From: Eledone cirrhosa
Lineage: Eukaryota
Assembly (NCBI GenBank): GCA_964016885.1
Contig: OZ024760.1
Location: forward strand, 682,001-746,000
DNA: 64,000 nt
Direction: 5' to 3'
Below, one piece after another: positions 1 through 64,000 of this stretch (its first letter is position 1; every line of letters begins with the position of its first letter). Both the position numbers and the translations under genes were made by a program. The notes beneath the pieces are model-generated. The model saw only the letters and a list, made by a program, of their open reading frames with translations, was not told the origin of the DNA and did not search any database.

Positions 1-356
1 TATAGGTGAGTCTGTGTACGGGTTTTTGTGTGCGCGCGTGTGTACATGTGTGTACATGAGTATGTGTTTACATTGTGTGTATATATAAGTGTGTGTTTGT
101 ACGTGTGTGTACATGAGTGTGTATTTACGTGTGCGTATATATGTGTGTGTGTGTACGTGTGGGTACATAAGTGTGTGTTTGTGTGCGTGTACGTGTGTGT
201 GTATATAAGTGTGTGTGACTGTGTGTGTACGTGGGTGTACATAAGTGTGATTTTGTGTGTGTGTGTGTTTATGTGTGTGATGCGTGTGTGTGTGTTTGCT
301 TATGTGTGTGTGTGTCTGTGTGTTTGTGTGTGTGTGTCTGTGTGTTTGTGTGTGTG

Positions 357-391
<35 letters not shown>

Positions 392-460
392 TTGTGTGTG
401 TGTGTTTGTCTGTGTGTGTGCGTGCGTGTGTGTGTCTGTGTGTTTGTGTGTGTGTGTGTA
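1..460. repeat. Degenerate (TG)n microsatellite
   Basis: Near-continuous TG dinucleotides; overlapping CVCV/HTHT ORFs are artefacts. Confidence 0.95.
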
Positions 461-600
461 GATTTTATTGTGCAATAGAAGGAAAGTGGAACAAACAGAC
501 ACAGAAGTGACAGACTGGCAACAGATATTAAGATACAATAAAATGCGACATATGTAATCAACAGACCATAATAGATTCTTGGTAAATGTATATATTTATA

Positions 601-645
<45 letters not shown>

Positions 646-646
646 C

Positions 647-795
<149 letters not shown>

Positions 796-1017
796 GTATA
801 TATATATATGTATATATATATATGTATATATATGTATATATATATACATATATACATATATATGTGTGAGTGTGGATGTATGTATGACAGAGAGATTGAA
901 GCGACAGTTCGAAAAGCAAGTCACAATGAAATAGAAAATGAAAAGGGAAAATATATATATTTTTCGCCAACAAAACCACTAGAAAATACACAGCTAAACT
1001 CATACATACCAAGAAGG

Positions 1018-1091
<74 letters not shown>

Positions 1092-1187
1092 GTTTGTATG
1101 TATATATACACACACACACACATATATATACATATGACTATATATGTACACGAATATGTATGAATCTATATATATATACCAAGAAGG

Positions 1188-1239
<52 letters not shown>

Positions 1240-1240
1240 A

Positions 1241-1323
1241 ACACATATATGCCCTAGAAACGATCGTTAAATAGTGAACTTTTTTTGTTTAATATAAGGA
1301 ATTGTTTGTTCATTATTTGTTTA

Positions 1324-1330
<7 letters not shown>
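1241..1330 (+). mobile_element. 5'-truncated copy of the long-stem-II hammerhead element family (3' half only)
   Basis: ACACATATATGCCCTA-GAAAC-GATC-GTT-AAATAGTGAAC...TTAATATTTT matches 62240-62340 and 12390-12475; flanked by (TA)n on both sides. Confidence 0.75.
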
Positions 1331-1404
<74 letters not shown>

Positions 1405-1405
1405 G

Positions 1406-1490
<85 letters not shown>

Positions 1491-1592
1491 CATAGCTAAA
1501 CTCCTACAGTGGCTGTTCATCAACTATTGTAAAATATATACGAGAATGGTGGTACTACACACACTCATAATATATATATATATATTTGTATA

Positions 1593-1636
<44 letters not shown>

Positions 1637-2307
1637 TGTATATGTATATATGTATGTGTATATATGTATGTATGTATATATACACACACACACACACACA
1701 TATTAATACATATGACTATATATGTACACGAATATGTATGAATCTATATATGCGTATTTATACATAAATACATACATACATACACACACACATACATACA
1801 TACATACATACATACATACATACATACATACATACATACATACATACATACATACATACATACATACATACATACATACATACATACACGTACATATGAC
1901 CACATACATACATATAAAAAAAAACATGGGAGGAAAAATGCAAACTAATAAAAAAAAACGTGTCTTTGACAAGCCAAGGCATTTTTAATGCATCACCATT
2001 TCGGAAAGGTCGCTTCTGTCATAGACGTTTATGGTTTATAGATTGCTTGAGGAAAAGTTAAAAACAAAGGAAGCATAAAAATAGTTGATAAATACGCATG
2101 AAAGAATCAACTTAAGAGCTTTTGGTTTGGATAATGTATCTATAAAACCCTCGTTTAAACTGGTGGAAAATGGAGTTGTGAAGCTGAAGAGATGAGCCAC
2201 ACAATAATGTAAACACAATCCCTGTCCCTCTTTAACTATCAGTCTGCCTGTCTGTCTGTCTGTCTGTCTATCTGTCTATTTATCTATCTCTCCATCTATC
2301 TATCGGA

Positions 2308-2445
<138 letters not shown>

Positions 2446-3533
2446 CTATATATATATATATATATATATATTAAGGAAGGCGGAGCTGCTTGGTTACTGA
2501 TAACGAGCGTTAGACGGTAAGGTGACACAAACAAGAGATGGAAAGTTTCCCTTCGTCAGCTGTTTACTACGAGTCATGGATGTTTCGGCGCATTATAAAC
2601 AGAACATCGATCCATAGCGCGCCCGTAGCCTTTTATCTATCAAAAAGCCATGAGGGAAAGACGTGAGAGCGAAGAGAGATAAAGAAAGAAAAAAAGGGAG
2701 AAGAAAAAAAGGAAACAGTAAACATAACGATAGAAAGGGGAACACAGGACAATGGCACATATAAGTGAGTAACTAAAGAGAAAATAGATCAAGTTAAACA
2801 AAGCCGTTGGGTTTAAGCCCGGAGGCTATAATAACAGGAGCAGGTGAATCCAATAGACATATATATACATATATATATATATGTGTGTGTGTGTATGTCT
2901 ATCTCTCTATATATCTATTAGACTGTCTGCCTAACTGTCTGTCTGCCTGTCTATATATCGGACTGTCCATCTGCTTATCGGACTGTCTCTCTGTGTCGGT
3001 CTGTGTAATTCGTTTCGTTTTATCAAGCATACATCATACCAGCAGAAATATTTATTTTCTGTTGTACGAGCCGGCAATTTTATGGCGTCCTCTCAAGTTA
3101 AGTCGTGCGAAACTACATCCCGTATGAGAGTCGATGAGGTTAAATGATGTTTGTGTGATCTTTTCTCGTCCATTTTCTTCCTTTGTTCCTTTCTTCCTAT
3201 CACTTCCTCGGGCCAACACATTTCTAGCCACTGATTTCTGTCCTTTCAGGCAAATTTTACCAGATGCCGTCACTGGCGGCATTTTGTTGTTTTAACAGCT
3301 TTTCATGCGTTGAGCTTTTCTCAGTATTCTACGATTCCTAATACACACGCACTACAACACAATCTTCAAGAAAACTTTGAATATATATATATATATATAT
3401 ATACTGAAGTAAAAGTGTAAATATCCAAGAGTAAGGGCACTCAGTCGATAGGACGACTTTAGTATTAACTTTTTCTAAATTACCTGCCCCTGCGTGAACT
3501 TTGGCGGCCATTTTTGTCTTTCATTTTTCTCAT

Positions 3534-3585
3534 GACAGGCTGAAGAAATTGGGGCCATGAACCCAACGAAACTTGAGTACCTGTC
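3534..3585 (+). ncRNA. Type I hammerhead ribozyme motif (minimal, Penelope-type)
   Basis: GACAGG-CTGAAGA-aaTTGGGgccatgaaCCCAAc-GAAAC-ttga-GTA-CCTGTC. Stem I GACAGG/CCTGTC, stem II TTGGG/CCCAA, short stem III, GUA cleavage triplet. Lies in a ~200-bp island (3403-3600) between (TA)n arrays. Confidence 0.85.
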
Positions 3586-3604
3586 TATGTCACTGTTGTA
3601 ATTA

Positions 3605-3703
<99 letters not shown>

Positions 3704-3796
3704 ATATAAGCAAAAAGTAAACAGAAATAACAAGGCAAACGGCAACGTACAATGCAGAAATGTATTAGCTTAACGCTTGCTATAGTAGGTAGAAAG

Positions 3797-3832
3797 TCTT
3801 ACCGTTTTGGACACTAGTCCTTCATCAGAAGA
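3797..3832 (-). ncRNA. Degenerate minimal hammerhead motif
   Basis: Minus strand TCTT-CTGATGA-aGGACtagtGTCC-AAAAC-GGT-AAGA (GAAA mutated to AAAA); same family as 4656-4691. Confidence 0.6.
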
Positions 3833-3940
3833 TGGAATGGGAAATAAAACATGAAATAGAAAGATAGATAGTTAGAAGACGGAGAAAAAGAAAAAGAACT
3901 TTTGAGTAAAACCACGTGTGCATTCAGTCAGCCATTGACC

Positions 3941-4056
<116 letters not shown>

Positions 4057-4134
4057 AGTATTTTCGTGGAAAAGGTTCAGCCTCACTTTCATTTATAATA
4101 GATTTTAATTTCATATCTTATATCCATAATAAAG

Positions 4135-4207
4135 ATTCTATCTGATGAGCGATACCAGACGTTTCTGTTAGAATCGTCTAACTTCGCGAAACCTTGGGTA
4201 ATGGAAT
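4135..4207 (+). ncRNA. Type I hammerhead ribozyme motif
   Basis: ATTCTAT-CTGATGA-GCGA(...)TCGC-GAAACC-ttg-GGTA-ATGGAAT. Stem I 7 bp with one G-U pair, stem II GCGA/TCGC, stem III ACC/GGT, GUA site. Confidence 0.85.
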
Positions 4208-4224
4208 AATTATATTGTGTTGTT

Positions 4225-4318
<94 letters not shown>

Positions 4319-4655
4319 CACTACTCTCCTTCTCCGTTTTCATTCCAACCATCCACATTCAGTCGTCGTTCATATAAATAAATGCATTTCGTAACTTGAT
4401 CGCAATTTATGCAGAAAAATGACTGACCATCCGCCATTTTAAGGCTGTAATGTTTAAATCATTATAATCATCATTATCATCATCATTATCCTTATCATCA
4501 CCATCATTGTCATTATTACCATCATCACGATCATCATCATATATATGAGTTTTCCAAAAGATGTCAACATGAATGGACCTGTTATTTTCATCTAAAGACA
4601 CTTGTTTCCAATTCCACCCCGCTCGTCCCTTCAATCTATCTTATTTCTCATTCTT

Positions 4656-4691
4656 TCTTCCGGTGAAGGACTAGCGTCCGAAACGTTAAGA
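4656..4691 (+). ncRNA. Degenerate minimal hammerhead motif
   Basis: TCTT-CCGGTGA-aGGACtagcGTCC-GAAACGTT-AAGA. Core decayed from CTGATGA; palindromic AACGTT at stem III. Confidence 0.6.
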
Positions 4692-4802
4692 CCTTCTTCC
4701 TGCTATTTTAAGCGTTTTACCTAATATATCCCTTCCATATACTGTACCGAATGTGTTGTTATTTCTGTTTACCTTTTACATGCACACACACACACACACA
4801 CA

Positions 4803-4875
<73 letters not shown>

Positions 4876-5500
4876 TATTGAGTGAAATTACAGGAAGCCG
4901 TACTGGTGAAATGCCTTCAAAGATTTATTTCAGAAAATACTATACAATTCAGTGGCCAGGACATCATCGGGTGTATATTGCATAATAGTTATATAATAAA
5001 GGAATACTTTAAAGAGGCTATTCGGAGAGAAAGCAGAAAAAAATAGAAAAAACAGAGAAAAAAATGTTTTTGACTGGAAGGCGATCAAGAGGGTCAGTTG
5101 TTGACAGTTTGACTGTACTCAATACAAAGATCATTTCCTTCGAATGAAACAGTTCTAGTCCTGTGTATGATGACGGTGACGATGATGATGATATGTTACG
5201 AGAAAGGTAGAGAGAGAGAAAGGTAGAGAGAGAGGGAGAATCAAAGAGAGAAAGAGAGAAAAAGAGACAAAGTGAAAAAGCGAGAGAGGGAGAGGGTAAA
5301 GAGAACGAAAACGAAAAAGAGAGAGAGAGAGTGTGTGTGAGAGAGAAAGGCAGAGAGAGAGGGGGGAGAGAGAGAAAGAAAGGTAGTGAGAGAGAAGGGT
5401 AGAGAGAGAGGGGGACAGAGAGAGAGAGAGAGAGAGAGATGTGTGTAGGGAGGGGATGTAAAGTAGGTGGTAAAATTCCTTGTTTACACTTATTTTGCAG

Positions 5501-5625
5501 ACATTTTCTCAGCAATTTTCCAAATGGACGTTAGGGTCTGTTGTGCTAACATTTGATGAGAAAACAAACAGCGAAAGACGGAATAGAAAGTTTGGTAAAT
5601 TTGCTGCTACTTTCAGAGAAGGGGT
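5501..5625 (+). pseudogene. Possible piggyBac transposase fragment
   Basis: Translation [27 protein letters not shown] resembles the piggyBac motif LRFDDKxxRxERRxxDKFAAIRE (recalled, not searched); short and isolated. Confidence 0.3.
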
Positions 5626-5688
5626 AATATGTAATATTGTGTGGAGGGGTAAGACAGGGGGTGAGAGGCAGACACGGATAGGGATAAC

Positions 5689-5750
<62 letters not shown>

Positions 5751-5798
5751 TTGTGTGTGTGTGTGTGTTTGTTTGTGTGTGGTGTGTGTGTATGTAAA

Positions 5799-5829
<31 letters not shown>

Positions 5830-5925
5830 TAAGCGTACACACACACATATATATATATACATACATATATATATACATATATATATGTGTATATATATGT
5901 ATATACATGTATATAAATGTGACAC

Positions 5926-5966
<41 letters not shown>

Positions 5967-6019
5967 TATATATATATATGTATATATAAGTATGTATATA
6001 TGTATATATATATACATAT

Positions 6020-6074
6020 ATGACACACTTACGCATTCACACACTCACATACATACCTATACCTATATATATAA

Positions 6075-6110
<36 letters not shown>

Positions 6111-6215
6111 CACACGTATTCACACACTCACACACATACCTATATATATATATATATACACACACATACATATATATATATATGACACACGTATTCACAC
6201 ATACACACACTTACC

Positions 6216-6247
<32 letters not shown>

Positions 6248-6433
6248 TATATATATACACACATATACATATATATATATATGACACACGTATTCACACA
6301 TACACGCACATACCTATATATATATATATATACACACATATACATATATATATACACACATATACATATATATATACACACATATACATATATATATATA
6401 TGACACACGTATTCACACATACACACACATACC

Positions 6434-6467
<34 letters not shown>

Positions 6468-6516
6468 TACATATATATATATATGACACACGTATTCACA
6501 CATACACGCACATACC

Positions 6517-6548
<32 letters not shown>

Positions 6549-6595
6549 TATATATATATATATGACACACGTATTCACACATACACGCACATACC

Positions 6596-6627
<32 letters not shown>

Positions 6628-6998
6628 TATATATATATATATGACACACGTATTCACACATACACACACATACCTATATATATATATATATATACACACA
6701 CATACATATATATATATATGACACACGTATTCACACATACACGCACATACCTATATATATATATATACACACACATACATATATATATATATATGACACA
6801 CGTATTCACACATACACGCACATACCTATATATATATATATATACACACACATACATATATATATATATGACACACGTATTCACACATACACGCACATAC
6901 CTATATATATATATATATACACACATATACATATATATATACACACATATACATATATATATATATGACACACGTATTCACACATACACACACATACC

Positions 6999-7032
<34 letters not shown>

Positions 7033-7081
7033 TACATATATATATATATGACACACGTATTCACACATACACACACATACC

Positions 7082-7115
<34 letters not shown>

Positions 7116-7285
7116 TACATATATATATATATGACACACGTATTCACACATACACGCACATACCTATATATATATATATATACACACATATACATATATA
7201 TATATACACACATATACATATATATATACACACATATACATATATATATATATGACACACGTATTCACACATACACGCACATACC

Positions 7286-7317
<32 letters not shown>

Positions 7318-7450
7318 TATATATATATATACATATACATATATATATATATGACACACGTATTCACACATACACACACATACCTATATATATATATATA
7401 CACATATATATATATATGACATACGTATTCACACATACACACACATACCA
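6020..7450. repeat. Compound microsatellite-derived minisatellite array
   Basis: Roughly 18 units of TATGACACACGTATTCACACATACAC(G/A)CACATACC + (TA)n + CACACATATACA, unit length ~70-120 bp depending on TA length. Confidence 0.9.
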
Positions 7451-7721
7451 AAATGGAGGTCGAGTGTCTAAAGTGGCTCTGGTCGGTGAGAGTAAAATAA
7501 ACACACAGACCCGACTTACGTCGGGTCTCAATTTACAAAAGTCGTGACGTTATGGCGTCAGGTATGATTTTTAGCTTGCGACCACGTGACACTTCTGTTT
7601 ATATAGCGCTAGACGAGAAAGGATATAACGGTAAATATAGGGAATTTTACGTAGCCCCCCCCCCCTCTCTCTCTCTCTGCATGCATATATATATATATAT
7701 ATGCATATATAATATATATAT

Positions 7722-7912
7722 AATTGTTTCTACTTTTGGCACAAGGCCATCAATTACGCAGTACATTACTGGTACTTTATTTTATCGACCCCCGTAAGGG
7801 TGAAAGGCAAAGTTAACCTCGGCGGGATTTGAACACAGACTGTAAAGGGAGGACGTAACTATACTGGAAAGCATGGCGTCCGACTCTCTACCGATACTGC
7901 CAATCCACACCC
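7722..7912 (-). mobile_element. tRNA-derived SINE with Nin/Deu-like central domain
   Basis: Reverse complement has A-box TGGCAGTATCGG, B-box GTTCAAATCC and core GCCTTTCA.CCTTACGGGGGTCGATAAAATAAAGTACCAGT. Confidence 0.85.
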
Positions 7913-7930
7913 GTTATATAATATATATAT

Positions 7931-8146
7931 AATGGTTTCTTATATAGGCACAAAGCCAGTAATTTGGGGAGAGGACACAGTCGATTAAATTGACCCCAGT
8001 GCGTGACTGGTACTTTATTTTATGGACCCCGTAAGGATAAAAGGCAAAGCTAACCTCGATGGGATTTGAACTCAGATCATAAAGGGGCGTGAACCTATGC
8101 TGCAAAGCATGGCGTCCGACCTATACCGATACTGCCAATCCATTGC
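7931..8146 (-). mobile_element. tRNA-derived Nin-like SINE (longer 3' variant)
   Basis: Same head and core, with extra GGGGTCAATTTAATCGAC segment. Confidence 0.85.
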
Positions 8147-8482
8147 TTGAAGCATTGTTGAAGTGGAAACACAAATTTAAATAATTTTGAAAACCATACA
8201 ATGCATTAGAAAATTAAAATTGCTAAGATAACAATAGAATATTACCTTAGCAAATTTAATAATCCCAAATATTTTGGGGTTTAAAAATCCACTATCAAGG
8301 GAGTATCTCTGTGAAAGACTTAAAAGATCGATCGGAGATGATTTGTTAGGGAGACAGATTTAAGTTAAATGTAATGAAAATATGTTAAAATTTGAAGTGT
8401 ACACGTTGTGAAATGTCGGGGGAAACGTGTATGACATATGCATGTGTGTGTGTGAATATAAGTGTGTTTTGTGGGATGTATA

Positions 8483-8521
<39 letters not shown>

Positions 8522-8589
8522 GATAACAAGTTATCGTTTTAGGTAATCCAGTTAGAGGTTGTGAGTACTTTGTATAGTTTTAACGTATG

Positions 8590-8728
8590 GCGTTGTTTGA
8601 CTCAAAACACTCACAGGACCATAAATATTACATGTGTAAAGTTTGAAAACAAACGGTTGGGTGGTTCTCGAGTTTTAGTGATCGAATAGACAGACAGACA
8701 GACACTCTCTGTTTTAGATATATAGATT
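8590..8728 (-). mobile_element. Helitron-like non-autonomous terminal fragment
   Basis: ...(CAGA)n...TTTTAGATATATAGAT end resembles the terminus of the Helitrons at 9485 and 33781. Confidence 0.45.
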
Positions 8729-8816
8729 TGCTCTATGGTATTATATATTTTGCTATATATATTATCCCTATCGAGCCCTCTTCGGATTTTAGTCTTCACA
8801 TTTATTATTATTACTA
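8729..8816 (+). mobile_element. 3' end of hammerhead element family B
   Basis: TTGCTCTA...TATCGAGCCCTCTT(C/T)GGATTTTAGTCTTCA...TTATTAC then (TA)n; matches 48670-48756. Confidence 0.7.
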
Positions 8817-9082
8817 TATATATATATATATTGTGTAAATATGTCTTAAGCTTTTTCCCTTGATATTGTGTGTCTGCTATTGAAATATTAATATTTATAT
8901 ATTATATTGTATTATATGTAATTGAAATATAAGTATGTGTCCGGTATTGAGATACTGATATGTAATATTATATGGATTTGAACTGCCTATATCTCCGTAT
9001 ATTTATTGTCTATTATATATATTTATTTATATATATATATTTTTCACCATACTTTTAAATATTATATGGTATTATTATTTTT

Positions 9083-9180
9083 TTAACTTTGCCTTTCATC
9101 CTTACGGGGTCGATAAAATAAAGTACCAGTAATGTACTGGGTAATTGCTGGCCTTGTGCCTAAAGTAGAAACAATTATTT
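9083..9180 (+). mobile_element. 5'-truncated Nin-like SINE
   Basis: TTAACTTTGCCTTTCATCCTTACGGGGTCGATAAAATAAAGTACCAG...GAAACAATTATT. Confidence 0.85.
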
Positions 9181-9484
9181 TTTTACCCTGTGAAATACAT
9201 TATGCTTTTATACACAATTTGTTGACTGTAAATGATACGTAGGATGTATTTTTATATATTTTTTTTATGTCAATATATTATTTTCATTGGTTTTGGTATT
9301 GTTTAATCACACCGTCAGGGTGATTATTCTATTATAATGCTTATATTCATATTTATATTTGTGTTATTATGTGTATGTGTAAATGTGTATATATATGTGT
9401 CAGAGTGAGTGTGGATATATATATATATATATATATATTAAGTTTTATTTCTGTATTATCTATTGTATGGTATTGTATATTGTA

Positions 9485-10339
9485 CTAGCAGTAAAGCCCG
9501 GCGTTGCTCGGGGTCGCTCAGTAGCTGTGTTAAAGTTACAATGTTAAGTTTCTTTCTTGGCTTAAAAACTGTAGTGTCTACTGTGCAGACTTGCATGTGG
9601 TGTTTTTGATTAATATTCCCTCAACCAACAATATGCCTTATGAAGTTAAGAAAACATAACGATAACCCGAATGTTATAACAAAAGAGGATGTTGGGAATA
9701 GAAACTGCACTGGTTATTTATTAACAAAGATCGAAAATGTAAACACTGCAACGCAGAGAAAAACATTAGCGTAACCAAATTATCAGTTATGTCTGTCTGC
9801 ACGCCTATATCACCTCTCTGCACGACTGTCTGTCTGCACGCCTATATCACCTCTCTGCACGACTGTCTGTCTGCACGCCTATATCATCTGTCTGCACGAC
9901 TGTCTGTCTGCACGCCTAACGACGAAATATTTGCTTGTTTTACGTAGTCTTTAAATAGACTTGTTTTCAAGTAAAAATATTGTTTTAAAATGCTTTTAAA
10001 TGGAAATGAAGCAAAACGGAAGCTTAGTGTTCGAACTGATGAATTTTGCAGGTCAATATTTTGCTGGCTCGACGAAAGCCAGCGTAATTGTTTACGTAAG
10101 CCGCTCAATGTAAACAGAACAAAGGGAAATAACTGATAACTTACGCTCAAAAATCGATACATTATATTCGATTTCGTCACATAGGGTGGGTCAATTTGAA
10201 ATTTTTTTTTTCCGATGTCTTCGCTAGGGCTCAATGTACAAGTATAGCAATTTCGGTGCAATTCCATGAGAGATTCTAAGAGGAGATGTGTGCCAAAAAT
10301 CGATAGACAGACAGACAACCACAGTTTTATATATATAGA
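9485..10339 (-). mobile_element. Non-autonomous Helitron, copy 1
   Basis: Minus strand begins TC(TATATATA) and ends with hairpin CCCGAGCAACGCCGGG then CTAG; inserted between A and T with no TSD; internal 36-bp tandem repeats and (CTGT)n. Confidence 0.85.
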
Positions 10340-10587
10340 TTATAATTCTCACATTGTATTACTATGTTGTATTTCAAGTATTAGATTTATATTGTACTTT
10401 TAACTTGGGTTTGTTTAATGTTTAATGTCTTGCTTGCTCTATTGCCCTATAGCCTTTATTTACAAATGCACCATATTAGGTTTAGCATGTCTTTCCATGA
10501 TAATTCTCCCAAATTTTCATAAATATCCATTCCATGTTCTTCTGAGTTTTGGCCTGTTCTGGCCGTTAATACCTCTTGTCTTTTTCC

Positions 10588-10632
10588 TTGCTCTGATGAG
10601 TCCTGGTTAATGGGACGAAACACTGTCAGCAA
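10588..10632 (+). ncRNA. Canonical type I hammerhead ribozyme motif
   Basis: TTGCT-CTGATGA-GTCCtggttaatgGGAC-GAAAC-act-GTC-AGCAA. Perfect core and GUC site, overlapped/followed by AATAAA, as in Penelope pLTRs. Confidence 0.9.
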
Positions 10633-10790
10633 ATAAAGATTTTTGATGTATTGAAGGCTTCTTTGTTTATTTTATATAATTTTTCGGCTCTGTTGGAAAA
10701 CATTGAGCTTTACCCTATACTGTCTTTTCTCTAATACGACGAGTGTGTGTTGACTCCAATGCACTCAAGTATTCTAATCTTATATATATA

Positions 10791-11747
<957 letters not shown>

Positions 11748-11772
11748 GATATATATGTTTATACATATATAT

Positions 11773-11822
<50 letters not shown>

Positions 11823-12125
11823 ACACATATATATATATATATATATAAGGAGGAATTTTAAACTATTATGCAATTATACTCATTCCTGCACCACATCAAA
11901 AACAACAACATAACCACCACCGCCACCGCCACCACAACCACCACCACCACCACAACCATAACCACCACCATAACCACCGCCGCCACAACCACTATCAACT
12001 CACATATCACCACCATTGTTCACTATACTTTAAAGAGAGGAAACAGAGCCTTTCGATGGTAAGCCATACCACTCAAACAACGATCATTGATATACACTAT
12101 GATTGATGTATGTTATACTATACTT

Positions 12126-12185
<60 letters not shown>

Positions 12186-12201
12186 ATCTATATAAATATA
12201 C

Positions 12202-12246
<45 letters not shown>

Positions 12247-12248
12247 AG

Positions 12249-12288
<40 letters not shown>

Positions 12289-12424
12289 CATTATTTCTGA
12301 AGACAGCATATATATGTGTAGGTATGTATATTCCCTCTGATAGTTTGTAAAAATTTTACATAGATCTATAGAATATGCATACCAACACTAACATATATAT
12401 CCTAGAAACGATCGTAAAATGATG
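12289..12424 (+). ncRNA. Type I hammerhead motif with ~100-nt stem II insertion
   Basis: CATTATTT-CTGAAGA-(long insert)-GAAAC-GATC-GTA-AAATGATG. Stem I 8 bp, palindromic stem III ACGATCGT, GUA site; homologous to 62123-62277. Confidence 0.75.
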
Positions 12425-12542
12425 AATTTTTTAATATAAGGAACTGTTTCTTTGTTTATTCATTATTTTATTAATTTATATATATATATATATATAATAT
12501 AAGATCAAAAGATGGTTAAAAGTATTATATATATATATATAT

Positions 12543-12734
12543 AACAAAGGAGTTGTGGTAAGGAACCAGATGGACCATAACGCACCAGAGTACTCAATAC
12601 TTAGGGTAGTAGAGTGAGTAATAGGAACATGTATGACCCCGACGGCAGAGAACAAGCCGTTTCGACGGCTATTTCTGGAGTCCAGAAATAGCCGTCGAAA
12701 CGGCTTGAGCTCTGCCGTCGGGGTCATACTTTTT

Positions 12735-12737
<3 letters not shown>
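12543..12737 (-). mobile_element. Fold-back (TA)n-inserted element, family A
   Basis: ~58-bp inverted arms (AGGAAC..GACCCCGACGGC..AAGCCGTTTCGACGGCTA) plus ~75-bp unique tail; flanked by (TA)n. Confidence 0.9.
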
Positions 12738-12779
<42 letters not shown>

Positions 12780-13167
12780 AAAGAGAAAGACAGACAGACA
12801 GAGAAATATATGAATGTGGTATATATGTGTGAGTGTTTGTGTTGTCTGTTTAGCTTTACTGCTTATTGATGTCGTCTAAGACATTTATTCTAAAATAAAG
12901 AGAAATAGATCGATAATATAAGCCCCAGGCTTAAAAAAAAAATCAATATGATCGACTAAGATTCCTTCAATGTGATGCACCAGAATGGCCAAATTCTGAA
13001 CCCTGAAACCAGTAGAAATATATGGAGCAGTTTCAGCCTTACTCAGCGCTGTATATTTTACTGTCTGGGCCTATATTTCATCTCTATTATCCGAATTCTC
13101 GATATTTCGACAGTTTACAATATATTCGGACTTGGAATATTGACATTGATAGCATGTATAGACCGAC

Positions 13168-13462
13168 TAGCGATTATCGCAGTGTATTACTGGTACTTTA
13201 TTTTATCGACCCCGTAAGGATGAAAGGCAAAGTTAACCTCGGCGGGATTTGAACTCAGCCCGTAAAGGGACGTAACTCTGCTGCAAAGCATGGCGTAGAG
13301 GGTGGGACGCCATGCTTTGCAGCACAGTTACGTCCCTTTACGGACTGAGTTCAAATCCCGCCGAGGTTAACTTTACCTTTCATCCTTACGGGGTCGATAA
13401 AATAAAGTACCAGTAATACACTGGGATAATTGCTGGCCTTGTGCCAAAAGTAGAAACAGTTA
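13168..13462. mobile_element. Head-to-head inverted pair of Nin-like SINEs
   Basis: Minus copy 13168-13296 abuts plus copy 13297-13462; both lack the A-box end. Confidence 0.85.
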
Positions 13463-13472
13463 TCTTACTCAC

Positions 13473-13818
13473 TTGCTTATGATGGCATCATATACGTGTA
13501 ATATTTTTATAACCGTATGTCTGCCAGCAACATCGTTCATAACAAAAGGATATATCCAGACTACAGATGGATTTATTTTGATATACAGGAATTTTAGGGA
13601 TGGTGTATTGGCAAAATTTGAAAATCGTCGGAACAGACTGCCAAATGGACTTGAAACGCTTTCTCCATTCTGTCCGCTGGGGCTGTGGGTAGGCCAGCAC
13701 GTGGGACACCATTTGCTCACCATACAGCGAGATAGAGAGGGCGAGCGAGATGGAGGCGATGACAGTGGTAGTTCGAATCTTCCACGTTCGGACCATATCC
13801 TTGTATTGTGTTCATTAT
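13473..13818 (-). other. Possible host exon (unique, open sequence)
   Basis: Non-repetitive 346 bp, open in frame 13469..13825(-); ends at a strong donor AA|GTGAGT (13472-13467); candidate acceptors at 13819 and 13561. No family recognised. Confidence 0.2.
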
Positions 13819-13822
13819 CTAG

Positions 13823-13963
13823 CAAAGAGTTACGGCCCTTTATGGTCTGAGTTCAAATCCCGCCGAGGTTAACTTCGCCTTCCATCCTTACGGGGTCGAT
13901 AAAATAAAGTACCAGTAATGCACTGGGATAATTGCTGGCCTTGTGCCAAAAGTAGAAATAATT
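13823..13963 (+). mobile_element. 5'-truncated Nin-like SINE
   Basis: B-box GAGTTCAAATCC and Nin-like core. Confidence 0.85.
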
Positions 13964-14023
13964 ATCTATAGAGTTCATTCTTTTTTTTAGAAACTCTTTT
14001 TACATTTTGTTGATTTCCACTAA

Positions 14024-14212
14024 CTACTCCTTTGGGAGCCCCTACATGGACACACTAGAAGAGGAAGACCAAGGTTAACGTATGTTGATGCCCTAAGGAC
14101 AGACACTGGTCTGTTGGAGGTGCAGGACATGGCAGCGATAATGAGGGACAGAGACCGCTGGAGAGAACTCGTCCATGGATCTCGGGAATTTTACCCGCCT
14201 TAGATAGATAGA
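14024..14212 (+). mobile_element. 3' end of an RTE-clade LINE
   Basis: Translates LLLWEPLHGHTRRGRPRLTYVDALRTDTG...MRDRDRWRELV*, the RTE C-terminal GxRxRGRP...DRxxWR motif; followed by a (TAGA)n tail. Confidence 0.75.
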
Positions 14213-14292
14213 AATATTTCAAAATACTGTTCAAATTTCCTCCTTCTCTGGGAATATACACCCAAATTGTTTCGTTATTTTTCATAGTAAAA

Positions 14293-14503
14293 AGGCGGAA
14301 GATTGGCAGTGCAGGTGGAGCATCCGACAACATGCTTTTAAGTGGGTAGTTACGTCCCTTTATGTTCTGAGTTCAAATCCCACCGTCGATAGCTTCACCA
14401 TTCATAGTTACGGGGCCAATAAAATAAAGTACCAATTGGGGGCCAATTTAACTGACGTTCCTCTCTCTCCCAAAATTGCTGACTTTGTGCCTAAATCAGA
14501 AAA
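14293..14503 (+). mobile_element. Diverged Nin-like SINE
   Basis: GGCGGAAGATTGGCAG...GAGTTCAAATCC...AAAATAAAGTACCA. Confidence 0.75.
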
Positions 14504-14657
14504 CTTCATCTACTGTCATTTTGCTAAAAGTATTTTCATATATATTATAATATCGTTTTGAACATAAAGATGTTCATTCTGATTAACACATTTATAAAGA
14601 TTTATACGAGGTTATACATACTTGCAAGATGATTTTATACACACACACGCAGATATA

Positions 14658-14850
<193 letters not shown>

Positions 14851-14892
14851 ATATATATATATATGTGTGTGTGTGTGTATATATATATATAT

Positions 14893-15071
14893 AGGAACAA
14901 GTATGACTCCGACGGCAGAGCTCAAGCCGTTTCAAGTCCAGAATTAGCCGTCGAAACGGCTTGAGCTCTGCCGTCGGGGTCATACTTGTTCCTATTACTC
15001 ACTCTACTAACCTAAGTATTGAGTACTTTGGTGCGTTATGGTCCATCTGGTTCCTTACCACATTTCCTTCG

Positions 15072-15073
<2 letters not shown>
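14893..15073 (+). mobile_element. Fold-back element, family A
   Basis: Inverted arms with a deletion near the apex; (TA)n flanks. Confidence 0.9.
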
Positions 15074-15156
<83 letters not shown>

Positions 15157-15271
15157 AATATGTATAAATATACATATATATATATGTATGTATACATATG
15201 TATATATATATATTTATATATATTAATTAATTTATTTATTTATTTATATATTATTTATATATAAATCTATA

Positions 15272-15313
<42 letters not shown>

Positions 15314-15607
15314 GTGTATATATATTTGTGTGTGAGTGTGTGTGTATGCATACATATAGATAGACATTCATACATTTGTATACATACCTTCATATACATG
15401 CTTACATATATATATTTACATACACACACATACATGTGTTACATAGATACATACATATAGTACACACATGTGTATATATATATACAAAATTTAGTACACC
15501 ATCATCGAAGCTTCGGTTGCAGCCAAGCTAACGAATGCAATCTCGGTGTGCAGCTAAGCACTCAATAGGGTATATTACCTTAGACTTATAACATTACGTT
15601 TAGACAG

Positions 15608-15934
<327 letters not shown>

Positions 15935-15939
<5 letters not shown>

Positions 15940-16585
15940 AAGAATGAAGAGTAACATGGTTGGCTGTACAAAAAGGGCTTTATTTCAGGTATTAACAATT
16001 GTTTCATTGATCAGGTGAGTCTAGAGGTCGCTAATCACTCGAAGTTGCGTCACTCGATCTCCAATACATTATTTCTGATGTGTTGGCCAGAGGTAAATAA
16101 TGTAATGGAGATCGAATGACCTCTAGACTCACCTGATCAATGAAACAATTGTCAATATCTGAAATAAAGCCCCTTATTGAACAGTCAATCATGTTAGTCT
16201 TCATTATTTCACTACTATTATTATAAGGGCGGTGGATTGGCAGTATCGGTAGAGGGTAGGACGCCATGCTTTCCAGCATAGTTACGTCCCTTTACGATCT
16301 GAGTTCAAATCCCGCCGAGGTTGACTTTGCCTTTCATCCTTACGGGGTCGATAAAATAAAAGTACCAGTAATGCACTGGTAATTGCTGGCCTTGTGCCTA
16401 AAGTAGAAACAATTATTTCACTATTATTTCTCCTACATAGGAATTACCACGAACTCGCTGCCTAACTATGGAAACCTCTTGTTGAGTTAAACAAAGCCGT
16501 ACGTTAAAACTATCCATGACGTAGAGTACTCTCAACATATATATAATAGAGTACTCACAACATATATAATAGAGTACTCACATTA
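15935..16585 (+). mobile_element. Fold-back pLTR-like element with hammerhead 3' half, interrupted by a SINE
   Basis: Inverted arms 15935-~16072 / ~16095-16213; GAAAC-AATT-GTC at 16142-16153 then AATAAA; tail ends in repeated GAGTACTC before (TA)n. Confidence 0.7.
16228..16417 (+). mobile_element. Full-length Nin-like SINE with probable TSD
   Basis: A and B boxes, core and tail; ATTATTTCACTA occurs at 16203-16214 and 16412-16423. Confidence 0.9.
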
Positions 16586-16613
16586 TATATATATATATAT
16601 ATGTATGTATATA

Positions 16614-16678
<65 letters not shown>

Positions 16679-16729
16679 ATATATATATATATATGTATAT
16701 GTATAATGTATACATATATATATATATAT

Positions 16730-16842
16730 AAAATAAAAATACTTGAGTGCATTAGAGTTAAACACACTCGTCGTATTAGAGAAATGACAGTATAAGATAT
16801 AGCTCAATGTTATCAAACAGAGCCGAAAAATTATATAAAATA
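16730..16842 (-). mobile_element. 3' end of the element carrying the 10588 hammerhead
   Basis: Reverse complement of 10670-10775 (TTTTCGGCTCTGTT...CTAATACGACGAGTGTGT...ATGCACTCAAGTATT). Confidence 0.75.
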
Positions 16843-17394
16843 TATAATATATATATATATATAAATATATATACACATTAATATATATTTAGATACATAT
16901 ATATATGTATACCGGTATGTGTGTGTGTGTGTGGTGGGTTGGGGTTGACGGAATTAAGTTGATTGCTTTTCAAGGTAATTAAAGAACTACTTGAATGCTA
17001 TCAAATATCTTCACATTTCTTTGTGGAGATGTCATGAATATTGGTTACTGGAACTCTCATATGTGTATATAATCACTACCATTGCACAGCTATATCTAGA
17101 TGTTTGTATCATATATATTTGTATATTTATATATATATATATATATATGTATATATCAATGTATATATGTATATACGTATATATGTATATATATATATAT
17201 GTATATATATATGTATATATGTATATATGTATATATGTATATATATATGTATATATGTATATATATATGTATATATGTATATATGTATATATGTATATAT
17301 GTATATATATATATGTATATATGTATATATATATGTATATGTGTATATGTATATATGTATATATATATATATATATTATATATATATATGTAAG

Positions 17395-17464
<70 letters not shown>

Positions 17465-17471
17465 ATATATG

Positions 17472-17516
<45 letters not shown>

Positions 17517-17632
17517 TTATATATAGATATATATATGTGTGTGTGTGTATACATACATATATATAAGCATATATACATATATATATACATATATATGTAT
17601 ATAAATATATGTATATATATATAGATAGATAG

Positions 17633-17706
<74 letters not shown>

Positions 17707-17986
17707 ATATATATAAATATAAGTATGTATACGTACATACATATATGTATACAGACGTACAGAGTATGTATATATATATATATATACATGCATGCACACA
17801 TATATATATGTACGTATGGATTCACCGAACATTTATTATAATGCTCGGTGTGTTTGTAAACAAACATCCCGAATTAAGCCGTAGTGTCTAGCAACCTTCG
17901 TTGCTCATTTGTTCAACCCTGACATATTTATATTTAAATAACAACCGTACTAAGAGTGAGAAATGAAATTTCGTTTCATTTTTTCC

Positions 17987-18078
<92 letters not shown>

Positions 18079-18079
<1 letters not shown>

Positions 18080-18264
18080 ACGAAGGAAATGTGGTAAGGA
18101 ACCAGGTGGACCATAACGCACCAAAGTACTCAATACTTAGGGTAGTAGAGTGGGTAATAGGAACCAGTAAGACCCCGACGGCTCAGCTCAAGCCGTTTCG
18201 ACGGCTAATTCTGGACTTAGCCGTCGAAACGGCTTGAACTCAGCCGTCGGGTCTTACTGATTCC

Positions 18265-18265
<1 letters not shown>
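18079..18265 (-). mobile_element. Fold-back element, family A
   Basis: Same family in reverse orientation; (TA)n flanks. Confidence 0.9.
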
Positions 18266-18312
<47 letters not shown>

Positions 18313-18649
18313 AATATATATATGTATGTGTGTAGAGACAGAGAGAGGAAAGCAGGACCAGTATGTTTATATGTAAAGAAGGAAAGATAAGAGCAACATA
18401 CTTTGGCAGAGTCGGTAGAGTATCGAACATAATGGGTTTACGGTAGTATATATATATATATATACACAATATATACAATATATATATATATATGTGGGGG
18501 GGGGGGGTATGCCTGTGTGTGTGTGTGTGTGGGTTGGTGTATGTCTGTGTGTGCGTGTGTGTATGTATATATATATTTGTATATATGTATATATACATAT
18601 ATATATGTAAATATATATATATATAGATATATATATATGTATATATATG

Positions 18650-18686
<37 letters not shown>

Positions 18687-18718
18687 TATATATACATATG
18701 TATATATATATATATGTA

Positions 18719-18856
<138 letters not shown>

Positions 18857-18860
18857 CATG

Positions 18861-18941
<81 letters not shown>

Positions 18942-18944
<3 letters not shown>

Positions 18945-19131
18945 AACAAGTAAGACCCCGACGGCTGAGCTCAAGCCGTTTCGACGGCTAATCGAGTACA
19001 GAATTAACCGTCGAAACGGCTTGAGCTCAGCCGTCGGGGTCTTACTTGTTCCTATTACCCACTCTACTACCCTAAGTATTGAGTACTTTGGTGCGTTATG
19101 GTCCACCTGGTTCCTTACCACATTTCCTTCG

Positions 19132-19133
<2 letters not shown>
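18942..19133 (+). mobile_element. Fold-back element, family A
   Basis: Inverted arms, apex ATCGAGTACAGAAT. Confidence 0.9.
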
Positions 19134-19184
<51 letters not shown>

Positions 19185-19226
19185 TAAGCATATATACACA
19201 GATATATATATATATATATACACACA

Positions 19227-19304
<78 letters not shown>

Positions 19305-19459
19305 CGTCTGTGTGCGTTTCTGATATACAACTCACCTTATTCAATACATAAGATTTATATGAGTAATTTTACACCTGTAAAGGAACAATTAAATTTAACG
19401 TGTGTACTTAGATGTACGTATGTATGTGTATGTGTACACACATATATATATATATATTT

Positions 19460-19550
<91 letters not shown>

Positions 19551-19566
19551 TATGTATATATATTTT

Positions 19567-19604
<38 letters not shown>

Positions 19605-19673
19605 TATGTATATATATAAATAATTATAATAACTATTTGCGTTCCATTATTATTATATATATATATATATATC

Positions 19674-19843
19674 TGGCAGTATCGGTAGAGGGTCGGACGC
19701 CATGCTTTGCAGCACAGTTACGTCCCTTTACGGACTGAGTTCAAATCCCGCTGAGGTTAACTTTGCCTTTCATCCTTACGGGGTCGATAAAATATAGGAC
19801 CAGTAATACACTGGGTAATTGTGCGAAAAGTAGAAACAATTAT
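19674..19843 (+). mobile_element. Nin-like SINE
   Basis: A-box, B-box and core. Confidence 0.85.
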
Positions 19844-19898
19844 TATATTAATATTACTTATAATTTTTCATATATATCATGTATATATATATATATAT

Positions 19899-20099
19899 AG
19901 GAACAAGTAAGACCCCGACGGCTGAGCTCAAGCCGTTTCGACCGCTAATTCTGTACTTGCAGTACAGAATTAGCCGTCGAAACGGCTTGAGCTCAGCCGT
20001 CGGGGTCTTACTTGTTCCTATTACCCACTCTACTACCCTAAGTATTGAGTACTTTGGTGCGTTATGGTCCACCTGGTTCCTTATCACATTTCCTTCGTT
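19899..20099 (+). mobile_element. Fold-back element, family A
   Basis: Inverted arms, apex CTGTACTTGCAGTACAG. Confidence 0.9.
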
Positions 20100-20442
20100 A
20101 TATATATATATATATATATCATACATATATATAGACATACTAATCAGCTCTTTACGAAAAGTGGAAATTCCTTTCCATGTATAATTTAGATATTACTGAA
20201 TGTGTGAAATATATATATATATATATATATATAGATATTAACACATATATATATATATATATATATATACGTGTGTGTGTAATTATATTAATATTATTCA
20301 TAATTTTCCATGCATCATTCATCATTTAGTTTTATTAAAACTAAATTTGACAGACTTTATACGTATATTTGACATATATATATATATAGGATGTAACTAT
20401 CAACATCCTATATTTATATATACACAATATATATGCATATAT

Positions 20443-20550
<108 letters not shown>

Positions 20551-20697
20551 TATATTTTATATATTTAGATATATATATATGTATATTATACATATATATA
20601 TATATTGTACATACATACATATATTTATTATATATTCATTCTTTTCTCTGCGAAATCTACTATTTTAAATGCATCTATCTATCCATCCACACATACA

Positions 20698-20758
<61 letters not shown>

Positions 20759-20935
20759 ATGTATATAACCTTACCGATCAACAAAATATAAGCTTAAATG
20801 TGCCTACCTTACCGCGTAGAATAAATTTGTCATGTTACATAAACTTTGAAATTCAAATTAATATCAAAACAAAACAATTTCTAGTGTGTGTATGTATGTG
20901 TGTGTATGTCTGTGTGTGTGTGTATGTGTATGTAT

Positions 20936-21575
20936 GTCGGGTCACTCTTGAATGCTACTGGTATCATGTAACCCATTACAAGCTGTCGCGTGGTCGGCTC
21001 GTCAGCGACTAAACCGGTAACCCACCAAGTTTACTTAGTGAGGGGGGTGATTCTGGACACCCTGCAGGACAAAAAACAAAACCTGACAAAGGGCGGAAGA
21101 AACCATATGAGTCCACGGCCATCCAAAAATGTGTAAATATATATATATATACATGTGTATGTATGTATACATATATATGTATATATGTATATATGTATAT
21201 ACATGTAAATATATGTATATATATGCGCGGGGACATAAAAATAGTCGGGCTGAACCCCTCGCCTGGTTAAACCATTGGGAGTGAAGGACCCCTAGTCTTT
21301 CTCAGAGCATTCTTCTAGGAGAAGGCAATTCAGAAAACTGGGGTAACTCCAACATAAAACCTGCGGCTCAGTAGTTACCGATGATGTTGATCTTTTCTTC
21401 TTTTCGGGTTATAGCTACTGTCAGAGAGTGGGATTGGCTCAGTGCACAGTCTTAAAAAAAAATCTTTATGCACAGGCATTGCACGATGGCATTAATTGAT
21501 AACTATTAATAATGTTATATCGTGCAATGGCCATACTCGATATCGGGGGGGGGGGGGGGGGGGGGCAGCCATCAT
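20936..21575 (+). mobile_element. Non-autonomous RTE-derived element (type 2)
   Basis: Shared head GTC(A/G)GGTCAC...GCGACTAAACCGG...; homologous to 55873-56477; ends GCCATCAT + (GTAT)n. Confidence 0.7.
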
Positions 21576-21607
21576 GTATATATGTATATATGTATGTATG
21601 TATGTAT

Positions 21608-22129
21608 GTCAGGTCGCTACTGGTAACATGTAACCCAGTACAACCTCATCGTCGGGTCGTCGGCGAGTAAACCGGCAATCCCACCAAGCTAGCTTGGTGA
21701 GGAGGGTGATATTTGGACACCCTGTGGGATGAAATACAAGATCCGACAAAGAGCGGAGGGACTCAGCAGAGTCAACGACCATCCAAATAGTAGTTTTTTT
21801 TTGTTTTCTTTTTTTCACCTGATAGTGAAAGGGCCCTAGTTGTTGTCACATCACCTTTCTAGGAGAGGGAAACTCTAGAAATAAACCTGCGGCTTCGGAA
21901 GCATCCGATGATGTTGACTAGTTCTCCGTTTCGGGTAGTGTTTTCGATGTTCATAGAGTGGGATTAGTCGACTGCAAGGCCTTTACCCACTTAAAAACCT
22001 TCAAAGCACAGACATTGCTTGTTCAGGACCTGTTACAGGTTCGTGTGGCTGGCTGTAGCCTAAAAGTGCACCAAACTCTATAATCTGACAAAGGATTGCA
22101 ATACTGTTAGCAGAGTTTTCAGCCAACAT
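21608..22129 (+). mobile_element. Non-autonomous RTE-derived element (type 3)
   Basis: Same head, different 3' part; begins in the (TATG)n tail of the previous element. Confidence 0.65.
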
Positions 22130-22194
22130 GTGTGTATGTGTGTGCGTGTTGGTATATACGTGTAAAAATTATGTATTGTAGTTGTACCCAACAG

Positions 22195-22850
22195 GGCTGT
22201 GGATTGGCAGTAACGATAGGCCGTGGTACAATATTCGTTGTGACAAACTACTATTGCGATGTTTGTTTAGGTTCTGTACGTTCTGAGTTAAAATCCCGCC
22301 GATGTTAGCTGTGCCTTTCAGCCTTGCGGGGTCGATACAATAAAGTACTAGTAACGATTTAACCGTCTTTCCCTTCCCCGCCAAAACTGTTAACCTTGTG
22401 CCTAAATCAGAAACTATTATCATCATTGTCATCATTATTATTGATCAGTAGAGGGTCGGACGCCATGCTTTGCAACATAGAGTTACAGCCCTTTATAATC
22501 TGAGTTCAAATCCCGCCGATGTTAACTTTGCCTTTCATCCTTACGGGGTCGATAAAATAAAGTACCAGTAATGTACTGAGATAATTGCTGGCCTTGTGCC
22601 AAAAATGGAAACAATTGCTATTGGCAGTATCGATAGAGCGTCGGACAACACGATTTGTGACATATAGTTACGCCCCTTTGTTTTCTAAGTTCAAATCACG
22701 CCTAGGTTAGCTTTTTTTATGTTTTCATCCTTTTTTTTTCATCCGGGGGTCGATAAAATAAAGCAGCATTAACACACTGGGGTCGATTTAATCGACTTTC
22801 CCCTTTCCCAAAATTGTTCGCCTTGTGCTTAAATCAGAAACTCTTATTAT
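22195..22850 (+). mobile_element. Three tandem Nin-like SINE copies
   Basis: Copies at ~22195-22420, 22446-22617 and 22621-22850, each with B-box/core similarity. Confidence 0.8.
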
Positions 22851-23059
22851 CCACATCATCATCATCATCATCCGCGTCATCATCATAATCATCATCAATA
22901 TCATCATCATCATCATCACTCTCATCATTGTTATGGTTTTAATTTTTTCTCGCTGCTAAAAATATCTTCCTACAATATACAGCTGGTTACCGTCCTGAAA
23001 AATCGTTAAGGTTTACACAGAAACGTAATATGTTTTCTGAAATCTGATGAAGACCACAA

Positions 23060-24055
23060 ATACCACCACCACCGGCCCCATTACTTACACCACCACCACC
23101 ACCACATGCCCCATTACTTACACCACCAGCACCACCACCACAGGCCCCATTACTTACACCACCAGCACCACCGGCCCCATTACTTACACCACCAGCACCA
23201 CCACCACAGGCCCCATTACTTACACCACCAGCACCACCGACCCCATTACTTACACCACCAGCACCACCACCACAGGCCCCATTACTTACACCACCAGCAC
23301 CACCGGCCCCATTACTTACACCACCATCACCATCACCATCAACGCCATTACTTACACCACCACCACCGGCCCCATTACTTACACCACCACCACCACCAGC
23401 ACCACCGGCCCCATTACTTACACCACCATCCCCATCAACACCATCACCAGCACCATTACTAACACCACCATCACCCCCACCATCAGCACAATTACTGACA
23501 CCACCAAAACCATCACCAGCATTTCCACCAACACCAACACAACTAACACCATCAACGCCATCGCCACCACCGGCACCATTACCATCATTAGCATTGTCAC
23601 CAACACCATTACTAACACAACCCCCAACACTACCACCACCAACACCACCACCGTCACCACCAACACCACTACCGTCACCACCAACACCACCACCGTCACC
23701 ACCAACACCACCACCGTCACCACCAACACCACCATCACCAACACCACCATCACCAACAACACCACATCACCAACACCACCAGCACCACCACCATCAACAC
23801 CAACAGCACCAGCACCACTACCACCAATACCACCATTACTAACACAACCCCCAACACTACCACCACATCGTCACCACCAACACCACCATCACCGACACCA
23901 CCGCCACCACCACCACCGCCACCACCACCACCACCACCACCATCAACACCAGCACTAACACCATCACCACCACCAACAACACCAGCACCATCACCACCAA
24001 CATCAACACCACCATCACCAACACCACCATCACCACCAACAACACCACCAACACA
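23060..24055. repeat. (CAC)n-based minisatellite and low-complexity tract
   Basis: ACCACCGGCCCCATTACTTACACC units of 33-39 bp (23067-23425), then degenerate CAC/CAA repeats. Confidence 0.9.
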
Positions 24056-24089
24056 AACGAAAGAAAGAAGGGGGTACTTGGAAAAAACA

Positions 24090-24379
24090 AAATCACAACA
24101 ACCATTACAGCAACAGTAACCACAACAACCATCACAACAACCGTCACAACAACTATGACAACAACTATCACAGGAACAGTCACAACAACAGTCACAGCAA
24201 CTATCACAACAATCATAACAATAGTCACAACAACCATCACAACAACATCAATAATAACAACAGCAACAGTAGCAACAGTAACCACAACAAAGACAACCGC
24301 AATAACAACAGTAACAACATCAATTATAACAAACAACAATAATACCCCTGACAACAACAACAACAACAACAACAACAGT

Positions 24380-24411
<32 letters not shown>

Positions 24412-25360
24412 CCACAGTAGCAAGTCACAACAACAACAACAACAGTAACAGTTGCAACAACAACTATAACAACAACAGTACCAACAACAGTAACAACAAC
24501 AGTAACACCAACAACAGTAACAACAACAACAACTATAACAACAACAGTAACAACAACAACAGTAACAACAACAACAGTAACAACAACAACAACTATAACA
24601 ACAACAGTAACAACAACAGTAACAACAACAACAGCAACAACAACAACAACAACAACAACTATAACAACAACAGTAACAACAACAACAGTAACAACAACAG
24701 TAACAACAACAGTAACAACAACAGTAACAACAACAACAGTAACAACAACAGTAACAACAACAGTAACAACAACAACAGTAACAACAGTAACAACAACAAC
24801 AACTATAACAACAACAGTAACAACAACAACAATAACAACAACAGTTACAACAACAGTAACAACAACAACAGTAACAACAACAACAACAACAACAACAGTA
24901 ACAACAACAACAGTAACAACAACAACAGTAACAACAACAACAACAACAGTAACAACAACAACAGTAACAACAACAGTAACAACAACAACAACTATAACAA
25001 CAGTAACAACAACAACAGTAACAACAACAACAGTAACAACAACAACAACAACAGTAACAACAACAACAGTAACAACAACAACAGTAACAACAACAGTAAC
25101 AACAACAACAACTATAACAACAGTAACAACAACAACAGTAACAACAACAACAACAACAACAACAACAGTAACAACAACAACAGTAACAACAACAGTAACA
25201 ACAACAACAACTATAACAACAGTAACAACAACAACAGTAACAACAACAACAGTAACAACAACAACAACAACAACAACAGTAACAACAACAACAGTAACAA
25301 CAACAGTAACAACAACAACAACTATAACAACAGTAACAACAACAACAGTAACAACAACGC
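24090..25360. repeat. (AAC)n cryptic trinucleotide repeat with AGT/TAT interruptions
   Basis: Direct inspection. Confidence 0.95.
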
Positions 25361-25523
25361 CCTAAATAAAAACACTAAACAATAAACATATGTATAAAAT
25401 ATGCAAGATTATGAAAAACTGAACACCTGATGCAAAGAAGCAGCTCTTTAAATTTCTTATGGTTATTGGTAAGTTAAACCATTCTCTCTCGCGCTCTCTC
25501 TCTCTCTCTCGCTCTCTCTCTTG

Positions 25524-25566
<43 letters not shown>

Positions 25567-25746
25567 GTACACTCCTCTTTTCTCTCCCTTCTTCTTTCTT
25601 TCCGTCTCTCTCTCTGCCTCTCCAACTCTCTCCGTCTGTGTGTATATGTATACATACATATACATATAATATATATATATATATATACATACATATATAT
25701 ATATATGTGTGTGTGTGTATGTGTATATATATATATGTGTGTGTGA

Positions 25747-25810
<64 letters not shown>

Positions 25811-25907
25811 GTATCTATGTATATATGTATATAAACATCACAGTAACCTTGCTTCTGTACGGTTATTTTTTTAAAGTTTTCCGCCATTACTATACAAATG
25901 ATATGCG

Positions 25908-25999
<92 letters not shown>

Positions 26000-26228
26000 T
26001 ATATATATAATTAAATAGATATAGATATAGATATATATATACAGATAGATAGATAGATAGATAGATAGATATATGCTCATTCAAGTCTTTCACGAGTTTA
26101 CAGTAAGGTAGGTAGCGAGATATAGATATACTCGAGAGAGTGATAGAAAAAGATCGGCGACATTGAAACGCATATAAGCATACACAGGCATATACATACA
26201 TACATACATACATACATACATACATACA

Positions 26229-26262
<34 letters not shown>

Positions 26263-26817
26263 GCATATAAATATATATCAATGTATATATATGTATGTAT
26301 ATATATACATATATATATATATGTATATTCCACTAGGTTGCGTGTTTTACTAATTATGAAATACGAGTGTGCTATTGAGTTGCTAGACTTATTATAGCTT
26401 AAAAAATATAAGTTTAAAAGAAAAAAAAGCCCGAACGACAAAATTCTAATGTAGTGTAACACGTTTTGTAATGGTGGCTTCAATTTTCATGTTTGGCGAA
26501 AGATTGAAAACTGGAGAGAATACGCTTGAGTAGGCAGAGAGTTTCGTGTTCCCGTCTTTTTTTCCTCCCCCAATATATCACGAAGGAGTTGAGAACGATA
26601 TACCAACAACAAAGAAGCATTCAGAAATATTTACTTGTAAAAAAAATGAAAATATTTCAGAGCCAGTTTCGAATCTTGTTTGAAAAAAAAACTTCCCAAT
26701 ATTTGTCCTGGTTTAATTTCTTTTATATTTAAAAAAAAATGTTTTAAAAATTATTTAATATATTTCATGAAATAGATGCAATATCATTCAAACAGGCTGA
26801 CACAAACATATATGCAT

Positions 26818-26848
<31 letters not shown>

Positions 26849-26891
26849 CGATATATTAACAAATGGAAACTATATTTATAAAACCATATTT

Positions 26892-26954
26892 ATTTCATTA
26901 TACATATTTCAAGGACACCAAGTTAAATTATGGTGCGCTTTCATCAGATAAAAT
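26892..26954 (-). ncRNA. Type I hammerhead ribozyme motif
   Basis: Minus strand ATTTTAT-CTGATGA-AAGcGCACCA(taatttaact)TGGTGTcCTT-GAAAT-atgt-ATA-ATGAAAT, AUA site, followed by AATAAA. Host element ~26848-27032 repeats at 36508-36692. Confidence 0.85.
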
Positions 26955-27027
26955 ATAATGTAGATCAGTTTTATAAATAAATATTGACATACCCTTAAAG
27001 AATGCGACCATTTCTGTTGGAAGCTCC

Positions 27028-27148
<121 letters not shown>

Positions 27149-27651
27149 CTTTGATAGGTTTCAGCCAGTATTGGCCTAAGCCATGTCTAACTTAATAGCA
27201 CCACCTGGCAAATATATGATATATATATATATAATATATATATAATATATATGTCAAGGTCGGTGCTCCAGCATGGCCTCAGCCGGATGGCTGAAACAGG
27301 TAAAAGAGTAAAAGAATATATATATATTGTATATATGTATGTATGTGTATATATGTGTATATATATACATATATATGTGTGTATATATATGTATACATAT
27401 GTATATATAATGTATACATATATATATGCATATATATAATGTATATATGTGTGTGTGTGTGTGTGTGTGAGTGTGTGTATTTCGTATAGAAATGACTTCT
27501 ACAAGATTACAAATGTTTTATTCATTTGAAATCATCAAAAAAAGTTGACTGTGCTGTTGATTCTAAAGGAATGGCACGGGTCTAGACGTGTAAGAGTCAT
27601 TTCTATATGAAATAAATATGAACTTCTCTACTAATGTATTGAGTACCTTAG

Positions 27652-28385
27652 TGAAGGCGTCTGGCATTGTGGTTAGAGCGTTGGGCTTGCGATCGTGAGG
27701 TGGTGTGTTTGATCCTCAAACCGGATGATGCGTTGTGTCCTTGAACAAGACTTCTTATTTCAAATTGCTCAGCTGTAGAAATGAGTTGTGACGTCACTGG
27801 TGTCAAGCTGTATTGACCATTGCCTTTCTCTTGGACAACACCATATATAAACTGTACATATACTGTACATAGTGTATATATAATCTAAGTAGTAAATATA
27901 TATGTGGTGTATATATCAGTAGCGGTGTCACTTGGGCCAAGCTGTATCGGCCATTGCCTTTCCCTTGGACAACGCCTTATATATACTGTACATAGTGTGT
28001 ATATAATGTACATAGTGTATATATAATCTAAGTAGTAAATATATATGTGGTGTATATATCAGTTGCGGTGTCACTTGGGCCAAGCTGTATCGGCCATTGC
28101 CTTTCCCTTGGACAACGCCTAATATATACTGTACATAGTGTGTATATAATGTACATAGTGTATATATAATGTAAGTAGTGTATATATAATATATATGTGG
28201 TGTATATATCAGTTGCGACGTCACTGGTGCCAAACCTTTGCCTTTCCCTTGGATAACATCGGTGACGTGGAGAGCGGAGACTGGTATGTATGGGAGACTT
28301 CTGGTCTTCCATAAACAACCCAGCCCGGCCTTATGCTTCAGGAGGGAACTTTCTAGGTCCAAATCCCGAGGTCTTCTCCCTTTCA
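27652..28385 (+). mobile_element. tRNA-derived SINE (second family) with internal ~120-bp tandem amplification
   Basis: Head TGGCATTGTGGTTAG...GTTTGATCC and core GTTGTGTCCTTGAACAAGAC; GTCACT..GCCAAGCTGTATCGGCCATTGCCTTTCCCTTGGACAAC + TA-rich spacer repeated ~4x (27790-28260). Confidence 0.7.
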
Positions 28386-28732
28386 CCTTAGTTAACTGTG
28401 GCTATACTTCCGTTCCTCTTTAGAAAACCATTCCTAATTATTTGATAATTCTGTGAGTGTGCAGGTGAAACTCCAGAGTAACAAGACTCACTATTTGGCC
28501 ATAATCAATTAATATTGTCAATACAATTTAATAGGAAAAGGAAAAAAATAGATTGAGAAGAAAGAATGGGATGTAAATAAGAAAATATTAAAAACGGAAA
28601 AAGAAGGGAAAAGCAAGGGTTCTAATGTCTAAATTCTACTTTGGTATTGAGTACTTTTTCTCACGCCCGTTAAGATGAGGAAGAAGACGACGACAAAGGG
28701 TTTTTAATTAAAAGCTGTATTACTACTGTATT

Positions 28733-29260
28733 AATTGTCTCTACTTTTGGCACAAGGCCAGCAATTATTCCAGTGTATTACTGGTACTTTATTTGATCTA
28801 CCCCGTAAGGATGAAAGGCAAAGTTAACATCGGCGGGATTTGAACTCGGAACTTAAAGGGCCGTAACTCTATGCTGTAACACAGGGCGTCCGACGCTCCC
28901 CCAATACTGCTAACTGCAACTATAATAATTGTTTCTACTTTAGGCACAAGGCCAGCAATTACACAGTGCATTACTGGTACTTTATTTTATCGACCCCGTA
29001 AGGATGAAAAGCAAAGTCAACCTCGGCGGGATTTGAACTCAGATCGTAAAGGGACGTAACTATGCTGGAAAGCATGGCGTCCGACCCTCTACCGATACTG
29101 CCAATCCACTGCAACTATAATAATGGTTTCTGATTTAGGTACAGCAATTTCGGGAGAGGGGGAAAGTTGATGAAATCACACCAGTGCATTACTGGTACTT
29201 TACTTTATCAACCCCGTAAGGATTAAAGGCAATGCTAACCTCGGCGGGATTTGAACTCAG
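28733..29260 (-). mobile_element. Three tandem Nin-like SINE copies
   Basis: Copies at 28733-28917, 28927-29112 and 29121-29260. Confidence 0.85.
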
Positions 29261-29642
29261 TAGAAGAAGGCGGAGGAAGAGAAAGCGGAGGAGGATAAGC
29301 AACGATGAGGACGCCATCATGGACCAAATCCCTATAGTATATTTAGAAAAAACAACAACACATAAATGTGAAGTTCTCATCTTGAAATGAATCAGGTTGT
29401 AGGTTGAGTTGTAAAATAGTTCAGTTGAAATCTTCGTTTGATGTGTTCAAGTGTGCCGGGTGCCATAATTATATCGGGTTTAGAAAGAAAATCATACTAT
29501 TAAGAAGTAATTAAGGATTTTACGGACATGAAAATATATATAATTAGCGGCATTCATTTCATTTCCACAAATATATAGATAGACGCCCTCTCGCACACAC
29601 CCATGTGTATATACACACATAGACACATGTGCGCACACACAC

Positions 29643-29780
<138 letters not shown>

Positions 29781-29785
29781 ATATG

Positions 29786-29859
<74 letters not shown>

Positions 29860-29882
29860 CATACATATATATATATACATAC

Positions 29883-29913
<31 letters not shown>

Positions 29914-30355
29914 CATACATATATATATACATACATACATATATATATATACATATATACATATATATATTTACATACATATATATATATATATGAATAT
30001 ATGTATATGAATATATATATATATATATATGTATATATTCATTCAGAAGCTCACACCCACACGTGCAGTCACACACTGATATGCAATAATAAATATCGCA
30101 GTTTTTGTGATGGTTAATTTCTAAATATATTTAAAATTCTATGTATATATATATATTTGTGTGTGTGTGTGTATCTGTGTGTGTCTGTGTGTGTGCGTGT
30201 GTGTGTGTGTGTGTTTGTGTGTGCGTACGCTGTTATTTTATCAGCGTATCGTTTATCACATATAGATGTAAAGATTCTCTTTTCCATTTCTTTTTCTTTT
30301 TCTTTTTCTTAGTACATATCTATCTAGCTATCCATCCATCTCTCTCTTTCTCTCT

Positions 30356-30409
<54 letters not shown>

Positions 30410-30413
30410 GGGG

Positions 30414-30486
<73 letters not shown>

Positions 30487-30488
<2 letters not shown>

Positions 30489-30589
30489 GGGTGTCCCCCA
30501 AAAAAGGAATACTGACTTAAACACCATTCTAATAAATATTGCCTGTACAACTAGTCAAAGTATGAATATATTTTTTGGGGGATACCCAG
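30487..30589. mobile_element. 103-bp Tc1/mariner-type MITE
   Basis: TIRs CAGGGTGTCCCCCAAAA / TTTTGGGGGATACCCAG; related 103-bp copy at 45476-45578. Confidence 0.7.
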
Positions 30590-30608
30590 TGTAATATATA
30601 TATATATC

Positions 30609-30669
<61 letters not shown>

Positions 30670-30673
<4 letters not shown>

Positions 30674-30789
30674 TCATCATCATCATCACCATCATTTTAC
30701 GTCCGCTTTTCCCTGCTTGCAAGGGTGGGACGGGTCCTATTTAGCACAGCATCTCTCCACCTGTGACGGTCCTTCGTCACCTCCTCCGT
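30670..30789 (-). mobile_element. LINE/SINE 3' tail with (ATG)n
   Basis: Reverse complement of GGAG.TGACGAAGGACCGT...GCAAGCAGGGAAAAGCGGACGTAAAATGATG, also seen at 49055-49140. Confidence 0.65.
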
Positions 30790-30824
30790 GATATATATAT
30801 ATGTATGTATGTATGTATGTATAT

Positions 30825-31124
30825 TTGGTAAATATCATCTTGGTTAAGAGAGTGGGACTGGCTTTGTGCAGTGCCTTTGCTCACTATAAAAGCTTCACGG
30901 CACAGGCATTGCTTTATATCTGGAGATCTCTCTGCACTTGTCGTCACATGGTACCATGGGCCCAGCACTATGTGACAATAATTGTCACAAGTGTAGTGTT
31001 TGTACCAGAGTTTTCAAGTCGCTGGCTGGACTAAAAAGTCACACTTGTTCAGCGCATCGGTAGGGGTTCTCCTACATGGATATAAAGTAGTGGCCGTACT
31101 CGAAAACGTGTTGGCAGCCACCAT
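30825..31124 (+). mobile_element. 5'-truncated RTE-derived element (type 1)
   Basis: Matches the 3' half of 58929-59510. Confidence 0.8.
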
Positions 31125-31140
31125 ATATATATATATTTAT

Positions 31141-31344
31141 ATAGTAATAATAATAAATTTGAAGACTAAAATCCAAAGAGGGCTCGATAAGGATTAATAT
31201 ATATCAAATACATAAGAACCGTAGAGCAAATATTTATTAAAATAACAGAATAAAGTTTAAGCAAAGAATCGGTGAGTTTCAGAAGATCCCGTTAAGGGTG
31301 AAAGCAGCGATTCTTTGCTTAAACTTTAATCTGTTATTTTAATA

Positions 31345-31350
<6 letters not shown>
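31141..31350. mobile_element. Fold-back hammerhead element, family B
   Basis: Inverted arms 31231-31271 / 31308-31348. Hammerhead topology at 31275-31325: AGTTT-CAGAAGA-tCCCgttaaGGGt-GAAAGCA..TGCTT-AAACT. Confidence 0.75.
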
Positions 31351-31442
<92 letters not shown>

Positions 31443-31928
31443 TTATATATATATATGTATGTACATAGTGGTACACAGAGATGCTATAATAGCCGATGAA
31501 ATAGGTGGAAGATACTTTGAGACGGAAGAGGAGGTCATCATCGACCGCTACTCGGAAGCGAACTTCGTATCTTCCAGATACCGGCTAGGCGTTTGTGAAC
31601 CTCAAAACAACCACCACCATTATCATCATGATCACCACCACAAACAACGCCAACACCACCCTGACCACCACTACAACGGGCTCCACCACCTCCAATAACA
31701 TCAGTATCACCACTACCATGACCACCACTGCCAAAGCGCTCCACTAATAACAAACATTTTCAATGTTTATGTCTGCACGAAGCTGTTTCATTTACAGACG
31801 ACATCCAATATTGCCTAAGGATGGAAACAAACCCGAGACCTTTGTGTGGGTGTATATGTATGTATGTATGTACATCTCTCTCTCTCACTCTCTCCCTCCC
31901 TCTCTCTCTCTCCCTCTCTCTCTGCCTT

Positions 31929-31983
<55 letters not shown>

Positions 31984-32199
31984 GTATATAAATATATACA
32001 TATAAATACTTACATATATAAATATATATATATATAAATACATGCAGATATATATATATATATATATATACTTATATATATATATATATACTTATATATA
32101 TATACTTATATATATATATACTTATATATATATATATATATATATATATACTTATATGTATATATATATGTATAAATACATGCATATATATAAATATAT

Positions 32200-32541
32200 A
32201 TATTGTTTTGCTTTGGGAGGATCATGTTGCCAATAAGAAACACACGCACCAGTTGCGTTCACTTCAATTTATTATAAATGAAATTTATAATACTGAAGAG
32301 GTCACAGAATGTGTGACGAAAGAACTTTGACAATATATGAACAATCGTCTGGTTGTGGAACCAACCAACAAACCGGAAATTTATAAATTCTTAAATTTAT
32401 AAATTTAATTTATAATAAATTGAAGTGAAAGCAACTGGTGCGTGTGTTTCTTATTGGCAACATGACCTTCCCAAAGCATAACAATATCTGTTTCAACACA
32501 CGTTTTCAGATAAAGAATCTTGCTAAACAAATTCAGAAACG

Positions 32542-32545
<4 letters not shown>
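32200..32545. mobile_element. Fold-back element with hammerhead-like core in the loop
   Basis: ~90-bp inverted arms (32200-32290 / ~32396-32487) around CTGAAGA-gGTCACAgaatgTGTGAC-GAAA; stems I and III unclear; (TA)n flanks. Confidence 0.6.
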
Positions 32546-32584
<39 letters not shown>

Positions 32585-32642
32585 ATATAATATATATATA
32601 TATATAATTTATATATATATATGTATATATATATATATAAAT

Positions 32643-32735
<93 letters not shown>

Positions 32736-33006
32736 CATACATATATATAAATACATACATATATATATATAAATACATATATATATATATATATATATGT
32801 GTATATAAATACATACATATGTATACATATATATGTATATAAATACATACATATATATACATACATATATAAAAATACATACATATATAAATATATATAT
32901 ATATGTATGTAAACATAACTATATATATAAATACATACATATATATATATAAACATAAATATATATATATATAAATACATACATACATATATATATATAA
33001 ATACAT

Positions 33007-33056
<50 letters not shown>

Positions 33057-33059
<3 letters not shown>

Positions 33060-33114
33060 AACAAGTAAGACCCCGACGGCTGAGCTCAAGCCGTTTCGAC
33101 GGCTAATTCTGGAC
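33057..33114 (-). mobile_element. Single arm of family A, ending at the hairpin apex
   Basis: AGGAACAAGTAAGACCCCGACGGC...CTAATTCTGGAC, then TA repeats. Confidence 0.85.
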
Positions 33115-33780
33115 GTATATATATATACGTATACATATATACTCTAAAGCAGTTATGCTAAAGCTGTGAAATCTTGCATGCATTAGGTTTGACTCCTTCC
33201 AGTGACTGTGTTGAAAAATAAAAATAAACCACATTTGGTCATTCCATGAGAGTATCTTGTTCAAGCTATGAACTGTTAAAACGAGACTCTTACATTATTG
33301 ACATTATCTGATGTGTTATACTTTAGATTAGATTAATATATTGGTTATATGTTTCAGGTTTTAGTTGATTGCGCATTAAGTAAGCTACGCATGGTTGCGG
33401 GTGCGGTGGAGGTGGCTTAATTGTGCTGAAAGTCGTGTCTTTGTAGCTGAGTAAATATATTTTGTGGCATTGAACGTGGTTAGTTTAAGTTTTTTGTATA
33501 TAGATCTACTTTTATTTTATAGGTGAGTGGGGTTATGAGAATATATATATGTATGTAATATAATATACAAACGCAAAAATGTATATATGTATATATGTGT
33601 GTGTGTGCGCGTGTGTGAGTATAGAAACACACATATTTATATATTATATATATGCATATATATATATATAAATATATATGCATATATATATATATATAAA
33701 CAAACACGTATATATGTATATATATATATATATAAATATATACGTATATATGTATCTATATATAATATATATATAATATA

Positions 33781-34804
33781 CTAGCAGTAAAGCCCGGCGT
33801 TGCTCGGCGTCGCTCAGTAGCTGTGTTAAAGTTACAATGTTAAGTTTCTTTCTTGGCTTAAAAACTGTAGTGTCTACTGTGCAGACTTGCATGTGGTGTT
33901 TTTGATTAATATTCCCTCAACCAACAATATGCCTTATGAAGTTAAGAAAACATAACGATAACCCGAATGTTATAACAAAAGAGGATGCTATGGATAGAAA
34001 CTGCACTGGTTATTTATTAACAAAGATCGAAAATGTAAACACTGCAACGCAGAGAAAAACATTAGCGTAACCAAATTATCAGTTATGTCTGTCTGCACGC
34101 CTATATCACCTCTCTGCACGACTGTCTGTCTGCACGCCTATATCACCTCTCTGCACGACTGTCTGTCTGCACGCCTATATCATCTGTCTGCACGACTGTC
34201 TGTCTGCACGCCTAACGACGAAATATTTGCTTGTTTTACGTAGTCTTTAAATAGACTTGTTTTCAAGTAAAAATATTGTTTTAAAATGCTTTTAAATGGA
34301 AATGAAGCAAAACGGGGTCGCTCAGTAGCTGTGTTAAAGTTACAATGTTAAGTTTCTTTTTTGGCTTAAAAACTGTAGTGTCTACTGTGCAGACTTGCAT
34401 GTGGTGTTTTTGATTAATATTCCCTCAACCAACAATATGCCTTATGAAGTTAAGAAAACATAACGATAACCCGAATGTTATAACAAAAGAGGATGCTGGG
34501 GATAAAAACTGCACTGGTTATTTATTAACAAAGACTGAGAAAGCCAGCGTAATTTTTTACGTAAGACGCTCAATGTAAACAGAACAAAGGGAAATAACTG
34601 ATAACTTACGCTCAAAAATCGATACATTATATTCGATTTCGTCACATAGGGTGGGTCAATTTGAAATTTTTTTTTTCCGATGTCTTCGCTAGGGCTCAAT
34701 GTACAAGTATAGCAATTTCGGTGCAATTCCGTGAGAGATTCTAAGAGGAGATGTGTGCCAAAAATCGATAGACAGACAGACAACCACAGTTTTATATATA
34801 TAGA
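33781..34804 (-). mobile_element. Non-autonomous Helitron, copy 3, with internal rearrangement
   Basis: Same CTAG/hairpin and TC termini; 34315-34534 re-copies the segment next to the terminal hairpin in place of ~60 bp of normal sequence. Confidence 0.85.
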
Positions 34805-34903
34805 TATAGGCATATATATATATATATATATATACAAACGCACACACACGCATATGTATATATATATATATACTAACACACAGACACACACAGATATATA
34901 TAC

Positions 34904-34934
<31 letters not shown>

Positions 34935-35139
34935 CATATATATATATACATATACACATATATGCATACATACACACACACAGGTAAATATGTATATAAT
35001 ATAGCCAAGCGTACGGTTTCGGTCTATTATCACCTCTATGTGACTTAATACATTTGATGTTCCGCTGTTTGTTTTAATAGTCGCTGCAAAATATCGCTTC
35101 TTGGTATTGGTTTGTAATATAGAATTCATTTAGAATATG

Positions 35140-35218
<79 letters not shown>

Positions 35219-35250
35219 GAAGGTATATGTATGAATGTAAGTGCATGTTG

Positions 35251-35286
<36 letters not shown>

Positions 35287-35369
35287 CATATATATATTAT
35301 ATACATCCATATAAATATATATATATACATACATTCATATTTATATATATATATATATTCATTCATATT

Positions 35370-35407
<38 letters not shown>

Positions 35408-35463
35408 TACATGCATATATATATATATATGCATACATGCATATATATATTCCTATATATATG

Positions 35464-35505
<42 letters not shown>

Positions 35506-35574
35506 TACATATATACATATATATATCTACACACATACATACATTCATATATATTTATATATATACATACATTC

Positions 35575-35608
<34 letters not shown>

Positions 35609-35642
35609 ATACATTGATATATATATATATATATACATACAT

Positions 35643-35727
<85 letters not shown>

Positions 35728-35906
35728 CAGCCGTGCTCTAACAAATATACATCCATGTATATTTGTTTATTAGAAATACTTTTGAGGTGAGACGAAATGA
35801 AATGTTATCTATTTGATCTGAAAAAGATTTACTCAACAAAATCTCTATCAATTTGATTTTCAGTCACACATACACACATATTCATAGACACACACAAACA
35901 CACACA

Positions 35907-35954
<48 letters not shown>

Positions 35955-36366
35955 TGCACACACCTATAGATATCCACACACAAATACACACAGATGCACA
36001 CACCTATATATATATATACACACACACAGGTACACACATGCACACAGATACACACACCTTTACATAGACACACACACACATATATGCAGAGATATACAAA
36101 CCCATATATATATACACAGGTACACACATGCACAAAGATACACACACTTTTACATAGACACATACACACGTAGATACACACACATAAACCTAGCCAAACA
36201 TACAAATATGCACACATATATATAGACACACTTACGTAAACATATATATATATTATTTACGTTATTACTCATATGTGTATGTATATATATATATATGTGT
36301 GTGTGTACATATTACACACACACACTTATATATATGTACGATGTCAAATTTTCGGCTGTGAATATA

Positions 36367-36439
<73 letters not shown>

Positions 36440-36442
<3 letters not shown>

Positions 36443-36498
36443 AACGAGTAGGACCCCGACGGCTGAGCTCAAGCCGTTGCGACGGCTAATTCTGGACT
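36440..36498 (-). mobile_element. Single arm of family A
   Basis: As 33057-33114. Confidence 0.85.
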
Positions 36499-36550
36499 AT
36501 ATATATATACGATATTAACAAATGCAAACTATATTTATAAAACCATATTT

Positions 36551-36613
36551 ATTTCATTATACATATTTCAAGGATACCAAGTTAAATTATGGTGTGCTTT
36601 CATCAGACAAAAT
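36551..36613 (-). ncRNA. Type I hammerhead ribozyme motif (paralog of 26892-26954)
   Basis: ATTTTGT-CTGATGA-AAGCACACCA..TGGTATCCTT-GAAAT-atgt-ATA-ATGAAAT; core intact. Confidence 0.85.
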
Positions 36614-36759
36614 ATAATATAGATCAGTTTTATAAATAAATATTGACATACCCTTAAAAAGTGCAACCATTACTGTTGGAAGCTCCCAGATAGTGGAGTT
36701 GTTTACTTATATTCTTATTAGTATTGGATATTTTTATTTTTAAAATAACCCGTTGGGTT

Positions 36760-37099
<340 letters not shown>

Positions 37100-37120
37100 C
37101 ATATATATATATAGATATAT

Positions 37121-37334
37121 ATCAGAAAAGGTGTGGTAAAATACCAGGTGGACCATAACCCACCAGAGTACTTGATACTTGGGGTAATAGAGTAGACAGC
37201 GGATCTAGCTGTCGAAACCGCCGGAGCTCAGCCGTCGGGGTCCTGAAGAGTTTCATAATACCCACTTTACTACCCCAAGTATCGAGTACTCTGGTGAGTT
37301 ATGGTCCACCTGGTATTTTGCCACACCTTCTGAT
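37121..37334 (+). mobile_element. Diverged family A relative whose inverted arm copies the 3' tail
   Basis: 37121-37194 is the inverse of 37264-37334; middle reads GACAGCggatctaGCTGTC-GAAAC..GCC-GTC-GGGGTC. Confidence 0.8.
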
Positions 37335-37352
37335 ATATATCTATATATATAT

Positions 37353-37589
37353 ATTATTAGAAATGTAAGCTATCGCCGTATTTTGGCTAAAGAAATTAAA
37401 CAAATTAGTTAGCCTGATAGTGGGGTTAAGAACCCTCGGAGAAATGGAAAAAGATGAGTATTTACGTACATGGGAGTCGAACCCATATCTTTTTCCATTC
37501 CTCCGAGGGTTCTTAACCCCACTATCAGGCTAAATAATTTCTTTAATTTCTTTAGTCAAAATACGGCGATAGCTTACATTTTTGATAAT
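37353..37589. repeat. Fold-back (103-bp arms) with a tRNA-like B-box in the loop
   Basis: Arms 37353-37455 / 37487-37589; minus strand loop ATGGGTTCGACTCCCAT; A-box-like TAGCCTGATAGTGG in the arm. Confidence 0.75.
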
Positions 37590-37624
37590 TTCAAACCAAC
37601 TCGCTGTTTCGAAAATATTCTTCC

Positions 37625-37718
<94 letters not shown>

Positions 37719-37812
37719 GTGGAACACTGGAAGGTAATATCCGTAGTGGTAGAGCACTCAGTCCAAGGGACGAGTTAGGTAGAAGTGGTTACACAACAGT
37801 TAGCTCACCATA

Positions 37813-37852
37813 CTGAGAACAATTGTTTCACCTTCGCGTATCTTCAGCTCGG
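37813..37852 (-). ncRNA. Minimal hammerhead motif, left arm of a palindrome
   Basis: CCGAG-CTGAAGA-tacgcgaaggt-GAAAC-AATT-GTT-CTCAG. Confidence 0.7.
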
Positions 37853-37922
37853 GATGTGTATGGTTATAGGAACAGGAAGGACAACCTTTGTCCTATAACC
37901 TGTTCCTATAACCATACACATC

Positions 37923-37962
37923 CCGAGCTGAGGATCCGCGAAGGTGAAACAATTGTTCTCAG
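37923..37962 (+). ncRNA. Minimal hammerhead motif, right arm of a palindrome
   Basis: CCGAG-CTGAGGA-tCCgcgaaGGt-GAAAC-AATT-GTT-CTCAG; palindromic ACAATTGT stem III. Confidence 0.7.
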
Positions 37963-37989
37963 TATGGCGAACTAACTGTTGTGTAAGGT

Positions 37990-38424
37990 TATCTCCCTTG
38001 CTGAAATCCATGTGCGTATTTTTAGCCTGGGTCTTGTCTTTCTATCCATTCGGACGAAGCTCGTTGATGAAGTAACTCCAGTCCCCCTGTTGTCTGTAAG
38101 TCTTATATTTTTATATGAGCTGATAGATGACGGTTTAAGGATTTACAGAAACCCAAGAAGCTAGATATTCCATCTCTCTAGTGGGTCCGGGTATGCATTT
38201 TACATTCATTTCATTTATTGATTTATTGATAATTTATCTGAGTGTCCCGAATCTTCCATATCGAACTTGTCGGTTATTTGGTTGATTGTAGACATATTCT
38301 ACGTGTGACGGTATTTAACGATAGTTATAGCTCTAATTTATTTGAATTATAGAGCCCTCTGCCGCTCATCTCGAATTTTGTTTATCGTGAACTCGTGCGC
38401 CGATTTTTCGATACTCGATTATTC

Positions 38425-38505
<81 letters not shown>

Positions 38506-38540
38506 CATATTTATTCACAGCCGAAAATTTGACATCGTAC

Positions 38541-38635
<95 letters not shown>

Positions 38636-39115
38636 GTACACACACATACATATATATATGAATAGTAACGTAAATAATCTACTATATAAATTGGAAGTGG
38701 TCGGACGTTGTATATGTAGATGTAGTCGGATAAACGTCGAAACGGCTTGGTGGAATGCAGCGAAAATTTACACACTTATGCAGAATGACCCGAGGAGGCG
38801 TTGGGCCGACTGTCAAGCTACAGGCTTCCATGGTTACGGAGAAAATCGATGAAACAGGAATTATTTTGAATATGGTTTGAAACTCGAAAAATTCGATGAT
38901 AAAGATCTGAGCTCTGAAGAGGTAAATATGTATCTTGAATCCGTTCAGTAGTGTGTCCACTACACATCCTGTTTCGCCATTGATAGAATACAGGGAGGAA
39001 GGTGGGGGAGGGGCTGATAGTTGATGTCTCAAATTTCCCCCGGAGCTCACTGATTAATAACTTATAGACTTCTCTTGAAACCAACAGGTGTTGTTGCTCC
39101 ACACGAAAGCCAGTA
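37990..39115 (-). pseudogene. Possible highly decayed Penelope-like coding remnant
   Basis: Minus-strand reading ...DWSYFINELRPNG* (~38085-38042) resembles the GIY-YIG C-terminal ExxFIxxLxPxxN motif of PLEs; adjacent to the hammerhead palindrome; many stops. Confidence 0.3.
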
Positions 39116-39214
39116 TTTAATCACCATAGAAAACAGGTAAAAACAGGTAAAAACAAAACAAAAAAAAAACAGAAAACAAAGAAAATTTAAATAAATAAAT
39201 AAATAAATTTATTG

Positions 39215-39223
39215 TGATAATAA

Positions 39224-39254
<31 letters not shown>

Positions 39255-39282
39255 AATAACAATAATAATAATAATAATAATG

Positions 39283-39368
<86 letters not shown>

Positions 39369-39602
39369 AAGAAGAAGAAGAAGAAGAAGAAGAAACAAAA
39401 AACGATAAAAACGTAGAGAGAAGAAAGTAGAACAAAACAACTAGCAACAACAATAAACACAAACAATGACTGCAACACAACTACAACAGTAACACCTGTA
39501 ACAACATTAACTACAGCAACAACTACAACAACACAAACAACGGTTGCAATAATAACACAAACAACAACAATAACAACAACAACTAAAACACTACTGCAAC
39601 AC

Positions 39603-39633
<31 letters not shown>

Positions 39634-40110
39634 GACTAAAACCGTTCCACAACAGCAACCAAAACAACTACAACAAAGCCACAAACAACTACTGCACACA
39701 AAAACACACAGAAAATCACCAACAAATACAACAACTATAACACAAACAATAACTATACCACAAACAACAACAAATATAACAACTACTACAACAACAAATA
39801 CAACAACACTACTACAACAATAACAACTATAACAACACTACTACTACAACACAAACAACAACAATAATAACAACAACTGCTTCAACAACACTACAACAAC
39901 AACGCAAACAACTATAACAAAAATCACAAATAGTTAAAACAACAAAAACAAACAACAATAACTAGAGTAACAACAAAGAAACACCAACAACAACAACTAC
40001 AGTAACAACAAGGAGACAATAACAACAACTTCAACTACAGTAACAACAACCTTAACAACAACAACCGTAACAACAACACCAACACCAACAACAACGGTAA
40101 CAACAACAGT
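39215..40110. repeat. (AAT)n, (AAG)n and degenerate (AAC)n tracts
   Basis: Direct inspection. Confidence 0.95.
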
Positions 40111-40119
40111 AAGAACAAC

Positions 40120-42015
40120 ACCAATAACAATAACCACAGTAACAACAATAACACCAACAACAACCACAGTAACAACAATAACACCAACAACAACCCCAGT
40201 AACAACAATAACACCAACAACAACCACAGTAACAACAATAACACCAACAACAACCCCAGTAACAACAATAACACCAACAACAACCACAGTAACAACAATA
40301 ACACCAACAACAACCCCAGTAACAACAATAACACCAACAACAACGCCAGTAACAACAATAACACCAACAACAACCACAGTAACAACAATAACACCAACAA
40401 CAACCACAGTAACAACAATAACACCAACAACAACCACAGTAACAACAATAACACCAACAACAACCACAGTAACAACAATAACACCAACAACAACCCCAGT
40501 AACAACAATAACACCAACAACAACCACAGTAACAACAATAACACCAACAACAACCACAGTAACAACAATAACACCAACAACAACCACAGTAACAACAATA
40601 ACACCAACAACAACCCCAGTAACAACAATAACACCAACAACAACGCCAGTAACAACAATAACACCAACAACAACCACAGTAACAACAATAACACCAACAA
40701 CAACCACAGTAACAACAATAACACCAACAACAACCACAGTAACAACAATAACACCAACAACAACCCCAGTAACAACAATAACACCAACAACAACCCCAGT
40801 AACAACAATAACACCAACAACAACCACAGTAACAACAATAACGCCAACAACAACCACAGTAACAACAATAACACCAACAACAACCCCAGTAACAACAATA
40901 ACACCAACAACAACCCCAGTAACAACAATAACACCAACAACAACCACAGTAACAACAATAACAACAACCACAGTAACAACAATAACGCCAACAACAACCA
41001 CAGTAACAACAATAACACCAACAACAACCCCAGTAACAACAATAACGCCAACAACAACCACAGTAACAACAATAACAACAACAGTAAGAACAACACCAGT
41101 AACAATAACCACAATAACAACAATAACACCAACAACAACCACAGTAACAACAATAACGCCAACAACAACCCCAGTAACAACAATAACACCAACAACAACC
41201 CCAGTAACAACAATAACACCAACAACAACCACAGTAACAACAATAACAACAACCACAGTAACAACAATAACGCCAACAACAACCACAGTAACAACAATAA
41301 CACCAACAACAACCCCAGTAACAACAATAACGCCAACAACAACCACAGTAACAACAATAACAACAACAGTAAGAACAACACCAGTAACAATAACCACAAT
41401 AACAACAATAACACCAACAACAACCCCAGTAACAACAATAACGCCAACAACAACCACAGTAACAACAATAACAACAACAGTAAGAACAACACCAGTAACA
41501 ATAACCACAATAACAACAATAACACCAACAACAACCCCAGTAACAACAATAACGCCAACAACAACCACAGTAACAACAATAACAACAACAGTAAGAACAA
41601 CACCAGTAACAATAACCACAATAACAACAATAACACCAACAACAACCCAGTAACAACAATAACGCCAACAACAACCCAGTAACAACAATAACACCAACAA
41701 CAACCCCAGTAACAACAATAACGCCGACAACAACCACAGTAACAACAATGAGACAATAACAACAACAGTAAGAACAACACCAATAACAACAACCACAGTA
41801 ACAACAATAACACCAACAACAACCACAGTAACAACAACAACAGTAACAACAACAACCACAGTAACAACAATAACACCAACAACAACCCCAGTAACAACAA
41901 TAACACCAACAACAACCACAGTAACAACAATAACAGTAACAACAACAACAACCACAGTAACAACAATAACACCAACACCAACAACAACCACGGTAACAAC
42001 AATAACACCAACAAT
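40120..42015. repeat. 30-bp minisatellite AACAACAATAACACCAACAACAACC(A/C)CAGT with higher-order variants
   Basis: Period of 30 visible as column alignment in 60-nt lines; the ~660-aa minus ORFs are artefacts. Confidence 0.95.
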
Positions 42016-42244
42016 AGGCAACGTCAGTAACAGAGAATATCAATTACTGAAGGTGGTAGTAAAAGGGTGTGTTGTATGATTAAGGAAAGACTATCCTAAC
42101 CTCACAGCCTGTAGAGGCAGTGGAGTGGATCCACGTGTGTCTAATACAGACATTGCAAGGTTTCACTTTACAACTAAACAATGACGACTTTCTTCTTTAA
42201 CTCACACAACTATTTTCATTATTTCATTATCATCTTTTATTTAT

Positions 42245-42309
<65 letters not shown>

Positions 42310-42351
42310 CCTCTCTCTCTCTTCCCCAGTCTCTCTATCCCCCACTCTCTG

Positions 42352-42406
<55 letters not shown>

Positions 42407-42420
42407 CTGTGTGTGTATGT

Positions 42421-42504
<84 letters not shown>

Positions 42505-42701
42505 TTATATGTATGTGTATATATATATACATACATATGTGTATATATATATATAGAGATAGATATATGTGTATATATATATATATATATATAGATACAT
42601 ATATGTATATACACATACATACATATATGTATATATATACATATATATATATATAAATATATATATATATATGTGTGTGTGTGTGTATGTATACATACAT
42701 A

Positions 42702-42733
<32 letters not shown>

Positions 42734-42765
42734 CATACATATGTGTATATATATATATAGATAGA

Positions 42766-42805
<40 letters not shown>

Positions 42806-42945
42806 TACATATATGTTTATATATATATATATTTACATACATATATGTATCTATATATATATATATGTATATATATACATATATGTATATATATATGTAT
42901 ATATATATATATACATATATGTATATACACATACATACATATATG

Positions 42946-42981
<36 letters not shown>

Positions 42982-43004
42982 AATATATATATATATGTGT
43001 GTGT

Positions 43005-43145
43005 GTTAAGTATTTCCGAGGGAAAAAGAGTACTCTATGTATAGAACAGAGCTATTTAATTAGAAAGTGAACAAAACAATATCTAGGGTCCTGAAACCTT
43101 TGGTAATGGAGTAGTTATATATTGTGTTGTTCACTTTCTAATTAT
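43005..43145 (+). mobile_element. Truncated fold-back relative of the 4135 hammerhead element
   Basis: GAAACC-ttt-GGTA-ATGGA...ATATTGTGTTGTT as at 4188-4225; inverted TAGAAAGTGAACAA / TTGTTCACTTTCTA. Confidence 0.6.
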
Positions 43146-43164
43146 ATATTCTAGTCGATCGACT

Positions 43165-43315
43165 TTCGTCAAATCGGACCGAGGAAACTATGTTTCCGTT
43201 GGTCTTTCCAATTGCTAATACTATCTATCGGTCGCAACTCCAGGTAGAAGGAGCAACGTGAAATAAAGTGTCTTGCTCAAGGACATAACGCATCGCCTGG
43301 TTCAGGAATCGAATA
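43165..43315 (-). mobile_element. tRNA-SINE fragment with the GTGTCCTTGAGCAAGACAC core
   Basis: GGAGCAACGTGAAATAAAGTGTCTTGCTCAAGGAC; relatives at 44808-44885 and 46315-46430. Confidence 0.7.
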
Positions 43316-43353
43316 ATTATATATATATATACATATACATATATATATATATA

Positions 43354-44255
43354 GCAGACCTCGCAGGGACTCTATATCTTTATGATATATTGTTTTTGTT
43401 TATGCCACGAAACTACGTAGTCGAGGAATTTAGGAGCAGTTTAGGTATGATACATTTTATTACTAATTATATCTAAATGTTTCTTCTCTCTTCATAATGT
43501 ATTTTTAACTCTGATACTGGTTCAGTCTAGTTCAACTGAATTGGTCTGTCCCGGTCATTCATTGAGCAACATCGGTGAAGTTGGCACCCTTAACTCACAG
43601 TTGGGTGCGGATGCATTCATATATATATGTGTGTGTCCGCATGTATCTGTGTGTTTCTAAATATATTGTTAATAACTCCCTCTGGTCGAGCAATCTTTGA
43701 AGTGTGGGGACAACTGGAAAGCTTCCATTACTCATACTTCTAGCCTTCTTCACCACCTCTTCTGCGGCCTCGATATGAATACCCCCTCCGCCTCCGTGGT
43801 ATTTTCTTCGTGGTTATAAGAGGCTCAGCTCTGTTTCTCGACCGTTATATCGCGTGACTATCTCCCCCTCCGCCTTTTGGGATTCTTTATCACGTCGTGT
43901 AGACGCGTTCTTGAGACTAGTAAAATGAGGTATCCTCTTGATAAGTCGGCAGACCTCGCAGGGACTCTATATCTTTATGATATATTGTTTTTGTTTATGC
44001 CACGAAACTACGTAGTCGAGGAATTTAGGAGCAGTTTAGTTATGATACATTTTATTACTAATTATATCTAAATGTTTCTTCTCTCTTCATAATGTATTTT
44101 TAACTCTGATACTGGTTCAGTCTAGTTCAACTGAATTGGTCTGTCCCGGTCATTCATTGAGCAACATCGGTGAAGTTGGCACCCTTAACTCACAGTTGGG
44201 TGCGGATGCATTCATGTATATATGTGTGTGTCCGCATGTATCTGTGTGTTTCTAA

Positions 44256-44262
<7 letters not shown>
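43354..44262 (+). mobile_element. Partial tandem (595-nt period) hammerhead retroelement, retrozyme/PLE-like
   Basis: 314-bp direct repeats 43354-43667 and 43949-44262; hammerhead at 43933-44022 TCCTC-TTGATAA-GT(c)GGCA..TGCCAC-GAAAC-TACGTA-GTC-GAGGA; (TA)n both sides. Confidence 0.8.
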
Positions 44263-44298
<36 letters not shown>

Positions 44299-44336
44299 AG
44301 GAGGTTATAGTTCACTCGAAGCATTGTGTAATGAGG

Positions 44337-44697
<361 letters not shown>

Positions 44698-45026
44698 GGT
44701 CATACATAGTCTTATTTTTCTCCATTTATCTGTATAGTTTTAATTTTCAAAAAAACGAGTACCCAGTTGTTAGATTAGCATAAGAATCCCTCTATGTGTA
44801 TGATATTGTTAAATCGGACCGAGGAAACAATGTTTCCATTGGTCTTTCCATTGCTGATACTATCTACCGGTCGCAATTCCTAGCAGAATATGCATATAAA
44901 ACCAATCCAAACCAAACAGTGAGTGTGTTCTGTTATTATTTCTGGCAATATTATAACAATATGACCCTCCCCAAGTATAACAATATATATAGTATAACAA
45001 TATATAAAAAATATATATATATATTA

Positions 45027-45225
45027 TCAGGTGGCTCTCGAGTGCTGCTGGCCACATGTAACCCAGTACAACCTGTCATATGGTGGGGTCGTCGGCGACT
45101 AAACCGGCAATCCCACCAAGCTTGCTTGGTGAGGAGGAGGGTGATATTTGGACACTCTGCGGGATGAAATACAAGGCCCGGCAAAGGGCGGAGGAACTCA
45201 GCAGAGTCAACGGCTATCCCAATAG
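45027..45225 (+). mobile_element. 5' head fragment of an RTE-derived element
   Basis: Matches 21608-21790. Confidence 0.7.
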
Positions 45226-45475
45226 TAATTTGTTTTATTTTTTATATACGGAGAGGTTAAACTCCGAGGCATAAAAAGCTGAGGGCTGTCGTTATATTTT
45301 CTGTGGCAAACATTTGCACCGAAGATATGTGTCGGCAGTTCCAAAAAGTGTGGTTGGTCCTACACAAGCCTAACACTTTGTGTGGGTAGTTCAACATCAG
45401 TTCACTTTCTCACATCAACTTTTGTTGGACCCTCACACGTCGGATATCGACGGGAGAGTCCATCATATATATATA

Positions 45476-45578
45476 CATGATGTCCCCCAAAACCGTATAC
45501 ACACTTCAACGCCATTCTAATAAATATGTGTATATATTTATGTGTATATAAGTGTGTATTTATTTTGGGGGCACTCTG
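45476..45578. mobile_element. 103-bp Tc1/mariner-type MITE
   Basis: CATGATGTCCCCCAAAA / TTTTGGGGGCACTCTG; shares CCATTCTAATAAATAT with the 30487 copy. Confidence 0.65.
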
Positions 45579-45584
45579 TGTGCG

Positions 45585-45645
<61 letters not shown>

Positions 45646-45914
45646 AATTAAAAGAACAGTTAAATACTCACTTAATCCCCTGTAATTTAATGAGCTCAAA
45701 GTATACGTACCGGGCTCTTAATAAATCAGTATATAGAGAAGAAAAGGGGTGTGTTTTCAATTATGAGGGGTAGAGAACCACTGTGGTTCTCTACCCCTCG
45801 TAATTGGGAAACCTACCCCTTTTTGTGCTTTCTCCTCCCCCCCTCTCTCTCTCTATATATATATATATATAGGATAACAAGGTATCATTTAAGGTAATCC
45901 AGCTAGAGGTTGTG

Positions 45915-45976
45915 AGTAATTTCTAATGATAAGCGACTTTTAGACACACCGGACTAATGAAACAATTGCTAATACT
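45915..45976 (+). ncRNA. Degenerate hammerhead motif
   Basis: AGTAATTT-CTAATGA-...-GAAAC-AATT-GCT-AATACT, then AATAAA; host start GGATAACAAG..GAGGTTGTGAGTA also at 8520-8570. Confidence 0.5.
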
Positions 45977-46021
45977 GTAAATAAACCCATATTATTCTTC
46001 AGTCTTTTGCTATATATATAT

Positions 46022-46110
<89 letters not shown>

Positions 46111-46115
<5 letters not shown>

Positions 46116-46236
46116 ATAATAATAAATTTGAAGACTAAAATCCAAAGAGGGCTCGATAAGGATAAATATATCAAAGAAGATCCCGTTAAGGGTGAAAGCA
46201 GCGATTCTTTGCTTAAACTTTAATCTGTTATTTTAT

Positions 46237-46240
<4 letters not shown>
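46111..46240. mobile_element. Family B element, inverted tail fused to a truncated hammerhead
   Basis: Matches 31141-31207 plus 31281-31345. Confidence 0.75.
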
Positions 46241-46313
<73 letters not shown>

Positions 46314-47818
46314 GATCGACAAGATCCCTGAGCTCAAATCAGACCAAAGAAACTGTGTATCCTGTTGCAACTCCTGGCAGAAAGAACAACGTGAAATAAA
46401 GTGTTTTGCTCAAGGTCATAACACATCGCCTTACAACAGTAGCAACAACCATTACAACACAAACATCGACAGCAACAATAACAACAATAACAACAACAAT
46501 AATAACAGTAACAATTGTGATGACAACAACAATAATGTCCATAAGAATTTATACAAACTATCCGTAAAGAAAAGGGAAAACAATATAGCATGAACAAAAT
46601 AGATTATATAAGTTGATTTGAAGGGAGAGTGGGGATAAAGGGGGGAGTACAATGGAGGAGGGGTGGGGTACAGGGATAGGGGGGGGGCAAAGAAGGAGTT
46701 ACTTAAAACCGATCCCTCCACGGAGTGAATAAGACATTCCTTTTGTCTATAACACGCATGACTAAGGAGGAGAACAGGGGGGAGGGCAGTGGTGTGTATA
46801 GGGGGTGGGGGATATAGTGAGGTGGTGGTGGGGTGTATAAGCGGGTGGGGAATACAGTGAGGTGGTGGTGGGGTGTATAGGGAGGACGGGAGTGCAGGGG
46901 GCTGTATAGGGAGGAGGGGAATCCAGTAAGGTGGTGGCGGGGTGGATAAGCGGGAATGCAGTGAGGTGGTGATGGGGTGTATAGGGGTGGATGCAGTGAG
47001 GTGGGGGTGGGGTGTAGGGGGGGTTCAGTGGCCGCAGTATCAGGTTCGTGATCGCAGCTTAAGTTTCTTCCTTGTTGAGATTCTGTCTGTCGGTCTGTCT
47101 GTCTGTGTGTCTGTATATCGGTCTGTCTGTGTGTCTGTCTGTGTGTGTGTGTATGTATGCGTGTATGTATGCGTGTGTGTATGTATGCGTGTATGTATGT
47201 GCGTATGTATGCGTGAGTGTATGTATGTGTGTATGTATGCGTGTATGTATGTGTATATGTATGCGTGAGTGTATGTATGTGTGTATGTATGTGTGTATGT
47301 ATGTGTGTATGTATGCGTGAGTGTATGTATGTGTGTATGTATGCGTGTGTGTATGTATGCGTGTATGTATGCGTGTATGTATGTATGTGTGTATGTATGT
47401 GTGTGTATGTATGTGTGTATGTGTGTGTGTATGTATGCGTGAGTGTATGTAAGTGTGTATGTATGCGTGTATGTATGCGTGTATGTATGTATGTGTGTAT
47501 GTGTGTGTGTATGTGTGTGTGTATGTATGCGTGAGTGTATGTAAGTGTGTATGTATGCGTGTATGTATGTATGTATGTATGTGTGTATGTGTGTGTGTAT
47601 GTGTGTGTGTATGTATGCGTGAGTGTATGTAAGTGTGTATGTATGCGTGTATGTATGTATAGTCTTCTGGTTTTATTATTTTGTAAAATTTCAGCAATAG
47701 AGAGAGAGCCAGTTTCTAACATAGAAACAAGACTCTACCATTGGAATTTAGACAACTTCAACTAGGTAAATACGTGTGTGTAGAGGGGGGGGGGGGTCGG
47801 TGTTTGTGTGTGTGTTTG

Positions 47819-47883
<65 letters not shown>

Positions 47884-48081
47884 TTGTGTGTGTGCTTGTG
47901 TATGTGTGTGTGGGTGTGTTTGTATGTGTGTGTGTGTGTGTCTGTGTGTGTGTGTGTGTGTGTGCGCATGTATGAATGTTATTGCATGTGTGGTTCTGTA
48001 TATTTTGAGTTATATGCGTACATCTGCATATGTTTCTGTATCTATACATATGTATATATCTCTATCCATACATGTGTATTA

Positions 48082-48449
48082 GGCTGGCCTTTATTTTTCA
48101 ACTTTCTAAAAGTTTACCTTCCACCCCCTATCTTGTTCCAATGCCCCCACCCACCCACCCAAAAAAAACAACAACAATCTATGCACCATTTTTACCTCAA
48201 GCGTCCAACTGCAACGCGACCCTCATCGACCGTGGAATTTTGAAATTTTCGCCGACAAGTAATTTTCTTCCATAAACATTTGTTTATCTCTTATATAATT
48301 TTCTCTTAAATTAAAAACTTGCTCAGACTTATTCTTGGTATTAGAAGGATAAGTGACAATAAATATAATGGGGAACGCAACTTTCAATGCTGGGAACAGA
48401 GCGCAGGTATAGGGCAAACACCTATTTTACCTACCGCTAAAGGCCACCC
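48082..48449. mobile_element. MITE with GG(G/C)TGGCCTTT termini (Sola2-like)
   Basis: GGCTGGCCTTT / AAAGGCCACCC, TA on both sides; a similar GCCACCCTAAT end at ~50614-50624 follows the transposase remnant. Confidence 0.5.
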
Positions 48450-48508
48450 TAATATACATATATCCGTATGTGGTTGACAGCTGAGAAAAATGAGTACTCG
48501 GTATTGAG

Positions 48509-48589
<81 letters not shown>

Positions 48590-48594
48590 TATTT

Positions 48595-48785
48595 ATTTAT
48601 TAAAATAACAGATTAAAGTTTAAGCAAAGAATCACTCTTAAACTTTAATCTGTTATTTTAATAAATAATTGCTCTACGGTTCTTATATATTTGATATATA
48701 TTTATCATTATCGAGCCCTCTTTGGATTTTAGTCTTCAAATTTATTATTATTACTATATATATATTATATATATGTATATATGTA

Positions 48786-48863
<78 letters not shown>

Positions 48864-48925
48864 TGACAGATTAAAGTTTAAGCAAAGAATCGCTGCTTTC
48901 ACCCTTAACGGGATCTTCTGAAACT
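48595..48925. mobile_element. Two family B pieces separated by (TA)n
   Basis: Fold-back plus tail at 48595-48756; hammerhead-like motif on the minus strand at 48875-48925, again with CAGAAGA. Confidence 0.75.
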
Positions 48926-49006
48926 AACAAAGTCAATCTGTAAACGCAGAACTGGATATTTCAAAAAACGTTGCAACCGGAGGAAGACAGGAAGACGATA
49001 CTTTGG

Positions 49007-49056
<50 letters not shown>

Positions 49057-49211
49057 GGTGGAGATGACGAAGGACCGTGACAAGTGGAGAGATGCAAGCA
49101 GGGAAAAGCGGACGTAAAATGATGATGATGATAATGATGATACATACATATTGGGTCGTCAAGTATGAAATTTGTAGAAAAAGAAACAAATTTCTACAAA
49201 TTTCATACTTG

Positions 49212-49635
49212 AGAGCAAGGTGAGCAAGGAGGTCAACGATAAAAGGAGAGCAAAGAGGGGAAGGAGAAAAGGAGAGCAAGGAGAAAAGGAGAGCAAGGAT
49301 AAAAGGAGAGCAAGGAGAGGAAGGAGAAAAGGAGAGCAAGGAGAGCAGTGAGAAAAGGAGAGCAAAGAGTGCAAGGGGAGAAAGGATAAAGGGAGAGCAA
49401 GGAGTGCAAGGAGAAAAGGAGAGCAATGAGAAAAGGAGAGCAAGGAGAAAATGAGAGCAATGAGAAAAGGAGAGCAGGGAGAGCAATGAGAAAGGGAGAG
49501 CAAGGAGATCAAGGATAAAAGGAGAGCAAAGAGAGGAAGGAGAAAAGGAGAGCAAAGAGAGCAAGGATAAATGGAGAGCAAGGAGATCAATGAGAAAGGG
49601 AGAGCAAAGAGAACAAGGAGAGCAAGGAGAAAAGG
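49212..49635. repeat. Purine-rich GAGAGCAAGGAGAAAAG minisatellite
   Basis: ~18-bp degenerate units. Confidence 0.9.
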
Positions 49636-49639
49636 CGTG

Positions 49640-50062
49640 GTTAAGGCAAATATTGCTCAAGTTATTCTGGAAGCAGACAAAGAAGAAGAGGAAGAAGAAT
49701 AAAATCAACTGAAGAGGTATATTCTGTACCAAAATGACTTTTCTTCCTTTACAGACATCGAGTTTTCGTCTTTTGTAACTCCTGGTACAAAGACTTTCTT
49801 CACGAGATTTTCTATGAGCACCGATTTCCTCGACAAAGACCCTTCAGCGTGGAAGGATGATCCTGGTTACAAAAGTGGACTTGAAAAACTTGAGAAGACA
49901 GTTGTACTGAATGATGTTGCAGAAAAAGGTGTCAAACCCATTCAGGATGACAATAACATTCTCACAAAAGATGAAACTGAGAAACAATTTGTTTTACATA
50001 TCATTACCGAAAACCGCAAAACATACCCAACTGCCATTAAATCCTCTCTTATGCAAAAATAA
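49640..50062 (+). pseudogene. C-terminal remnant of a Sola2-like DNA transposase
   Basis: SFVTPGTKTFFTRFSMSTDFLDKDPSAW...VVLNDVAEKGVKPIQD..ILTKDETEKQFVLHIITENRK matches the recalled FLxxDPSxW / VVNDxAERGVK / LTxDExQxQ motif set; one in-frame stop upstream; probable right end ~50621. Confidence 0.65.
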
Positions 50063-50222
50063 TTGTTTCTACTTTTGGCACAAGGCCAGCAATTACTCAG
50101 TGCATTACTGGTACTATATTTTATCGACCCGTAAGGATGAAAGGCAAAGTTAACCTCGGCGGGATTTGAACTCAGACCACAAAGGGCCGTAACTCTATGC
50201 TGCAAAGCATGGCGTCCGACCC
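50059..50222 (-). mobile_element. Nin-like SINE
   Basis: Core and B-box on the minus strand. Confidence 0.85.
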
Positions 50223-50912
50223 TCATGTTCAATATTCAGTGTTCAGTGTTCACATTATGTTTTTGATTCTATAGAAATTATTGTTGTAAATAAAAATGCA
50301 TTTCTCTTATAGATGCTAGGTTTTAAGAAGATCTAATATTTCTTAAGTTTTTCATATTATTTAAGGAATTTTTCAAATTAACTATTGGTAAATTTGATTC
50401 GGAATGTTTTAAAACATTTGCTGGGGTTGCCTGGATGTGTCCACATGAATTTCTCTAAGAAGAAAAAAGAGAATGGTCCAGATAGGGAACAGTATACCGC
50501 TTTTGAACAGAATTAAATGTTACGTATACTTTGTTCCAACTTCAAGGTGTCTGAGGGTTGCCTAGTAGTTGTCCGATTCAGCTGAAAATTTCGGAAAATT
50601 ACCGATTGCTAAGAGCCACCCTAATGTGTTATTACATGCTGAATTTCTGAAAAGTTTTACATATTTTTAGAGTTCCATTAATGGACTGTACATACAACTT
50701 CCTAACTATCCATGCTCCTTCTGGTTCGGCGAAGCCCAGCTTCTAAAGACTTGTACTGAGGCAGTTAGTAAGATATCAAAGAACTCCAATGATTACAGGT
50801 GCAAATTTAAAGCTATAGTCAGGGTGGAATATCTGCAGATTCCTCATTAGTTCGGCATAATTGTATGTATGTATGTGTGTATATGTATGTATGTATTTAT
50901 GTATGTATGTAT

Positions 50913-51503
50913 GTCAGGTCACCAGTTGGTGCTACTGGTAACATGTAGCCCAGTACAACCTGACTCATGGTCGGGTCGTTGGCGACTAAACTGGCAACCC
51001 CACCAAGGTTTCTTGGTGAGGAGGGTGACTTTGGACATCTTGCAGGAATAAAAACAAAACCTGTTAAATAGCAAAGGAGCTCTTAAGAGTCAATGACCAT
51101 CCAAAATCACCGGGAGAGATGACCCCTTAGGCTTTGTCAAGGCAGAATTCTAGGAGAAGGAAAACTCTGATATAACACCTGCAACCCTGATGGTATCCAA
51201 TGATGTTGACTTGTTCTTCTTTTTGGTAAATATCATCTTGGTTAAGAGAGTGGGACTGGCTTTGTGCAGTGCCTTTGCTCAATATAAAAGCTTCACGGCA
51301 CAGGCATTGCTTTATATCTGGAGATCTCTCTACACTTGTCACATGGTACCATGTCAATAATTGTCACAAGTGTAGTGTTTGTACCAGAGTTTTCAAGTCG
51401 CGGGCTGGACTAAGAAGTCACACTCGTTCAGCGCATCGGTGGAGGTTCTCCTACATGGATATAAAGTAGTGGCCGTACTCAAAAACGAGTTGGCAGCCAC
51501 CAT
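50913..51503 (+). mobile_element. Non-autonomous RTE-derived element (type 1)
   Basis: Shared head joined to a segment encoding HKCSVCTRVFKSRAGLRSHTRSAHR (RTE C-terminal C2H2-like finger, 51365-51439); flanked by (TATG)n. Confidence 0.75.
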
Positions 51504-51524
51504 GTGTGTATGTATGTATGTGTG

Positions 51525-54500
51525 TTTTTATCTCTTTCTCTTAATTTCGAGTACATTTTTTTTGACCGGCCACCTCCTGATGGCAAGGTTGTAAAAGAAA
51601 AGAAATTGTCATCCCTTGAATCGCAAGAATGTTTTGCAAATTTTGAAGGTGCCAGCTATCGCAGCCATTTCTAGACTATGAATTAGGGAGCTGCACTTTT
51701 TGTCCGCAAATCCAAGTTCAGTCATACTTTGGTCCAAGCGGGTTGGTATATAACCCGTAGCTCCAATAATGATGGGTATGAAGCTAAAGGTGTATCTTGG
51801 ATACTGGATTTGTAAACTCCTCATCAATGGTCCGTAGATGTCCTCCTTCTCCTGTATTTTTCTGACAACGTTTACATCAAGTGGGCAGCTGATCTCCACA
51901 ACAGAACACGTTTTCAATGTGTGGTCCCAAACAACAATATCAGGCCGGTTGTGCTTTAATTTGGTGGCAGTTTTTATTTTCAGGTTCCACCAGTATTCCT
52001 TAGTGCCATCTGTCTCAATATATTCTTCCTCGTTTGTTGTTAATTTTGTTTTCCGAAGTGCGTTCCAGATGGTTCTAGCTATCCCATCATGTCTCATGGG
52101 GAGGTAGTAGCGAGATGACATTCTTTCGCAGCTGGCAACAATGTGGCTTACATCCTCGATCTTTGTTTTACATAGCCTACATTTATTTTCAGCTGCTGGC
52201 CCTCCTCTTTTGTGCAGCAGATATTTGGTAGGGAGTTCTTGTTCCTGTATTGCATAGAGATATCCCTGAAGGTGTGATGTCATAAACTTGTCGGAACTCC
52301 ATGCCAGGCTTTTTGAGTGGATTATCCCCTCTATGGTCTGTGTTTTACGTCTCTAGTATCCATGCACAACTTTTTCTGTAAATTGGTCAATTTTTTTATC
52401 TTGTTTGAACATTGAATAGGATCTTCCGATTTCTCTGGGTGAGAGATTTATATCAGGCTTTATTCCATATCTCTCCTCCAGATCAGTCGCTATTCTAATG
52501 ATATTTTTTTTTCATGCTCATAAACCTGGGCAAGATGGTTGCCAACCTTTTTCCTCTGTTGAAGGTGTTGCTTCAGTGTTACTATCCGGGTCTCATATGT
52601 TGTTAATATTGATTTTAGATCCCGGCCACCTTCCTTGCGTGAGAAGTATAGCCTATCCACATCACCATTGATGTTAAAGTTCCCAGTAACACTGAGAAGT
52701 TTTCGAGTTCTAACATCCATCTCACTTAGTTCTTGCAATGACCAGTTCAGCAGGCCAAATGTTGGTGTTAGAATTGGCACAGCATAAGTATTGTGGGCAA
52801 TGTATTTGTTGTACGCTGACAATTCTGATGACCATATTTTCTTTACTCCTCTGAGGTATTCAGTTCTGGTTCTCTCCTTATTTATGGGTCCATCATATCT
52901 GACATTCTCATCCTGTCCAAGATATCAGTAGTTGTCACCTGACTGCAGAGGTTGTATTGTCAGGCCGTTCATCTCTAGATTTCTAGAGGAGGGCACAGCT
53001 CTTCCACGTTTTACTGCCAAATATGCACACTTGGACTCACCAAATTTCATTTTTGATGTCGGTTGAAAATTGTGTAATGAGGACCAATTGTTTCTTGGTG
53101 TCATTGATATTTGGCTCATACAACTTCAGGTCATCAACAAAGAAAAGATGGGAGATACTTCTGGGCCCACTTCTTTGTCCACCTTGTTTCCTGAGTAGGT
53201 AAGATAGTGGATTCAGTGAGAGAACGAAGAGTAGCACTGACAAGCTATCACCCTGAAAGATGCCCTTCTGGTAATGTATCTTATCAGTCTTAACTTGCTC
53301 CTTCTCACCTCTAAGGATCAAATTGGTGTACCAGTTCTTGGTCAGGCGTTCAACAGCAGCTACCAATGGTTGTGGGACTTTAGCTAACTGTAAAGCCTTA
53401 ATAATCCACCCATGAGGTACACTATCAAATGCTTTTTGATAGTCCAGCCACACCACAGTCATGTTTCTGCGATTCTTTGTTGTTTTTTCCTGAATCATTT
53501 TGTTAGTTAGTTGGTGATCTATGCAACCCCACACCTCCCTCTTTCCACCAGCTTGCTCAGGTGTTATGATGTTGTTGGAAGCACAGTGATCCTGTAAGAA
53601 CAGGTTAAGGCACCCAGTATATAATTTATACATGATGTTCTGGCAGGCTATTGGGCGGTAATTTTTAGCAAGGGTGGTTTGGCTATTTTGGGGAATGAGG
53701 AGAGTAGTGGCAGTTGATAACCATCTGGGCAGTTCTTGTGTGCCTTTAATGGTTTCTGTAAACAGCCGTATGAGATCTTGCCGATAGAAAGTGAAATTCT
53801 TCAACCAGTATCCTGTAATGAGGTCTGAGCCTGGCGATTTCCTATTCGACATTTTTGTAGAGCTGTTGTCAGTATTGACCCATCTATGTCATATTGTTTT
53901 GTCTGGACATGTTGGCAGTAGTCTTGTTCCGGTTCTTTTAGCCAATTAGCTTGTCTGTTGAATCCGTCATCCGTTTCCCATACAGATCTCCAGTAGCTCT
54001 CAACCTGTTCTTTTGAAGGGGTGTCGTTTATAGGGACTGAGCTTTTGCCACCGAAGCTGCGATAAACTGATTTAGGGTCTCTGGCAAACAATCTATTTAG
54101 CACTTGTTGTTTATGTGCTGTTGACTTATATTTTAGTCTTTCTGTTGTAGCTGTGAGTTGTTGTTTCAACTGGTGTAATTTGGAGTTCAAAGTTTTAAAT
54201 TTTGTATCTCCAAATCGTCTCTCTAACTTTTTTTTTTTAGGTCTTCCTGGTGTCGTGTGAAGTTGCTCTCTATGTTGCATTTCATAACGACTGCGATGTG
54301 TGAGATACTTCGTCTCAGGGACAAAATTTTGGTTTTTAAATTTCGCATCCACGTTGGTTCAGGCTTACTTGATTGCGTGGTTTTAGATGTGTGTTATATG
54401 ATAGCAATGTGACAGCTGAAACATATAACAAAACATTAAGCGTTTCAAATGTCGTTTCTACACCTTTAAATCGTATAGCCTTCAGATAATTGCCAGCTAT

Positions 54501-55807
54501 TTCGTTCACCGCTTCCAATTCCAATTTAGTGGGTTCTTTACTGATTCTGGTGTTGTATGGTCTGTCACTCACATTAAGGCTGTGTATCTCTTGAAACATA
54601 TCGTTCCATATCACTTGTAGGGTGTCCACGAGTTTTTGGTGCTCTGTTTGTTCAGTAGAGTCCTGAATTTAAGCTCCGTTGTTGATGTGGTGACAATTAC
54701 TACTAGAGTTAGCTGACCTTTCTCGCTGTTCTTCAGTGGAAGTGGGATGGATTTCAGCAAAATTGTTGGTGAGCTGTTCACTGTTAGATTTAGCTGGCCA
54801 TTCTCTTTGTCTGTCAGTGGAGATGGGGTGGTTGTCTACAAGGGCTGTATTTGTAGTATCACTCAATTCCGTTAGATGTATCAATTTACATCTAATGATA
54901 CGTTTTGCCTGTTCATTTAAATGCTTTGGAGAAAAGTCTAATTCTGGGTGTTTGGAGTTCCATAAAGTTTTTAGCCTTTGCATAAAACCGAACTTTTGGG
55001 GTTCAGATTGTTTGTATGCTTCATATAATACTTTGTTAAGCTCGTAGCTCCACTGTATACAACGGTTGTAGTTGCGATTTGGTCGAAGGAGACTTGTACT
55101 TTTTGCCATGATGAGTTCGTCTATTCACTAATATTTCGTATTTATTTTTCAAAATAGTCGATGATCTTCTTTAAAAGTTTCGACAAAGTTCTGTCAGAAT
55201 CAAATTTAAAGTTATTCACAGCTTGGGTAATATTTCTTTTCAGTTAGTTTTTAATTCTACAACTGTGTTTTAAACGTTGTTCTTGAATCGTTTGAATCGA
55301 GAACAAAAAGAACCGTGACTTAGTATATTTCTTTATGAATGTAATATAATATAACAACGCTGTATTTAAAGTTTATGTATCATTCATATAAATAGGTGTT
55401 CTACAACTTATTCACAGTTCAAACACTTATGTTTTTGTTTCTGAATCGAAAACGTTACTTGTATATTTCTTTATAAATGTAATATAACAACGTTGCATTT
55501 ATATGTTATGTATCATTTATATGTTATGTATCATTTTTATGTGTATGTATCGTTCATATATCATAAGTGTATGTTTCGTTCATATATCATAAGTGTATGT
55601 CTCGTTCATATATCATAAGTGTATGTATCGTTCATATAAATAGGTGTTTTACAACACACTTACAGTTCAAACACTTATGTAGAATTATTGTATGTAATCT
55701 TACCGCGTAATGTAGCTCAACTTTTTCCAATATATGGTATGTTGCCTTCATGTAAGCCGTAATTACACACGTCCGATTATCGGACACTGACCACAACGGT
55801 CGCCATT
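51525..55807 (-). mobile_element. R4/Dong-clade non-LTR retrotransposon, near full length
   Basis: ~0.7-kb 5' UTR with internal repeats, one disrupted ORF, ~85-bp 3' UTR; (CATA)n on both sides. Confidence 0.9.
51609..55109 (-). pseudogene. Frameshifted RT + restriction-like endonuclease polyprotein
   Basis: N-terminal Myb-like W..ELN..Y..SEP..GFMQRL..LW; RT motifs KSPGSD, NYRPIAC, WLDYQKAFDSVPH, GIFQGDSLS, HLFFVDDLKLY, FGESKC; REL CRLC..HIVASC, RHD, NRPDIVV, EISCP; split over 7 ORF fragments. Confidence 0.92.
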
Positions 55808-55872
55808 ATGTATGTATGTCGCCATTGTGTATGTATGTATTTATGTATGTATGTATACATGTATGTTTTTAT

Positions 55873-56477
55873 GTCAGGTCACTCTCGAGTGCTACTGGTA
55901 ACATGTAACCCAATACAACCTGTCGCATGGTCGGGTCGTCGGCGACTAAACCGGCAACCCCACCAAGTTGGACACCCGGCAGGACAAAAAACTAAACCTG
56001 ACAAAGGGCGGAAGAACTCATAAGAGTCAACGGCCATCCAAAAGTGTGTAAATATGTATATACACATGTACATATGCATATATATGTATATGTGTATATA
56101 CACGGTTGCATGTGTATGTATATTCGCGGGGACATAGAAATAGTCGGGCTGGACACCCGATTGCCCGGTTAAACCACTGGGAGTGAAGGACCCCTAGCCT
56201 TTCTCAGGGCATTCTTCTAGGAGAAGGCAATTCAGGAAACTGGGATGACTCCGATATAAAACCTGCGGCTCAGTAGTTACCGATGATGTTGATTTTTTCT
56301 TCTTTTTGGGTTATAGCTACTGTCTCTCAGAGAGTGGGATTGGCTCAGTGCACAGTCTTACCTCACTTCAAAAATTTTCTTCACACACAGGCATTGCACG
56401 ATAGAATTAATTAATAATTATTAATAATGGTATATCGTGCAATGGGCCATACTCGATAACAAGGGGGTAGCCATCAT
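55873..56477 (+). mobile_element. Non-autonomous RTE-derived element (type 2)
   Basis: Homologous to 20936-21575. Confidence 0.7.
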
Positions 56478-56510
56478 GTATGTATGTATGGCTTTATTAT
56501 TTATTCACAT

Positions 56511-56700
56511 GGCGGTGGATTGGCAGTATCGGTAGAAAGTCGGACGCCATGCTTTCCAACATAGTTACGTCCCTTTACGATCTGAGTTCAAATCCCGCCG
56601 CGGTTGACTTTGCTTTTCATCCTTACGGGGTCGATAAAATAAAGTACCAGTAATGCACTGGGTATTTGTTGGCCTTGTGCCTAAAGTAGAAACAATTATT
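56511..56700 (+). mobile_element. Full-length Nin-like SINE
   Basis: GGCGGTGGATTGGCAGTATCGG, B-box, core, ATT tail. Confidence 0.9.
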
Positions 56701-56819
56701 TATTTACAATAGAGAGAAGGGTGGGGGGAGACGGTTTCTGAAAAAAAATGAAAAGAGTTTTTCATGAGAACTTAGACATCAATTAGGAAAGAATGTGTGT
56801 CTGTGTATGTATGTGTGTG

Positions 56820-56897
<78 letters not shown>

Positions 56898-56963
56898 TGT
56901 GTATGTATGTGTGTGCTTGTGTATGTGTGTGTGTGTGTGTGTCTGTGTATGTATGTGTGTGCT

Positions 56964-57002
<39 letters not shown>

Positions 57003-57314
57003 GTATGTGTGTGTGTGTGTGTCTGTGTATGTATGTGTGTGTGTGTGTGTGTATGCAGGTTTGGATGTCAATGCATTTGTACCTCTGAATGTTATGAGTT
57101 ATATGTACATATACACATATGTTTCTATATCTTTATGTGTGTATATACAATGTATATACAGTTACGTGTGTATATTCAGTTATTATATGCTAAACTTCTG
57201 GAATGTTTTACATATGTTTACAGTTCCATTAATGGACTGTACTTTTATGTATGTATGTATGTATATATATATGTATATATTTATCTATATGTGTGTGTAT
57301 TTGTGTATGTATCA

Positions 57315-57374
<60 letters not shown>

Positions 57375-57392
57375 CAGTGTATATATATATAT

Positions 57393-57429
<37 letters not shown>

Positions 57430-57885
57430 CATATATATATATAAATATATATATATGTATGTGTGTATGAATATATGTATGTATGAATATATGTATGTAC
57501 TTATGTATGTATATATGTATTTGATGGTGTATGTATGTATATATGTATGTATATAGGTATGTATGTGTATATATGTATATATGTTAAAAGCTTCGGTAGG
57601 GAACGCTAATTCCGATACGACAATGTTCTACAAAAGTTAATATTCCAGGTGGCCGGAAGTTAGGGTCTGAGGTAGGGAATAGATGTCTGTGTACACTTCC
57701 GCTTACAACGAGAAACTCCCGAAATATATGTAGGGAAGATAGTGTGTGTAGATGTGAGTATATTTATATTCGAATCATATTTTGTGTGTGTCTATGTCCC
57801 AAGTATGTGTAACCCTGCTTGCATATACGTGTGTTCATAACTGTGTGTGGATGTAGGTATGTCTGTGTATATATTTATATATACG

Positions 57886-57916
<31 letters not shown>

Positions 57917-58100
57917 GTATGTATGGATATATATAAATGTATATATATTTCCAAAAATATGTAGACATATAAAGTAACATACAGACATAGATAAACTGAC
58001 AGCTATATATATATTTGTATGTATATATATATATATATGTGTGTGTGTATGTATATATGTATATATATATGTCTGTGTGTGCATGTATATATGTATATTT

Positions 58101-58133
<33 letters not shown>

Positions 58134-58170
58134 GTGTGTGTATGTATATATATATATATATGTGTATGAA

Positions 58171-58203
<33 letters not shown>

Positions 58204-58335
58204 GTTTGATAGAATATATGTATATATTTATATATATATATATGTATGAATATATATATGTATATATGTAGGAATATATATATATATGTATGTATATATG
58301 TATATATCTATATATATGTTTGTATATGTGTATGC

Positions 58336-58405
<70 letters not shown>

Positions 58406-58831
58406 TAAATCTCTCTCGAAATTGTTCCTCACATCTTGTTTTTCCTAATACAATATCATGTGAATCAACGGGCATCAAATATAGTATTTTTATAGTCTTC
58501 ATTAAGACATCTCTCTGGGAGAAGGTCACTCTGATATGAAACCTGTGACTTCGTTTGCATCCAATGATGTAGACCAGTTCTACTGTTTGGCTAACTGCAT
58601 TCCATGTTCAGAGTCTGTTTGGCCCCGTGTATAGCATAAAAAAGCTTCAAGCAGAGGCATCGCTTGATATGTGACATTTTTTTTTTGCGATGTATAGCAT
58701 TGCTGGCCATAGACAATACCCTAGCAGGGCTAAAAAGCCACCTCCTTGATGCTCCTGCTTAAGTATCAAGCGATGGCATTACTCGAAATCGTGTGTGTAT
58801 GTATATATATATATATATGTGTGTATGTATG

Positions 58832-59563
<732 letters not shown>

Positions 59564-59649
59564 AATTGAGCTACAATAAATGAATATTTACGCTCTACTT
59601 CGGTATTGAGTAATCTATTCTCTTGACCATCTACTTCACACACATATAT

Positions 59650-59726
<77 letters not shown>

Positions 59727-59848
59727 CATACATATATATATAAAAAATATATATATTTTTTTTTTTTTTCTGTGTGTGTGTCCGTGTATGAGCCTGTATG
59801 TGTGTGTGATATATTTTACTATAGATGCTCTTCATAATTTTGTATGTG

Positions 59849-59901
<53 letters not shown>

Positions 59902-61369
59902 ATATGTTTGTCTATACCTGTATATGTAAGTGCGTGTGTGTATATGTGTGTGTGTGTATATGTGTGAGTGCGAATGTGTGTTTTTGATAGCATTAATGAA
60001 TATGGCATCATAACAAGAATGGAACCTCCTCACTCCCACAACACCCCTATCCCCTCTACTCCCCACGCACCCTCTCCTCATTACCCCTCCCTCTCCCAAA
60101 CACCCTTCTCCCTCTCCCCAACACCCTTCTCCCCACCACCCCTTCACTCCATCATCCTTCTCCTCCCCGCCGCCATTACAAATCACATATGGAAATCGCA
60201 GCCCCCAACCCCACCATGGCCCTTCCACCATCTCATAAAACTCACCCCTTCATCATGTTCCCCCACCCCACCCCACCACCCCCTCTATCATTCTCACCCT
60301 TGACCCCCCTCGTCTAAACACCTAACACCCCACCACCACCACCACCAACATTTCCTCCTCTACCCCTTCTCCTCCCCGCCCCTCCACTATCGTCTCCCCC
60401 TCTCTCTCTCCTTTCCCACCTCGTAGGAAAAACCCATATATGGACCCCCCACCCCAACCTTTACATTATTAACACCTGTTTTTGTTTTGTTTCTTATTTT
60501 TTTTACAACGTTTTGTTCCTTCATGGTTTTATTATTGTTATAGTTGTTATATATATATTTTTGCACTTTTCTACGGTTTTTTTACGTTTTTCTACGTGTT
60601 TTACGTTTTTCTATGTTTTTTTTTACCTTTTTCTATGTTTTTTTCTAAGGTTTTTTACCTTTTTCTACGTTTTTCTGCGTTTTTTTTAACGTTTTTCTAC
60701 GTTTTTTTTACGTTTTTCTCCCCCTTTTGTTTACCTTTTTTCTAGGTTTTTTCTCCTTAATGCTTTGAATCTTTGTTAACATAATTCATATTTGTATTCT
60801 AACAAGTCTAATGACAGAATGTCACTCCTTATTACTAAAATCTTGAAGACTTTTGCTAAAAATTCCAACCCTTCTATCTTAACCCCGACCCCCTCAATCT
60901 ACACTCCACCCCCCCCCCCCAAAACAGTAGGAAACCCCCTACTCTTTAAAAACAAACAACTACAACTACATAAAAAGCAAATCTCCTAACCAGGCAATCC
61001 TTAAAGAGATAAATATGGAAGAAATTAAGGAGAGAGTGAAGGAGGGTGAGAAGTGTTTGTGAGTGGCGGATGGTTGGGTGTCGGGTGAATGGGTGGGTAG
61101 GGTTTAATGAAAGGGGTTTGAATTTAAGGTAGAGAAATTAAGCAAATAACATAATGATAATAGAAAGAAGGGCAGACTGTTGGTCTCGTAGGTAGAGATG
61201 CTAGAAACAGCAGCCGTACGTGTTTATCTCTCTGTCTCCCTCTCCCCTCTCGCTCCCTCTCTCTCCCTCTCCCGCTCTCTCCTCTCTCTCTCCCTCTCCC
61301 TCTCCCTCTCCCTCTCTCTCCCTCTCTCTCCTTCTCCCTCTCCCTCTCTCCTCTCTCCCTCTCCCTCTG

Positions 61370-61413
<44 letters not shown>

Positions 61414-61543
61414 CATGTATATATATATGTATATATATATGTATATATATGTATATATATATATGTATATATATATATATGTATATATATATGTATATAT
61501 ATATGTATATATATATATATATATATGTATAGATATATATATG

Positions 61544-61576
<33 letters not shown>

Positions 61577-61613
61577 GTATATATATATGTATATATATAT
61601 GTATATATATATC

Positions 61614-61767
<154 letters not shown>

Positions 61768-61898
61768 GATAAATCTACCAAGAGTTTACGGTAGTGTCCA
61801 ATCCGTATGAAGAACTCAATGTATTCCGGATATCATGGAAAGAAGAGATGTAATGAAAAATCACTTTCGGTGAAAGATAAACGGAATACAGAGTCAAG

Positions 61899-62340
61899 AT
61901 AAAATATTAAACAAATAATGAATAAAACAATGAAACAGTTCCTTATATTAAACAAAAAAAGTTCATTATTTAACGATCGTTTCTAGGATATATATGTGTT
62001 AGAATTGGCATGCATATTCAACAGATCTATGTACAAAATTATACAAAATTATACAAACTATCAAGATTAAATATACATACCAAACACACATATATGCCGT
62101 CTTCAGAAATAATGAAATATATTTCATTATTTCTGAAGACGGCATATATGTGTGTTTGGTATGTATATTTAATCTTGATAGTTTGTATAATTTTGTATAA
62201 TTTTGTACATAGATCTGTTGAATATGCATGCCAATTCTAACACATATATATCCTAGAAACGATCGTTAAATAATGAACTTTTTTTGTTTAATATAAGGAA
62301 CTGTTTCATTGTTTTATTCATTATTTGTTTAATATTTTAT
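61899..62340. repeat. Perfect 442-bp palindrome of a hammerhead element
   Basis: Centre GAAATA|TATTTC at 62119/62120; identical 76-aa ORFs on both strands confirm the symmetry. Confidence 0.95.
62123..62277 (+). ncRNA. Type I hammerhead motif with long stem II (mirror copy 61962-62116 on minus)
   Basis: TTCATTATTT-CTGAAGA-(116 nt)-GAAAC-GATC-GTT-AAATAATGAA; 10-bp perfect stem I. Confidence 0.75.
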
Positions 62341-62361
62341 ATATATATATATATATGTATA

Positions 62362-62419
<58 letters not shown>

Positions 62420-62614
62420 TGTGTGTGTGTGTGTGTGGTGTATAGGTATATTGTAGAACAATAAAACTATGCATATATCAGATAAGTAGCACACAACAGT
62501 TGGTAGAACTGGAGTATATATAATAAATAAGAAATTAAAGAGTGGTTAAAAGAGACTTAGACTTAGCACTCTCATGTAAACAAGTGCTATTATGCCTCAT
62601 ATCATGTGACCTTA

Positions 62615-62680
62615 TTTTATCTGATGAGAACACAATTTTTGTCCCAGGATGATTTTGTATTCGAAATGCGCATAATAAAA
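62615..62680 (+). ncRNA. Type I hammerhead ribozyme motif
   Basis: TTTTAT-CTGATGA-GAAcACAA..TTGTaTTC-GAAAT-GCGC-ATA-ATAAAA; palindromic ATGCGCAT stem III; in a ~205-bp element (62519-62725) with ~35-bp inverted ends. Confidence 0.85.
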
Positions 62681-62787
62681 TATATGGAACTCTTTTAACC
62701 ATGTTTTAATTTCTTCTTTATTATATATGTATATATGTATATATACATGTATATATATATGTATATATATATGTATATATATATAGG

Positions 62788-62824
<37 letters not shown>

Positions 62825-62868
62825 GTGTGTATATATATATATGTGTATATATATATAAAGATGAATTC

Positions 62869-62923
<55 letters not shown>

Positions 62924-63230
62924 GATAGATAGAAAACTGTGTGACACTACTTTAAAACTAATACCGAATGGTCTTCTAAATGTTTTTAATTAAACATACA
63001 GTATATTGCCAAATATACTATACATACATTCATATATATAAACATATATATATATATATACATATATATATGTAGGTGTGTGTGTGTATATATAGGTGGG
63101 TGTGTGTATATATATGTGTGTGTGTGCATGTGTATATATATACACATATATATATGTATGTATATATATGTATATACATATAACTATACATATATACATA
63201 TATATATATACACACATATATGTACATATA

Positions 63231-63378
<148 letters not shown>

Positions 63379-63659
63379 TGTGTGTGTGTATATATAGGTG
63401 TGTGTGTATATATATGTGTGTGTGCATGTGTATATATATACACATGTATGTATATATATATGTATATACATATAACTATATATATATACATATATATACA
63501 CACATATATGCACACACACACACACACACAGATAGATATAGATATATATACGTATATATCACCCTTTCTATCCGTGTATATATATATATATATATATATA
63601 CATATATATACATATCTATATATATAAATACATATATACTTATATATATATGTACATAC

Positions 63660-63707
<48 letters not shown>

Positions 63708-63724
63708 TTATATATATATATATA

Positions 63725-63758
<34 letters not shown>

Positions 63759-64000
63759 CTTATATATATATATATATGTACATATATATATATATATATA
63801 TATACTTATATATATATGTACATATATATATATATATACACGCAGATAGAAAGGGTGAGAACCAAAGGTATACACTCACACACAAGAGACGAAACATGTT
63901 AAAGTTTAAAAGAAAGCTTTTAACTATATAAATAAACAGTAAGGCAAAAGTCACATATTTTTGTGTTGTGTTTACATATATATATGTGGGCTTTATACAT

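Follow-up and report, generated by a model that had tools for sequence, protein, structure and literature searches.

A retrozyme-like 909-bp insert with a U3-A8 hammerhead motif in (TA)n, probably a copy of a non-autonomous Penelope-type retroelement

Introduction

Two groups of described elements lie closest to the locus studied here. The metazoan non-LTR retrozymes form RNA circles of 170-400 nt (Cervera & de la Pena 2020, PMC7229834). More recent work gives retrozyme units of 51-972 bp, derives them from the pseudo-LTRs of Penelope-like elements, and reports that one of nine predicted retrozyme dimers was cleaved while the other eight were not (Li, Clavereau & Pollet 2026, bioRxiv 10.64898/2026.07.22.740005). 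The second group is the Penelope-like elements themselves. In Schistosoma, roughly 1,300 matches to hammerheads with a U3-A8 core pair have been traced through such an element (PMC4209133), and natural U3-A8 hammerheads are reported to be active in vitro (PMC3088659). According to PMC4209133, hammerheads of Penelope type cleave poorly in vitro and a palindromic stem III is a sign of cleavage as a dimer, a mode that is reviewed in PMC6765202. The Penelope-like element PAc of Anolis starts copying internally and inserts into AT-rich targets; uncut RNA was its main template in vitro, and mutants of the ribozyme left insertion unaffected (Frangieh et al. 2024, PMC11167929). Naiad and Neptune elements use microsatellite targets, (TA)n in the case of Naiads, which hide target duplications (Craig et al. 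2021, PMC8557442). Circles have been proposed as the template of Penelope-type partial tandems since 2014 (PMC4209133), and the question is unsettled.

Here we analyze a 909-bp insert within a 64-kb stretch of genomic DNA (the window). We conclude, with a probability of about 0.8, that the insert is a copy of a non-autonomous Penelope-type retroelement with a retrozyme-like build. The full account, in which a Penelope-like reverse transcriptase/endonuclease acting in trans copied a circular RNA into (TA)n, we regard as roughly an even bet.

Results

Layout of the insert

The insert consists of 1.53 units of a 595-nt repeat, arranged head-to-tail between (TA)n runs (Table 1). Its two 314-bp arms are offset by 595 and differ at two positions (43445 G/44040 T and 43621 A/44216 G; 99.4% identity), and the identity between them ends abruptly on both sides. 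Both flanks are (TA)n, and no target-site duplication is readable at the insert. The window is rich in microsatellites (43% is masked), and within the masked 64 kb we find no further copy of the unit.

Table 1. Positions of the insert, its ribozyme parts and neighboring repeats in the window
Feature	Position	Strand	Remarks
(TA)n target microsatellite, left	~43318-43353	.	adjoins 5' end of insert, 0 letters shared at junction
Arm 1 (0.53 unit)	43354-43667	+	5'-truncated within hammerhead stem II
First hammerhead, 3' half, lacking a core of its own	43354-43427	+	begins inside stem II, remainder kept
Parts of first hammerhead	GAAA 43409-12; palindrome 43412-21; GUC end 43422; stem I strand 43423-27	+	
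Predicted monomer, cut site to cut site	43423-44017	+	595 nt, 42% GC
Predicted long hairpin engaging 3' strand of stem I	43423-43493	+	family 3' end 43502 lies just behind
Predicted long hairpin	43592-43655	+	just ahead of the insert's 3' end position 43666/43667
Single-copy interior, 281 bp	43668-43948	+	48% GC over 43668-43932; ribozyme 5' half at its end
Complete type I hammerhead motif, U3-A8 core	43933-44022	+	predicted cut after 44017
Stem I of second site	43933-37/44018-22	+	5 Watson-Crick pairs
Core TTGATAA of second site	43938-44	+	
Stem II of second site	begins G43945-C44003; domain 43945-44003, 59 nt	+	6 pairs, one bulge, long extension
GAAA of second site	44004-07	+	
Stem III of second site	44007-16	+	10-nt palindrome
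Arm 2	43949-44262	+	3' end 245 nt beyond cut site, at AU-rich spot
(TA)n target microsatellite, right	~44263-44296	.	
Self-complementary repeat of ~190 bp, copies	12544-12736, 14894-15072, 15712-15903, 18080-18264, 18943-19132, 19900-20098, 36799-36999		

Nothing in the insert looks protein-coding: the longest stop-free frame has 83 codons and none of eight frames reaches the Pfam cut-off (best E 0.029), in agreement with the initial annotation, which had seen no convincing open reading frame. A 123-codon frame on the minus strand, read through its one stop, gave two HMMER matches among 1.84 billion proteins; both are internally repetitive and were judged spurious, and with the Pfam result we rejected a coding origin. 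The unit contains no reverse transcriptase (RT) or GIY-YIG frame, which separates it from an autonomous Penelope-like element. No autonomous partner of this kind was found in the window, where the only reverse transcriptase examined is of an unrelated LINE type, and the window holds no tRNA gene.

Some smaller motifs of the unit were noted in passing. The interior has a C-rich 12-nt motif twice in identical form (43782-43793 and 43864-43875), GC-box-like on the opposite strand and possibly a promoter. By eye, 43443-43530 looks like a splice donor at 43445 with a branch-like motif and a pyrimidine tract behind it; the donor G is T in arm 2, and splicing there would open no frame.

In much of this layout the locus resembles the non-LTR retrozymes: a non-coding head-to-tail unit with one type I hammerhead each and a GC content below 45%, a strongly self-paired monomer, a multi-copy family, and a length of 595 nt, inside the 51-972 bp range. 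It departs from those described in PMC7229834 in that 595 nt exceeds circles of 170-400 nt; moreover, it has a U3-A8 core and a 59-nt stem II domain where they have a canonical ribozyme, and it is inserted in (TA)n. The preprint calls a retrozyme 'active' when two complete ribozymes are present (bioRxiv 10.64898/2026.07.22.740005, in part); here there are 1.53 units and one complete motif. Because of this shortfall, and because its circles are putative, we file the locus as retrozyme-like and not as an active member. Head-to-tail copies with pseudo-LTRs are likewise formed by non-autonomous Chlamys elements such as MRC1, whereas Naiads and most Chlamys elements, as far as the relevant part of PMC8557442 goes, are without canonical hammerheads; this comparison is one of layout.

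The hammerhead motif and its core

The initial annotation placed GUC sites one unit apart, the second with full topology and the first truncated inside stem II, and all of this is borne out. The sites end at 43422 and 44017, and the second has three stems around its core, open at stem I, the full topology of a type I hammerhead. When any Watson-Crick 3-8 pair is accepted, a motif descriptor matches 1 of 3000 dinucleotide-shuffled versions of the unit (595 nt) on either strand, and none of the 3000 has a stem III of five pairs; the topology exceeds what chance gives.

Where the initial annotation does not hold is in calling the core TTGATAA decayed. It differs from CTGATGA at core positions 3 and 8 only, where C3-G8 is replaced by U3-A8 and pairing is kept; because the 3-8 pair is retained and U3-A8 is a known variant, the core reads as a compensated form and not as a product of decay. 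A family core of CTGATGA, which the initial annotation proposed to look for, is not supported either: in the three sequencing runs that cover the core (X1, X4 and X15), no other letter reaches 5% at 43938 or 43943, thus neither T>C at the former nor A>G at the latter. Two changes are listed within the ribozyme and no others: G43961A, by which a G-U pair improves to A-U, and a deletion of 2 nt at 43976, in the loop of stem II. Judged by sequence, the ribozyme motif of the insert looks intact, with one complete motif only.

Comparison with the pseudo-LTR hammerheads of Penelope-like elements (PMC4209133, in part; the U3-A8 hammerhead of Schistosoma Cercyon and the Drosophila virilis form) shows a close likeness: U3-A8, a 5-bp stem I, a G10.1-C11.1 pair, a bulge in stem II, a palindromic stem III suited to dimers, and a partial tandem. 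Unlike the elements described there, the unit is without an RT or GIY-YIG frame and is only 595 nt as a whole, its family is near-uniform and not highly variable, and its stem II extension is much longer.

The Rfam models find no hammerhead in the whole 64-kb window at gathering thresholds, and no hammerhead family is among the 22 matches at E <= 10; weak miRNA and snoRNA matches fall far under their gathering scores. We attribute the missed match to a limit of the models, since they also miss at gathering five motifs of the window that have the canonical core. A 24-nt pattern of the ribozyme has no match in metagenome, GTDB and viral contigs.

The five motifs just mentioned are type I hammerhead-like with CTGATGA, at 4142-4200 (+), 10593-10627 (+), 62621-62674 (+), 36606-36558 (-) and 26947-26899 (-). 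Two of the five pass a stricter descriptor, several end in TA or CA repeats, and the two on the minus strand are 94% alike over 135 bp.

The unit belongs to a large repeat family

We now consider the unit in public sequence data. Part of it is contained in 20 of the 24 listed runs, none of which is recorded as RNA; runs X21 and X24 share 0.00 of its words, although word share is no proof of absence. Runs X18-X20 (word share <0.2) were left out, and four runs were aligned to 43423-44045. In run X1, 1,702 contigs match the unit (567 at 99%+, 436 at 95-99%, 307 at 90-95% and 392 below 90%), some of the short low-identity pieces being microsatellite matches only, at 43619-43654. Summed X1 depth, which is not a copy number, covers 30 of 30 bins (~49,000 in the last bin and 106,000-582,000 elsewhere), and the share of X1 records that continue into unlike sequence is 0. 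In run X4 a single 621-nt contig spans the unit and returns 595, giving a closed loop of ~591 nt in which both junctions are crossed and no branch appears. This contig shows head-to-tail closure, for which tandem DNA and a circle read alike. The unit is thus a large, multi-copy repeat family: the initial annotation had named a single-copy unit and an unrelated 281-bp interior as ways in which its reading could fail, and the 1,702 contigs speak against the former, the depth in all bins and the closure through both junctions against the latter. The window copy carries letters at 43826 and 43889 that are absent from X1, which makes it unlikely that X1 comes from the same individual as the window.

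The ends of family copies recur on one side and vary on the other. Among the 12 of 83 loose-end rows listed, X1 contigs run into (TA)n after 43502 (8 contigs) and 43666 (3 contigs), and foreign sequence stands ahead of 43832 and, in run X15, of 43964; the window copy itself starts at 43949 in unit coordinates. The variable starts that had been anticipated for family copies are therefore seen in the rows listed, while family multimers, anticipated as well, are not resolved in the short contigs. As in PAc, 3' ends lie beyond the cut site at two recurring positions and targets are AT-rich; unlike in PAc, the 3' ends of this family are 164 nt apart and at AU-rich spots, against a 30-40 nt tail and an AC-rich loop, and the element is non-autonomous (PMC11167929, in part). 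What is expected of a non-autonomous Penelope-like element is found here, namely a partial tandem in a microsatellite target, with 3' ends that recur and 5' ends that vary (both from the 12 of 83 loose-end rows listed).

Could the arms instead be pseudo-LTRs of a longer, autonomous Penelope-like element, with the interior being captured DNA or the remains of a deleted body? Rotifers provide a case of unrelated DNA captured between pseudo-LTRs (PMC3846280, in part), the ribozyme is of Penelope type, and the loose ends seen are those of 12 of 83 rows listed. We nevertheless find this improbable: coverage of the interior is at the family level, X1 has a zero share of records that lead into unlike sequence, the X4 contig closes unbranched, the hammerhead core sits in the interior, the interior is predicted to pair with the arm (43754-43574, probability 1.0), and no convincing protein match is found.

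The matches under other organism labels raise a different question. At least half of the unit's words are contained in eight rows under six organism labels, and the 20 holder rows come from 16 studies, a spread that a viroid-like circular RNA moving between species would account for, as it would the single closed variant in X4. Set against this, depth is ~8 in X4 and 2-4 in X15, against an X1 sum of more than 100,000. Another sample of organism D, with 1.94 Gb of raw reads, yields five matching reads, all on the microsatellite-like part, and the X15 pieces are flanked by foreign sequence, which is what genomic DNA would show. These matches are best explained by a high-copy repeat carried over in traces, transfer of the unit between species is unlikely, and a viroid-like agent behind them is scarcely credible. 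A related and very improbable picture is that of a viroid-like U3-A8 circle of 591-595 nt, overlooked by standard searches, that parasitizes a Penelope-like enzyme, seeds TA microsatellites and crosses animal species; if it were true, the near-identical closed copies in other organisms' runs would be real.

RNA folding and its conservation

The predicted monomer folds at -182.9 kcal/mol (z -6.4, none of 100 shuffles as stable), whereas its reverse complement has a z of -0.6; folded as a circle it reaches z -8.2 (25 shuffles), with 34 G-U among 189 pairs. It is the first 300 nt that carry the signal: the tile 43423-43622 has z -6.6/+0.2 (+/-) and the next -4.3/-1.6. Interior tiles lack such a signal (z -0.8 and -1.3), and the ribozyme region alone does no better than shuffles (z -0.29). 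In 100 control tiles (up to 57,780), 19 have a strand below -3 and five differ between strands by at least 3, with a maximum of 5.5, and the gap between strands at 43423-43622 is larger than in any of them. For the family variants, we used 16 of 20 rows and dropped the four at 43637-43647 because unrelated microsatellite reads fall there. All six transitions at paired sites keep pairing (p ~0.04), and pairing is broken by two of eight variants at paired sites, both of them low-frequency transversions; unpaired sites, with 8 of the 16, are not enriched in variants (p 0.19). On these predicted structures, selection on the RNA of the ribozyme strand has modest support.

This evidence also bears on whether the unit is satellite-like and has spread as DNA, or is a local duplication of a monomer, with the ribozyme a relic. 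Local tandem amplification by unequal crossover is discussed in bioRxiv 10.64898/2026.07.22.740005 (in part), and in a young family with few variable sites an unchanged core says little against a relic. Folding on one strand only, the sharp 5' truncation with (TA)n on both sides, the recurrence of 3' ends at two positions and the copies that begin instead at 43832 and 43964 (12 of 83 loose-end rows listed) all run counter to it, and we hold it to be quite improbable.

Predicted cleavage as a dimer

Taken singly, the ribozyme folds weakly: stem III has a probability below 0.1, and active folds lie 1.1-10.7 kcal/mol above the minimum and are never the minimum. In transcripts ending at 44017-44100, the two palindromes are predicted to form a cross stem III with probability 0.93-0.97, and the cross hammerhead, in which the second core acts on the first GUC, lies 3.1 kcal/mol above the minimum versus 6.0-9.7 for the single fold. 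The cross stem III is lost in the predicted fold of the full 909-nt RNA. With the second core able to reach the first GUC, truncation would not necessarily have inactivated the first site. Since the pairing arises in the growing transcript and vanishes from the full-length RNA, cutting would occur in the dimer, while the RNA is still being transcribed. Self-cleavage at the GUC during transcription is thus what the folding models predict.

A possible route of insertion

The preferred reading, a retrozyme-like copy made by a Penelope-like enzyme, suggests the following course of events. In a tandem transcript, the two stem III palindromes would pair in a 10-bp helix and give a double-hammerhead form, which would be cut at the GUC; the freed monomer would refold with its ribozyme disrupted and would presumably be ligated into a circle. 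A Penelope-like enzyme would then nick (TA)n and start copying inside the RNA, at +245 here and at +80 in other copies, in each case just behind a long hairpin. Copying would halt after a variable distance, here 909 nt, having passed through both cut sites. As a separate observation, the 3' strands of the hairpins ahead of both family 3' ends (43470-43484 and 43644-43658) have an 80%-alike 15-mer in common, which may mark where copying starts.

Because copying ran through both cut sites, the template would have been either a circle closed by ligation or a tandem left uncut. Two family-minor letters are common to both arms, G43553/44148 (~1% of X1 depth) and G43366/43961 (~18%). These fit a circle, and would equally result from a uniform parent tandem. 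It is a serious possibility, though not the one that we favor, that the same family and enzyme worked on uncut linear tandem RNA, with the ribozyme slow or assisted by protein and no circle needed. The anole element mainly used unprocessed RNA and its ribozyme needed protein (PMC11167929, in part), the poor in vitro cleavage of Penelope-type hammerheads (PMC4209133, in part) agrees with this, and the active folds of the present ribozyme lie above the predicted minimum. On the other side, 5' truncation would shorten tandems in each round, so that length would have to be rebuilt, the monomer folds strand-specifically, and the arms have their family-minor letters in common, even though a uniform parent tandem would match these as well.

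Each arm has one private change, which corresponds to an age of ~0.9 million years (0.1-3.2) at the octopus rate quoted in PMC13282606 (in part), a figure that holds only for an octopus host, which the repeat motifs of the window suggest. The family is young, short and near-uniform.

Other repeats of the window

Several other repeats were observed in the window. At 9476-11649, a repeat of ~850 bp is present in two near-identical copies, 1305-1322 bp apart, and the 440-bp stretch between them holds the hammerhead motif at 10593, with short TA runs at both ends. An inverted-repeat remnant lies at 43040-43150, 200 bp to the left of the insert, and contains the hammerhead 3' half found in the 4142 family. 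By eye, 44340-44589 has inverted arms of ~60 bp around a decayed minimal hammerhead-like motif near 44440 and ends in (TA)n; it looks like another Penelope-type remnant. The self-complementary repeat of ~190 bp is present in at least seven copies within TA repeats and folds strongly on both strands. A broken non-LTR retrotransposon at 51609-55124 (-), with matches to RVT_1 and zf-RVT, may be of the R4/Dong type; it has 43-64% identity to the at least 120 relatives listed, among which a single cnidarian protein is the only one named.

Discussion

The initial annotation proposed a retrozyme-like element or a Penelope-type partial tandem. The anatomy, the family, the closure of the unit and the (TA)n junctions agree with this, and what had to be given up is the decay of the core. 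The element is of a known kind, with a variant core, and each feature of the locus has a precedent; the interest lies in the combination. In the literature listings we found no report of retrozymes or hammerheads from cephalopods, and the repeat libraries of the 2026 preprint or of PMC13282606 may contain the family unlabelled.

A high-copy family with segregating variants makes the question of the circle as template testable, by comparison of one arm with the other across many 1.x-mer copies. The U3-A8 ribozyme escapes Rfam, and descriptors that require C3-G8 or a short stem II would probably miss it too. With ribozymes escaping the standard models and descriptors in this way, present counts of retrozymes may be too low.
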